Shown here: piece after piece, positions 1 through 64,000 of the stretch
Layout of the letters: each line of letters starts with the position of its first letter
Numbering within the stretch: the stretch's first letter is position 1
Assembly (NCBI GenBank): GCA_964016885.1
Contig: OZ024753.1
Location: 18,104,001-18,168,000, forward strand
DNA: 64,000 nt
From: Eledone cirrhosa
Lineage: Eukaryota
Direction of reading: 5' to 3'
Notes under the pieces: generated by a model
The model's input: the letters and a program-made list of their open reading frames with translations, nothing else
The model's database searches: none
What the model was told of the DNA's origin: nothing
Made by a program: the position numbers and the translations under genes

Positions 1-86
1 ACAAAAAGCATTCCTGGTCAGATATATATTCAATTGAGGTTTATAGTATGAAATTCGATACTACAGGGCATTCTTATATTGAGGAA

Positions 87-129
<43 letters not shown>

Positions 130-130
130 A

Positions 131-169
<39 letters not shown>

Positions 170-176
<7 letters not shown>

Positions 177-418
177 GTTAGAATATGTGTAATAAGGCCA
201 AGACAATGCAGGTTTGGACATAGAAAAATGAATGCAATAGTGAAAGATATTGATGTGAATTCGTCTTTCACCTTGAAAGACGAATTCACATCAATATCTT
301 TCACTATTGCATTCTTTTTTCTATGTCCATACCTGCATTGTCTTGGCCTTATTACACATATTCTAACGTTTATACCTCATTACACAATGCTTCAAGTGAA
401 CTATAACCTCCTCCTCCC
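170..418. repeat. Fold-back element: ~100 bp arms (170-374, loop 271-273) with an unpaired tail, between (TA)n tracts
   Basis: Direct reverse-complement match of the arms. Same family recurs at 34700-35180. Confidence 0.9.
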
Positions 419-490
419 ATATATATATATATATATATATAAAATAAAGTTAAATAAAAGTCAAATGATTAAAATTTAGCTTCGTTTATT

Positions 491-545
491 ACTGCTATAT
501 ATATTTCAGTGGCAGCCATCTTTGGCTGTGACCTCTTCAGGCAGT
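491..545 (-). ncRNA. Type I hammerhead ribozyme, intact core
   Basis: ACTGC-CTGAAGA-[GGTCACAGCC aaagat GGCTGCCACT]-GAAA-TATATA-TA-GCAGT, then AATAAA. Confidence 0.85.
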
Positions 546-1280
546 TTGAATTAGTATGGTATAGACAAGTACATATGTTGTTTAGGTGTATGATATTGTC
601 AATACTCTGATATGCCCAGTTCCTTGTTGGGTTGTTAATTCACTGGGGAACTGGAGTCATATGAATTCAAACAAACGAATTTTCGTGTCACAGGTCCCCT
701 TCTCCTCTCATTGGTCAGTTATTAGAACATTCCTCATTCTAAGTGTTGTTATTGTTGGAGTTAGCTTAAAAATTGATAAAATGGTAGAAGGGACGAGGTG
801 TTGAAGGAACAAAATAACAAAAAAAGTGTCAAACTTCCCATTGTTCAGTTCTGAGAGCATTCCTCAGTCAGAAGTCTATATAATTCTTTCTGGGGTGAGG
901 CTCCCTGTAAAAACACTACAGGGAGCCTCACCCCAGAAAGAATTCTATAGATTTCTGACTGAGGAATGCTCTCAGAACTGAACAATGGGAAGTTTGACAC
1001 TTTTTTTGTTATTTTGTTCCTTTAACACCTCGTCCCTTCTACCATTTTATCAATTTTTAAACTAACTCCAACAATAACAACACTTAGAATGAGGAATGTT
1101 CTAATAACTGACCAATGAGAGGAGAAGGGGACCTGCGACACGAACATTCGTTTGTTTGAATTCATATGACTCCAGTTCCCCAGTGAATTAACAACCCAAC
1201 AAGGAACTGGGCATATCAGAGTATTGACAATATCATACACCTAAACAACATATGTACTTGTCTATACCATACTAATTCAA

Positions 1281-1335
1281 ACTGCCTGAAGAGGTCACAG
1301 CCAAAGATGGCTGTCACTGAAATATATATGGCAGT
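1281..1335 (+). ncRNA. Type I hammerhead, cleavage-site nucleotide mutated to G
   Basis: Mirror of 491-545 but reads GAAA-TATATA-TG-GCAGT, which breaks the NUH rule. Confidence 0.75.
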
Positions 1336-1495
1336 AATAAACGAAGCTAAATTTTAATCATTTGACTTTTATTTAACTTTATTTTACACTACTCCGGAGT
1401 AACCAAACCAACCTGCGCACTTCGTCGAGTGCTCCAGCCTGCATACTGGGGTGTTGGTATACAACCAACATAAACTCTAAATATATATATATATG

Positions 1496-1615
<120 letters not shown>

Positions 1616-1626
1616 AATATATGTAT

Positions 1627-1721
<95 letters not shown>

Positions 1722-1933
1722 AATATATATATGTATATATATACATATATATATATATATTTATACGTATATATAGAGGTAGAACACTGGAAGATAATAT
1801 CCATAGTGGTAGAACACTCAGTCCATGGGACGAGTTAGGTAGAAATGGTTACACAACAGTTAGTTCACCATACCGAGAACAATTGTTTTATATTAGCGGA
1901 TCCTCGGCTGTATATATGTTAATATATATATAT

Positions 1934-2208
1934 TAAGAAAAGGAATTCCAACTTTGAACAAGTGCTTTCATGCTTTCGCAATCTTCAGGGTCATATTCAA
2001 TGGTGACAGTCAAGTTTGCAATTTTCCACTGTAATGAGCTGGGTAAAATCTATGCCTTATATACAGTAAAAAGGAGCTACATAATGCTAAGTTTTGCAAA
2101 CTGTATTTCGACCAATCGGTGTGTAGTTTCACTATATTACTAAAGCTTTAGTAATCTAGTGACACTACACACCGATTGGTCGAAATACAATTTGCAAAAC
2201 TTAGTATT
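1934..2208 (-). mobile_element. Solo terminal-repeat fragment of the 29156-31973 Penelope family, with a hairpin end (2082-2208) and a minimal hammerhead at 1955-1993
   Basis: Matches 29160-29465. TGACC-CTGAAGA-TTGC-GAAA-GCATGAAAGCAC-TT-GTTCA. Fold centre TACTAAAGCTTTAGTA. Confidence 0.85.
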
Positions 2209-2419
2209 CTGATGCATCTGAACTCCATTTATTGTGTGTTACAATTGTTTCGCCGGCGGACAGCTCGAGACGTGATCATTGTGTGGATATGTTTGATTCT
2301 GGGTAATGAAATATATCTAGTACTCAACTCATTAATTTAATTATTTAGCTACTGTTCATATCATTTTACCAGTTGAAATATTAATGTATAAACTATACTT
2401 TTATTTCCTTTTGATGTAG

Positions 2420-2573
2420 GAAACACAGGCATCGAAATATTGTCAATGTTTTAGGATTGTGTCTGGAAACTCGTCTGCCTTGTCTTATGGTCGAGTTTGT
2501 GGAGGGTGTTGCCCTTAGAGATTACATGAAACATAACTTCAATTGTATGTCTTGGCCTCTACGAGCAAGAATT
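2420..2573 (+). CDS. Protein kinase gene, internal exon (subdomains IV-VIa): KHRHRNIVNVLGLCLETRLPCLMVEFVEGVALRDYMKHNFNCMSWPLRARI
   Basis: Pyrimidine tract then TAG acceptor, GTAAGT donor at 2574. HxNIV...LG...MVEFV motif typical of TK/TKL kinases. Ends in phase 0, matching the next exon. Upstream exons lie outside the window. Confidence 0.9.
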
Positions 2574-2696
2574 GTAAGTAAATAAAATATTGAATTTTGT
2601 TATAACACATTTTAAACGAATGTTTGTAGTGTTATGTAAACAGTTTTGATCTAACATAGAGGATATGTAAATGCATTCGTGAGATCTATATTGAAT

Positions 2697-2878
2697 AATA
2701 ATTGTTTGTACTTTTGGCACACGGCTAGCAATTACCCAGTACATTACGGGTACTTTATTTTATCGACCTCGTAAGGATGAAAGGCAAAGTTAACCTCGGC
2801 GGGATTTGAACTCATATCGTAAAGGGACGTAACTATGCTGGAAAGCATGTCCGACCCTCTACTGATACTGCCAATTCA
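2697..2878 (-). mobile_element. tRNA-derived SINE
   Basis: Matches the window consensus: A box TGGCAGTATCGG, B box GAGTTCAAATCC, core GCCTTTCATCCTTACGGGGTCGATAAA, tail CCTAAAGTAGAAACAATTA. Confidence 0.9.
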
Positions 2879-2883
2879 CATTC

Positions 2884-3066
2884 GATTCATTTGCAAGCAA
2901 ACATCCTCATTACACTATGTGGTTTAGCCTACGATCGCCATCATTTTGTTCTAGCGGTGAGAAACAATATTATTGTCAATTGTTTCTCTGTCACCGCCAG
3001 AACAAAAGGATGACGATGGTCGGCTAAAACACATAGTATAAGAGGCTGTTTTCTTGCAAACGAATC
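2884..3066. repeat. Diverged palindrome lying between two head-to-head SINEs
   Basis: GATTCATTTGCAAGCAAACA... mirrored by ...TGTTTTCTTGCAAACGAATC. Confidence 0.8.
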
Positions 3067-3083
3067 AAATATCATTATCTATA

Positions 3084-3257
3084 GATTGGCAGTATCGGTA
3101 GAGGGACGGACGCCATGCTTTGCAGCATAGTTACGTCCCTATACGATCTGAGTTCAAATCCGGCCGAGGTTGACTTTGCCTTACATCCTTTCGGGTTCGA
3201 TAAAATAAAGTACCAGTAATGCACTGGGTAATTGCTGGCCTAAAGTAGAAACAATTA
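3084..3257 (+). mobile_element. tRNA-derived SINE
   Basis: Same consensus. Confidence 0.9.
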
Positions 3258-3836
3258 TCTATATATATAAAACTGAGGATGTCTGGCTGTGCGTGTGTGA
3301 GTTTGAATCCTTAAAACTAGAGAAGCACCCAACCGTCTGTTTTCAAACTTTACACATGTAATACTTATTTTTCTGAGCAAAAGAGATTTCAAATTGTAAA
3401 TGCTCTAGGGACCGCATTAGGCGATTTACCGATCTCTCTCTATAATTCTTAGTCTTTCTCTGTTTAGATAGATACATACATATAACGTCGCGCCCTTATA
3501 ATATTTGTCTATGTCTGGATATCTTCATTACGTCACTTCCTACAATTCGCTCTGCGTCCAGGACGCGTTATTATAATATATGTCTGTATGCCTGGCTGTC
3601 TGCTTCCTCCGGTTATTCAGCCACCCTTGCTCAAGACAAATCTCGCACTCATTCCCCAAACAGTTGGTAAGTGCACACAACTTCTTCCTCACGTTTTAAA
3701 CCACAGTGTTGCTTACTTACGTACTAGCATACTCTTATTTCTTTGCCAGCCGCGGTTGTGGCAATACTAAGCTTAGCTAAGGTGGTTATATATTTCACAC
3801 TACCTTATCCCGTGCAACGCCAGGTACCACTGCTAG
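3258..3836 (+). mobile_element. Non-autonomous Helitron
   Basis: A|TCTATATATATAAAA 5' end, imperfect subterminal GC hairpin CCCGTGCAACGCCAGG, CTAG|T 3' end, no TSD. Confidence 0.7.
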
Positions 3837-4004
3837 TTCAATATAAACTCACAAATACATTTATGTAAAGAATATTTTATGATATTCCCGTTATTTGCAG
3901 ATTCATTAACCACACTACGACTGGATAAATGTGAGACACAATTTGAAAATTAGTTTGAAATATTAAACTTCCTTCAACTCATGAAATATATATATATATG
4001 AGAT

Positions 4005-4185
4005 AATTGTTTCTACTTTTGGCACAAGGCCAGTAATTACCCAGTGCATTACTGGTACTTTATTTTATCGACCCCGTATGGATGAAAGGCAAAGTTAACC
4101 TCGGCGGGATTTGAACTCAGAATGGAAAGGGCCGTAACTATGCGTCAAAGCATGGCGTCCGACTCTCTACCGATACTGCCAATCC
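4005..4185 (-). mobile_element. tRNA-derived SINE
   Basis: Same consensus. Confidence 0.9.
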
Positions 4186-4361
4186 TCCTTTATATATATA
4201 TGAGATAATGAAAGGGAAAATGTAAGCTTTATTGAATGAATGCAAGTTGTATGTGAAATTGCTTCTACAAAGATAACGTTGAAGGGATGGAGATACTAAT
4301 GATCACTAATATGGAATTGGAAAATAAATGAAGTATTTGTTAAAGTTATAAATTTACTCAA

Positions 4362-4435
<74 letters not shown>

Positions 4436-4566
4436 TTTGCGAGAATCGCATTTCGGCGAGTAGAAATTAGCGAAACGCAACTTCCGATTGGTGTTGGCAA
4501 GCGCTCAACGGATACGAAGATACCTGCATACATACATATATATATTTTAATTTATATTCCTTTGAA

Positions 4567-4686
4567 GTTCCGATGAGCAGCTCTGTCTTTTAAATATGTT
4601 AATTATTTTCAACTGAACCAGATCAATTATGATTTATAGTCATCTGATCCAGAAATATTATATGGAGTAGCGAAACAATTGTAAAC
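4567..4686 (+). ncRNA. Hammerhead with CCGATGA core and a long stem II insertion
   Basis: GTT-CCGATGA-GCAGCTC...(~80 nt)...GAGTAGC-GAAA-CAATTG-TA-AAC. Stem III is palindromic. Confidence 0.6.
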
Positions 4687-4959
4687 GGACATTATTATTA
4701 TTAATATTATTATTATTATTCTCTACATTCCTTACATCAAACTAACATATGTTGACAATCTTTTAATAATATCTTCCTTGTGAAATTAGTGGTCTTGTTT
4801 TTCTTAACTAATGAATATATATATACATATATATATATATACGGGGTGGCGCAAAAGTATTGCTTCATTAAAATAACGGCTTATCTTCATGTTTGTTATT
4901 TTTGTATGTAAATTTAATAAATGTTTAAAGAAAGTGGTGCGGGAAATGTGTGCCAAGCT

Positions 4960-5006
<47 letters not shown>

Positions 5007-5010
5007 GTTC

Positions 5011-5048
<38 letters not shown>

Positions 5049-5126
5049 ACCTGTTACTTTTATCTAAATACTTTTTTTCAAATTCCATCCCGCATGTTCC
5101 CTCAATCTCTTTTATTTCTCATTCTA

Positions 5127-5163
5127 TCCTCTGATGAAAGGACTAGCGTCCGAAACGTTATGA
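5127..5163 (+). ncRNA. Minimal hammerhead motif, stem I degraded
   Basis: TCCT-CTGATGA-AA-GGAC tagc GTCC-GAAA-CGT-TA-TGA. AACGTT palindrome. Confidence 0.55.
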
Positions 5164-5247
5164 CCCTCTTTCTGGTATATCAAGCGTTAACCTAATATAT
5201 CCCTTCCATATACTGTACCGATTGTGTTGTTATTTCTGTTTACCTTT

Positions 5248-5306
<59 letters not shown>

Positions 5307-5314
<8 letters not shown>

Positions 5315-5656
5315 CAGAATATTAATAAATGAAGACATTCACATAATCAAAATATATGTTTCATTATATATATTTCGAAGGTACTGTGCTGTTTTTTCAG
5401 TACGTCCTCATCAAATAAAATACATGAATTGATGTATAACATACCTCAACGGTCTTGATGGTTCAATTCTAGTATTCCAGACTGCCAGTACTGGAATTGA
5501 ACCATCAAGAACGTTGAGGTATGTTATACATCAATTCATGTATTTTATCTGACGAGCACGTACTGAAAAAGCAGCACAGTACCTTCGAAATATATATAAT
5601 AAAACATATATTTTGATTATGTGAATATCTTCATTTATTAATATTCTGAATAATAT
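5307..5656. mobile_element. Fold-back element (~165 bp arms) with hammerheads: 5543-5604 (+, core intact) and a mirror copy with TTGATGA
   Basis: TTTTAT-CTGACGA-[GCACGTACT...AGTACCTTC]-GAAA-TATATA-TA-ATAAAA. Abuts (TA)n. Confidence 0.85.
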
Positions 5657-5747
5657 TAATAATTCCAGAAAGCTTCACTGTAGAGTGCTTTTAATCTATT
5701 GTAAAACAATATTCATTGAGTAATCAATGAACCATATTAATCTTTGG

Positions 5748-5843
<96 letters not shown>

Positions 5844-6168
5844 CGGTTCCAGTGGTGGGGTGGAGGTCGCTCACCACCATGGGTTGTTTACGCTTGACAC
5901 TCTCAAAATCTGCATTTTCCCACCCTACAGAGAAACTACGAAACGAAACCAATTACAATTTCTTCTTTCTCCTCTATGAGTCTATCATATCTTTATTGCA
6001 TATGAAGACATATATGTTTATATATGTCTTCATATGTAAACACTATTATGTTTAAACTGTGTTTTAATGCTACTGCAAGATGTATATAACAAGCGAAGCT
6101 TGTACTATATGCATATGGCCACTTCCAGCCGAGCTTGTCTGTTATGTACAATTGTCTTTTATTTTCAG

Positions 6169-6279
6169 TGTCTTCAGGCATCAGAAGGCTTAGGTTTTCT
6201 CCATTCCCGTAAACCAGCCATATTACATCGAGATATCAGGTGTGCTAATATATTTATTAGCGATCATGACATCGTTAAG
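6169..6279 (+). CDS. Protein kinase exon with catalytic loop: CLQASEGLGFLHSRKPAILHRDIRCANIFISDHDIVK
   Basis: ttttattttcag acceptor, AAG|GTAAAT donor, 111 nt, phase 0/0. HRDxxxxN catalytic loop. Confidence 0.95.
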
Positions 6280-6374
6280 GTAAATGTTTTTTGTTTGTTT
6301 TTAATTATACATTCCCAATAGATGTTGTTTCTATCTACGTGTATGACAATATATCTCCCCGCGTATTTATATAC

Positions 6375-7560
6375 TTATCTACCTACCTACTTACCTACCA
6401 ACCTAATACCTACCTCCCTACCTACTTACCTCCCTATCTACTTATCTACCCACCTACCTAGCTACCTACTTACCTACCTACCTACTTACCTCTCTACTTA
6501 CTTACCTACCAACCTAATACCTACCTACCTACTTACCTCCCTACTTACTTACCTACCAACCTAATACCTACCTACCTACTTACCTCCCTACTTACTTACC
6601 TACCAACCTAATACCTACCTACCTACTTACCTCCCTACTTACTTACCTACCAACCTAATACCTACCTACCTACTTACCTACCTACCTACTTACCTACCAA
6701 CCTAATATCTACCTACCTACTTACCTACCTACCTACTACCTACCTACCTACTTACCTACCTAACTACTTACCTACCTACCTACTTACCTACCTAACTACC
6801 TACTTACCTACCTACCTAATACCTACCAACCTAATACCTACCTACCTACCTACTTACCTACCTACCTACTTACCTACCTACCTACTTACCTACCTACCTA
6901 CTTACCTACCTACCTACTTACCTCCCTACCTACTTACCTACCAACCTAATACCTACCTACCTACTTACCTACCTACCTACTTACCTACCTACCTACTTAC
7001 CTACCTACCTACTTACCTACCTACCTACTTACCAACCTACCTACTTACCTACCAACCTAATACCTACCTACCTACTTACCTACCAACCTAATACCTACCT
7101 ACCTACTTACCTACCAACCTACTTACCTCCATACCTACTTACCTACCAACCTAATATCTACCTAACTACCTACTTACCTACCTACCTAATACCTACCAAC
7201 CTAATACCTACCTACCTACCATCTTACCTACCTACCTACTTACCTACCAACCTACTTACCTACCTACCTACCAACTTACCTACCTACCTACCTACTTACC
7301 TCCCTACCTACTTACCTACCTACCTACTTACCTACAAACCTAATACCTACCTACCTACCTACTTACCTCCTTACCTACTTACCTACCTACCTACCTACCT
7401 ACCTACCTACCTACCTACCTACTTACCTACATATCTACCTACCTACCTACTTACCTACCTACCTACCTACCTACCTACTTACCTACCTACATACCAAGCT
7501 AACTAACTAACTAACTAACTACCTATCTACGTATATACCTATCTATCTGTCTATCCATCA
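6375..7560. repeat. ~1.2 kb compound (CCTA/CTTA)n tetranucleotide array with CCAACCTAATA interruptions
   Basis: Direct reading. Confidence 0.95.
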
Positions 7561-7689
7561 ATATATGTACATCCTTCCAGAGTCGATAAAATAAAATACC
7601 AGTAATGCACTGGATTACGGCTGACCTTGTGCCAAAAGGGAAAACACTCTATGTAGCCATCTATGTATTTGTCTGTGGGGTTCACTAAA

Positions 7690-7860
7690 CGAACAACTGC
7701 ATCTTGACAACACACCAACTAACTACCCCAGCTGCTCCAACGTTTCTTGGCAAAGAAAGGTATTTCATTCAATGTCAGGTAGGGTCACTCTCCAGATATG
7801 GCCCCTTCTAACTTCTGGTTGTTCCAAAAAGAAAATGAAGTTGCCAGAGCAAGGCTTTCG
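7690..7860 (+). pseudogene. Degraded mariner transposase fragment
   Basis: LHLDN...QRFLAKKGI...HSPDMAPSNFWLFQK resembles the mariner YSPDLAPxDFxLF motif. Confidence 0.7.
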
Positions 7861-8362
7861 ATTTGAGTATAAAGATGACAATATGCCGACTAGGACGGTG
7901 GAGCTGAGAGGGATGCTGGGATGAGTATTGTCAGTATGCTTCAGACAGTAGTGTTACGGCAACACTCTCAACACGAAGAAGAGTAGTAATCGAATCCGAC
8001 CCAGTACATAAGTCTCTCTTCACCCTGTGGTCGAACATTCTTTTTAAAGACATTGTATATATTCAGACACACACGCACACAGACACACACACGCACACAT
8101 ACATATGTATACAAACATGCACACACTCACATACACACACTCATACACACACACATATATACACACATATACACACACACACGCATACACGCACATACAC
8201 ACACATACACACACATACACACATACACACACACATACACATACATACCCACAGACACACACAGACACATACTCACATACACGCACACACACATATACAC
8301 ACACATACACACACAAACATACACACGCATACACACATACACACACATACCCACACACATAC

Positions 8363-8423
<61 letters not shown>

Positions 8424-8634
8424 ATCAAAAGATGGTTAAAAGAGTTCCATGTATTTTATTATGCGCATTTCAAAAACAAATATCATCATGCAATAATATT
8501 TGTGTTTTCATCAGATAAAATAGGAAGACATGATATGAAGGTTAAAAAACACTTGTGGATAGTGCAGTTTTAAATCAACATATTATTATCCGATATCTGC
8601 ATTGCTTTATTGTACTACAATAAAACTCACCTCC

Positions 8635-8684
<50 letters not shown>

Positions 8685-8705
8685 GTAGTCATTTAACAAT
8701 GACAA

Positions 8706-8993
8706 TAATTATTTCTACTTTTGGCAGAAGGTGGGCAATTATTCCAGTACATTACTGGTACTTTATTTTATCGACCCCTTAAGGATGAAAGGCAAAGTTA
8801 ACAATAATAACAGCAAAGTCGAGTTATTTCACCTATTCATATCTTTGTTTTACCATCGTTTCGGAGGGTTGATCATATTCTCTGATAATTGTTTCTACTT
8901 TTGGCACAAGGCCAGCAATTTCCCAGTGTATTACTGGTACTTTATTTTATCGATCCCGTAACGATGAAAGGCAAAGTTAACCTCGGTGGGATT
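8706..8993 (-). mobile_element. Two 5'-truncated SINE copies (8706-8802, 8886-8993)
   Basis: 3' halves of the consensus. Confidence 0.85.
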
Positions 8994-11697
8994 CTCTGAT
9001 AATATTGTCTGATCATACTGTCTGATTTATAGCAGTTATATAACTATACTAACAGTCCTCATATAGAGGTTCGATCAGAATGTCTTTTTCGGAAACAATC
9101 TTCCTATATAGATATACTCTACAGACCTTATCAGTTTAAGTTTAACATATTCCACACGCAGGGGTTTGGAAATATCGGGCCTATATTATAACTTACGTGC
9201 CCAAAGGGAAACCGAAGGCACGGGGTTGGGTGATGAAATTCTTAAACACGCAACCTCGGCCTCTTTATTAGACTGTGAGTATTCTAGGACTCATGCTTGA
9301 AGAACTTTTGTGGATTTTAAAAACGGTTTTTATATATATTCGAATGAGTTACAAGGATTATGGAATTAAAAGGAATATATATTGTTATATTTCAGTGTTT
9401 GATTACAACCAAAGCATGTCATTTAGCTTTATTTTCGGAAACGATAAAGATTAATATTGTTCTCATATTATTAACATTTCCTAGAAGCATATTTTCCTTT
9501 AACTAGACAGCCCTTGATTCCGATTCTTATTCTTGAGCATGTAATATGTTGTTATGGAGGACGTAATATTCATATTCAAACAGCATCTATTCCGCTAGGG
9601 ATCATGGCAAACTCCAAATATGGCAGTGGGATTGATCAGCGTCGATTCGAAGATGAGTGTTATACATGTTTAAGTGGATTACTGGAATAGATCACTCCTT
9701 AAACTAACGAAGATGCCACTGATATTACCAGAGTCACGTATATCTTTAACCCGATGACCAGGGGTATTCTGCTTGGCAGTATTTGGTACGGCTATCTTTT
9801 TGAATTATAAGTAAACTCCATGCGTCGGACCTCCAGCCAATATCATCTAGTCCAACTTGGATGCCCCACACAATGTTTGCCTAAGACTCCTCGCAGTGGA
9901 ATCGAAAGCAAGGCTGATTGTTTACGATAGGAACATGGTAAGATACATTTGGCTACCTTGTGTCCATAAACCTGGTAGTATGTGGTAAATCACTGAAAGC
10001 TGGAAGTTTGCTTTAAATGGAAAATAATACTAGTTCCGTGTATTGACAATAGTATTTTATTGGGTGTTAACAGATCCCCGGGAAGAAAGATAGAATTAAC
10101 AGAAAGTTTCTAAGAGGTTATTCTATGTGAACTAAAGTGTCTTCAAGAGAGAATCGATGTCAAATCAGTGTTTGTATTCCCGGAAAATGCCCTTCTCAAG
10201 GAAAATAACTGCACTGTGTTACAAGGATATAGAACTACGATCACTTAGACCAAGTAATATATTAGAAATATATTACAAGAAAGAGATTCATTGTGTACAA
10301 ACACCAGAAAACAAATGTGTAGCGTATTCAAACTTACAGAAAAAGGGATTGAGAAACCCATTTTGACAACTTGAGTAAAATCGCAAAATAAATGAGCTAA
10401 TCTGCAAGATAAGAAGAAATAGAAAAAGACATTTAGTATATTCATTTAGATATATCAGTGGAATTGTGATGGATGGAACTATGGAATGGTATTAAGGTAA
10501 ATAATAATTTGAAGCAAATTGTTATTGTATGGAACGTGAAATATTAAATGGGGTCTTGGATTGAAAGTTGGTAAAGCGAAAATACAGTATGGAAAGTAAT
10601 ATTGTTGCAAATGTCTATATTGATTTCTAATTATGAGATGTTATTTGAATTCTCAGTCATGAAAATAGATCTTTAGTTTCAGACATCTTTAGTGATTGAA
10701 AAATATCTGGTCGCAGCTGTTGAGAACATCTTTAATCTTTAATACATCAGCAAATTTGAATAGATAATGTGTGCTGGGAAATTGCATGAACAGCATGTTT
10801 GTTATCTAATGCAGCAGAAGTTAGCAATAACAGTGCAGGAAATATAAAGATAATCACAGCGAGATGGAAAACGTTAGAACTCAGAATCCTACACTGATTA
10901 CGTATTTAATTGGATGTCTAAGCCAAGAGGTTCCACCATACGGACCAGAAGATAACCCCCCCAAAAAATAGTAATTGCCAGGAAGAGCAAAATGTAATGT
11001 GTTATATGGATTTACTGTTTAATATTTTGAGGGAAGTTGAATTCGTGATTCAGCGGCCACACGAAATACTTAAGTGCTGTATTTTCTAGATATATCAAAT
11101 GCTAATTACCATCAACTAGTACAGCTCTTCTAAATTGAACTGGGAATATAATAAAAACGAAATTACTTTATATCCCTTATAGGTAACGACATATTTTCAT
11201 AGTCAGGCTTGAATAGTCGACATCATATTTACTGATATCGCAGCATTGATCAGACCAATTCCCAAGATACTTAAGATTGTCACCAATATGATTTAATTGA
11301 TGGTATCAACATTTCAGGGTTAAATATTTTGGTTGGACGGTAAATAATATATTTGATATTTATATATCAGTTATAGGAAATATATTCAAGTTTGTCTCTT
11401 CCATGGCAACTTCGTTTCATTATCGATAAACTTCCATTATCAACAAGCTTACGTGGGATGTGGGGCCCCAGAGAAATAGATTCTGAAATCAATCATATCT
11501 CTGTAGTCGGATAGAATCTACAATTTGGCAATTTACTATTTTGCCAAAGGCATGCATTTCTCATTTTAAAATATTAGGGTACATGGAGTCAGAAATATAA
11601 TGATTTCGTATTAAACGTTCCGAAAGTAATCTACTTTCGGTAGTATAATGATATTAACACACATACATGAACACACACTCATACACACACACACACT

Positions 11698-11768
<71 letters not shown>

Positions 11769-11807
11769 CAAGGACGATTTGTGAAGCCTTCATTACGTTT
11801 ATTGATT

Positions 11808-11892
11808 GGGGACGCGCGTTTCACTATTGATCCGCTCAATGTTCGTTCTGTATCGATCTGGCCCGAATCTGGAATCAAAAGCTCGTCAGACC
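11808..11892 (-). ncRNA. Hammerhead with extended stem II, in a repeat family also present (degenerate) at ~52845-52990
   Basis: GGT-CTGACGA-GCTTTTGATTC...GGATCAATAGT-GAAA-CGCGCG-TC-CCC, then AATAAA. The second copy restores stem I (GGT/ACC) but has a mutated core. Confidence 0.75.
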
Positions 11893-12392
11893 TCTGCTGT
11901 AGTAATGACAGAATGAACATATATAGCATAGAAATGTCTAAGGTTTCGCGTCCATATGTTGGTCAGTTTATGTTGTTTTGATTGGTGGTTTAGCCATGAG
12001 GGATGTTTTGGCATGAGTGATAGGTGGGGGTGGCGGTGAGGGTAGCGACGAGATGGTGGTGGGGATCGATGGTTGATGTGATTTGTGGGAAGAGATAAGA
12101 GAAATTAAACAAGATATAATGGATACTGTTTCCTTTGCCGAGGCAGCATGGTGGAATAAAGATAAGCCTAGTGTTTCGTTTTCAAAATCTCCTAGCATAC
12201 TGGGACTATTTGAAAGGCTTATAATGTATAATGTCACTAGAAATAGCAGCCAAATGAATGTCTGGTACAACTCAACAAATTGTGGAGCAGTTTAATATTA
12301 ATTAAAGGTTAATTGGTCTCTAATACTTAATTATCTCATTCAGAGAAATCTCTCAGAGAAGCAATATTATATAATAAAATTAAGTGATAAAA

Positions 12393-12765
<373 letters not shown>

Positions 12766-13510
12766 TCATTAACACATACATATATGTGTGTATGTGTATG
12801 TTTGTTTATGTTATTGTGCATGTGTAAGTATGCATATGTAAATGTGCAACTAAATATATTGGAAACTGGAAAAACATAATTTACATATTACAAATGTTGA
12901 AATAAATAACTGCATGATATTTCCGACTTTGAATTGCCACAGTTTCATGTGATACATGATAGGTTCCTCCCTACATTAATGTACACAATCATACATCTGA
13001 TCCACAATGACAGGTGCAATGTGTCCGAACACGGAAGAGTCGAACTCCCACTCTCATCGCCCCCATCTCTCTCTCGCCGCAGCCCCGGCGGACAGAATAG
13101 AGAAGGCGTTTCCCCGGAGCATGGTAAGGGAGATGCGTTGAAAGAGTCATTCCATCTCTCGAGTCTCACACCTGCGGTTGGTCAGCTATGGTGGTGAGCC
13201 TATGGTGGTGAGTAGGGAGGTAGCGCTAGGGCCAAGGTCTAAACACAAACCTGTCGGAGAGCGACCGGTACTTGTGGTACATCTTCATTTAACAGTGGCG
13301 TGAAGGGACATATGTCATATAATTATATAAAACCTCTTTGTAGTAGCATTGTGCAAGAGGTTAGTCGTATCGAGACACAAGCAGATCGACTTAAATAAGG
13401 GTGGTGAAATGGCAACATATTTTGCAGCATATATTTACGCCCATTTACCTTATGAGTTCAAATCCCACCGAGCTTAGCTTTGCGTTTCATCCTTAAAGTG
13501 TCTACAAAAT

Positions 13511-13692
13511 AACTGTTTCTACTTTAGGCACAAGGCCAGCAATTATCCAGTGCATTACTGGTACTTTATTTTATCGACCCCGTAAGGATGAAAGGCAAAG
13601 TCAACATCGGCGGGATTTGAACTCAGATCGTAAAGGGACGTAACTATGCTGGAAAGCATGGCGTCCGACCCTCTACCGATACTGCCAATCCA
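13511..13692 (-). mobile_element. tRNA-derived SINE inserted into an older + strand SINE (~13398-13800)
   Basis: Consensus match. The older copy's GTCTACAAAATAAC is duplicated on both sides. Confidence 0.88.
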
Positions 13693-14034
13693 ACGCGTCC
13701 AAAATGTCTACAAAATAACGTTCCAATAACGCACTGGAGCCGATTTAATTGACGTTCCCCTTCATTTGAAATAGCTGGCTTTGTGCATAACGTTGACACA
13801 TTATATTCACAGCATCTCCCGAAGAATAATCCCAAATTAATTGATCTTAAGAGCATTGGACTTCATTAGGAAGAGGTTAAATAATATATATTACATCTTT
13901 ATATATAGACAGATGTCATGATAGTGCTCGATGAATTGAGAAATACCTACTTGAAACCACTATCATGTCAATAACATTTATATATCAATATGATTCACAT
14001 CTATTAGAAGATACAATTTAATTATATACTAAGA

Positions 14035-14290
14035 TAATTGTTTCTACTTTTGGCACAAGGCCAGCAAATTAATCAGTAGATTACTGGTACTTTATTTTAT
14101 CGTCCCCGTAAGGTTGAAAGGCAAAGTTAACCTCGGCGGGATTTGAACTCAGACCATAAAGGGCCGTAACTCTTTCCTGCGAGGCATGGCGTCAGACCTT
14201 CTACCGATACTGCCATTCCACCGCCCAGATGATAAAATAATTGTTTCTACTTTAGGCACAAGGCCAGCAATTACCCAGTACATTTCTGGT
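14035..14290 (-). mobile_element. SINE (14035-14225) plus a short 3' fragment
   Basis: Same consensus. Confidence 0.9.
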
Positions 14291-14455
14291 GATAAAATAA
14301 TGAACAGTAACTATTGTAATAACTGAATGATTTCCAGCTACCGGTATATGTACGGAATTAACAAAAAATAGACATTTTTTCCGCAAAAATCTTATGTTAA
14401 TATGAATCATTATGACATATGTAATAATATGAATCATTATGACATATGTAATAAG

Positions 14456-14643
14456 GGTGGTGGATTGGCAGTATCGGTAGAGGGTCGGACGCTATGCTTT
14501 CCAGCATAGTTACGTCCCTTTACGATCTGAGTTCAAATCCCGCCGAGGTTGAAGTTGCCTTTCATCCTTACGGGGTCGATAAAATAACGTACCAGTAATA
14601 CACTGGGTTGTTGCTGGCCTTGTGCCTAAAGTAGAAACAATTA
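14456..14643 (+). mobile_element. tRNA-derived SINE with target-site duplication ATTATGACATATGTAAT
   Basis: Consensus match with a flanking direct repeat. Confidence 0.92.
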
Positions 14644-15425
14644 TGACATATGTAATGAAAGACCGATTGTTTTCAATAAGTTGTTTTCAATGCAGTAGAC
14701 AACTATTAATATTTTAATTATTTATATACATTTAGCACCTTTTTTTTATCGCACTTTAGAAATGTCCACGTTAATTTAGTCTCCCAAACCTGTTGAGAAT
14801 ATTGTATGTTTTAGTTCTCGTTTTGTTGGTTTCTGAATAACTGTCAACATCACTTACTATACAATAGCTAAGTATTATAATAAAACGTATTTACTTCTGA
14901 ATAGTTACAAGTCAGGATAGATTCAAATCTCAATATGTTGTTTTTTACAACGATATACTCAAGAAAGAAAAAATGATCTCTGTTATTCGGAAGCATGTGA
15001 CATCTAGACTGAATGACTGCTAGTTGGAAATATATTTAATGCTTTTTTACTAAATGTTAATGGAGTTTGGTTAGTTGTAGCATAATACACGGCCCTAAAG
15101 AATATTCTCTTCTGAATATTGTATAACCAAACATAAAAGCTGCAAAGATGTTGCAAAAGGAAAAAGAAAATGGATAAAAGTAAAATGCCTGACACGATTG
15201 CAAACACAAATATAATTATTAGAGGTTTAAATAAATAAGAAAAAACAAAAGGAATCACCACTCTGACTTAGGTGTAGAGTCTATTATATCTATTGTTCTT
15301 TCCCTCCTTTTCCTCTTATTTATAGTCTTTTTTCTTCTTTGATTAATTTTTATTGAATTGTTTCTCTGGAATAATTCATACTCATTATATATATATATTC
15401 CTTGAATATGTATATTCCTTACATA

Positions 15426-15528
<103 letters not shown>

Positions 15529-15871
15529 TCGTTATATATGTATATATGTATATTCCTTATATATTTATACTAATATTCGTTATATATGTATATTCCTTAT
15601 TCATATTCATTATATATATATATATTCCTTGTATATATATATTCCTATTCATTATATATGTATTTTGAGCAATTATTTTATGCAATTAAACACTTATATT
15701 AAACAATGTGTGACCCCTATACGTCTTCTCAACATCCTCTCATTTTTGGATGTAAACTTATTGTACAACTCTTAATTTCTTCGTATAATCTTTGTAACAA
15801 TTATATAGGAAGTACTATAATTACTACTACAACTACAACAACAACAATGATTACTACTTCTCCTCCTCCTC

Positions 15872-15907
<36 letters not shown>

Positions 15908-15925
15908 TTATTATTATTATTATTA

Positions 15926-16213
15926 GGCTAGCTAATTTGATGAGAGGGGTGCTCTCCCTGGGTGCCCTAGAAGCGCAGGCTGGTTCAGGATTGGTGGGGT
16001 ACTTAAGTCACCCCTGGGTCGTCCACCCCATATAGGGGAATTTATTTTCTTATATTTATACATAGTTTATTTTATATTTTTTATATCTTCATTGTTAAAT
16101 TAATCTTACCATTGTGCTCTCTTACTCGACCTTATTGTAACCCCCCCCCCCCCACTGTTTGTGTCTTTGCATTCCACCCTTCATATCGGCCCTTGTAGCC
16201 AATAAAAGAAATC
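15926..16213 (+). mobile_element. Tx1-type 3' UTR fragment (element D) in (ATT)n
   Basis: Ends CCCTTGTAGCCAATAAAAGAAATCATTATT, nearly the same as the element B terminus. Preceded by (ATT)n. Confidence 0.65.
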
Positions 16214-16218
16214 ATTAT

Positions 16219-16625
16219 TGTGGATTGGCAGTATCGGTAGAGGGTCGGACGCCATAATTTGAAGCATAGAGTTACCTCCCTGTATCTGAGTTCAAATCCC
16301 GCCGAGGTTAACTTTGCCTTTCATCCTTACGGGGTCGATAAAATAAAGTACCAGTAATGCACTGGGTTATTGCTGGCCTTGTGCCAAAAGTAGAAACAAT
16401 TATTATTATTATTAATATTATTATTATTAAGAGCGGTCGATTAGTAGTATCGGTAGTGCCGGACACTTTGTGTCTTACACATACGTCCTTTTACCTTCTG
16501 AGTTCAAATCCCACGGAGTATAACTCCGAGGTCAATAAATGAAGCACCAGTACTGTACTAGGGTCGATTTAAACGAATTGTCCGCCCCCTGAAAAATTGT
16601 TGGGTTTGTGCTTAAATAATAAATC
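16219..16625 (+). mobile_element. Young SINE (16219-16402) followed by an older long-variant SINE
   Basis: Consensus match. The older copy has an extra GGGTCGATTTAA...CCCCC segment. Confidence 0.85.
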
Positions 16626-16679
16626 TTTGTTATTGTTATTATTCATGTATAATTGATATTTTGATAATACCCCGTATAG

Positions 16680-16749
16680 GTCGCTGATTTTGGAATCATC
16701 AAACTTCTTCAACCGTTGAGGGAGGAATGCAATAAGGAAGACTGCGCAT
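16680..16749 (+). CDS. Protein kinase exon with DFG motif: VADFGIIKLLQPLREECNKEDCA
   Basis: tatag acceptor, GTAAGT donor. Continues VK|VADFG. Ends in phase 1, matching the next exon. Not in the ORF track; found by searching for DFG codons. Confidence 0.92.
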
Positions 16750-17021
16750 GTAAGTAATATATCGGCGTTGAATTTCATTGACAAATATTTCATTATCTCT
16801 TAGGAGTAAATCTATGCTAAAAAAGTTGGATATTTATAAAGTAGGTAAACTAATTATGTTACCTATACTTTTTTAATCAACTATTAGATTTCAACTTACT
16901 CACAATATCCAATTTTTGCATTTCTCCTTTTTTCTTTTTTTTTCAATTGCAAATCAACTTCTATATAAACTTGGAAGTATTCCCTACGTTTTTACTGCTA
17001 TAAATCATATATAATTAAGTT

Positions 17022-17242
17022 ATAGGTAGAATCGGTGCAGCGTCGGAAAACATGCTTAGCGGCATAGCTTTCTGACTTCAAGTTCTAAGTTCAAATCCCT
17101 CCAAAGTTAGCTTTGCCTTTCATCCTTTCTGGGTTAACAAAGGAGAGTACCAGTAACGAAATGGGTCGATTTATCGACCCCCCCCCCCAACAAAAAAAAG
17201 AAGAAAGAATTGCTGCTCTTGTCCCTAAATAAGAAACCATTA
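17022..17242 (+). mobile_element. Older long-variant SINE
   Basis: Diverged A/B boxes, core and tail. Confidence 0.8.
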
Positions 17243-17379
17243 TGTTTTCATAAGTCTTTCCAGCAGACATCTTTTACGTCTATTTACAACAGACAGGAGA
17301 TTGTCCCACAAATGATAGAATAATAATCTATTCAATTTTGAATACAAGAAAGTTTGTAAAAGCAGAGTCTTTAGACATG

Positions 17380-17720
17380 CATTCCTGAGGATCCGGTTAG
17401 AGGCTACCGTTTGTTATTGATCCGACTGGATCCTAAAGCAAGAGCAATCGAGCTCATGTATGTCAATCAGCATCTTGCTCTTGGTTTCACTATGGGTCGG
17501 TTGGCTTTGCCGCTAAAATCCCTCCAGCGATTCTTTTCTTAACCATTCTAATCACATGCCCATGTTATTGGAGCCATGATCTCCCGTTAGGAAAAACATG
17601 TTAGCTCTACCTGGAACGATTCCCTGATTCGGAGGAAATCCATTGTAGTCGCTTCTATTCGTGATCGTATTCTTCTTCAATTACATAAGATTCATGATCA
17701 TAGACAAGGATAAACAGGGA
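17380..17720 (-). pseudogene. Degraded RTE-like LINE 3' fragment
   Basis: Translates to ...HGHVIRMVKKRIAGGILAAKPT...PRAR, like the GHVxRM...RPRGRP C-terminus of RTE ORFs. Confidence 0.55.
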
Positions 17721-18467
17721 AACTGAATTGAAGTTTGCGAGTTTGGCTTTTTTGCCTACTTCTGTTGACCGAATGCTGACGCTGGCTTGTTGCTGCACCA
17801 GCTCCAGCAATTCCTGCATTTAATTCAGTTTCTGGACCTCCACCACTCATGAGAACGGGGCCCTCATGAAAGTTTCCACCTTCTTCAGTGTACGACTTCA
17901 CTCATGCAGAACATAGTGCAATTACAATCTCGAGAGAACGAATTTCTCAGTTTTCGCAGCACCGAGTCTCCTTCCTAACATCTCGTACTCGGCCTGAAAC
18001 CTACCCAACGAGGATACCATCTTGTGGGTTGTACTACCATGTCTTCAAATTACAGTCGACTGTTTCTACATCCAGCGGTATGGATGTCATTTCTAATCCA
18101 GGTACACACACATCAATCCTGTTCATGACCAGAAGTGGTGAGAGTCTGCTGATATCATAACCACTGTTCCTTAAGGGTGAGGGTGATGATGATGGTATTG
18201 GTATATGTTTGTGTTTGTGAGTCTTTGTGTATGTATGTGATTGTGAATACGCGTGTGTTTGTTAGTATTCGTGTAATATGTGTTTGTGTACGTGTGCATG
18301 TTTGTATGTGTTTGTGTATGTATATGTGCGCGATTGTAAGTGTTTCTCTATGTATGTGATTGTGTATGTGTTATGTGTGTGTAATGCAGAACATGCCATG
18401 CTTGCCTTTGTAAGTTTCATTTTCAAATATCGATATTTAATATAGTTTTCTTCACATCTTCATGAAG

Positions 18468-18655
18468 GTCAAAAGTTTCTCAGTGCTTGTGCTTCTTCGG
18501 TACGATGGACTGCACCAGAGGTCCTCCGTAATCCAAGAGCTAGAGAAGAGGATCGCTGTTTTTCAACACATTCAGACGTGTATTCTTTTGGTGTATTTAT
18601 GTGGGAGCTAATATACAACAAGGATCCTTTCTTTGAAATTGACAACGAAGAAAAG
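18468..18655 (+). CDS. Protein kinase exon (subdomains VIII-X): CQKFLSACASSVRWTAPEVLRNPRAREEDRCFSTHSDVYSFGVFMWELIYNKDPFFEIDNEEK
   Basis: Pyrimidine tract then AAG acceptor; T+GT completes a Cys codon. WTAPE and SDVYSFG motifs. AAG|GTAAGT donor. Confidence 0.93.
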
Positions 18656-21087
18656 GTAAGTTGGAATTTAACGATCTATTACAGACAAACAATATGAAAT
18701 CTATTGAAAAATATAAAACTTCTCAATATTTATGAAGAAAAATGAGGGCTAAAGTAGGTGATAGAAGACATATTTTCAAGTGAATCATTCGCTATATTTG
18801 TACTCGATAAAATAAAAACAACAATATTATAAATGAATCATAATATAATAAAGGGAGGAGTGCGGGACTGCGTCCTCAATATATTATTTTATCCCGTTTG
18901 TAAAATAAGTTGGATTACTTTGAATAAATAATGAATGAATATTACATAATTTATGTACTACATTTCGTAACACTTGATTAAATATAAATAATTTTATTGC
19001 TTATCTCAAGATTCACTTCTTTTACATTTTTCCAATGTTAATACTTCCGATTATGATATATATATCATATATCTATATCATGTCGCTAATGTTCTCCTTT
19101 TTCGTTTTCATAACATTTCACCGTAATGCAGTTTATATATAATATCGTCTTTTTTTAAATGTATCATGGATTACTTTACTGATTACAGAAGAGAGTGTAA
19201 CACAGTCTCTCTTCAATTTCTGTGTATATTCTCAACTACGATTTTATTTGACGTATCATATCTACATGCATATATATTTGCGTATAATATCTATATGCAC
19301 ACTACACATTTAATTTACTAGCAGATAAGCACCCGAAGAGTGGTTTTTCTGCTAGTAAATTAAATGATAGACAAGTGAGGATGGAGGAGAAAATCTTGTT
19401 TCGAACACATCACGTGGCACATTGACCAATTCACCAGTAGAAATGTATTAGTTAAAATGATACGGATTATAACTGCATTTTTTATTTTACATTAGTGTGG
19501 TATGTGTTAAATGCTGTCCAGATTGATATCATATTTAGTTTGTATCTTTAACATCACCATTTACATTGTAACTTACTGAGAGAAAATATTAGGGAACATT
19601 CACCTATATGTATGACGGAGAGAGTGGGTTAAACAGTCCCTAGTACTTGGCTAGTTATTAGTTTGACTTCGCTAGGGTGCACCTGCGTGAAATATACATG
19701 CTGACGAGTACAAAGAAATGAATTTGATAAACATTTTGATAAGATAATTGAATTAAAGAGGATATGAAATAACGCCATAGTCACTTTACTTCTGCTATTT
19801 GCATCCGAGTTTAAATTCTGTTAAATCCTTATAATTTTGTCATCCCAGTGACACATATTTACGGTTTGTAAGGAGTTGAGTTAGCCAAGGTTTTAATATA
19901 AGATCAGGATCCATCAAATACCTGACTGCAAGTAAAAGCCAATCCTTACTATATAAGGAAGAAATAAATATTTGGTAAAATGTTAGATTCAATATAAAGA
20001 ATTGTAGCACACATCTTTCCTATCCTACTTTCATGACATATCAAAGGAAACGTCAAGGAAGAATAAATACAAAATAAAAAGTACGCCTTATGTAAATTGA
20101 TTGATCATATTTCCTACAAAATGATTTGGATATCTAAACGAATCTCTTCATATGCATATGTACATCTTCGTCTTTTTTTTCTCCTTTCGTATATTTCATA
20201 TCTCATGAGCAATATGTCAGCTTTTTCCCAGAGAAAACATCTCCAGGAAAAGTCGGAAATAAAATCTTTCATATAAAAATATTTTTTATTTGGCTTAATA
20301 TGGCTTCGGCTCTTTCTGGAATAGGGAAACATATACTTGTTCAAATAAATAAACATGGTTCAGAAAACCTTGCATGAAATTTATTGGAACTACAACTGAT
20401 AGGGAACTACAACTGATAGGGATCAGTAATTTAAACCAGCTATGACATTAACTATGTTATTTTAGCTATCGAGAAAGTGTAATATCTTCTATCGAAACTA
20501 GAATCTTAAAGGCAATGTTAAACGTTGAATTATCTGTTTTATATCATTGTTTCACAACTGAAACATGAGACCATTTGATCGAAGTTCGTGGAAATTAATC
20601 CAGGAGATATGTTCCTTTTACCGGAAATAGCGAAATGAAGATTAAGCTATCATCTTCATTTCGATTACTCTTAAGTGGGAATAAATTGTGTACATCTAAA
20701 ACTTATATTTAGTGGCCATGTTGATATTCGGAAACCTGTAGAAAATGTCGATAACAAATACATTTTCAAACGGTTATATTCTCTATTCAGAGACATATTA
20801 AACATAGCGGCTTGCAATATTCTCTCGAATACTTTATTTAAGAATTCAACGCGTATTAAACATCATAAATTAATTAAAGAACTGTTGAATCAAAAGTCAG
20901 TTGATTATATGATTGTAATCCTAGCAAGTTATTAATGGATAGTAAACTCTATTGACTCCAGTGGCTCGGTAAATCTAGCCGCAATACCTTCCCAAAGTCA
21001 TGATGTTTCATTGACAGAAGCAATGAAAGATACTCGGTGAGTTGATATTCATCCGTGCTAAATTTCGCAAATAAAATAATATCAATA

Positions 21088-21300
21088 ATAGTTTCTGATT
21101 TAGGCACAGAACCAACATATTTTTGGGGAGAGAAAAGTCAATTACACCGATCCTAGTGCATTACTGGTGCTTTATTTTATCGATCCAGTAAAGATGAAAG
21201 GCAAAGCTAACCTCGGTGGAATTTGAAATCAGAAAGAAAATGGACTTAACTATGCTGCGCAGCATGGTGTATGAGGCTCTACCGATTCTTCCGATCCACT
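21088..21300 (-). mobile_element. Older long-variant SINE
   Basis: Diverged consensus match. Confidence 0.8.
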
Positions 21301-21689
21301 GTTCCATAAATCATGAATAATAAATGAGTATAATAACTGATTTCTTGTATTGAGTACTTCATGTTAAAAAGATCTTACCGTGGTTTCAGGCTAGTATGGA
21401 TTATATTGCATTGACTAAAATCCCAGCATGTTTTGTACCAAACAAATACTAAACACAACAGATTTTAGATTTTTGTAGCTTTCCTTAATACACTGCGACT
21501 TTCTGAGCGAGAAATAATTGAATGACAAGCGTGATTAAACATAGCGTCTTCTAATATTTCTCTGGAAGGCTTTAGTTAAGAATTTCTCGCCTATTAAACA
21601 TCTTAAATTAATGAAAGAATTTAAATTCTTTAATTTTAATGTACCGACATAGAAATGGGAGATAGTAGCACATAATTAGATAACTACCT

Positions 21690-21756
21690 AAATATTATAG
21701 TGCGGGTAACTATATATTACTCGGGGGTAACTATATATTATAGTGGGGGTAACTAT
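21690..21756. repeat. Short ~21 bp tandem repeat (GGGGGTAACTATATATTATAGT-like, 3 copies)
   Basis: Direct reading. Confidence 0.8.
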
Positions 21757-21761
21757 GGCAA

Positions 21762-21953
21762 GGGGGTGGATTGACAGTATCGGTAGAGGGTCAGACGCCA
21801 TGCTTTGCCGCAAAGAGTTACGGCCATTTATGGTCTGATTTCAAATCCCACCGAGGTTAACTTTGCCTTTCATCGTTACGGGGTCGATAAAATAAAGTAC
21901 CAGTAATACACTGGTATAATTGCGTGCCTTGTACCAAAAGTAGAAACAATTAT
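21762..21953 (+). mobile_element. tRNA-derived SINE
   Basis: Same consensus. Confidence 0.9.
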
Positions 21954-23294
21954 ATATAGATAATAGATTCCATTCTTTCAAACGAGGGACTCGGTATATT
22001 TGTAATCAACGAAAGAAAACGAGCAATAGTGAGTATATTTCAGACGAATGAACAAACAATAATGGAGGTATTCTTGGTTGGAACATATTCCACGATAAAT
22101 TGACCAATTCACCATCAGATATGTCTTGGATCAAACGATACAGAATAGAAGTGTAACCGTGTATTGAACGTAACATTATATAAAGTTTGACCTTCATATT
22201 GTCTTTGAAATAAATATTTTATTAGGGTAACATTATTCAAATTTTCGGAATGCATAAACACACACACACACACGCACCCCCCCCACACACACGCACACAC
22301 ACGCACACATACGCACACACACACACACACACATATGTATAAATATATATATAGTTGTAAGAATCTCTCCGGAGAGCTGGACAGCAGGTGTTCGGATAAG
22401 AAACAATGCTCAAGCGAGTGTTTCGATACATTCATACATACATGGTGGTTGCCAACTCGTTTTCGAGTACGGCCACTACTTTACATCCATGTAGGAGAAC
22501 CCCTACCGATGCGCTGAACGAGTGTGACTTTTTAGTCCAGCCAGCAACTTGAAAACTCTGGTACAAACAATACACATGTGACAATTATTGACACATAGTG
22601 CTGGACCCATGGTACCATGTAACGACAAGTGCAGACAGATCTCCAGATATAAAGGAATGCCTGTGCCGTGAAGCTTTTATAGTGAGCAAAGGCACTGCAC
22701 AAAGCCAGTGCCACTCTCTTAAACAAGATGATATTTACCAAAAAGAAGAACAAGTCAATATCATTGGATACCATCACGGTTGCAGGTGTTATATCAGAGT
22801 TTTCCTTCTCCTAGAATTCTGCCTTGACAAAGGCTAAGGGGTCATCTCCCCCGGTGATTTTGGATGGGCATTGACTCTTAAGAGCTCGATTGCCCTTTGA
22901 CAGGTTTTGTTTTTAGTCCTGCAGGATGTCCAAAGTCACCCTCCTCACCAAGAAACATTGGTGGGGTTGCCAGTTTAGTCGCCAACGACCCGACCATTGG
23001 ACAGGTTGTACTGGGATACATGTTACATACATACATACATACATATATACATTCATATATAATAATATATATAGAAATAAACACAGTAAATTGTGTGTCT
23101 AAAATTACGAGGGTAGAAGTACCACATTGGTTTGATGAATTTAACCTGGATCAAACAGAAGATATAGAATATATATACAGACCGTCTCAATAACTATTTC
23201 ATCTCTCGGACAGATTAGGGATTTAATCTGTTTCGCCCTGAAATTTGTATTTGTAACAGATAATCCGTAGGCTTTCCTCAGACATTCATATATA

Positions 23295-23353
<59 letters not shown>

Positions 23354-23713
23354 ATTTTATTAAAATAACAGATTAATAACAATAAATTTTTGCTCTACGG
23401 TTCTTATATATTTGATATATATTTATCCTTATCGAGCCCTCTTTGGATTTTAGTCTTCAAATTTATTATTATTACTATATATATTATATATATATATATT
23501 AAAATAACAGATTAATGTTTAAGCAAAGAATCGCTGCTTTCTCCCTTAACGGTTAAGGCTGAAAGTAGCGATCCTTTGCTTAAATTTTAATCTGTTATTT
23601 TAATAAATATTTGCTCTAGGGTTCTTATATATTTGATATATATTTATTCTGATCGAGTCCTCGTTGGATTTTAGTCTTCAAGTTTATTATCATTATTATA
23701 TATATATATATAT

Positions 23714-24028
23714 AGGCGATGGATTGGCAGTATCGGTAGAGGGTCGGACGCCATGCTTTCCAGCATAGTTACGTCCCTTTACGATCTGAGTTCAAATCCC
23801 GCCGAGGTTGACTTTGCCTTTCATCCTTACGGGGTCGATAAAATAAAGTACCAGTAATGCACTGGGTAATTGCTGGCCTTGTGCCTAAAGTAGAAACAAT
23901 TATTATATATATATATATAGTTCAGATCCCACCGAGGTTTACTTTGCCTTTCATCCTTACGGGGTCGATAAAATAAAGTACCACTAGTGCACTGGGTATT
24001 TGCTGGCCTTGTGCCTAAAGTAGAAACA

Positions 24029-24035
<7 letters not shown>
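23714..24035 (+). mobile_element. Full SINE (23714-23905) plus a truncated tandem copy
   Basis: Near-consensus copies. Confidence 0.92.
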
Positions 24036-24439
<404 letters not shown>

Positions 24440-24509
24440 ATTAGAATACTGGAGCGTGTTTGAGTCAAACACCCTCTTCGTATTATAGAAATGACAGTAA
24501 AAGGTATAG

Positions 24510-26486
24510 CTCAATGCAGTTAAACAGAGCCGAAAAATTGATTGGTTCTCTGGGATTAATAGACTTGAATCTAATAAGTTTATCCAATTCGATATTGATG
24601 CCTACTACACATCAATTTCACCCATCCTCCTCAATAAAGCCTTAATGTTGGCCATGAGAGTGTCCAGCCTTACACGATCGCAGGTAGATATTATACTAGC
24701 AGCCCGTAAAACTATTATTAAATTTGAGGACACTTTTTGGACCCGTAAAAACACGCCCAATAATTTCGACGTTACAATGGGTTCGAGCGATTCGGCCCAG
24801 GTTACTGATCTTGTTGGGTTGTTCCTCCTTAATGAACTATACGCTACCTTCACGCACCTTGTAGGCGGACTATATCGTGATGATGCATTGTTTATAATTA
24901 ACTCTAGTACCAACAATGTAGAACGTAATAAGAAGCTTTATAAGTTTTTTAATAACTACAACCTTTCAATCACGATAGATAGAAATGATAGAGCGGTTAA
25001 CTTTTTAGATGTGACTTTGGACTTGGCCGCTAATAGTTTTAAACCCTTCCATAAGCCTAATGAAATTCTTTCTTATGTTAGCCCCAATTCTAACCACCAT
25101 AAGTCTATGATAAACTCTATAATTAAGGGCGTTTCTAATAGGATTTCCACACTATCTAAGGACATAGGAACTTTTAATGAACATGCGGAGTACTACAATA
25201 ACGCCCTAGCAAATTCAGGTCACTCTAGTAGAATAAATTATAATAATAGTAACTTTAGAAAGTCTCCGCTTACTCTTAATAATAATAACATTATATCACA
25301 TAACATGGCTATGAATGTGAGTAGCAAACTTAGTAACCGTAGAACTTATATAGGAGTATCTGAACCCACCCATAAGTTATCCCACCGGACTCGTAATAAC
25401 AAATATAATACCTCTAAGAGACAAGTCGAGCCCCCTGTGCGCTCACGCATTGGTTTTGGTTTGGCTGGATCTTGTTCTAGTAATGTTGCTCCTACTGATC
25501 CTATCATTGGCCTTAATCCTCTTGTAGGGATTCTGGACAACAGCGGATCTACTAGAGGTAGAAACTATAATAGGCATAATGTAATTATGGCTGATTCTAT
25601 GAATGCGGCTTCAACTATTCCCGATAGTAACCCTAGTCTCGACGGTGGGACTTTTGATAGAGGTAGGGTCGATAAGAATAAAAATAAAAATAGAAGGCGA
25701 TTGAATACTTATTTCAACCCGCCATATAACCAGGATGTATCAACTAATATCCCTAGGTCTTTCTTCACTATCCTGGAGAAACATTTCCCCCCTTCTCACA
25801 AATACCATGGTATTTTTAATAAAAATGTTATTAAACTATCATTCTCTACCACCCCTAATATTAGTTCTCATTTAGCTAGCACTAATAATAGGAAGATTAG
25901 GGATGGATTCTCCTCTCTGCAGACTAATAGTCTGAATGCATCGGACAATGCTTTACCACCAGAACAGTCCTTATCTAATAGAGGTCCTAGGTGTAATACA
26001 TCACCACTCGAGCCAACCAATAACACCCGGAAGTGCAATTGTAGAGTGAGTGCTAACTGCCCTCTAAACGGTAACTGCCTTTCTAAGAACATTGTCTATG
26101 CTTGCGAGGTTATATCTAATTCCTTTAAAGGAACATATATAGGATCTACTTCAAACACTTTTAAGACTAGGTTTAACTCTCATATCTCTAACTTCAAACA
26201 TATTAGGTTTAAGAATTCTACCTCTCTAGCGCATTATATCTGGGATCTTAAGGGAGCTTGTATACCATATAGCCTTAACTGGAGTTTAGTAGCACGATCT
26301 AACCACCTTTCTGCACATAGTAAGTTTTGTAATCTCTGTATACTTGAGACACACTCTATTATTTTCTCTAGCGTACCCTTACTGAATAGAAAGTCTGAGA
26401 TATTCTCCTCTTGCCCCCATGCAATTTCTAATTCTTACTTTTATTATAAACCCAAATGTTCTAGTAGTACAAATCGTACCCATTAG
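24510..26486 (+). CDS. Penelope-like reverse transcriptase with GIY-YIG endonuclease (N-terminally truncated)
   Basis: The frame is open upstream of the annotated Met back to 24510 and includes RT motif FIQFDIDAYYTSI. Then FDVTMGS, LYRDD, FLDVTL, FNPPY, CxCx5Cx5C (CNCRVSANCPLNGNC), IVY...YIG...RFNSH, CNLC, CPH. Confidence 0.92.
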   Translation, partial: LNAVKQSRKIDWFSGINRLESNKFIQFDIDAYYTSISPILLNKALMLAMRVSSLTRSQVDIILAARKTIIKFEDTFWTRKNTPNNFDVTMGSSDSAQVTDLVGLFLLNELYATFTHLVGGLYRDDALFIINSSTNNVERNKKLYKFFNNYNLSITIDRNDRAVNFLDVTLDLAANSFKPFHKPNEILSYVSPNSNHHKSMINSIIKGVSNRISTLSKDIGTFNEHAEYYNNALANSGHSSRINYNNSNFRKSPLTLNNNNIISHNMAMNVSSKLSNRRTYIGVSEPTHKLSHRTRNNKYNTSKRQVEPPVRSRIGFGLAGSCSSNVAPTDPIIGLNPLVGILDNSGSTRGRNYNRHNVIMADSMNAASTIPDSNPSLDGGTFDRGRVDKNKNKNRRRLNTYFNPPYNQDVSTNIPRSFFTILEKHFPPSHKYHGIFNKNVIKLSFSTTPNISSHLASTNNRKIRDGFSSLQTNSLNASDNALPPEQSLSNRGPRCNTSPLEPTNNTRKCNCRVSANCPLNGNCLSKNIVYACEVISNSFKGTYIGSTSNTFKTRFNSHISNFKHIRFKNSTSLAHYIWDLKGACIPYSLNWSLVARSNHLSAHSKFCNLCILETHSIIFSSVPLLNRKSEIFSSCPHAISNSYFYYKPKCSSSTNRTH

Positions 26487-28335
26487 CAGATATATTCCAT
26501 TACTTAGTTTTTTGTTTGGGTTCTTTTGTTTGCCAACACTATTGTTACCATTGGTTTTTGATGACTCTTCATTCTAGCTCTCATAATTATTTGGCCACTG
26601 TACCATATCTATGTCTTCACTATTACACCTTGTTAGTATACATAAGATTACACACGTTATTATCTTTATATATTCTTTTATTATCATTAACTTTAATTTT
26701 TAATTTTAACATTATTTTTATTTTTATTTTTAATTCTATTTTTATTTCTAAGTCTATTCTGATTTATCTATCGAACCCCCCTCCCCCCCATGCACGCATA
26801 AACTTATTGTCAACCCCTCTAGATTGAATATGATTATATTAAACCGCCCCTCTTTTATACTCTGTTCTATTATTTATTATAGTATATCGAATATATTTTA
26901 TGCCACTTCGCACCCTCCATATATTTTGTCAATTCTGTCCCCATTAGCCTACCTTAACTCTACTTAAGTCAGTTTTTTAGATATCGTTGCGTATATGATA
27001 GTGTAATTTTATTCCTTTTTGTAAACATTTGTAACGATACATTAAAGTTTATATACTTTAATGACTTAGACTATAGCTAATTTTATACTACCTTATCGGA
27101 CGGGTTTGATATTTTTAATATTAATTTATCAGATAGGGTTTGGAGTCATTTAAAATGATCGCTTTCCTTGGTGTTTACCAAATTTCTTAATGCACGCGAG
27201 GCCTAAGTGTGTATACATTGGCTTTGTTTTGTTTTGTAATTTCCGGTTGATTGTATTTATCTGTCTTATTTACTACTCACTGTCTGGCATCGTTCACTCA
27301 TCCACACATGTCTGTCTACTAACCTTGAAATTATAAGTATTTATTTATATATTATATGCCAATTTTTAAAATATATTACATTATGATATAGATCCTTATT
27401 ACTTACCGTTTATTATATATAACATTAAGATAGTTAAACTTTATATTTTTTTAATATTTTAATATTTTAATATTGTAATATGTAACATTATGGTATTTAG
27501 ACTTTACATATCATGTTAGATGTCTATATTTTTTCTGTAACAACATATTTTTTCTGTAACATCATAATTGTTCCCTGTACCAATATAGTTTTTTTTAGTA
27601 TTATTGTATTATATTATATGATTGATATCTCCCCATTTATTATGTAACCCAATATGAATCATGTTGTACATATTGTTTATGGTAATTGTTAATATAATGT
27701 TAACAATTTATCATTGTATTTCACTGTGACATCTATATTGTTTCTGTAAATTAACCGGAGATTATATATATTCTACTTTATTATATTGTATTGTATTATA
27801 TAATGTTGTTGTTTATTATTTATTATAAGTGTTTCTTGTAATTATTGCCTCATGTATATTGGGTAGATGTATTAGCATTATTTTCACTATTACCATGCTT
27901 ATTTTTGATATTTGTGATGTTCAAACTTCCAATAGGGATTAATTTCTGTGTAATAGAACATAGATATGTGTATTGTAATATGTGTGTGTGTGTGTGTGTG
28001 TGCGCACATATATACATGTATATATTGTACCTTTTGATTTTTAATTTGGAATTTTAATGTTGGTATAGATATATTATTATTATAATGTATTATACTGTGT
28101 TATATATAATTCCTGCTCTATATAACCAAATTTGTTTAGATTTAAGTTGGTGACTTTGGACGATATTTGTAATATGGTTCTTAATGTTATCTACATCCTT
28201 AGTTATTATAATTTTATTATTTTCATCTTCATTTTTATTATCGTATATCTTTGTAAGACATTAGTTTATGTAAACTCCATATTCTTCAGAGTTTCTGGCT
28301 TGTATCTGCCGAAATTACCTCTTGTTGTTTTGATT

Positions 28336-28373
28336 GCCCCGATGAGTCCTTAATAGGACGAAACATTGTCGGC
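28336..28373 (+). ncRNA. Minimal type I hammerhead at the 3' end of the Naiad-like element
   Basis: GCC-CCGATGA-GTCCT taat AGGAC-GAAA-CATTG-TC-GGC, then AATAAA. Confidence 0.85.
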
Positions 28374-28421
28374 TAATAAAAACTTTTGATGTATTAAAGG
28401 ATTCTTTGTTTTACTCTCTTA

Positions 28422-28456
<35 letters not shown>

Positions 28457-28458
28457 TA

Positions 28459-29106
28459 ACTTTCTTTTTATTTGCCACCAGGGCATCAAAGAGGGGACAA
28501 GTACAATGGGGGGAGTTTACATAACAAGGCGTCCTCAATAAGGAGGAGGCAATAACAAAATATAAAATATAAAATATAACAAAAATAAATTAAAAAACAA
28601 AATCCTCAATAGCGAGGAGGTGCCTTGGGAGGTCGCATACACCCCCGAAAAAAGAGTGCAGAGAGAGGGTGCTCCCATTAACTTTCATCTTTCTCACCTA
28701 CAGTCTGATGTAGAGTGAAGGCCCATTCACACAGGCAATTATCCCCACTTTGACCCATCTTTCATAGAAACGGCTGGGGTGCAGCACCTCTCTCTCCATC
28801 CTGATTCTTCTTCCGAAATGATATCGGAAGAAACGGAGCAGTTGTTGGCCAGAGAGAAAGGTGTCTGACCTCAGTCCTTTCAGACGCGTCCACCATACAA
28901 CCTCTTTCGCCATGGCTATTACGCACAGAAACACCGCCTCTCCTTCGTTTTTGAAGAGGGGGCGGCTTGATCGTTACAATAGACTCGGTGGTCAACCGGA
29001 TCAGTCCCATCCTTGACAGCAGTTGTTCGACAAAGCCCCACAGATCGGCAATGCCCGATCAGTGTACCAATGCGTGTGCAACGGTTTCCTCGTTGCACAC
29101 GCATCA
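28459..29106 (-). mobile_element. 5'-truncated, frameshifted Tx1 fragment (element C), close to element A
   Basis: Translates to FLCVIAMAKEVVWWTRLKGLRS...RRIRMEREVL, matching the ORF2 C-terminus. 3' end AATAAAAAAGAAAG followed by (TC)n/(TA)n. Confidence 0.9.
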
Positions 29107-29272
29107 TAGACAGATAAATATACACGGGTGTGTATGATTGTGTATAGAAGATTATATTAATAAAAGGAATTCCAACTTTGTCTGATTTACTCGTTTTATT
29201 TACAATCCTTTAAAATTTATAATGGTATTAGAATGAAATAGTGTGGTAGAATATTAAATGTTAAGTATTAAT

Positions 29273-29311
29273 TGAACAAGTACGTTCATGCTTTCGCAAT
29301 CTTCAGGTTCG
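29273..29311 (-). ncRNA. Minimal hammerhead lacking helix II (left terminal repeat)
   Basis: CGAAC-CTGAAGA-TTGC-GAAA-GCATGAACGTAC-TT-GTTCA. Confidence 0.75.
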
Positions 29312-29644
29312 TAATGTGTGGTGACAGTCAAGTTTGCAGTTTTCAACTGTAATGAGATGGGTAAATGTTGTGCCTTATATACAGTAAAAAGTTGCTCCAG
29401 AATCATAAATCTTACAAACTGTATTTCGACCAATCGGTGTGTAGTTTCACTGGATTACTAAAGCTGATTGGTTTAGGCCTCAGTATCTAAAGCATCAATT
29501 GTTTTGCTATTTTTAGAAATAATGAAAATAGGATTTTCTAGTAATCATCACCATCAACATCACATTTATTATTATTAATATTGTTGTTGTTATTGTTAGT
29601 GGTCGTAGTCATAGTCATAGTAGAAGTAATAACACTAAGCGTTA

Positions 29645-31340
29645 TTATTGTTCATTTATCTTGGGTTTGAATTTATCAATAACATTCTTTTCTTTGATTT
29701 TTCTCTTGATTTCACTTGGGCTGTGTAATTTGTAGAATGGGAATATTATAATTCCCTGACCACATGTTGCTAGATGGTTACTTAGGGGTATCTGACGGAC
29801 AGTTGTGTCTCTGATTTGCTGTCGCTGTACCCGTGCACGTTCCGATAGTGCATTTCCAGTTTGACCGACATATAGTTCTTCACAATTCGGGCATTTAATG
29901 CAGTAAATTAGATTTCTGCTTTTGCAGTTCATATTTGCATTTAGAAATATTTTTCCAGTTTTTGTTTTCATATATTGACCGGTGAGTATGGATTGACATG
30001 TGCCACATCAACTATCATTGCATTTAGATACAGTGAATGATTGGTCTTTGTTGTTAAGGTCAAACTTTGCTTTTGTTAGTAATTGCTTCTCATTTTTCGG
30101 CTGTCTTTTACTAAGAGTCAAAGATCGATCTGTGATTAAGCCTTTTAATTCATTACTTTGAGCAATGATCGGTAGGTTTGCTTTGGCAGTGTTGAAGATA
30201 TTCTGGTGACATGAGTTGTGTGTCATTATAAATGGGAATGACCAGTTCTTGGTTTCTTCTTCCTTGGGTTATCCTAAGTTGTTGTATAGGTATTTTTATA
30301 GCCCGCTGTATGCCATTTTCTATAAGTAGAGATGGGTATTTTTGTTTGAGCAAAAATTCTCTTAGTTTTGTTAGGCGTTTGTACCTGGCATTCGTATCTT
30401 CTACAATGGTATACATTCTTCTGGCTAGGCAGTATGGGATGTTGCGTTTTGTATGAGATGGATGGCACGACTTAAAATTCAGATATTGATGGATATCTGT
30501 GTGTTTATAAATATATATCCGTGGTAATGGTTGTGCCGTTTTTGATTATCATTGGATTGGCAGTATCGGTAGAGGGTCGGACGCCATGCTTTGACGCATA
30601 GAGTTACGGTCTTTGCCATTCTGAGTTCAAATCCCGCCGAGGTTAACTTTGCCTTTCATCCTTACGGGGTCGATAAAATAAAGTACCAGTAATGCACTGG
30701 GTAATTGCTGGCCTTGTGCCAAAAAGTAGAAACAATTATATCTAGGAATGGTAATTTGGTACTACTCATCTCTTTTGTAAATTGGAGAGATGGGTGTAGA
30801 TTATTCAGGAGGATCTAGAGATCTAGAGATCTAGATCCAGATTATCTAGAGATTCTGTCCAGATGATGAAACAGTCGTCAAGGCAGCTCTTCCAAGATTT
30901 TTCAATGTACTTTTGGTAGAGTTATTGTTCTAAGTATCCCATTACAGAGTTCGCGTAAACGGGAGCAAACTTTGTTCCCATCGCTGTGCTTCTAATTTGG
31001 ATGTAATTCTTTCCATTGAAGAAGAAAGTGTTGTTTTCCAGAATAAGTTTAACTGCGTCTAATATAAATGGCGCTGTGAATCTGATGGGAATCACTTCTC
31101 TATGTTTTTCCACCCAGTATTTAACCACCTTTATTCCTAAATCATGTGTAATGTTGGTGTAAAGGCTTACCACATCAAAACTGAGTAGAAGTGAATTCGT
31201 TTCCGTGGCTTTGGGAAGATGGGACAGGAAGTCGATATCATCCCGGATGAAACTGGGTATGTGAATACATAGTGGTTTCAAAATAATGTCAACAAAATTG
31301 CTTAGACGGTGGGTGGGGCATGTTGGACCAGCTATAATAG
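29645..31340 (-). pseudogene. Disrupted Penelope RT and GIY-YIG ORF, interrupted by a SINE at 30553-30740
   Basis: SFDVVSLYTNI, TAMGTKFAPVYAN, CLDDCFIIW, KCNDS*CGTC, NLIYCIKCPNCEELYVGQT. Contains stops and frameshifts. Confidence 0.92.
30553..30740 (+). mobile_element. SINE inserted in the Penelope ORF
   Basis: Same consensus. Confidence 0.92.
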
Positions 31341-31817
31341 GCCAGGGAATATTTATAATATCCCATTCTACAAATTACACAGCCCAAGTGAAATCAAGAG
31401 AAAAATCAAAGAAAATAATTTTATTGATAAATTCAAACCCAAGCTAAATGAACAATAATAATGGGGTATTAATCCTACCATGACTATGACTACGACCACT
31501 AACAAAAACAACAACAATAATAATAAAAGTGATGTTGATGGTGATGATTACGAGAAAATGCTATTTTCATCATTTCTAAAAATAGCAAAACAATTGATGC
31601 TTTGGATAGGGTCAATTAGTAGTCGTTAGACATGCTCAACCAACCGTGACGCCTAAACCAATCAACTTTAGTAATCCAGTGAAACTACACACCGATTGGT
31701 CGAAATACAGTTTGTAAGATTTAGCATTCTGGAGCCACTTTTCACTGTATATAAGGCACAACATTTACCCATCTCATTACAGTTGAAAATTGCAAACTTG
31801 ACTGTCACCACACATTA

Positions 31818-31856
31818 TGAACCTGAAGATTGCGAAAGCATGAAAGTACTTGTTCA
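31818..31856 (+). ncRNA. Minimal hammerhead lacking helix II (right terminal repeat)
   Basis: TGAAC-CTGAAGA-TTGC-GAAA-GCATGAAAGTAC-TT-GTTCA. Perfect 5 bp stem I. Confidence 0.8.
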
Positions 31857-31968
31857 ATTAACACTTAACATTTAATATTGTATCATACTATTTCATTATA
31901 ATACCATTATAAATTTTAAAGGATTGTAAATAAAACGAGTAAATCAGACAAAGTTGGAATTCCTTTTA

Positions 31969-32012
<44 letters not shown>

Positions 32013-32017
32013 TATTA

Positions 32018-32095
<78 letters not shown>

Positions 32096-32096
32096 A

Positions 32097-32319
32097 TTAT
32101 TTCATTAGCAAGTGAACAACACAAAATATAACTACTCCATTACCAAATGTTTCTGGACCACAGGCGAAAATTACGTCTGGATCCTCCGTCAGATATAGAT
32201 GTTATAGGTGACATCTCTATCTGACGAAGGATCCATACGTATATTATTATCATCTGTGATCCAGAAACCTTTGGTAATGGAATAGTTATATATTGTGTTG
32301 TTCACTTTCTAATTAAATA
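32097..32319. mobile_element. Diverged fold-back element with a hammerhead at 32217-32280 (+) and a degenerate mirror copy
   Basis: CTAT-CTGACGA-AGGATC...GATCCA-GAAA-CCTTTGG-TA-ATGG. Confidence 0.75.
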
Positions 32320-32820
32320 GCTCTGTTATATACGTAGAGCACTCTTTTCTCCTTTGCTTTAATACTGGAATTACGTATCATATGTCATCTATTATACACA
32401 CACACTCACACTCACACATATTTAAATGTCTAAATATTATTAATAGAATGTAATAAAAAAACTCAATATTACAATAGACTTAAATTGAATCTTATTTTTA
32501 ATAGAATTCGGAATCGTATTAAACAGTAACATGTCAGATTTAGACATATATTGGACTCCATTATAGAAATATCACAGTATTACCAGTAAAAACCATGGCA
32601 ACGGGATACCATGGGAGGCCCTGATCTTCTTCACAATTATATATATTTTAAAACTAAAAATACATCTATTAGCGTTCTACAAAAATAACATTACAAACTT
32701 TATTTTAATATATCTAATACATATATACATAAATATATACCTACATATATACATACATACAAATATGCATACAGACACACACACACACACATATATATAT
32801 GTATTATATGTATACACACA

Positions 32821-32940
<120 letters not shown>

Positions 32941-33004
32941 TTTATCCTGGGTCAAACAGCGGTAACCACAGTAAGTCAGGTACTCAATATATAGCAGAGT
33001 AGAA

Positions 33005-33111
33005 ATATTTAATATAGAAATGGCGTCTACAGGAATAGAACTGTTTCATTTAGGGGAAATCATCAGGGCTTTCAGATGATTTCTCCTGAATGAAAGAAGC
33101 CATTTCTACAT

Positions 33112-33118
<7 letters not shown>
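33005..33118. mobile_element. Small fold-back element with a hammerhead at 33025-33069 (-)
   Basis: GCC-CTGATGA-TTTCCCCTAAAT-GAAA-CAGTTCTATTCCTG-TA-GAC. The + arm reads CAGATGA and lacks stem III. Confidence 0.65.
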
Positions 33119-33205
<87 letters not shown>

Positions 33206-33240
33206 TACATATAAATGTACATACATATAAATATAAAAAA

Positions 33241-33830
33241 TGGTGCTCTGAAATACCGATTTATATATGAATGTATATACAGTGTATTATGCAATACACT
33301 GTATGCTTAATTATAAGCATTTCAAAGACCTTACGCTATTGTTTTACTTACTTTAAATTTTCAGCAAACAGAGGAGATAAAGCTGACAGAGCTCTGTTTC
33401 GTACTTTTTGGTACTTATCAAAGCTAAGAACTTCACCTGCTTGCTGAAAATAATGAATGTTTGATTCTTATAGAATTCTAGAACTGATTATACAGAGCGG
33501 TTGCCGGTCAAGCAAAAATTGAAAATTAGAATCGGTGCTCTGAAATAGCGATATATATATGAATGTATATATAGTGTATTTTGCAATACACTATATGCTT
33601 AATTAAAAGCATTTCGAAGACCTTACCAAACATTCATGATTTTCAGCAAACAGGTGGAGTACTTAGCTTTAATAACTACCAAAAAGTATGAAACAAAGCT
33701 CTGTCAGCTTTATCTCCCCTGTTTGCTGAAAATTTAAAGTAAGTGAGACTGTCACTACTCTAAAATAATAGCGTAAGCTCTTCGAAATGCTTTTAATTAA
33801 GCATACAGTATATTGCAAAATACACTATAT

Positions 33831-33840
<10 letters not shown>
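33241..33840. mobile_element. Composite fold-back with an internal direct repeat and degenerate hammerheads (33381-33425 on -, mirror near 33669-33710)
   Basis: AGCT-TTGATAA-GTAC caaaaa GTAC-GAAA-CAGAGCTCTG-TC-AGCT. 33242-33332 is repeated directly at 33534-33626. Confidence 0.75.
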
Positions 33841-33910
<70 letters not shown>

Positions 33911-33911
33911 A

Positions 33912-34149
33912 GAAGAGATAATTAATTTGGTGGAAATCCAACAAATATAGATGTTTATAACTCATTCAGAGCACTCGACAGTTTTCTGGAGTAAGTATTC
34001 AATGATATTAATTAAATGGAAAGTATATTTATAAAACATTTTGTATTTTATCTGATGAAAGCGTACCAACATTTTTGGTACCATTGAAATGTATATAATA
34101 GAATAAATATGGTTTTATAAATATAGTTACTATTTTTATAATCTCATTG

Positions 34150-34153
<4 letters not shown>
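33912..34153 (+). mobile_element. Terminal-repeat-like element with a hammerhead at 34045-34104 preceded by an inverted copy of its own tail
   Basis: ATTTTAT-CTGATGA-AAGCGTACCAA cattt TTGGTACCATT-GAAA-TGTATA-TA-ATAGAAT. Family also at 34992, 40342 and 54445. Confidence 0.8.
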
Positions 34154-34192
<39 letters not shown>

Positions 34193-34221
34193 AAAGAATA
34201 GAGGTGTAACACACAAGTTAT

Positions 34222-34629
34222 TATATATTGGTAAACGGAATAGAAAATGCTGACAAATTGTTCACAGTTGAAAAATGGTTTAATTAGGAATAAAAGAGTA
34301 TTAGTGATTGTATGGGTTAGTATTCAGTTGTGGTTTTAAGTTTTTAAGTTTTTACCGGTTGCGCATTTCTAAATGCTTTTCAAAAATAATTTTGAGATAG
34401 AGTGTCCGTGCTGTTTGCTCTGATCTCTGATCTCAGATCAGAGCAAACAGCACGGACACTCTATCTCAAAATTATTTTTGAAAAGCATTTAGAAATGCGC
34501 AACCGGTAAAAACTTAAAAACTTAAAACCACAACTGAATACTAACCCATACAATCACTAATACTCTTTTATTCCTAATTAAACCATTTTTCAACTGTGAA
34601 CAATTTGTCAGCATTTTCTATTCCGTTTA

Positions 34630-34639
<10 letters not shown>
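34222..34639. repeat. Apparently perfect palindrome, 205 bp arms, 8-nt loop (34427-34434)
   Basis: No arm mismatches seen by eye. No hammerhead core found inside. Confidence 0.95.
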
Positions 34640-34699
<60 letters not shown>

Positions 34700-34706
<7 letters not shown>

Positions 34707-35178
34707 GTTTGAATAAGTATAATAAAGCAAAAACAATGCAGGTATGGACATAGAATAAAGAATGCAAATGCAAAAGATATTGTTGACAATTAGTCTTTTA
34801 CCTTAGATTTATTTAAATGTCCTTAATTTTCGAGATAATATCTCTTCTTCAGAGGGAAATAAATGTCTCAAACCTTCGTTCTAAATAGCTTGCCAGGTCA
34901 TGCTGACAGCAAATGGTATAGAGTATCTGTTCTATCTCTAAAATTAGGTGGATAAAGAGTAGTCTCCCTTTAAAAGGGGTTTGTATTTTGTATTTTATCT
35001 GATGAAAGCGTACCAACATTTTTGGTACCATTGAAATGTATATAACAGAATTGTCAACAATATCTTTTGCATTTGCATTCTTTATTCTATGTCCATACCT
35101 GCATTGTTTTGGCTTTATTATACATATTCAAACGTTTATACCTCCTTACACAATGCTTCAAGTGAACTATAACCTCCT

Positions 35179-35180
<2 letters not shown>
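34700..35180. mobile_element. Composite element: inverted arms of the 170-418 family enclosing two divergent hammerheads (34821-34855 on -, 34992-35051 on +)
   Basis: Arms 34700-34791 and 35049-35140. CCT-CTGAAGA-A-GAGAT att ATCTC-GAAA-AT-TA-AGG on -; near-exact copy of the 34045 motif on +. Confidence 0.8.
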
Positions 35181-35247
<67 letters not shown>

Positions 35248-35316
35248 CATATGTGTCCATATGTATATACAGTGTGCGCATATGTATATATATATATATT
35301 ACATATACATAAACAT

Positions 35317-35379
<63 letters not shown>

Positions 35380-35928
35380 CGTGTATGTGTGTGCATGTGT
35401 GTGTATGTGTGTGCATGTGTTTGAGTATTTGTATTTGTGTCCGTGTGTGTGTGTGTGTGTGTTTGTGTGTGTGTGTGCCTGTGTGTAGGTCTGTGTGTGA
35501 GTGTTTGTGTGTGCGTGTGTGTGTGTGTATGAGTGTTTTCTGCATCTGTGTGTGTGTGTGTGTATGTCTATGTGTGTGTTTGTATCTATGTCTCTGTTTG
35601 TGTATTTGAGAGAGAGTTTGTGTGTGTGTAGCATAACATTGCTGATATTTTACGTCATTCCTAGCCATTATTCATCAGTTGTTGCTGACTCTGCACATGT
35701 TGAATCTATTAAACTAAACTAGATTTTGCAGAATTGCATCTACTGCTTACTGATGTGTTAAACATTAGAAGCAGTGTTAGAACAATCTTCTTAGATTGCT
35801 CATAATGTCACTTAAACCACTGCTATTAGGTGCTGGATATTACAGTAGGAAGAACTGCACGTTATAACTGTTGGTTACATACACCTCTACGTCAGTAATA
35901 TTATATAACAGCGGTAATATTATATAAA

Positions 35929-36800
35929 GGGCGGTGAATTGGCAGTATCGGTAGAAGGTTGGACGCCATGCTTTGCAGCATAGAGTTAAATACCTTTATG
36001 ATCTGAGTTCAAATCCCGCCGAGGCTAACATTGCCTTTCATCCTTACGGGGTCGATAACATAAAGTACTAGTTACGTGCTGGGTTCGATTTAATCGACTT
36101 GCTTCCCTTCAAATTACTCGCATTGTGCCTATATAAGAAACCATTATAAAACATCATTGAAGGCTGGTGATGGGACAGAATCGGTAGAGTGTCGGATAAC
36201 ATGTTTTTGTGATAGCATATATTTACTTGTCCTGAGTTCAAATCTCAGCGATTTCCACTTTTCCTTTTCCGCGTCGATAAATTATAGCACCAATGATTGG
36301 AGATGATTTTATTGAATTGCCCTTCCGCCAAAATTGGTTGGTATTGTGCCTAAATTAGAAACCATTATTAAATGCGGTGGACTTGGTAGAGCGTCCGACA
36401 ATTTTACGTCATGAATGTACGTCCCTTTATGTTCTGAGCCCACCTCACGCCCAGGCTGGCTTTACTTTTTATCCTTTCGAAGTCGATGAAATAAAGCACC
36501 AGTGATGTATTGGGGGAGGATTTAATCGACGTTCCCTTCCCCATAAAATGGTTAGCTCTGTGCCAAAGTCAGAAACCGTTATTTAACTGCGTAAAAATAG
36601 ATTAAGTTTCCAGCAATAAATATATATTGATTACTTATATTGTAGGGCGGTGGATTGGCAGTATCGGTAGTTACGTCCCTTTACGATCTGAGTTCAAATC
36701 CCGCCGAGGTTGACTTTGCCTTTCATCCTTACGATAAAATAAAGTACCAGTAATGCACTGGATAATTGCTGGCCTTGTGCCTAAAGTAGAAACAATTACT
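35929..36800 (+). mobile_element. Cluster of four co-oriented SINEs of different ages
   Basis: Copies start near 35929, 36165, 36373 and 36646. Confidence 0.85.
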
Positions 36801-39703
36801 TATATTGTAATAGATTCAAGAATAAGAATGTTACTATAAGTGGAAATGAGGTTGTTAACGATGATGATGATGATGGTCATGATGATGATGATGGTGGTGA
36901 TGCTGATGGTAATGGGGATAATAATGATGATACCAATAAGGATGGTAATGATGATTGTGATGATGATGATGATGATGAAGATAATGGTGAAAATGATGTT
37001 TAGAATGGGGATGATGTAGAAAGGCTGATTTGCCAATGAGGAGATGACATTGAATGATAAAAAATGTGTGGTTGATTATCTAGATAATTATTTATTACAT
37101 CAAGGGATATTTATTGAAGCCACGTGACCTTCTGATAGGTTGTCGGGCTCACTTTCCTAAGGTCGCAGCCTGAGGTACGCTGTGTGTCCTTCAATAACAC
37201 CTATCATTTAACATTGCTACAATTCTCTCAGTTGAACGACGTACCGATGTGTGCCTAGGATATCATGCGACAGAATTGCATCCCAGACAGGGAGAAAGGT
37301 TACTTTCGTACTGTTAATTTCTTAATGTACATTAAATAGGAATCAGCTCCGAATGTTGTCCATCTTATAAAACTTGGCTAAGAATACTTGAGTTGAGACA
37401 ACAAGCGGCCAATATCAATTATTCTTGCATTGATAAATTCCAAGGTAATTTCCCTCTTACTTACCCAATGACACCGGAAAGGGGTATCTGCACTAATGCT
37501 TAGGTTAAAAATTAGAAACATCTACTAAACATATGCGAGGAGTAATGCATCATATGTTCCCTCATAGATAAATATGCAGCATTCAAATTTTAATTTTCAA
37601 AATCCTTGTCACCTAAACTGAGCTTTTCGTAAAATCCGAACATATATTGTAATTCTATCTACATAAGCTGTAGTGCTAATTTCATACAAAATATTAGCTT
37701 GGGTTCTCAGTTTCCTCAAAAGCTATGGTACATAAACCTTTTATATTGATTCCTCGTGAGATCTCTAATCTGCCCATCGAGGTTACATACATTTAATTAC
37801 AGCATCTCAATGAAACGTGAGACAAATTTGGAAAATATAGTAAAATGAATTTTGTAATTATTGGCGTTCAGCTTTATTTTGCTAATAATTGTTGAGAAGT
37901 ACTGATGAATATAATTAAATTATTGCATCACAGCCGAATTGCATGATGATTTAAGAACAAGCTTGAACTGGCTATTACAAACATGGGAAACGAAGAATTG
38001 AAGATATAGAGGAAATATAAATAAATAAATTGCTATAATACATCTTCCATCCAGAGAAAATAAAGCAAGCAGTGATTTAAAATAAATGAACGATCATCTT
38101 GATCACTTAGTTTGGGAAATGAAAGAAAACCATATGATTTCAACACAAGCTACGAATGGTGATATTAAAGTTACAAATGTTGATATTGAACCCCAAATCA
38201 TGCTCACTATGTTATGAACCCAAGCAATTTCAGGTGCCCAGGGAAAAAAGCGAAAAAGAAAGCTATGCCACACCTTTGGGAGGTTTCGGTAGTGAAACTG
38301 AAACCCTTGTGGAAGAGTGTTATTGCATGTGTTATACACTCACTGCTAATGCCGGGCAAAAACGATTACGTAAGTCTTGGATAAAAAGAACACATGTGAG
38401 GGCACTCAGTGTTATGCAAGCTTGAAGAGCTATATTCAAAGTTTACAGCGAAATATCCAATGCAGAGATATGTCTTTGAAAATGTGCATTACTGGGGCCT
38501 AAGTAGTGCATCATTACAGTAGCCCCTGGTATACTGACGTATGTATTTGTACTCAGCATTAAAATGTGAAGCTTAAGTATCATAGCTTGACTGACAGGAT
38601 TGCTTAAGAACAGTATTTCTACGATGCATTGCTGTACATCTTGTCCTGGGGTAGCAGTTCTTTAGATGTATTAAAAAAATTAGTTAAACCTTGAAAATAA
38701 AAGGGATAATGAATGTGATGCAGAAAAGAAATGGGAAGGCGACGGTGTCATATTTCAGCAAATTTGGCAAATTATCTTCCTTTTACTATTTGACATGTTA
38801 TAATGAAATCAAAATGATTATCTCTATTGTAAATATTTCCAGTATATATGTTGAGATGGCCCCAAAAGAAATTAAGTAACATTATGATTCCTGATGTTAT
38901 ATACCGTAGAAAATAACTATTAGTCGTTTGGAATTGTCATCACAATTGTCATCCTACAATTAGTAAAGATACAGATTCCTCTGGAAATAATTGTTCAGCT
39001 TCAATTTCAAAGAATTCTAACTTGTTATTTATGGTACTGTCAATGGCAGGTTGAAGCGCCGTTGGGTCGTTGGAAAAATCTAAGAGAAATAGAATAAATC
39101 TTAATAAAAAGATATAATATAACAACGCTCCTGTGATCCTCTCCTTCTTCAGACAGGTAAACATTTATATTTGACGTTATACAGCCCATCGTCACATTCC
39201 GTACTCCCCATTTTCTGTGCACCAGTAAATGTCTTTAAGGAATTACAATCATTTTGCAAGAATTGATTGTATAAAGATTTCACATAGTATTTCGGCAAGA
39301 AATAGTTTATAAATATTTCTCTCAAGTGGGCGTTTCCAGACTTGGCTACAACATATGTCCATGTCATTGTGTAGCCATTTCATATGACACGTCGAACTTT
39401 CACACTTCAATTATATAACGATGAATGCCTACATATCTACACAATGTATGTCCTACTTTTGTAGTTTCCGATTATACTGGCACTCGAAGTGTTATGCTTG
39501 TTTGGTGTAGGACAGAATGAAGAAGAGGCACAAAATAAGAACCCAGTCATTGAGGAGGTCACAAAATGTGTTAGGAAAGATCTTTGGCAATAGATAAACA
39601 ACCATCAGGTTATTGAACCAACCAATCGGGAATATATAATAAATGGAGGTGAAAACCAACAACTAGGTGTTTTTATTGCCAACATGACCCCTTCCCAAAG
39701 TAT

Positions 39704-39761
<58 letters not shown>

Positions 39762-39958
39762 TAAGTAGGTACGTAGTAGCGTGGGGAGAAGAATGTTTCT
39801 GTCTGTGAGTGTGTGTGCATCTCTAGTGTGTTAAGGTACATTCAGAATGGAAGTGAAGGGGGATTAACCAAGGAATAAGTGTTTTGGGTTATAGTTATAA
39901 ATACTCTTCTTTCCAATTTTACCGTCTCCGCTCATATTGTACCTGACCTTTCAATTGT

Positions 39959-40035
<77 letters not shown>

Positions 40036-40341
40036 TACTTGCCTCACTCGCTTTACGCGTTTCTATTGTCCTAATAACTTATTTTAGTTATTATCGCTCC
40101 AACGTGAGGTATATGATTTTTAATGCGATGAAATACCCATGATCGTTTGGTAAATCACTGATGAGGGACTCATTTTATAACATGTTATCCATGTGCAACC
40201 AGCAGTATTCTTCTCACCCATATTTTCATATATATATATATATAAATGGCATTAAAGAAATGGAAACTATATTTCATGGAAAAACTTGAACCGTTAAGGT
40301 CTTCTTCCTGGATATGTCAATATTTATAAAACAAACTTTGG

Positions 40342-40400
40342 ATTTTATCTGATGAGTGCGTACTAAAGTTTCGGTACCCTTGAAATGTATATAATAGAAT
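40342..40400 (+). ncRNA. Hammerhead (34045 family) just upstream of Tx1 element A
   Basis: ATTTTAT-CTGATGA-GTGCGTACT...GGTACCCTT-GAAA-TGTATA-TA-ATAGAAT. Confidence 0.75.
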
Positions 40401-40799
40401 GAATATGGTTTTATAAATATAGTTTCCATTTATTTAATATCATTGATATTATACTCCAGAAAACATCTCGAGTGTTTCGAATCTGTTATAAATATATATA
40501 TATTGGTTGAACAAATTAAATATCTCTTTTGCTTATATCTATCTATCTATCTATATATATATATATATAAATCTAGCTGTCGTCTGTTCTACAGTGTGGA
40601 TGTCATTCACTTCGCACAGAAGTTTTGTTCAAATTTATTGAGGAAATTTTGTGAGTTCAAACTTAATTTTGATACAATTGTGTAGCTTGACCCTCCGTCT
40701 GAACTGTCAGGCGGTGGGTCAGCTCATCTTTACCCCTCCTAGAGGTGAAAAACCTGTTTTAAAAAATTTTGTGTAAAAAATTTCAATCGTCTAACAGAA

Positions 40800-42704
40800 A
40801 TGTTAAACGCAGCGAACGAAAATAGTGGTGGGGGGACAGCGGTAAGAGTTGTAAGCTCGCACGCTTTAGTCCTCCCTTCCTTCCCAACTAACGTCATAGA
40901 GAAGGAAGGAAAAATTAAAATAAAAACGGACGAATCTGCGGAGAAAAAATTAAATGACGAAAACATAAATCTGGACTTGGATTCCAACAACGAAAAAAAA
41001 AAATTTGAAAAATTGCATGACAATACTAATAACACAAACAAAGACACAACAAACAAAAAAATAACAGTTGAAAATAACACCATATCAGAAAACAAAGCAG
41101 ACGACAAGATTTCATTTGCACAGAAAACAAAGAAATCTTTGACTTATATAGCGGAAAACATTTCAGATGTGGTACGAAGGATCACGGACGCCAAACAATA
41201 CATAAGTGAAGGTGAGAATGGTATTTTATCGGTAAAAATGCCTCAAGAATTCACGAAAGACATTGAAAGCCGAACGGTCAAGTTTCGGACCATCAACAAC
41301 AGTACAAAAAAACCTGAACAGCCTTCTCAAGCAGATATCAAAACAGTACTCACAGAAGTACTGAATGAAACAACTTTCATAAGAAAAGACAGACTGTATG
41401 GAAGCCTAGCAATTATCATGAAGAACGAATCGGCGGCAAAAAAATGTGCTTTGTCACCGATTCGTTCGAAAAATTTCACCTTTTATCCATCTTATATGGG
41501 GAAAAGAACTCAACGCATATGGCTGGATGCAATGATGCCAGATGTGGACTACTGCTGGCTCATAGCTGGCTTCATCGATCCAGTGAATGACAACGTGATT
41601 TCCATTGGGAAAACCACAGGCAATGCGTTCAGTGGAACAGGTATAGAGCTGGTAGTACAAATGAAGCCTGAACGCATCGCCCAAATACCCGACAGAATCC
41701 TATTAGAGGACCACGGGTATATAAACATTAGCGTGGAGGGGAGAAGGCCGTCCTGCCATATCTGTGCAGGCAGAGGGCACCTGAAGGCCGCTTGTCCCCA
41801 ACTCAACAAAAAGAAAACCCTGCTACCAACACCAGCTCCACCACCACCACCACAACAGATAAACAAACAACAAAACTCAGTCCCACCCAACCCGTCCCTC
41901 AGTAAAACCACAACACCACCACAACACAAACAGTCACAACACATTACCCCAAAACAAAATACAGGCCCACCCAACCTCTCACTCAATAAAACAACACAAC
42001 CACCGCAGACACAACACACAACACAGTCTAACATAGTGACATCCATCTCCCCCACAAAGAAAACCAACACGGAAACATTACCAGCAAACATACCTCTTCC
42101 CTCCAACACTGAAGATAACCCAACGAATTCGGAGGAAGAAACGGAGTCCTTCAGACAGATTAAAAGGAAAAAAAGAAAACATGTGCAAAACACACAAGGA
42201 CAAACAACCCCCACCCAAATCGCAACACAATCCAGCAAAACAGAAAACACCCCTCCAGCAACAAACAAAACCAAACCTGCCCCCCCCCCCCTCTTCGAAA
42301 CACTCACACCATCGGAAAAAAAGACATTACACTATACTTACATCAACAGAAACAATAATAAATTAAATGAACTCATATACAATAATCCTTCGGTACAAAC
42401 CGAAGGTGTAAACTTTGTTTCGTCAGAAAACCACCCACATTTAAAACTAATAAAAATCCCAATGAACCTCTACCAAAAACTAAAAAAGGATTTTAAGGAG
42501 GACGTAGGACCACCCTCTGTCAAACCCATAAACCGCGTCCTACTAAAAAGCTTTCCCCCTCCCCTTCCCCTCCCCAACACAACTCCAAACACCCCAACCC
42601 CACCTCACACTGACGACCCCACACCACCACAAGACACCCCTTCACCCAACACCCCCGACCCCATGGAAGTCGTGCAACCCGAACCCCGGGAAGCGGAAAG
42701 GTAG
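40800..42704 (+). CDS. LINE ORF1 (gag-like nucleic-acid binding protein), element A, 634 aa
   Basis: CCHC knuckle CHICAGRGHLKAAC, Pro/Thr-rich linker, lies upstream of ORF2. Confidence 0.88.
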   Translation: MLNAANENSGGGTAVRVVSSHALVLPSFPTNVIEKEGKIKIKTDESAEKKLNDENINLDLDSNNEKKKFEKLHDNTNNTNKDTTNKKITVENNTISENKADDKISFAQKTKKSLTYIAENISDVVRRITDAKQYISEGENGILSVKMPQEFTKDIESRTVKFRTINNSTKKPEQPSQADIKTVLTEVLNETTFIRKDRLYGSLAIIMKNESAAKKCALSPIRSKNFTFYPSYMGKRTQRIWLDAMMPDVDYCWLIAGFIDPVNDNVISIGKTTGNAFSGTGIELVVQMKPERIAQIPDRILLEDHGYINISVEGRRPSCHICAGRGHLKAACPQLNKKKTLLPTPAPPPPPQQINKQQNSVPPNPSLSKTTTPPQHKQSQHITPKQNTGPPNLSLNKTTQPPQTQHTTQSNIVTSISPTKKTNTETLPANIPLPSNTEDNPTNSEEETESFRQIKRKKRKHVQNTQGQTTPTQIATQSSKTENTPPATNKTKPAPPPLFETLTPSEKKTLHYTYINRNNNKLNELIYNNPSVQTEGVNFVSSENHPHLKLIKIPMNLYQKLKKDFKEDVGPPSVKPINRVLLKSFPPPLPLPNTTPNTPTPPHTDDPTPPQDTPSPNTPDPMEVVQPEPREAER

Positions 42705-42737
42705 GTCTCTACACTCTCCTTTGGCTCTGCCGCCCAC

Positions 42738-45700
42738 ATGGATGTGTTAAGAGTAGGATGTTTGAATGCACGTGGCCTGGGCTCAACTTGGAAGCAAGCA
42801 AAGCTTCTAAATGACCTCAGGTCATGTAGTATAAATGTAATGGTTATCTGTGAGACTCGAATCAGCGTCATGCGGCAGCTGGCCCCCACCTTCGATGACT
42901 TTGAGGTGCATGCATCTCTCTGTCAACCTGGAGGTGGGGGTGGGGTTGTCGTACTGCTGCAAAAACACCTGGGTCTTGCCGTACAAGTTGTGCAGTCGGA
43001 CCCGGAGGGTCGTTTGTTGGTGCTAGACGTTGGCAGTAGTGAAAGTGCGGCCTTGAGACTGGTCGCCGTCTACTCCCCTTTCGGAGCTGAACGGCCCGAC
43101 TTCTTCCAGCGTTTGGAGACTTTTCTGGGAACGTCGCGTTCCCTGCTTCTAGCGGGGGATTGGAATGACATCCTGGATGCACGTTGGGACTATGCAGGAG
43201 CATGTCCTAATAGAGGGGGGTGTAACAGCCTCAAGGGGTTACTCGACCGTTTTAACTTGGTCGATAGATATCGACTAGATTTTCCAACTGTGCCTACCTG
43301 GACTTGGAGAAACCACAGTGGTCAATCTAGATCGTACTTAGATAGATTCTTAGTTAGAAGTAAGGATAGGGACATATTAAGCTGTCCAGAAATGCGCACG
43401 GTTGGCTACACGGATCACAAATTAGTGACCTGCGTGGTCAATCTCGAGAAAACACATAGACAGGGTCCCGGTTACTGGAAACTTAATTTGTCTTTACCGG
43501 CAAAAGAGACTTACAGAAACCGGATTAGCAGATTAGTTAAGGAGAGGTTGACGGGTGCAATCGTCAACAACCGATGGTGGGCATCTCTCAAAAGAGAGAT
43601 TAGAACAGAATCAATAAGTTATAGCAAGATGTTAGCTGCCGATAGGAATAGAAACGAGAAAGAATTAACAGGTAAATTAGAAGAGGCAATCAAGAGCGAA
43701 GATGTGGCCAGAGTGCTGGCATCGAGGACGGCCTTGAACCAGTTTTTCGATGCAAAGCACGAAGGCTGCGTCATTCGAAGTAAAATACGTGCTCTAGGTA
43801 ATGAGGGGGCCAAAGCCGTTGGATGGGCCCGAGTGACAGAAGCTAAGAGTGGAAATCGATCCACCATCCGGTCGTTGCAAGACGAAGATGGACGAGTGAT
43901 CCGGGAGCCTAAGCAGATGTGCGAGGCCTTTCAAAAGCACTTTGCCCGATTGTTCGGGGGAGGCGAGCGTCCGGGCCGGGGCGTGGATTTCGGTCCATAC
44001 CTCGACGACCTGCCGCGTCTCTCGAACGAAGAGGCAGAGTCCTGCGAGGGACCAATCTCGGCTGATGAGATCGGAGATGCGCTGAGCCAATGCAGCAGAC
44101 GCAAATCTCCAGGTCTCGATGGTATACCTTACGAACTTTATTTAGCAATGCCGGTCTTCTTCTCCGAACTCCTCGAAGCGGTCTACTGCAATTGGCAGCA
44201 GAACGGGAGAATTCCTTGTTCTGTAGCCAAGGGCGTAGTCACGCTGGTGAGGAAGGACGAGAACAAGGAGGATAGTATAAATAATTTTCGGCCCATAACC
44301 CTGCTAAACACAGAGTTAAAGATTTTGGCCAAGGTGTTAGCAAAGTGGTTGGCGCTTGTCGTGGGTGGCCTGGTGGGAGATGCGCAGACATGTGCTATCC
44401 CATCCAGGTCCATTCACGATAACCTCCACCTCATGCGATACATCATAGAGAGGGTTGGAAACAAACCCGGCTTCGGTGGGGCCCTGATCAACTTGGATCA
44501 GTCTAAGGCTTTCGATAGGGTCGACCATGGTTACCTGAATGCGGTGCTAGCGGCGGCTGGGTTCGGTCCTGTTTTCAGAGGCTGGATCACTGCCCTACAT
44601 AGCAACCACATCTGTTCTAGGATCAAGGTGAACGGCTACCTTTCGAAGCCGTTCGAAATCACACGATCCATTCGACAGGGGTGCCCTCTCTCCTCCCTTC
44701 TGTACGTATTGACTCTCGAGCCTTTACTGAGGAAGTTGGAGTTGTTGCAGGGTATCCCCCTGGAACCAGGATTGAGCAAAGCGGTGTCGGCCTACGCCGA
44801 TGACGTAACAGTAATGGTATCAACCGACTCGGAGATCGAGGCGATCGGTACCTTACTGGAGGAGTACGAAAGGTTGTCAGGAGCGAAACTGAACCGGGAA
44901 AAATCCATCGGGCTGCAACTCGGAACGTGGAGAGGCAGACCGATGCCTCCTGACGGTGTCGTCGGACACTGGACGGAGGGCCCGGTAAAGTTGCTTGGGG
45001 TCTGGTTTGGACCGGACCTCCAGGTGGAAAAGAACTGGAACGAGGTTACGAACAAGGTGTTTGCACTAACCCAGAAATGGGCCAAGTGTAAGCTGTCCCT
45101 AAAAGGCCGGGCGGAGGTGGCGAACATTTACATAGCGTCCGTCACTTACTACCGCCTGACTGTCGTGCCTTGCCCTAAGGAAACACTCACCACCATGGAA
45201 CGCATGCTCTTCCAATTTCTTTGGAAGAAGCGTCCTCCTATGGTGAGAAGATCCATCTGCTGCCAACAACCTTCGAAAGGAGGGCTGGGGATGCCGTGGT
45301 TGATGATGCGTAGGCACGCATTAAGGCTACGGCACCTACAGGTATTCCTCACTGGTCAACCGGTGTGCGCTCCGTTCGTGAAACGAGCCTTTCCGAGACT
45401 CGTCTCACTCACCGAGCTACAGTCCTGGGTCAAGCAAAGATCCGGAAAACTGGGAGACTGGCACACTGAGTGTGCTCAGGCGCTCAGGGCTCTCTGGCAA
45501 GCGGGCCAGGCCATCGGTGGAGAATCCACCTCATCATTCTATAGAGGGCTGGTGGCTAGCAGGGGCGATGACACCCTTGGAGAGTCGCTGGACATGGAAG
45601 AAGACGAACTGGCCAGCCTGTTCGGTAGGACTTTCGGCCCAGGACCAATGGACAACTTCCAGAAGTCACTGGCCTGGCAGTGCTACCGAGGGGCTCTACC

Positions 45701-46175
45701 CGTTCGAGAGAGGCTCTACAGACACGGGCGCCCGGGCAGGGATCCCTCAAAAAAGATTTGCCCTAGATGCGTGCGTCACGAAGAAACCGTAGCGCACGCA
45801 TTGGTGCAATGTCCGGGCGTGGCTGATCTGTGGGGCTACGCCGAACAACTGCTGTCGCGGGTGGCGCCGATTAAATTGACCGCCGAGTCCGTGATGACAA
45901 TCAAACCGCCTCCCCTCTTCACAAAGGAAGCAAAGGCAGTTTTTCTGTGCGTAATAGCCATGTTGAAAGAGGTTGTTTGGTGGACACGATTGAAAGGTCT
46001 GAGGTCAGGCAACTTCCTCTCTGGCCATAGTCTGGTCTACTTCTTCCGATATCACTTCGGAAGAAGGATAAGAATGGAGAGAGAGGTGCTTGGCCACAGG
46101 CAGTTTTATGAAAGGTGGGTGATAGTGGCGAGAATGGCTCGTGTAAATGGGCCTTCTCTGTATACCATCCTGTAG
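42738..46175 (+). CDS. LINE ORF2 (APE endonuclease, reverse transcriptase, C-terminal zinc finger), element A, 1145 aa
   Basis: LNARGL, ICET, GDWN, YLDR, TDHK (APE); KSPGLDG, RPITLLN, KAFDRV, QGCPLS, YADD (RT); CPRC-x7-H-x4-C. Confidence 0.97.
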   Translation: MDVLRVGCLNARGLGSTWKQAKLLNDLRSCSINVMVICETRISVMRQLAPTFDDFEVHASLCQPGGGGGVVVLLQKHLGLAVQVVQSDPEGRLLVLDVGSSESAALRLVAVYSPFGAERPDFFQRLETFLGTSRSLLLAGDWNDILDARWDYAGACPNRGGCNSLKGLLDRFNLVDRYRLDFPTVPTWTWRNHSGQSRSYLDRFLVRSKDRDILSCPEMRTVGYTDHKLVTCVVNLEKTHRQGPGYWKLNLSLPAKETYRNRISRLVKERLTGAIVNNRWWASLKREIRTESISYSKMLAADRNRNEKELTGKLEEAIKSEDVARVLASRTALNQFFDAKHEGCVIRSKIRALGNEGAKAVGWARVTEAKSGNRSTIRSLQDEDGRVIREPKQMCEAFQKHFARLFGGGERPGRGVDFGPYLDDLPRLSNEEAESCEGPISADEIGDALSQCSRRKSPGLDGIPYELYLAMPVFFSELLEAVYCNWQQNGRIPCSVAKGVVTLVRKDENKEDSINNFRPITLLNTELKILAKVLAKWLALVVGGLVGDAQTCAIPSRSIHDNLHLMRYIIERVGNKPGFGGALINLDQSKAFDRVDHGYLNAVLAAAGFGPVFRGWITALHSNHICSRIKVNGYLSKPFEITRSIRQGCPLSSLLYVLTLEPLLRKLELLQGIPLEPGLSKAVSAYADDVTVMVSTDSEIEAIGTLLEEYERLSGAKLNREKSIGLQLGTWRGRPMPPDGVVGHWTEGPVKLLGVWFGPDLQVEKNWNEVTNKVFALTQKWAKCKLSLKGRAEVANIYIASVTYYRLTVVPCPKETLTTMERMLFQFLWKKRPPMVRRSICCQQPSKGGLGMPWLMMRRHALRLRHLQVFLTGQPVCAPFVKRAFPRLVSLTELQSWVKQRSGKLGDWHTECAQALRALWQAGQAIGGESTSSFYRGLVASRGDDTLGESLDMEEDELASLFGRTFGPGPMDNFQKSLAWQCYRGALPVRERLYRHGRPGRDPSKKICPRCVRHEETVAHALVQCPGVADLWGYAEQLLSRVAPIKLTAESVMTIKPPPLFTKEAKAVFLCVIAMLKEVVWWTRLKGLRSGNFLSGHSLVYFFRYHFGRRIRMEREVLGHRQFYERWVIVARMARVNGPSLYTIL

Positions 46176-46452
46176 GTAAAGAAGTAAAGGAGGGGGAGCA
46201 CCTTCTCCATGTGCTCCCCGGGCAAAGGATTGCACACTTTTTCGGAGGTGTGTGCAACCCCCATCACGTCCCCTCCCTTTTAAGGTTATTTTCGATTATT
46301 TTCATGTTACACCCTTTTTACTCGATTATATGTAAACTCCCCCTTTGTATTTGTCCCTTCTTTTTATGCCTTTATGGTAAATAAAGAAATCTATCTATCT
46401 ATATATATATATCTCTATATATGTATATATATATATATATATATCTATATCT

Positions 46453-46607
<155 letters not shown>

Positions 46608-46743
46608 TACACATCCATAACTACTATATTGATTAATTTAAATTAGGGCGACTACATTCTCCACAAGTATATATATATTTGTTTGTGTGTATATTTATAC
46701 ACACACACACACGCACGCACACACATACACACACGCACACATG

Positions 46744-46790
<47 letters not shown>

Positions 46791-47050
46791 TTTCTTTATT
46801 AACCACAAGGGTTTACATAAAGTAGACATTAAGGACAGTGCAGGACAATGCAGGACGGTACAAATGGGCATTTCTGCGTGTAAAAAAACAAAAACAGAGG
46901 ATGTAACAAAAATAACAATGAAAATAACAATGAAAAATTCCCCAATAGGGGGGAGACTTCGGAGGGACATTTGTGGAGAAAGCCCAGTAAAAAGCCACAA
47001 TGACCCTGACCACCAAGGCAAGTGCCCTCTCCCAGTTTTCCACCTTTAGT

Positions 47051-50000
47051 TTACAGATATATACTCAGAGTCGGCCCATTCACTCGGGCCATTCTTGCTT
47101 CTCTCACCCATCTTTCAACAAAATGCTGGGAAGAGAGCACTTCCCTCTCTACTCTGATTTTCCTTTTCAAATGAAATTTGAAAAAGTCAATCAGAGCATC
47201 ACCGAAGAGGTAAGTGCTCGTCTTCAGCCCTTTCAAACGTGTCCACCATACTATCTCTTTCGCCATGGCCACCAGACAGATAAAAACTGCCTGCCCTTCC
47301 CGGCTAAAGGAGGAGGGCGGGGCAATCCTCACGATGGACTCAGATGATAGCTGGATCCGTCCTAAACGCGACAGCAGGTGTTCGACATAAACCCACAAGT
47401 CAGCAATTTTCGGACACTGGACGAGTGCGTGCAGGACGGTTTCGTCGCCCTGCGCGCATCTCGGACATGCCCGGCTGACGGCACCTCCATGCCTGTAGAG
47501 TTTATCCCGAACTGGCAAGGCTCCTCGGTAGCACTGCCAGGCCAGAGATTTCTGGAAGTTGTCCATAGGCCCTGGCCCGAAAGTTCTTCCGAAGAGATTG
47601 GCTAGTTGATTTTCGTCGACGCCTAGAGTTTCCCCAAGTACGTCGTCGCTCTTCCCCTCCACTAATCCTCTATAGAACGCCGAGGTGGAGTTTCCACCGA
47701 TCACATTGCCCGATTGGTCGAGGGCTGTGAGCGCCTGAAGACATTCCAGTCTCCAGGCGCTCCCTCTCGGTCTTCGCTTGACCCAGGACTGCAGCTCCGT
47801 CAAGGAAACGAGCTGGGGAAAAACGCGTCTAGCAAACGGCGACCACACCTGATCACCGTCGAGGAAGAGGTGGAGATGTCGTAGCCTGAGCGCGTGCCTG
47901 CGCATCATCAGCCACGGCATGCCCAGCCCTCCACGTAGCGGGTGTTGACAACAGATGGACCGCCTGACCATCGGAGCACGTCCCTTCCACAAAAAGCGAA
48001 AGAGCAAACGCTCCAGCGCAGTCAGGCGAGGCTTAGGACAAGGTACGACGGTTAGGCGGTAGCAGATGACAGACGCGATGTACGCGTTAGCCACCTCCGC
48101 TCGACCTTTCAGGGATAGCTTCCTCTCCGCCCATTTCTGGGTGAGAGAAGCCACCCTGCTCGTCACCTCGTCCCAGTTTTTGTCCGTCTGGAGGTCCGGA
48201 CCGAACCAGACCCCTAGCAATTTAACCGGTCCGTCCGTCCAGCGCCCGACGACGCTGTTGGACGGCATGGACCTGCCTCTCCAGGTGCCGAGCTGCAGGC
48301 CCACTGACTTTTCCTGGTTGATCATTGCTCCTGTCACCGCTTCGTATTCTCTTAGTGTAGTGCCGATCGCCTCGATGTGTTTGGCGTTCGACACCACTAC
48401 GGTGACATCGTCCGCATATGCTGACACGGATCTTCCGCATCCTAGTTCGCGCGGGACTCCCCTCAACGTCTCCAGTTTGTGCAGTAATGGCTCGAGAGTC
48501 AATACGTACAAGAGGGACGAGAGGGGACATCCTTGGCGGACCGAGCGCATGATGTTGAACGGTTCCGACAGGTGACCGTTCACTCTCACCACAGAGCAGA
48601 TGTCGCTGTGCATGGCAGCGATCCAGCCTCTGAAGACGGGCCCAAAGCCAGCCGCCCTCAGGACTGCCGCTAGGTAACGATGGTCGACCCTATCGAAAGC
48701 TTTCGACTGATCTAAATTGATCAAGGACCCACCCGTGCCAGGTTCCCTAGCTACCCTCTCTACGATGTATCGCATGAGGTGGAGGTTGTCGTGGATGGAT
48801 CTGTCGGGAATGGCGCATGTCTGCGCCTCTCCCACCAGACCACCAACGACAAGCGCCAACCTCTTTGCTAGCACCTTGGCCAAAATCTTAAACTCTGTGT
48901 TTAGCAGAGTTATGGGCCGGAAATTGTCTATGTTATCCCCCTTGTTCGGATCCTTTCTCAGCAGTGCCACCGCTCCTCGGCTCACAGAACTGGGAATTCT
49001 CCCGTTCTGTTGCCAGTTGCAGTAGACGTCCGCCAAGAGGCCTCCGAACAAGTCTGGCATCTGTACGTAAAGTTCATAGGGCAGACCATCCAAACCAGGC
49101 GATTTACCCCTTGTGCAGCCAGTCATTGCCTCCCTTACTTCAGCGGCTGTTATCGGCTTTTCGCAACACTTCGCCTCAGTGGCCGAGAGCCGCGGCAGTC
49201 CGTCGAGGTAGACACTAAAGTCCATCCCTCTACCCGGCCCCCCGCTGCCCCCGAACAGCTGAGCGAAGTGTCGCTGAAAAGCTTCACACATTTGCCCGGG
49301 ATCGAGTAGCATGCGCCCGTCGTGGTCCACCAAAGACCGGATCGTGGCTTTGTTGCCACGACGCGCCTCCGCCACTCGGGCCCATTGAACGGCTTTCGTC
49401 CCCTCGTGTCTGAGAGCACGCACCCTAGCTCTGACAACGCAGCCTTCGTGCTTTGCATTGAAGAATTGGTCAAGGGCCAATTTCGCCGCAAGCACGTCGG
49501 TCGCAATGCCTTTGCTAAGCGCCTCGTCTAATTTTCTAACTAGTTCTCCCTCTGCTCTATTTTTCTCTATTGCTAAAGCCTTACTAAACCTAATCGATTC
49601 TATTCTAATCGCTCTTTTCAGAGCAAACCACCACTTGTTGTTGACGATGGCCCCCGTCAACGCCCGCTTAACTAGTTCGCTAATCCGGTCTCTGTAGGCC
49701 TTGCGCGCTGGTAAGGACGCGTTTAGCTTCCAGTAGCCGGGTCCTCGTCTATGAAGCCTATCTAAGTCAAGCACACAGATCACGAATTTGTGGTCCGTGT
49801 AGCTGACTATCTTGAATTGTGGACAGCCTATGCTAGACCTATCTATTTCCCTACAAAATACTCTATCTAGATATGATCTGGATGACCCTATGCGGTTTGT
49901 CCAAGTCCACATTGGCACATTCGGGAAATCCAATCGGTACCTGTCAGACAGTTCAAAACGCCTGAGCAGGTTGGTGAGGCTCTTGCACCCTCCACCCCTA

Positions 50001-50470
50001 TCCGCTAATCCCACACAGTCCCAGCGTGCATCTAAGATCCCGTTCCAGTCGCCCACTAACACTAAAGAGCGCGACGTTCCAAGAAAGGTCTCCAGACGCC
50101 GGAAGAAATCAGGCCGCCCTGCTCCTGTCGGGGCATAGACGGCCACTAGCCTGAAAGCTTGCCCGTCTCCGCTGGTCACGTCCAGCACCACCAGCTTACC
50201 CTCTGGGTCCAGGAAGATGGCCCGTATGGCGAGATCCAAACCTCTCCGAAAAAGCACAGCAACTCCTCCACCCGATCCAGGACGGCTGGGAGATGCGTAC
50301 ACATCGTAGCCGCCGAAGATCGGTGCGAAGGCCCGTGCTTCGGAGATTCTGGTCTCGCTGATGGCCACTACATCTATGTTTAGTGACCTGAGGTCGTTGA
50401 GCAGGTGACCCTGCTTCCATGACGACCCCAAGCCACGCGCATTTATGCTGCCTATTCTGAGTGAGGTCAT
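47051..50470 (-). CDS. LINE ORF2 (APE, RT, zinc finger), element B, 1139 aa
   Basis: Same motif set as element A ORF2 and clearly homologous to it along its length. Confidence 0.97.
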   Translation of the reverse strand: MTSLRIGSINARGLGSSWKQGHLLNDLRSLNIDVVAISETRISEARAFAPIFGGYDVYASPSRPGSGGGVAVLFRRGLDLAIRAIFLDPEGKLVVLDVTSGDGQAFRLVAVYAPTGAGRPDFFRRLETFLGTSRSLVLVGDWNGILDARWDCVGLADRGGGCKSLTNLLRRFELSDRYRLDFPNVPMWTWTNRIGSSRSYLDRVFCREIDRSSIGCPQFKIVSYTDHKFVICVLDLDRLHRRGPGYWKLNASLPARKAYRDRISELVKRALTGAIVNNKWWFALKRAIRIESIRFSKALAIEKNRAEGELVRKLDEALSKGIATDVLAAKLALDQFFNAKHEGCVVRARVRALRHEGTKAVQWARVAEARRGNKATIRSLVDHDGRMLLDPGQMCEAFQRHFAQLFGGSGGPGRGMDFSVYLDGLPRLSATEAKCCEKPITAAEVREAMTGCTRGKSPGLDGLPYELYVQMPDLFGGLLADVYCNWQQNGRIPSSVSRGAVALLRKDPNKGDNIDNFRPITLLNTEFKILAKVLAKRLALVVGGLVGEAQTCAIPDRSIHDNLHLMRYIVERVAREPGTGGSLINLDQSKAFDRVDHRYLAAVLRAAGFGPVFRGWIAAMHSDICSVVRVNGHLSEPFNIMRSVRQGCPLSSLLYVLTLEPLLHKLETLRGVPRELGCGRSVSAYADDVTVVVSNAKHIEAIGTTLREYEAVTGAMINQEKSVGLQLGTWRGRSMPSNSVVGRWTDGPVKLLGVWFGPDLQTDKNWDEVTSRVASLTQKWAERKLSLKGRAEVANAYIASVICYRLTVVPCPKPRLTALERLLFRFLWKGRAPMVRRSICCQHPLRGGLGMPWLMMRRHALRLRHLHLFLDGDQVWSPFARRVFPQLVSLTELQSWVKRRPRGSAWRLECLQALTALDQSGNVIGGNSTSAFYRGLVEGKSDDVLGETLGVDENQLANLFGRTFGPGPMDNFQKSLAWQCYRGALPVRDKLYRHGGAVSRACPRCAQGDETVLHALVQCPKIADLWVYVEHLLSRLGRIQLSSESIVRIAPPSSFSREGQAVFICLVAMAKEIVWWTRLKGLKTSTYLFGDALIDFFKFHLKRKIRVEREVLSSQHFVERWVREARMARVNGPTLSIYL

Positions 50471-50505
50471 GTTTAAAATAGAGTGGAAAAGATGGGAAAG
50501 ACCAC

Positions 50506-52605
50506 TTACCGTATTTTTGGTAGAGGAGGGATGGTTTTTACATCCCTTTTCACTTGATCGTCTGGTGAAGGGACCGTTGAATCGTCCCTTCGGCTGGTCG
50601 TCGGCTCTTCTAAGAGAATGTCTGAATATACTCTTCGATTAATGGTTCCTCCTAGGTCCCTGAAATCACCAACTGCGTTGGGGAATTTCGTTTTAATGTT
50701 TGTGTATTGTTTCTGTGCTATTTTTAGCAGTCTTATGTTAGTTGGCGTTTTGATTGGTGCTGGTATTATGTAGTCCTGTTGTGAAATGTCTGTGTGTTCA
50801 ATTATGTAAGTCATTAGTTTCTTGTTGTGTGTGTTTATTGCCGTGCATTTGTTTTTCTGGGGGTGGGGTGTGGTTCTGCTATTTTCTTGTCGTTGTTGCT
50901 GGGTGTGTGTGTTTTGTTGTTGTGTTTGCGATGTTGGTGCTTGTGGTGGTGGTGTTGAAGGTGTTGTTGGCGGTGGGGTTGTCGCCGGTGGTGATGGTGG
51001 TGCTGGTGTGGGTGGTGATGGTGTTGGTGGTGTTGCTGCTGTGGGTCTCTTTGCAGTAGACTTTACCCTTTTCTCATTTCTTTCCTCCCTTTTCAAAGGC
51101 GACGATGCGCTGCTTCTGCGTTTGTGCCTTCTTGAGACCTTTTGCCATCCCTCTCCCACCTCACACTCCATGTCTGATTCTGTAAGGTCGGGGAGGGGTA
51201 CCAGCTCCACTCTTTCACTTGTTGTTGTTGGTGATGTTTGCACTGGAGTCTCTGTTGCAGCTGCATTTGGTATTGCTGTTGTTGTTGTTAATATTTCCAC
51301 TGCTGCTGCTGTCTTTGATTTCCGTGGAGTGGGTATGGGTGCCACGGACCTATCGTTCCTGGTTGCCGCTTGTCCTGTTGCTGGTAGCCGTGGAACCGGA
51401 TTCGGGAGGAGGGGGGTTTTCTCCTTTCTCAGGGTCTTCTCGTTGCAGAAGGCCCTGAGGTGAGTCTTCGATCCACAGCGAAAGCATTTCGGGCGTTTGC
51501 CCTCAACACTTATGGGCAGTTGAGTGCCGTTATCGAAGTCTATCACATCCGGGATAGCTTCGATGCACTCCTGGTTGGTTTGTATTAGCATCTCAATGGA
51601 GGAGCCGACCCAATCTTCTCTTACTTTTTTCTGTACTTGCAGTACAGTTGTTTTGTCCTCGATTCCGACGAGGACAGACGCGGCCAGCCAAGAAGGGGTC
51701 ATTCCGGGGGGGACGTGGGTCAGTTTGACCCTCACAATTTTTTGCCCGCAGTAGGAGGGCACCAACACCATTTCCTCGCTCCTTAGGGTCACTACTGATT
51801 GGGCCTTTGCCTCCTGGGGTGTGGCAAAAAGTACGTCTACGGTGGCGTATTTTTTGCCTCGGGTGATGTGCGTTTTCCTCTGCCACACAGACCCCAAGGC
51901 TTTTTGTATTTGGGCCTCTGTGGCTCTTTCCACCCTACGGGATTTTGTACTTACTGTACGGTACGTGACCGTACAGTGCTCTTGGGTTTCGAAAAAATTT
52001 TTCGCTGCCTTGCAGATTGCTCGGTGTCCGTTCTTTGTCACCATCTTCTTCGCTTCCTCTAATTCCTCATTTGTTATGAGGATTGTTTCCAGGTTTTTCG
52101 CAATACCTGCAAATGAGATTGGTTTTTCTCTGCTGTTGTTGTTGTCGTCAGAGCTGCTGGTACTTTTGTTGTTGCTGCAGGTACTACGACTACTGCCTCC
52201 GCCGCTGTTGCTGTGGTTGTTGTTGGTGTTGCTGCTGCTAATGCTGTTGTTGTTTATGCTGCTGGTGATGCTGTTGCGGCTGCTACTGTTGTTTTCATTG
52301 TCACTGTTGCTGTTGTTATTACGGCTGCTACTGCTATTATTCCTGACGTCAGACGAATGAACTGGGTTTTCGTATTTCCCGCACACCTGTTTCGTCGCTG
52401 TCGTCGTCGTCGTGGAGAAACCTTGCACGCTTTGCACGAGACTTTTCTTTTCTTTCGTCGCTTGCGAAAGAGAAGGTAGGGAGAGAGACACATTTAAAGA
52501 AGGGAGGGAGAGAGACAATCTTCTCTCTCCTGTAGTGATGATTGAGGAAGAAGAAGACGGAATGAGTGGGAGTGACGTATGAAATTTTTTTTTTTTGGTA
52601 GCCAT
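50506..52605 (-). CDS. LINE ORF1, element B (ATG at 52605, MATKKKK...)
   Basis: CCHC knuckle CFRCGSKTHLRAFC preceded by ISVEG, as in element A. The track start at 52638 is a TTG. Confidence 0.88.
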   Translation of the reverse strand: MATKKKKFHTSLPLIPSSSSSIITTGERRLSLSLPSLNVSLSLPSLSQATKEKKSLVQSVQGFSTTTTTATKQVCGKYENPVHSSDVRNNSSSSRNNNSNSDNENNSSSRNSITSSINNNSISSSNTNNNHSNSGGGSSRSTCSNNKSTSSSDDNNNSREKPISFAGIAKNLETILITNEELEEAKKMVTKNGHRAICKAAKNFFETQEHCTVTYRTVSTKSRRVERATEAQIQKALGSVWQRKTHITRGKKYATVDVLFATPQEAKAQSVVTLRSEEMVLVPSYCGQKIVRVKLTHVPPGMTPSWLAASVLVGIEDKTTVLQVQKKVREDWVGSSIEMLIQTNQECIEAIPDVIDFDNGTQLPISVEGKRPKCFRCGSKTHLRAFCNEKTLRKEKTPLLPNPVPRLPATGQAATRNDRSVAPIPTPRKSKTAAAVEILTTTTAIPNAAATETPVQTSPTTTSERVELVPLPDLTESDMECEVGEGWQKVSRRHKRRSSASSPLKREERNEKRVKSTAKRPTAATPPTPSPPTPAPPSPPATTPPPTTPSTPPPQAPTSQTQQQNTHTQQQRQENSRTTPHPQKNKCTAINTHNKKLMTYIIEHTDISQQDYIIPAPIKTPTNIRLLKIAQKQYTNIKTKFPNAVGDFRDLGGTINRRVYSDILLEEPTTSRRDDSTVPSPDDQVKRDVKTIPPLPKIR

Positions 52606-53098
52606 GTTTTTTTGTTTAAAATGAAATTTTGGGTACAAAACCCCAATAACTGGCTATTTAACCCCGAAGGGCCAAATAACGGACAGAAAGACCCCTCTCA
52701 CGAGGAGGAGGGTGTCTTTATCAACAATTTGGTTCAAGTTTTAAACAATTTACAATTGTTTTAACGGTTAAAAATTACTATACCTTACAGAGCCGAGCCT
52801 CCGTCAACCATGGCATTCAATAATAATAATAATAATGTAATAGAAGTACGGTTTGTTAAACCTTCATTAGGTTTATTGATTGGTGACGCGCGCTTTACTT
52901 TTGATCAGCTGAAGGTTCGATCTATATCGATTTGACCCAGTACTGGATTCAAAAGCTCATCGAACCACTGTTCTAGTAGTGACAGAATGTATTATTATAT
53001 TACAATTTGTCCAACTCCACACCCCGTCAGTGACGTGAACCTAAACATCCAGCGTTCACCTGGGTGAAGCAACAGTAATTCCACGGTACACTCCATGG

Positions 53099-53150
<52 letters not shown>

Positions 53151-53153
<3 letters not shown>

Positions 53154-53413
53154 GTAACCTTAGTTTTTCGAATATTAATAATAACATTTGATTCGTTTGC
53201 ACTTATGCAAACAAGCCTCATATTAATAGCCATGTCAGTAAAATGAAATCTTCATTCTTACTCCTGTGTTGGCATGTAAACACTTTACATGGCAACACAA
53301 GAGCAATAATGAAGAGTTCATTCTACTGACATGGCTATAAAAATGAGGCTTGATTCCATAATTGCAAACGAATCGGATGTTATTTTTAATATTCGAAAAA
53401 CTCAGATTACATT
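53151..53413. repeat. Fold-back element (~130 bp arms, centre TGTAAA-cac-TTTACA) between (TA)n tracts; a single arm recurs at 57420-57533
   Basis: Reverse-complement arms with scattered mismatches. No hammerhead core recognised. Confidence 0.85.
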
Positions 53414-53444
53414 TATTGTATCCAGCTATGTAGAGCGAAACTTT

Positions 53445-53888
<444 letters not shown>

Positions 53889-54091
53889 GTAAACAAAAAA
53901 TCAGTGATGCATCGGAACCCAATTTATTGTGTGTTACAATTGTTTCCCCGGCGAACGGCTCGAGGTGCGACCCACGTGTGGATCTACCAGACTTTAGTTC
54001 CGCAGGTTACTCGGACAATAATATTCTGCTCCATAGGAGCATAGAGTGCTCAACCGGCATACCGCCCATGGAAGCATCTTAGCTACCATTA

Positions 54092-54132
<41 letters not shown>

Positions 54133-54178
54133 ATATATGTGTTGTGTATGTGTGTGTGTGCGTGTGTGTATGTGTGGA

Positions 54179-54219
<41 letters not shown>

Positions 54220-54754
54220 ATGTGTGTGGCTGTGTGTAAGTGCGTGTGTGTATGTGTATGTGTGGGTATGTAGATGTCTTTTTGTATATGTACGTATAGA
54301 AAGAAAATAATAGTGCAATATATGCCTGAATATATGTCAATGTTCCATTTGCATGTTGAGTCTATATTAGAAGAGCAGATACCGTGTATAGAAGGATGTT
54401 CCATTCCGCAGGGGATATGTATTACATGATGAAAATATATCTAATTGTCTGATTAAGGCATACCCTAATTTAATTTGGTATCCCTGAAATATGTATAATG
54501 AAATAAATATGGTTTTATAAATATAGTTTCCATTTATTAATATCGTATATCTACTCTAAATACTTGTCGAGTGCTTTATATCAGTTATAAAAATATTTAC
54601 TTGTTGTATCCCAACAATTTTAAATAGAACTTTTGCATATATATATATGTATTTATATATTAAAGTGTTAAAAAATATTCAATGATTATATCAAAGAATG
54701 AGTTTTACAGTTGATTGGAAGCACTCAACGAAAACATAATTTTCTGGAGTTATT

Positions 54755-55032
54755 AATATAAGTATTAATAAATAGATGTGCTTTTGATCAATTACATTTT
54801 ATTATACATATTTCGGATGTACAACAGTACGTCCTCATCAGACAAAATATATTGATACATGACATACCGTGAGATGTTAAATGGTTAAGATTAAATCTTA
54901 ACCAAATAGCATCTCAGGGTATGTCATTTATCGTTATATTTTGTCTGATGAGGACGTACTGTTGTACATCCGCAATATGTATAATAAAATGTAATTGATC
55001 AAAAGAACATCTAATGTATTAATACTTATATT
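54755..55032. mobile_element. Fold-back element with hammerheads at 54796-54848 (-, intact) and 54938-54990 (+, GAAA changed to GCAA)
   Basis: ATTTTGT-CTGATGA-GGACGTAC tgtt GTACATCC-GAAA-TATGTA-TA-ATAAAAT. Related to 5307-5656. Confidence 0.88.
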
Positions 55033-55034
55033 TT

Positions 55035-55044
55035 AATATATATA

Positions 55045-55121
<77 letters not shown>

Positions 55122-55129
55122 ATATATAC

Positions 55130-55171
<42 letters not shown>

Positions 55172-55876
55172 ATGTATATATATGGAAAGTTATATATATA
55201 TATATGTATATGGATATATATATAGAATTATATATAAATGTATATACATATACATATATATATATGATTACATATATATATAATTATATATATATATATA
55301 AGTATGTATGAGTACATACATATGTGTATACAGACGTACAGTAGTATGTATATTCATACATGCACACATATATATATGTACGTATGGGTTTTTTTGTTTT
55401 CGGTGCGCCCGGCCGACTACCTCACTCGATATGCAAATTAGGCTGCTCAGCCGTTAATATGCATAAGGAAAGTATATACTTTCAAACGTTCAATCGACTG
55501 AAAGCAACGTATACGGTGCTGATGACAGCTAATAAGCTAGAAACTAGTTCATCGTTCCTCTGTCAGTGTTGAACAAAAGGGCAACGATGGTTGCCGACCA
55601 CTGTGCGGCTTAATTCGAGCTGTTCGTTTACAAACAAACCGAACATTATAATAAATGTTCGCTAAACACATACGTACATATATATACGTGTGCATGTATG
55701 TATGTATATACATACTACTGTACGTATGTATACATATATATATGTACGTATACATACGTACAGTAGTATGTATATATATACAGTAGTATGTATATATATA
55801 TTATATTTAAGTATCAGCCGTACTAAGAATGAGAAATGAAATTTCATTTTTTCCACACATACCCCCCCCCCCCCCT

Positions 55877-55915
<39 letters not shown>

Positions 55916-56310
55916 TATATATATACATATATATTATACATGATTACATATATATAAACATAATTATATATACACACTATATATACATATATATTATACA
56001 TGATTACATATATATATATATACATAATTATATATACACACACTATATATATATACATATATATATACTATATATACTATATACATATATATATCACACA
56101 TATATATATATATTTATATATATAGGTAATTATATACATATGATTACATATATATATAATTATATATAATTATATATATATGTAATTATATATATATATA
56201 TATATGATTACATATATATATATATAAATATGTATATATGTAATTATATATATATAAATGTGAATACATATATATTTATATAATTATATATATAATTATA
56301 TAATTATATA

Positions 56311-56392
<82 letters not shown>

Positions 56393-56470
56393 TTTTATAT
56401 ATATATATATACATATATATATATACATATATATATATATACATATATATATACATATATATATATATAT
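55035..56470. repeat. Extended degenerate (TA)n/(TACA)n low-complexity block; many similar (TA)n and (CA)n tracts occur throughout the window
   Basis: Direct reading. These tracts produce the spurious YIYI/HTHT ORFs. Confidence 0.9.
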
Positions 56471-56773
56471 CGGAATATGCATGAAATCCCGGTAGACATT
56501 TCGTTTTTTGCTGCAGAAGCGAATATGTGTTTATCGTGTTTTTATTTACCGCATTGTAGCCAACGCAGTGTCAAACGAATCTACCGGAAGAGAGACACAT
56601 AATCAATATGCACAAATTATCGAGACATAATGTCTCCAATACGTGTAGGTCAACCATATTAATAATTTTGTCGTATGAAAACAAAATGTGTATTAAGAAA
56701 GTGCTTGAATTGAAATTTTTAAATTGATTTACCGTTCCGATATTTGCATAACAGAATTTTTCTCCTTTTGTAG

Positions 56774-56901
56774 GTTTTAATAAATATATTACGGAATGTT
56801 AGACCAACATTAAAGGAGAGTATGGAATACCAACCCGAATATAAAGACCTTATGCAATACTGCTGGAGCCATGATCCTCAGAAGCGACCAAAGTTCAAAG
56901 A

Positions 56902-56902
<1 letters not shown>
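56774..56902 (+). CDS. Protein kinase exon (subdomains X-XI): [43 protein letters not shown]
   Basis: tttttctccttttgtag acceptor, GAG|GTAAAT donor, phase 0/0. LMxxCWxxDPxxRPxF motif. Follows a ~38 kb intron. Confidence 0.93.
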
Positions 56903-56938
<36 letters not shown>

Positions 56939-57000
56939 GTGTCTGTGTGTTTATATCATTCTTTTCCTTTTTTAAATATATATATATATATATTTACATA

Positions 57001-57124
<124 letters not shown>

Positions 57125-57161
57125 TAAAAAAAAGGAAAAGAATGATTTCACACATTTCCCA

Positions 57162-57214
<53 letters not shown>

Positions 57215-57339
57215 TACACACACGTATATATGTACATATATATTTATATATATGTTTATATATATATATATATATACATACACACACACACATATATACA
57301 TACATAAACAAACAAACACATATATATACATACATACAT

Positions 57340-57421
<82 letters not shown>

Positions 57422-57540
57422 GTAACCTGAGTTTTTCGAATATTAATAATAACGTTCGAGTCGTTTGCAATTATGCAAACAAGCCTCAATGTTATAGCCA
57501 TGTCAGTAGAATGAACACTTCATTCTTGCTCTTTGATGAA

Positions 57541-57736
57541 CGAGGGTTGGCTGAAATGTTCATAGGCTGATATGAATGCGAGATGCTAGAGGTGTGAAAT
57601 GGTACATGCATTAATTTCAACTGTTCTTATTAATAGATGCATTGTATCATTCAATGGATTATGTTAAAAATATACATCATTTTCTCATTCCATGAGAGTA
57701 TCTTGGTCAGTCTCTGAACTTTACAGCCGACCCTCG
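57541..57736. mobile_element. Mariner-type MITE
   Basis: TIRs CGAGGGTTGGCTGAAATGTTCATAGGCTGA / TCAGTCTCTGAACTTTACAGCCGACCCTCG, with TA on the right flank. Confidence 0.8.
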
Positions 57737-57803
57737 TATATATACACTTATTATTTGTGTTGATAAGAGAGATGGTTGACCGGAGAGAACATTATCTATT
57801 AAT

Positions 57804-57993
57804 CGGTGGATTGGCAGTATCGGTAGAGGGTTGGACGCCATGCTTTGTCGTATAGAGTTACGGCCCTTGCCATTCTGAGTTCAAATCCCGCCGAGGTTAA
57901 CTTTGCCTATCATCCTTACCGGGTCGATAAAATAAAGTACCAGTAATGCACTGGATATTTGCTGGCATTGTGCCAAAATGTAGAAACAATTAT
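57804..57993 (+). mobile_element. SINE with target-site duplication ATTATCTATTAATCG
   Basis: Consensus match with a flanking direct repeat. Confidence 0.92.
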
Positions 57994-59532
57994 CTATTAA
58001 TCGATATTTAGAATATGTAATGTTTACCTGCCGCTGAGATATCTGTATGGCGTCGTATTTTAATTCAGTAATTGCCACCGCAAAACATTTCATGTGGAAC
58101 CATTCTGGGATATGATCCTCTAGTAATAGTGAAAGCTGCGTTCACGCACAGCTAGTAGTCCAAATATTTCTGGAAGCATTCCAATTCCTTGTAGGATGAA
58201 AATAACAAACAAAACAGGTTTTGAATGGGGGATCACTTCACGTATAAATCTTAATTGAATTATCTTGAAGTGAGATATGAACAGAAAGTAATATCTAACC
58301 CGACACTGTGTATACGCTAACGAATAATGTCTATATATATAATTATTTTACCTATGTACAATGAGGTGCTGCACTTCAAAACTATAAAAACCACGGGATA
58401 TTTCATGTATCTTTCGATTAACAAAATCCCAAATCTCACCGATTCGGCTGGAACTAGTCAAATCGCACCAGGGAAACAATGTTTCCATTAATCTTTCCAT
58501 TGCTTATTGTTTCTACCGATCGGCATTCATGGTAGAAAGAGTAGCAGGAAATAATTTGTGTTACTCATACATACATAATTTCATAAAGACATACATACAT
58601 TACATTCAACATACGTGCATAAACATATACATGAATTCATATATACATACATAGATACATTTATAAATACATACATAATACAAAGATACATAGACACATT
58701 GATTCATACATAAATACATCCAAAACATATATACATTCAACATATATATATATATAAATGCATACATACATTCATAAATATATACATACATTCATAGATA
58801 CATTCATACATAACTACATACATACATGCATACATAATACATAAATACATACATACATAATACATTAATACATAATACATTAATACATAATACATACATA
58901 CATAATACATTAATACATAATACATTAATACATAATACATACATACATAATACATTAATACATAATTCATTAATACATACATACTTAATACATTAATAGA
59001 TACTCGTCCGGTCCACAAATTGAACTCGCAACCGCATAGTTGCTAATTCTATTCTCTAATAACTAAGTCACGGGCTTTCACATATCTCTTTCCTGAGGTA
59101 GAAATAGAGATGTTCCAATAATTCCTTGGTGGATATTTCCTTGAAATGTGATAGCAATAGAATCCTATGAAAAAAAAAGAAACACTGTTCACTGAATCTA
59201 GTAAGAAGTTTAGCCGGCATGAAATATCACTTATTGAAATTTAAATATATATGTTGTTTGTGAGAGAAATGGAAGATTAATCTCGGTAGGAACTGAGAGC
59301 ACAGAAAACCAGTAGTATTATCAAATGAAATTCTATTCCACTTGGAAAAATTTGGTAATTTATCATAATGGCATAATTCAGTTGCAATAACCTGCTAAAT
59401 AGAGCGACAGGAAGCCATTTATTCTGAATTTGTAAATTGATATCAAAGATATTTCACGGATAGTTCTGATCAATGATAATCAAAGTTTCTCATTCACAGT
59501 TTCTATCATACATTTCACATACATATAGTATT

Positions 59533-59723
59533 ATAATTGTTTCTATTTTAGGCAAAAGGCCAGCCATTATCCAGTACATTACTGGTACTTTATTTTATCG
59601 ATCCCGTAAGGATGAAAGGCAAAGTTAACCTCGGCGGGATTTGAAATCAGATCATAAGAGGACGTAACTCTATGCTTCAAAGCATGGTGTCCGACTCTCT
59701 ACCGATACTGCCAATCCACCGCC
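59533..59723 (-). mobile_element. tRNA-derived SINE
   Basis: Same consensus. Confidence 0.9.
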
Positions 59724-61128
59724 CTTATACATATTGTATTATAATGATGGTGTGGTATGGTATGATATAGTTCTGTAATTCATGAGGGAATCATAGGGGC
59801 ACCATATTGAGATGCGGATTTTCGAGGGCATCTCTCAAACTTACGGTGTCCCTCTCAACTCCAGGTTGGGTTACAGTAGATTTCACCCAGAGAAAGATAG
59901 AGAGGGAGAGAATGGAAGTCAGAAAGAGGAAGAATTGACCTTGAATGGACAAATGGCAAAGTTGAACTCGGGGGTATTTAAGCTGAGAACAGAAACCCGG
60001 AACAAATATTGCAACCTTCTAACGATTCTGCCGATTCGCCGCCTTACAATGATAGTATACAATAAACAGAACACGCTATATATATGAGGTAAAATTGTGG
60101 TGTAGCTAGCTGATACTTAGTGTAGTAAAAGTATAAAATATTTATTGTAATAGTTGTGTAGAATATTAGCTTAGAAAAAAAACAAAATATGTTTCAATTT
60201 TAATGTCATATGTAGTATAAGGAAGAATGAAGACAACATTGTCAGCTATGAGGGAAAATGTGTAAAATCTAAGACATAGTAGTAAATAACTATATACCTA
60301 TGTATATACCTATGTAGGTGATATGGTAACATCAGAATTATGCCATTGTTTACGATAAGTGAAACAAATGAAATCTTCCTCATGTTATTAATACCAGATC
60401 TACATTTTTATTGTTTTGGTGTCAGCGGGTCACCGTCTGAGACTAAAAATAATTATATTAGAGAGAAAAAAAAATTACAGATTTCTCTAACTGAACATTG
60501 TACAACATAGGAGTGGTAGTCTAAAGTTTATAGCCGAACACTATATTTTCTTTACGATATATTTGTATGAAATAGACATAAATAAGAGCATGTAACATCA
60601 AAACATTCATGGGAAATAGTATGTATAGCTGAAATACATGACATTTATTCTGATATTCGGGAAAGTATTTATATCCTCATCATCGAGCGGCCTCAGCCGA
60701 AATGGACTCACATCTCCACGTGGGTCTGTCGTTCATCGCCGTTGCCAAATCCTGGATTTCAATACCAGAATCTCTGGAGATGACATCAGGTAGGTAGGCT
60801 TGCGTCCCTTGTTATTAATGACTGCTTGTGGTTTCCAAAGCACTAATGGGGACACAGCCTCAGAGGTGGCACGACGGCATTTATATAACAGAAGTTCTAT
60901 CGCAAAAGAATTGAAACGCTATATGTTTTAAACCTTATTTTAGCGTCAGGCTCGATATCTAAAGATAAGCCAAATCATGAATAACGGATACATACATACA
61001 TTACATTCAACATACGTGCATTAATATATACGTGAATTCATATATGCATACATACATTTATATATACATACATTGATTCATACATCCATACATCCATACA
61101 TATATACATTCATACAATAATCAAAGCT

Positions 61129-61762
61129 ATGTTCAAATCATTTTATTGCTGACAATCGTTTCGTCCAAACCTTCGTTTGGATTCATCGGAGCACTAGCAA
61201 TGTTTGTACATATAATTAACCTCCTATTCAACTGAGCAATCATATAGATACATGGATATTAATGTTGTCAAAAGCACTTTCGTATTTACAGAATGGAGTG
61301 GATGCGTCATAGATTACAAGAGAATTGTACAATAATGAAAATTAAAATAAAAATTTAAAAAGGCACCGAGTAGAATGCATGCGACATAGATTTTAGGGAA
61401 TAGTATAATAATTAAAGAGGCATTAAGGTAGAAAGTTACTCGTAAAACGAGTAACTTTACGAGTAACTTTCTACCGTAATGCCTCTTTAATTATTATAAT
61501 CTATGCCGCATGCATTCCACTCGGTGCCTTTTTCATTTTTCATTTTTTATTTTAATTATTGTACAATTCGCTTGAAATCTATGTCGCATCCATTCCACTC
61601 TGTAAATACAAACCTGCTGTTGACAACATTAATATCCATGTATCTATATGATTGTTTGGTTAAATAGGAGGTTAATTATATGTACAAACATTGCTAGTGC
61701 TCCGACGAATCCAAACGAATGTTTCGAAGAAACGATTGTCAGCAATAGAATGATTTGAACAT
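61129..61762. mobile_element. Fold-back element (~310 bp arms) with terminal hammerheads at 61147-61193 (-) and 61698-61744 (+, stem II damaged)
   Basis: TGCT-CCGATGA-ATCCAAAC gaag GTTTGGAC-GAAA-CGATTG-TC-AGCA-ATAAAA. Confidence 0.9.
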
Positions 61763-62274
61763 TGTGTAATTTATATTCTGTAAAACATCTCATGTATTTA
61801 CATTGAGCTATTTTTCTTACAGGTAATAAGGTAGTAATGAATTACTGACCTTTCCTGTTTATAGCTGTATATAGTGTATACATAATTATAAATAATATTA
61901 TTATTATTACATATATACATATATTCATAAATATATTCCTACATACCTACATACATACGTACATGCGTACATACCTACATAATACATAAATACATGCATA
62001 ATACATTAATACAATCATTTATTCATTCGTACCTACATACATAAATACATACATACATACATATATATATATTCATACATACACTTATACATGCACACAT
62101 ACATACATAGATACATACATACATACAATTATTTATTCATTCGTACATACATACATAAATACATACATACACACATACATACACACATACATACAAACAT
62201 CACTATATACTGTTCTTATATAAAACCAATAGAAATACGTATTCCTTCAACTCTTTGTAAATCTATTTTTTCAG

Positions 62275-62385
62275 GTTCTTACAAAATGCAAGGATATTTT
62301 CAATCATTCGCGGACATTTCAAAAGTCAATTCGTCGAAGGAATGAAAGCCAGAGAGAAAGCGGTACATATAGTGATTGTATATAA
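62275..62385 (+). CDS. Probable terminal coding exon of the kinase: VLTKCKDIFNHSRTFQKSIRRRNESQRESGTYSDCI*
   Basis: ctattttttcag acceptor in phase 0 continues the final helix (FKE|VL). TAA at 62383-62385. Confidence 0.75.
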   Translation, partial: VLTKCKDIFNHSRTFQKSIRRRNESQRESGTYSDCI

Positions 62386-62559
62386 TAGAATCTTATATTT
62401 GCTTTAAAAAAAAAAGGCAATTTTCATAAGACATAAAAGGAAATCGAAAAACCTGAAATATATTTTGAATCCTGATGGCTTCCATCAACATAAATCGGAC
62501 CCAGAGACCTTATTTTTCCGAATATTTTCTTATATAGAACTGAAGTTAATTTTACATGG

Positions 62560-62628
<69 letters not shown>

Positions 62629-62796
62629 CCGTATTTCCCGGCGTCGGAGACGCTTATTCCTCGAGGACGCACCCTAATTTTGACAACAACAAATTTGAAA
62701 AAAAGAAAAAAACAACCTTCGGCCTCCAGGACGCATGGTAGAGTTTTGAGACTTATTTTAGGAAAAAAGTAGCGTCTTTGACGCCGGGAAATACGG
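62629..62796. mobile_element. Tc1/Tc2(pogo)-type MITE in the putative kinase 3' UTR
   Basis: TIRs CCGTATTTCCCGGCGTC..AGACGC with TA duplicated on both sides. Confidence 0.88.
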
Positions 62797-63638
62797 TATA
62801 TCATTTACTGATAATTATTTTCCGGTTTGAAAGATTGGATACCCAAAACCTTATCCAGACATATATACATTCAAAATATATATTGGTTCGAAACTAAATG
62901 CTTCAAGCTTCCATTTAGGTCGAAATGGCATTCTATTGTGCGGGTTGTTGTATCCAAAAAAGAATATTTCATGGTAATGAACTGTCCCGAAGTTGTTTGC
63001 CGACGTTGAAATAGAAACCAATTTCACTAAGCTTACATTATTGTTATCCTGAAAAACGAAACGTATGTTTATTAAACGGTAGCGATATAGTGGAGCAGAC
63101 GCTCGGATATTTAAATTATTGTAAAAAGCAATAAATTCATAAATTTATATTGTTCAATGCTTCAGACAATGATCCTTCGTTGAAGAAAGGCAGAAAAGAA
63201 AGCAATGAAATATATCATGGACGCAGTATTACAGAATAGGTGATGGAAATTTGAAAAGTGAATACTTGTTTAACGAGAAAATGGAAATCATTCAGATAAT
63301 ATATTGAGATTCACCATAACAGATACGACGTTTCTAGAAACCAACTATTGTAAATATATAAACAACCATTGATAAATTGTTATTGTAGTTGTGGTTATTA
63401 TCACTCTCTCCTGAGAGCAGTTTAAATTATTCTTTGCATTATATATTCCTTTATATGCCACTAAGATTCCAGGAAAACAATTATGGTCTCCTAAATATAA
63501 AATGAGGGCCAAAAAGATTAAAATATGACAACAGTTTGAATCATATTATACAGCATTCATAAATTCATTATCAAATCTTGCGTTATCAAATCTTAAATGA
63601 ACATTAATTTGTGATTATGTATTGTAACACATGTAACC

Positions 63639-63673
63639 AATAAATGTTTATGTATATACGATATGTAAATAAA
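63639..63673 (+). terminator. Candidate polyadenylation signals (two AATAAA) for the kinase gene
   Basis: AATAAA at 63639 and 63668, ~1.3 kb after the stop. The hexamer is common in AT-rich DNA. Confidence 0.25.
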
Positions 63674-63719
63674 AGTGTTTCTCCGTTAATTTTGAAACAG
63701 AGCGTTCCAATTAAACAAA

Positions 63720-63911
63720 TAACTTCTTCTACTTTTGGCACAAGGCCAGCAAATTCCCCAGTGCATTACTGGTACTTTATTTTATCGACCCTGTAAGGAT
63801 GAAAGGCAAAGTAAACCTCGGCGGGATTTGAACTCAGAATGGCAAGGACCGTAACTCTATGCGTCAAAACATGGCGTCCGACCCTCTACCGATACTGCCA
63901 ATCCATCGCCC
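63720..63911 (-). mobile_element. SINE with flanking duplication TCCAATTAAACAAATAAC
   Basis: Consensus match with a flanking direct repeat. Confidence 0.9.
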
Positions 63912-64000
63912 TTAATTATCCAATTAAACAAATAACGGATGTTTGTACTTATTAAGGTTTACTGTAAGGTACTGAATATTTCACATATAACCTGTAACCA

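Follow-up and report, generated by a model that had tools for sequence, protein, structure and literature searches.

Exchange of ORF1 is common in LINE evolution. LINEs make far more ORF1 protein than ORF2 protein, and the way in which this excess is set has been worked out mainly in L1, in which reinitiation is inefficient. Kibi, Koshi and crocodilian Tx1 are Tx1-type LINEs of the L1 group that target microsatellites (PMC4494074). Translation of ORF2 in L1 has been described as termination–reinitiation that does not require an AUG (cited in PMC1965478), and in human L1 about 2% of the full-length copies are spliced ones, termed SpIREs (PMC5860796). Among LTR elements, the shGAG RNA of Arabidopsis EVD and the approximately 3-kb intron of Drosophila copia represent Ty1/copia subgenomic gag RNA, and U1 also protects the full-length RNA of EVD (PMC5580714).

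Layout and classification of the elements

The analysed window comprises 64,000 nt of the Eledone cirrhosa assembly GCA_964016885.1 (contig OZ024753.1, 18,104,001–18,168,000, forward strand); window coordinates are used throughout. ORF1 of element A (40800–42704, + strand) translates into 634 residues with a CX2CX4HX4C knuckle and a C-terminal half of low complexity, and it ends GAA AGG TAG, the TAG occupying 42702–42704. The spacer that follows (42705–42737, +) is 33 nt long and pyrimidine-rich, as had been claimed in the initial annotation. ORF2 (42738–46175, +; 1145 residues; APE-type endonuclease, reverse transcriptase and zf-RVT) has its ATG at 42738 in the frame of ORF1, and an AATAAA (46380–46385, +) stands next to a (TATC)/(TA) microsatellite. 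Element B lies on the − strand, with an ORF1 of 699 residues (50506–52605) and an ORF2 of 1139 residues (47051–50470) that ends in TAA and has no terminal AG.

The ORF1 products of the two elements are 30% identical over 271 residues, and a Pfam search with that of element A gave no match. ORF2 matches PF03372, PF00078 and PF13966 (APE endonuclease, reverse transcriptase and C-terminal zinc motif), with L1 ORF2p as the best solved relative (E = 6e-51, compared with 1e-19 for R2). This domain order, together with a separate zinc-knuckle ORF1, indicates L1-group/Tx1-type LINEs, the label Tx1 deriving from the initial annotation and the architecture rather than from a tree with named Tx1 elements. 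Protein searches, which constitute weak evidence, recovered three relatives of ORF2 as protein only without DNA and neither a relative of ORF1 nor a fused ORF1–ORF2 form; searches of Rfam and of viral contigs gave no match. Most of 13 listed 3′ ends continue into TATC/TA/ATT repeats, and tandem copies are spaced near 5.8–6.1 kb. With about 11,600 genomic matches to the ORF2-start motif, this young clade is present in very large numbers.

The donor at the end of ORF1 and proposed fusions of the two frames

A 5′ splice-site (U1-type) motif, AAG|GTAGGT, spans the end of ORF1 in element A (42698–42706, +), with the stop codon TAG inside it as initially annotated. The cut would fall between 42700 and 42701, making 42701 the first intron G; the annotated interval, 42699–42752, was right in its layout and off by one to two bases, since the intron would be 42701–42751. 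In element B the motif ACG|GTAAGT lies on the ORF1 stop (50504–50512, −) and is followed by a spacer of 35 nt that is out of frame with ORF2.

Conservation of the donor was assessed in 17 family representatives from the E. cirrhosa genome, and splice sites were ranked with rough splice matrices. Of 92 distinct copies, 85 have a GT site matching at least seven of the nine consensus letters within the 65 nt preceding ORF2, as do 139 of 1564 windows of equal size inside ORF2; the donor is thus commoner than chance. It ranks second of 279 GT sites in element A, first in 15 of the 17 families, and best or second-best of its element in every representative. Positions −1, +1, +2, +3 and +6 are invariant in 17/17 representatives and positions −2 and +5 in 16/17, with far lower values in the flanks; as a control, fourfold-degenerate sites in ORF2 are invariant in just 22 of 139 columns. 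The conservation across families expected in the initial annotation applies to the donor, which is near-invariant, and not to the donor/acceptor phase, which varies; lack of a conserved phase had been named there as a result that would refute the fusion intron. Relative to ORF1 the donor is in phase 2, 1 or 0 depending on the family (the family 15 representative being phase 0), and it is retained in the phase 0 and phase 1 families although it does not serve as the stop there. Because the donor sits at the very end of ORF1, ORF1 stays whole whatever the phase. Among distant relatives, a donor-like site is present on the ORF1 stop in L175 and L176, weak in L174 and absent in L177, L208 and L210.

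Removal of the Ogre intron or of the third intron of the P element deletes stop codons and fuses frames, and an intron of this type was initially annotated here: a mini-intron of 51 nt in element A (42701–42751, +; 39–67 nt across families) that would remove the ORF1 stop and yield an ORF1–ORF2 polyprotein. The first AG 3′ of the donor, at 42750–42751, lies in ORF2 codon 5 (AGA), and excision would indeed restore an Arg codon in the ORF2 frame. Element B shows the same geometry with 53 nt, so that fusion would be in frame in both elements despite spacers of different frame; the codon-5 AG is present in 86 of 92 copies, and phase 1 families have a further AG, in frame, 2–7 nt downstream. Across the 17 representatives, however, the codon-5 AG holds phase 2 while the donor phase differs, only 10 would be fused in frame, and no one acceptor rule saves all 17. 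Family 3 has no AG at codon 5, and in family 7 the catalytic motif is reached without any in-frame AG. The presence of the AG is no better than chance, since 24 of the 29 columns with an invariant Arg keep the first codon letter anyway, and as an acceptor it ranks 117th of 263 in element A and between 13th and 237th of about 260 across families. The donor-to-AG distance is as short as 39 nt, and the intron would delete a strong start context at the ORF2 ATG. Searches of about 2,750 anchored genomic copies yielded none without the segment (one of these searches covering 30 of its 46 matches), although such an RNA would retrotranspose in cis, and protein searches, weak as they are, gave no fused product. 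What stands of the fusion intron is its donor; Ogre and the P element have a fixed phase, whereas that of the Eledone LINEs varies. The segment is very unlikely to be a functional intron, and the polyprotein idea should be dropped. One seemingly fused copy, L108, was rejected as an imprecise deletion in a decayed copy, and one sequence-pattern search, which matched an unrelated short repeat, was set aside.

The same product could in principle arise in element A by readthrough of the UAG or by its A-to-I editing, the TAG being, as annotated, all that separates two ORFs in one frame. This arrangement does not extend to the family as a whole: the distance is a multiple of three in only 52 of 85 copies, the frame is broken in element B and in other young intact families, and most families have TAA as the stop. 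Editing is further opposed by the lack of A>G at 42703 among the variants listed for contigs from runs of unknown kind. Readthrough or editing is accordingly still less credible than the mini-intron.

Proposed splicing past ORF2, the element B join and the predicted helix

The features at the two ends of ORF2 are consistent with a different use of the donor. U1 would bind this strong site, which in some transcripts would be spliced in vivo to an acceptor located either at the stop of ORF2 or in the 3′UTR, leaving an mRNA for ORF1 only. In the finished full-length RNA, the ORF1/ORF2 junction would pair with the beginning of the 3′UTR in a predicted helix that shields the splice sites, and unspliced RNA would be the template for ORF2 protein by termination–reinitiation, as in L1. 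The chances of this scheme of ORF1-only mRNA and helix shielding, judged from sequence features, are about even. Reinitiation is suggested by family 7, whose open ORF2 of 1145 codons starts with an ATA overlapping the ORF1 stop, in keeping with what is described for L1 (cited in PMC1965478); a −1 slip at the ORF1 stop is a possible alternative in this family.

In element A the candidate distal acceptor (46150–46179, +), which ranks sixth of 263 AG sites, combines a pyrimidine tract with the AG in the stop codon of ORF2 (46174–46175). It lies 3.47 kb from the donor, and the long intron, 42701–46175, would comprise the spacer and ORF2. With the letters after the terminal AG, G TAA, splicing would give ORF1 the ending AGG TAA; a second candidate acceptor ends at 46284. 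A stop in the donor's own phase occurs within three codons after the terminal AG in 14 of 18 TAG-ending groups, against 4 of 28 cells for the other two phases (first 14 groups), the relatedness of the families reducing this match to about three to four independent events and 15 of 42 loci having been dropped for want of a colinear ORF2 end. In three of the four exceptions, splicing to an AG located 7 nt upstream would lead in phase to ORF2's own stop; in family 3 the early stop is in the wrong phase. Two families examined later matched the prediction, and phase 0 arose twice, each time in the sole lineages with a phase 0 stop within three codons. The terminal acceptor zone ranks 1–6 in six of the 17 families, 10–28 in six and 42–56 in five. 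Three B-type representatives have no terminal AG, and the strongest acceptor-like site of element B (rank 1) lies in its 3′UTR (46874–46900, −), 177 nt after the ORF2 stop.

Two other acceptors were considered and rejected. The letters of an acceptor-like site in the reverse transcriptase (44578, conserved in 17/17) follow from conserved codons, and its product would be without half of that domain; an acceptor before the ATG, which would give an ORF2-only mRNA, has the required AG in few families only.

No joint at the donor was found among the rows listed for contigs of runs X1, X2, X3 and X5, which are of unknown kind and whose contigs drop rare forms. Copies without ORF2 number 0 among the approximately 2,750 anchored genomic copies, against the share of about 2% given above for spliced human L1, an absence that cis preference can explain in part only. 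Run X1 shows a step in depth between ORF1 and ORF2, which was not used as evidence.

The lack of spliced copies, and a terminal acceptor that several families have in weak form or not at all, would also be expected if the donor were a U1 docking site that normally remains unspliced, blocking premature polyadenylation or holding the RNA in the nucleus until the 3′UTR arm displaces U1, with B-type joins as accidents. The 3′UTRs of B-type elements and of family 13/14 contain a full anti-donor stretch, and Arabidopsis EVD offers an example of premature termination being repressed by U1 (PMC5580714). Against docking, canonical poly(A) hexamers in ORF2 number just 0–2, 8 of 17 families lack them altogether and no hexamer position is shared, and the phase-matched stops after the terminal AG are left unexplained. 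Such a role is possible but rather unlikely.

Splicing from the donor may have left a trace in element B itself. Its sequence follows one parent, at about 90% identity, through ORF1 and precisely as far as the donor of that parent (to which 15 of the 20 loci inspected belong), and from the position right after a CAG it follows a second parent at 96.4%, the join falling at 50552–50553 (−). The join is out of homologous register and is likely to be a fossil splice; it has 2 nt of microhomology, so that template switching is also possible. A single inter-element join appears to have founded a successful family. A broader proposal, that ORF2 as a whole is a regulated intron, a 3.5-kb loop closed by the helix that decides between ORF1-only mRNA and genome, and that the donor lets tandem neighbours swap ORF1 and so found families, is more tentative than splicing past ORF2 with helix shielding.

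The predicted helix of element A pairs the ORF1 end, donor and pyrimidine spacer (42678–42735, +) with the purine-rich start of the 3′UTR (46174–46229, +) at −51 kcal/mol, a value reached by 0 and 2 of 200 shuffles. In element B the 3′ arm (46994–47045, −; partner 50534–50481) pairs fully with the donor. In 15 of 17 representatives the ORF2 stop is where the best window of the element falls, at most 2 of 200 shuffles reach the value in 16 of 17, and own-family pairs average 10.7 kcal/mol better than expected. The helix of element A nevertheless loses to local folds (−2.4 against −5.3 kcal/mol for the control), and the helix fails in 5 of 17 representatives; the predicted drop in donor accessibility is modest, and in two of three clades two-sided changes do not exceed those in slid controls. 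Among distant relatives the helix is weak in L175 (10/200 shuffles) and L208 (1/200, with another window better) and was not found in L174 or L210.

Since its ends set the ORF2 start beside the ORF2 stop, the helix could instead serve translation or packaging, the donor motif being a by-product, without a role of its own, of a strong stop context and pairing with the 3′UTR. Donors in human L1 are indeed conserved for other reasons, for example as a RUNX3 site (PMC5860796). This is improbable, because the Eledone donor is kept in phase 0 and phase 1 families irrespective of the stop, its core is unpaired in the helices of many families while the paired flanks vary, and the element B join falls exactly on it.

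Comparison with known systems

The Eledone LINEs resemble Kibi, Koshi and crocodilian Tx1 in having two ORFs, an APE endonuclease, a reverse transcriptase, a C-terminal zinc motif, apparent microsatellite insertion and head-to-tail arrays; they differ in that the literature searched gave no description, for those elements, of a splice donor, of an intron spanning ORF2 or of a long-range helix (PMC4494074). Human L1 is likewise a LINE with conserved, functional splice sites, the spliced RNA of which can retrotranspose, but its donors are in the 5′UTR and its splicing is described as harmful (PMC5860796), whereas the Eledone donor lies at the end of ORF1 and no internally spliced copy was found.

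The closest parallel for the proposed use of the donor is with EVD and copia, in which the structural gene ends in a donor whose use leads to an RNA for that protein alone (PMC5580714); a conserved donor is found at the corresponding position here. Those are LTR elements with one gag–pol frame, and EVD combines a short intron with early termination (PMC5580714), in contrast to a bicistronic LINE with a putative intron bounded by two stop codons and a predicted clamp. If the proposal is correct, the splice-made hybrid family would provide a mechanism for ORF1 swapping among LINEs, and an ORF1-only RNA made by splicing under the control of RNA structure would offer LINEs a second way of setting the ORF1/ORF2 ratio, of a kind so far described for LTR elements.

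Architecture and the donor at the end of ORF1

The window, part of a 3.0 Gb genome, contains two intact LINEs, A and B, arranged tail to tail. Element A (+) has ORF1 at 40800-42704 and ORF2 at 42738-46175; element B (-) has ORF1 at 52605-50506 and ORF2 at 50470-47051. Both ORF2s contain endonuclease, RT and zf-RVT domains, and comparison of the ORF2 proteins gives L1 ORF2p as the nearest relative with a solved structure. Elements of this type are ordinary L1-group LINEs; the provisional name Tx1 follows their architecture and the label of the initial annotation, with no tree behind it. A host protein-kinase exon (PF07714) is present at 56822-56911 (+), and A and B may lie inside or next to a host protein-kinase gene. 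Penelope-like remains include a 613-residue ORF at 24645-26486 (+), which by eye resembles RT plus GIY-YIG but matches no Pfam family, as well as a PF01541 (GIY-YIG) fragment at 29645-29971 (-). An unrelated short repeat (L144-L173; 7393 pattern matches) is apparently the terminus of a noncoding DNA element.

The initial annotation placed a donor on the ORF1 stop of A, followed by a 51-nt candidate intron, and the sequence is as described. ORF1 ends AAG/GTAGGT (G at 42701) with its TAG within the donor, a 33-nt pyrimidine spacer follows directly, and the first AG past the donor ends at 42751; excision of the 51 nt restores an Arg codon in frame. The segment is identical throughout the 30 best copies of A. 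Copies were gathered through an ORF2 N-terminal motif, a sampling blind to the ORF1/ORF2 junction that gave 2658 and 8997 matches where controls gave 11 and 12; the 92 distinct copies form 21 clusters. Conservation of the motif across families was borne out: a site with at least seven of nine donor letters precedes ORF2 in 85 of the 92, compared with 139 of 1564 windows in ORF2. In 17 full-length representatives of related families the 233-307 GT sites were ranked with a rough matrix; the donor tops the ranking in 15 and is second in the other two, A among them. Positions -1, +1, +2, +3 and +6 are invariant, against 22 of 139 columns at ORF2 fourfold sites. This donor is under selection.

Related families in contigs from four runs of unstated kind carry the donor too, a second organism included. 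A distant two-ORF LINE (L175:2205-2293 and L176; 29% identity) has CAG/GTAATG on its ORF1 stop and a pyrimidine-rich spacer, with weak support for a helix. Relatives with 40-48% identity, from assemblies labelled prokaryote but probably animal DNA, carry a perfect CCCAG/GTAAGT at or just past the ORF2 stop (L208:4495-4510, L210:7915-7930) and none at the ORF1 end.

Proposed fusion of ORF1 to ORF2

Removal of the 51-nt segment had been proposed to fuse ORF1 to ORF2. Taken alone, element B favours this proposal, as the same geometry recurs there (53 nt) despite an out-of-frame spacer. However, the expected conservation of donor and acceptor phase was not observed: ORF1 phase at the donor is 2 in some families and 1 in families 12-14, 16 and 17; family 7 is in phase 0, and family 15 is divided between phases 1 and 0. 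The ORF2 tree shows three or more switches. Because the AG in ORF2 codon 5 is fixed in phase 2 while donor phase varies, fusion is in frame in only 10 of 17 representatives. Other nearby AGs rescue some out-of-frame families but none in family 7, no single rule covers all families, and family 3 lacks the codon-5 AG. Donor-to-AG distances range from 39 to 67 nt. The codon-5 AG ranks 13-237 among about 260 AG sites (rough matrix), and its conservation is that expected of Arg (24 of 29 columns). Copies without the segment were found in none of A, B, families 8/9, 12-14 and 10b. Divergence directly after the donor exon was seen in 0 versus 595 copies for A, 0 versus 296 for B, 21 versus 1475 for families 8/9 and 18 versus 346 for families 12-14, all 21, and likewise the 18, being point changes or small indels; no spliced copy occurred among 30 of 46 family 10b matches read. 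Fusion by this route is thus very improbable. Stop readthrough or editing, suggested by the shared frame in A, fares worse and is scarcely credible, since that frame is kept in only 52 of 85 copies.

In family 7, which is young and abundant, the open ORF2 spans 1145 codons and begins with ATA on the ORF1 stop. In L261 (G000:C1:11261600-11267900) and other copies this ATA overlaps the ORF1 TAG and an intact ORF2 lacks a starting ATG, the first in-frame Met being codon 35 or 57. This start fits AUG-independent reinitiation, reported for L1 (PMC1965478), and family 7 may be a natural case of it or of a -1 slip.

Candidate distal acceptors and a predicted helix

ORF2 ends CTRTAG in most families. 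For 14 of the 18 groups ending in TAG, joining the donor to this terminal AG would give ORF1 a stop in its own phase no more than three codons on, a match amounting to some 3-4 independent events as the families are related; the other two phases have such a stop in 4 of 28 cells (first 14 groups). For A, this joint would recreate AGG TAA. In three of the four exceptions an in-phase AG 7 nt upstream leads to ORF2's own stop; family 3 does not fit the prompt-stop pattern. Phase 0 arose twice, both times where an early phase-0 stop is present, and such a stop is found in no other lineage. By the rough matrix, only 6 of 17 representatives have a strong terminal acceptor. B-type families lack it; there the top-scoring acceptor is in the 3'UTR, 151-177 nt from its start, and a stop follows after 19-33 codons, U-rich UTRs scoring high through composition. 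No ORF2-less copy was found among genomic copies of these families, nor any joint at the donor in four contig sets from runs of unstated kind. The best conserved acceptor-like site, in 17 of 17 families, is an AG at 44578 in the RT region, its conservation probably forced by codons.

Partner windows for the junction were scanned in ORF2 and the 3'UTR of the 17 representatives, with 200 shuffles. For 15 of them the ORF2 stop is the site of the best window; the exceptions are A, where the window at the stop is third, and family 11. In 16 of 17, no more than 2 of 200 shuffles equalled the helix energy, which falls between -50 and -66 kcal/mol. Own-family arms pair on average 10.7 kcal/mol better than expected; they take first place in 7 of 17 and a place among the top four in 15, figures inflated by kinship. 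Pairing holds in 300 of 366 cells of the A clade, versus about half in slid controls, and two-sided changes exceed slid controls in only one of three clades. With longer flanks, 12 of 17 representatives (A not among them) show the helix more than 6 kcal/mol ahead of a control partner, and the drop in donor accessibility is only modest. The helix fails in L244 (family 11, the only family so described), whose ORF2 is 89-91% like that of B while ORF1 and spacer differ, as expected of a recent swap. The spacer pyrimidines are best read as an arm of this modelled helix rather than as a mini-intron tract. In it the donor region would be paired to sequence on the acceptor's exon side, which would impede splicing after synthesis of the 3'UTR.

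Element B is itself a hybrid. It is about 90% identical to one parent family (15 of the 20 loci read are this parent), the match ending exactly at that parent's donor, and 96.4% identical to family 10b from an AG onward that lies 45 nt ahead of its own donor. The join at 50553/50552 (-) is in frame and out of homologous register; it reads as a putative fossil splice, a single event, from donor to cryptic acceptor in read-through RNA of a mixed array, although a template switch on 2 nt of microhomology is possible. Head-to-tail arrays with 5.8-6.1 kb spacing occur at G000:C1:43661686-43717224 and C2:188052518-188077257; those mixing different families offer a setting where hybrids could form through read-through splicing.

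Comparison with known systems

Splicing to an ORF1-only RNA, gated by the helix, has about an even chance of being correct. The conserved donor could instead dock U1 without regular splicing, a tentative alternative, or be a by-product, which is unlikely. A literature search, with most subscription papers outside its coverage, found no LINE described with such a donor, intron or helix. Human L1 splicing (PMC5860796) is harmful and uses donors in the 5'UTR, whereas the donor here lies at the end of ORF1; the proposed mechanism would work like the subgenomic gag RNA of copia (PMC5580714), with splicing here inferred from sequence.

Follow-up and report, generated by a model that had tools for sequence, protein, structure and literature searches.

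Element B and the donor on its ORF1 stop

The window analysed here, a stretch of 64,000 nucleotides of the Eledone cirrhosa genome (contig OZ024753.1, positions 18,104,001 to 18,168,000), contains the retrotransposon that we call element B and, on the opposite strand, a second element, A (Table 1). The ends of B were read off the window and the joint of tandem copies in L334, and (ATT)n surrounds B as well as the tandem joints of L333 and L334, to which sites this observation applies. Its copies are 100% identical over 221 bp in 40/40 scored matches; B is a young LINE with 1,531 or more copies.

Table 1. Features of elements A and B (position 1 is the first letter of the window).
Feature	Position	Strand	Remarks
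Element A, donor on ORF1 stop and 51-nt stretch	42698..42751	+	stretch ends in AAG
Element A, acceptor-like CTGTAG at ORF2 stop	46170..46179	+	ORF1-frame stop comes next
Element B	46789..52818	-	full-length non-LTR retrotransposon, ~6.03 kb, within (ATT)n microsatellite
AATAAA of B	46795..46800	-	directly before (ATT)n tail
Helix 3' arm (predicted)	47017..47044	-	6-33 nt past ORF2 stop
ORF2 of B	47051..50470	-	1,139 aa; own ATG (A at -3); APE endonuclease, RT, zf-RVT; TAA stop
Proposed 53-nt mini-intron of B	50457..50509	-	sequence present; functional intron not supported
Helix 5' arm (predicted)	50482..50510	-	donor -1 to +27, including pyrimidine run; MFE fold of 3,874 nt
Donor motif ACG/GTAAGT over ORF1 stop of B	50504..50512	-	cut between 50510 and 50509, phase 2
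ORF1 of B	50506..52605	-	699 aa counted from first ATG; TAA stop within donor motif
43-nt ORF1 tail from P2	50510..50552	-	42 nt plus one extra G, giving P2's own reading frame
Mosaic junction of B	50552..50553	-	P1 sequence to 50553 (P1 donor cut); P2 sequence from 50552 (just past P2 CAG)

The ORF1 of B carries a CCHC knuckle (51445-51486) of the form C-x2-C-x4-H-x4-C, which is also present in ORF1 of A; a separate ORF1 with such a knuckle is typical of Tx1 elements. In ORF2, Pfam matches comprise PF03372 (N-terminal APE, E 3e-14), PF00078 (E 1e-28) and PF13966 (E 7e-8), together with a C-terminal cysteine motif at aa 1002. The best PDB matches of the endonuclease are L1-type endonuclease structures, and an NCBIfam search returned a weak RT match and nothing else. 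These features fit a LINE of the Tx1 clade and L1 group, to which the original prediction assigned B; no named Tx1 reference is among the best 120 of 1,252 homologues listed. All 14 groups possess the ATG of ORF2, 13 of them have a purine at -3, and ORF2 identity among the families compared is 65-97%. In its general organization, B resembles the microsatellite-targeting Tx1-clade elements Kibi and Koshi, which likewise combine two ORFs, APE, RT and a C-terminal zinc motif with recent activity, and which insert into simple repeats such as the (ATT)n seen at the B sites named above (PMC4494074), and the L1-Tx1 families of Octopus vulgaris, which share these layout traits and the recent activity (PMC13282606). 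The sections of these two accounts that we consulted do not mention donors between the ORFs, long-range helices or families born by splicing.

As originally predicted, ORF1 of B ends with a stop codon inside a consensus splice donor: CGG TAA lies in ACG/GTAAGT, and no other 9-mer in the sense strand of B comes as close as one mismatch to the textbook consensus for donors. Among 13 representatives, G at -1, GT at +1 and +2 and T at +6 are kept in all and position +5 in 12. The donor is in phase 1 in 7 of the 14 groups sampled (L070 and L087, which have no called donor, were excluded), including elements with intact ORF1 frames (L067, L072, L086), and the consensus is maintained in phase-1 and phase-2 groups alike. 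Therefore, neither the stop codon nor the encoded amino acids explain the donor. The same is true of the helix described below, since the donor is also kept in F2, F8 and F6, where positions +3 to +6 are partly unpaired in the predicted structure. The donor motif is real, and its conservation is one of nucleotides, whichever of the two phases it occupies.

A mosaic of two families

Alignment to related loci shows that B is a mosaic of two families, P1 and P2, joined exactly at the P1 donor and just after a P2 CAG. P1 is 84-96% identical to B upstream of the junction and P2 94-100% downstream of it, and the 50 bases preceding the junction match each of four P1 copies at 50/50 positions, in contrast to 14-15/50 in P2 copies. 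On the P1 side, GT continues at the junction base in 24 of 30 loci (from 95 matches), the remaining six being B variants. On the P2 side, the alignment to B begins at base 1 and CAG precedes the junction in 30/30 loci, with the CAG being part of the search pattern, which was derived from L073. After P2 had been found as a parent, the idea that the 43-nt tail of B is a local tandem duplication was dropped. B and P2 are two of the largest families seen, with 1,531 and 2,195 matches, respectively.

ORF1 exchange between LINE lineages is known, by unclear means. For B, it probably happened by splicing: in a read-through RNA the P1 donor would, rarely, have been joined to the P2 CAG, and retrotransposition of the product would have swapped ORF1 and founded a family of more than 1,500 copies. 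A suitable substrate exists, as P1 and P2 lie head to tail in L333, where 5.7 kb separate the donor from the CAG downstream. B's own origin thereby suggests that donors of its type are used. Among 12 profiled groups, further donor-site mosaics are not evident.

The same joint could be a template switch of the reverse transcriptase at a 2-nt AG microhomology beside the helix, which would concern only the origin of B and leave the other readings untouched; this is possible, but we consider it rather unlikely. The AG at the joint is common to both parents (2-nt overlap), the joint coincides with the edge of the helix, by which a switch could be guided, and the P2 CAG has purine-rich bases instead of a pyrimidine tract directly upstream. 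Besides, one locus of 22 (L130) carries a deletion that starts from exactly the donor cut of B and is rejoined at a 3-nt microhomology with no AG, so that non-splice joints do occur at this position. Against a template switch stand the existing tandem substrate for splicing and the nature of the joint, which is non-homologous (the last ORF1 module is duplicated) and nevertheless coincides to the base with the donor cut and follows a YAG, a trinucleotide that precedes only 9 of 442 positions in that part of P2.

An origin by splicing has parallels in primate elements. The SVA subfamilies SVA_F1 (MAST2) and pt_SVA_D6 (STK40) also arose from an upstream exon spliced to an internal acceptor, with the junction at the exon end; these are non-autonomous, captured host exons and comprise about 90 copies (PMC6139936), whereas B is an autonomous LINE that gained the whole ORF1 and promoter of another LINE and exceeds 1,500 copies. 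Spliced RNAs of human L1 (SpIREs) are able to retrotranspose and leave fossils, as proposed here for B, and the human G98U99 donor is conserved, rarely used and proposed to be hidden in RNA structure (PMC5860796). In contrast to B, the human donor is part of the 5' UTR, owes its conservation to a RUNX3 site and gives products that are dead ends (PMC5860796); that of B lies on the ORF1 stop, its predicted mask is found at a distance of 3.4 kb, and a large autonomous family goes back to the product, which was likely spliced. If B is splice-born, it is a successful counter-case to the dead-end spliced copies of human L1 (PMC5860796), and splicing would be a route to new autonomous LINE families such as B.

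Predicted pairing of the donor with the 3' UTR

The donor of B and the adjoining pyrimidine run are predicted to form a 26-bp helix with RNA that lies 3.4 kb away, immediately behind ORF2. The duplex reaches -54.4 kcal/mol compared to -34.2 for the best of 43 control windows, and none of 300 shuffles was as stable (z = -6.8). Of the spacer pyrimidines of B, 16/21 are paired. The helix beats every ORF2 control window in 13/16 elements, its shuffle z ranges from -2.9 to -9.6 in 13/14 groups, and the group's own partner ranked first in 7/14. Whole-region MFE folding forms the helix in four of five elements (B, P2, F1 and F6). These results show that the donor and the beginning of the 3' UTR are complementary, and that this complementarity is matched by family. 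Pyrimidine and purine runs do pair easily.

LINEs must deliver an unspliced two-gene RNA to the cytoplasm. In our judgement, the chances are about even that the ORF1-stop donor acts as a U1 snRNP site and does not begin a 53-nt intron, with the predicted 3'-UTR pairing masking it in the complete transcript and with B as a mosaic that arose when a donor of this kind was joined by splicing to an element further downstream. During transcription of the 3.4 kb of ORF2, the donor would be free and U1 binding would favour full-length transcription; once the 3' UTR emerges, the helix would cover the donor and the RNA would leave unspliced. ORF2 would then be translated from its own ATG, by reinitiation past the ORF1 stop, next to which the helix would also draw the 3' end. 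Precedents for parts of this model exist (PMC5580714, PMC12789967, PMC5860796, PMC6139936). In the Arabidopsis Ty1/Copia element EVD (PMC5580714) and in HIV-1 and foamy virus (major donor; PMC12789967), a donor likewise lies near the end of the structural gene, matters more than the acceptor and supports full-length unspliced RNA by U1 binding. Unlike B, these are LTR elements or retroviruses for which experimental proof exists and the poly(A) sites are known, and the consulted parts of both papers describe no 3' UTR mask (PMC5580714, PMC12789967).

Several observations do not fit a masked U1 site easily. Whole-region MFE folding of element A lacks the helix, F3b shows a weak one (z -1.4), and in F7 and F8 unrelated 3' UTRs outscore the family's own. 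No conserved poly(A) signal in need of U1 was found. The candidate for such a signal, which 8/12 representatives carry some 300 nt before the donor, is expected from composition (0.62 per 200 nt for the AATAAA 330 nt upstream of the donor), occurs in differing frames, and is absent in F3 and phase-1 F5.

In an extended form, which we put forward tentatively and regard as possible rather than probable, the donor is part of a self-timed splicing switch: it would recruit U1 only as long as the 3' UTR of the element has yet to be made, which would then close the donor off and loop out the RT gene, and in tandem arrays the donor would let the spliceosome graft the promoter and ORF1 of one element onto the ORF2 of another, giving birth to families like B. 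The donor kept across families, its family-matched partner and a 1,500-copy family with the junction on the donor make the use and subsequent silencing of a U1 site by a LINE testable, as well as the swapping of ORF1 modules by splicing in tandem arrays.

A further reading treats ORF2 as an alternative intron of the clade. The helix would place the donor beside an AG at the ORF2 stop and set the level of an ORF1-only mRNA, with B and P2 having lost the acceptor; the donor and helix that they retain would be remnants or serve a different acceptor. An acceptor-like CTGTAG at the ORF2 stop, originally suggested as a partner of the donor for an ORF1-only mRNA, is present in elements A and C and absent in B, where ORF2 ends in TAA. 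ORF2 ends in YTAG at the foot of the helix in 12/14 groups, and after a join of donor to ORF2 stop a stop in the ORF1 frame follows within three codons in 10 of these 12, matching the donor phase (permutation 36/792, p = 0.045); this register points to real splicing in the TAG-ending groups and thus speaks against a purely masked site. The p-value is overstated, as the groups form about three clades and the three-codon cut-off was picked after the data had been seen. A universal stop-in-register rule is broken by F7 and the abundant phase-2 group of F5. The short EVD transcript, shGAG, offers a functional parallel (PMC5580714). Genomic copies without ORF2 are absent, with variant matches unspliced in B (15/15), F1 (1/1), F3 (24/24) and A (21/21), which is weak counter-evidence because an ORF1-only RNA would supply no RT in cis. 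Also against this reading, the donor itself is covered by the helix, and B and P2 keep a perfect donor and the helix with TAA at the end of ORF2. For B, the suggested ORF1-only mRNA did not hold up, since the ORF2 stop offers no AG and the next AG (AAG, 7 nt further on), in B as in P2, yields no stop before the 3' end. We regard an alternative intron as unlikely for the clade as a whole, while ORF1-only mRNAs may occur in families whose ORF2 ends in TAG.

Alternatively, the helix could be the selected feature and act in the cytoplasm, where the 3' end folded back to the ORF1 stop would shield the bicistronic RNA from nonsense-mediated decay or steer reinitiation and the cis-binding of the ORF2 protein, the donor having a minor or separate role. 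The position of the helix fits, as it starts at the ORF1 stop and ends about 12 nt short of the ORF2 ATG, with about 220 nt remaining to the 3' end. In addition, decay is suppressed when the poly(A) tail is brought near a stop (PMC2689704), and RNA structure is needed for coupling in SART1, while L1 reinitiates over a 63-nt spacer (PMC5972666). This reading leaves unexplained why the full donor consensus is maintained in either phase and also at unpaired positions, and we consider it improbable as the main role of the region. A cytoplasmic function would be compatible with a masked U1 site as a second role.

The proposed mini-intron

The original prediction held for the layout in B and for the donor, and was not borne out as to phase conservation, the pyrimidine tract, the alternative acceptor at the ORF2 stop in the case of B and the intron that would fuse ORF1 to ORF2. 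In B, 53 nt from 50509 to 50457 do run from GT to AG, their excision creates an Arg at codon 5 in the ORF2 frame, and the two ORFs are mutually out of frame. Element A shares the donor-on-stop layout (51 nt) but has AAG as acceptor. Across the groups, the join is in frame in 7/14, with the donor being in phase 1 in the other half while the Arg AG is always in phase 2; the acceptor is a YAG (CAG) in 6/14 and AAG in 8/14, and only 3/14 (B, P2 and F7, with a strong donor) combine frame and YAG. That the in-frame join exceeds chance is not confirmed either: a stop at donor +2 and an AG that opens an AGA codon give such a join at any spacer length, and AG at Arg5 is no sign of selection, because, of the 49 Arg columns that are invariant, 24 carry AGR throughout the 10 families, 17 carry CGN throughout and 8 are mixed. 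The pyrimidine run adjoins the donor, is paired in the predicted helix and stops about 18 nt before the AG; at -14 to -5, 4-6 of 10 bases are pyrimidines across the groups (6/10 in B).

That splicing of these 53 nt yields a fusion protein, as in Ogre LTR elements, is very improbable, and the mini-intron as first described is most likely not real. Several phase-1 groups do have an in-frame TAG 5 nt further on; B and F3 have the same two AGs, yet would need a different one each. In F5 subfamilies, one base upstream of the donor flips the phase with the acceptor region unchanged, in F1 the intron would measure only 39 nt, and splicing would remove the conserved ORF2 ATG together with its context. 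Spliced B junctions number 0 against 1,531 unspliced genomic matches, compared to 1.8% of full-length L1s for human SpIRE97/622 alone (PMC5860796), and the roughly 3,700 copies that belong to B or to its parent family include no spliced one. If the 5' arm of the helix, which splicing would delete, is needed for retrotransposition, spliced genomic copies would be absent regardless. Pattern searches, which require the exact exon end, found no spliced or ORF2-less genomic copies for B, P2, F1, F3 and A. The first bases of the second exon covered were A, C, T or GT plus non-A for B, A, C or T for P2 and F3, GT plus non-A for F1, and GTA plus non-G for A; among variant matches with a non-G after the exon end, mini-intron joins were 0/22 in B, 0/49 in P2 and 0/24 in F3. 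In Ogre, splicing has been shown to remove the inter-ORF spacer, which averages 274 bp, and thereby to join the two ORFs (PMC6317226). The clade of B differs from this precedent by a spacer of 39-66 nt, a join that would break the frame in half of the groups, and a conserved start of ORF2.

Among the contigs of four runs of unrecorded kind compared with B, those from X4 and X6 cross the spacer unspliced, and the 53-nt joint is absent from the joints listed (15 of 293 and 15 of 19, respectively); both are neutral as to splicing. An O. sinensis gene model with an endonuclease piece begins at residue 30 and not at the proposed site. The longest homologous proteins among those listed have 1,669 and 1,632 aa, within a length range that included the fusion of about 1,830 aa.

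Element B and its relatives

Read on the minus strand, the full-length two-ORF LINE B has the layout given in the original prediction: ORF1 (699 aa, with a CCHC knuckle) ends CGG TAA, the stop lies within the donor ACG|GTAAGT, and removal of a 53-nt GT-AG stretch would leave an in-frame Arg codon in ORF2. ORF2 (1,139 aa) carries APE endonuclease, RT and zf-RVT domains, and the closest named matches to the family, among the matches listed, come from Octopus sinensis and Argonauta. B is a young element, since all 40 of 40 scored matches are 100% identical over 221 bp, many are arranged in tandem with a spacing of ~6.06 kb, and the genome holds 1,531 instances of the unspliced junction motif. It behaves like an L1-group LINE with a putative preference for microsatellites, and is a candidate member of the Tx1 clade (PMC4494074, PMC13282606, PMC11203168).

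When the Arg codon was omitted from the search pattern for the beginning of ORF2, 5,496 other copies matched. From 60 long stretches taken from the first 100 listed copies, together with 20 more of the two parent families of B, 59 copies were sorted into 14 groups with an ORF2 identity of 65-97%. The ATG of ORF2 itself is retained in 14/14 groups, and position -3 is a purine in 13/14.

Features of the window discussed here
Feature	Position	Strand	Remark
Element B	~46789-52818	-	inside (ATT)n repeat
53-nt GT-to-AG stretch of B	50509-50457	-	removal gives Arg codon at ORF2 codon 5
Predicted helix arms in B	50510-50482 with 47017-47044	-	MFE fold
Inverted repeats upstream of donor	50527-50600	-	two, short, hairpin-like, in tandem, one per parent
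TAA past ORF2 stop	47046-47050	-	2 nt past stop, in B and P2
Contig of run X1	50444-51855		1,412 nt
Element C	28698-29150	-	only 5'-truncated, frameshifted ORF2 end and 3' UTR; no donor
Open frame	24510-26486	+	658 codons

Head-to-tail arrays in the assembly G000 (for example C2:110322088-110352693, L334, L333, L335) hold copies of the same or different families with only (ATT)n between them, a pattern that fits recurrent insertion of elements into the tails of others. One contig from run X1 carries the minority alleles of the window, in contrast to run X2, and could mirror expression of one subfamily. Besides, an Octopus sinensis "tectonic-3-like" gene model (P0001) holds 61 aa of B-family endonuclease at 64% identity, either an exonisation or an annotation error.

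Mosaic origin of B

By sequence comparison, B is a mosaic of two families, P1 and P2, with 84-96% identity to P1 upstream of 50553 and 94-100% identity to P2 from 50552 onward. Over the 50 bases immediately upstream of the joint, all four P1 copies compared agree with B at 50/50 positions, against 14-15/50 for P2 copies. At 24 of 30 loci examined (drawn from 95 matches) the sequence runs on with GTAAGT at this joint, as in P1, the remaining six being B variants, and in P2 the bases that follow the joint in B come after CAG, 42 nt before P2's own donor. The joint is non-homologous and lies on the donor cut and after YAG, which precedes 9 of 442 positions of that part of P2. We consider it probable that the joint arose by splicing, and a P1 copy with a P2 copy directly downstream (L333) is the read-through substrate that this origin needs. 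Against it, an AG is common to both parents at the joint, P2's CAG comes without a pyrimidine tract, and one B copy (L130) carries, at such a donor cut, a joint that is not of splice origin. L130 and a further B copy, L121, are deleted from the donor cut, or 5 nt after it, and rejoined within ORF2 with no AG. In L062 (G000:C1:18927857-18934657), an F2-type ORF1 and 5' ORF2 are followed by a B/P2-type 3' half that, starting at residue 733, is 96% identical to B at the amino acid level, the switch lying inside ORF2 and not at the donor.

Splice-born subfamilies are already described for SVA (PMC6139936) and inter-ORF introns for Ogre (PMC6317226). In the literature covered, mainly the main texts of openly accessible papers, we found no account of an ORF1-stop donor in such LINEs, a long-range mask or ORF1 swapping by splicing.

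Predicted donor pairing and the search for spliced copies

In the MFE fold of B (3,874 nt), donor positions -1 to +27 are predicted to pair with bases 6-33 past the ORF2 stop, forming 26 pairs; in whole-region folds this helix is present in B, P2, F1 and F6 and absent in A, the related plus-strand element. The donor/3' duplex is stronger than every ORF2 control window in 13/16 elements and beats shuffled partners in 13/14 groups (z -2.9 to -9.6; F3b, the exception, z -1.4). The own partner ranks first in 7/14 groups, and elsewhere it is mostly outranked by those of close relatives, in F7 and F8 by unrelated groups. Since the helix would engage 16 of the 21 spacer pyrimidines of B, it probably explains the "tract", first taken as a splicing signal, more simply than U2AF binding. 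The donor is under a constraint of its own, because its consensus is retained even in F2, F6 and F8, in which some donor bases lie outside the helix. Inverted repeats similar to those upstream of the B donor are also located ahead of the donor in F3 and F2/F6/F8, and the donor-proximal one of B folds in the MFE structure.

Retrotransposition of spliced L1 RNAs is known to yield genomic copies, and a single class of these accounts for ~1.8% of full-length human L1s (PMC5860796). The spliced B junction has zero occurrences in the genome. All 22 B copies in which the exon end is followed by a base other than G were inspected and carry point changes (20) or deletions without AG (2), and in P2, which has the spacer and acceptor of B and 2,195 genomic matches, 49/49 such variants are unspliced. 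No ORF2-less copies were found among variant matches of B (15/15), F1 (1/1), F3 (24/24) and A (21/21). With zero spliced in ~3,700 copies, spliced templates therefore amount to less than about 0.1%, provided that splicing does not in itself prevent retrotransposition.

We are evenly divided on whether the donor is masked, with occasional splicing that founds new families. U1 would most likely bind the donor during transcription of ORF2, by analogy with the donors of EVD (PMC5580714) and of retroviruses (PMC12789967); the 3' UTR would afterwards mask the donor, and the RNA would remain unspliced. ORF2 translation would then be reached by reinitiation, as for SART1 and L1 (PMC5972666), and the helix may also protect the ORF1 stop from NMD (PMC2689704). 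Of these elements of the model, donor conservation, complementarity, the mosaic junction and the lack of spliced copies are observed directly, while U1 binding, formation of the helix, its timing and reinitiation are inferences. As no poly(A) site needing U1 was found in the donor-upstream sequence of B and relatives, any benefit of the donor is putative.

Proposed alternative acceptors

An acceptor-like TAG at the ORF2 stop had been suggested to give an ORF1-only mRNA; across the clade, 12/14 groups end ORF2 in YTAG. For 10 of these 12, a stop is reached no more than 3 codons after such a join, in register with the donor phase (permutation p = 0.045, with groups that are not independent and a 3-codon cut-off chosen afterwards); F5 phase-2 and F7 depart from this rule. 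B, however, ends ORF2 in TAA, as does P2, and in both, splicing to the AAG 7 nt downstream would leave the frame open as far as the 3' end. Therefore, an ORF1-only mRNA is possible within the clade, but not via the ORF2-stop acceptor in B. The TAA shortly past the ORF2 stop in B and P2 has the register typical of phase-1 groups, whereas both donors are phase-2, and may be left over from a phase-1 ancestor. The ORF1 ends of A, F1, F5, F2, F6 and F8 have an in-frame ATG ~13 codons before the stop, often as CCATGG, which is absent in B, P1 and P2.

That the 53-nt stretch is itself spliced out, joining ORF1 to ORF2, is very improbable. Its in-frame join is mostly what chance would give: the stop at donor +2 fixes phase 2, and the AG opening an AGA codon has phase 2 as well, which makes spacer length irrelevant to frame. 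AGR at conserved Arg is common, occurring in all 10 families compared at 24 of 49 invariant Arg columns. Neither is the phase kept across subfamilies as predicted, since the Arg AG is phase 2 in every group and the donor phase 1 in seven, where ORF1 ends Gly-Lys-stop or Gly-Glu-stop, so that the join is in frame in only 7/14. The donor phase is firm in F6, F5 phase-1, F3 and P1, where the ORF1 frame runs uninterrupted for 300-640 codons as far as the donor, and is based on shorter frames and homology in F2, F8, F3b, F5 phase-2, F5b and F7. The acceptor is CAG in 6/14 groups and AAG in 8/14, CAG and an in-frame join coincide in 3/14, the length would range from 39 to 66 nt, and an in-frame TAG lies 5 nt beyond the Arg AG in some phase-1 groups. 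Moreover, the same two AGs are common to F3 and B, yet a different one would be needed in each.

Apart from these elements, the plus-strand open frame of the window has no Pfam or NCBIfam match; its C-terminal Cys cluster and YIG motif resemble those of a Penelope-like RT plus GIY-YIG element, which it may be.
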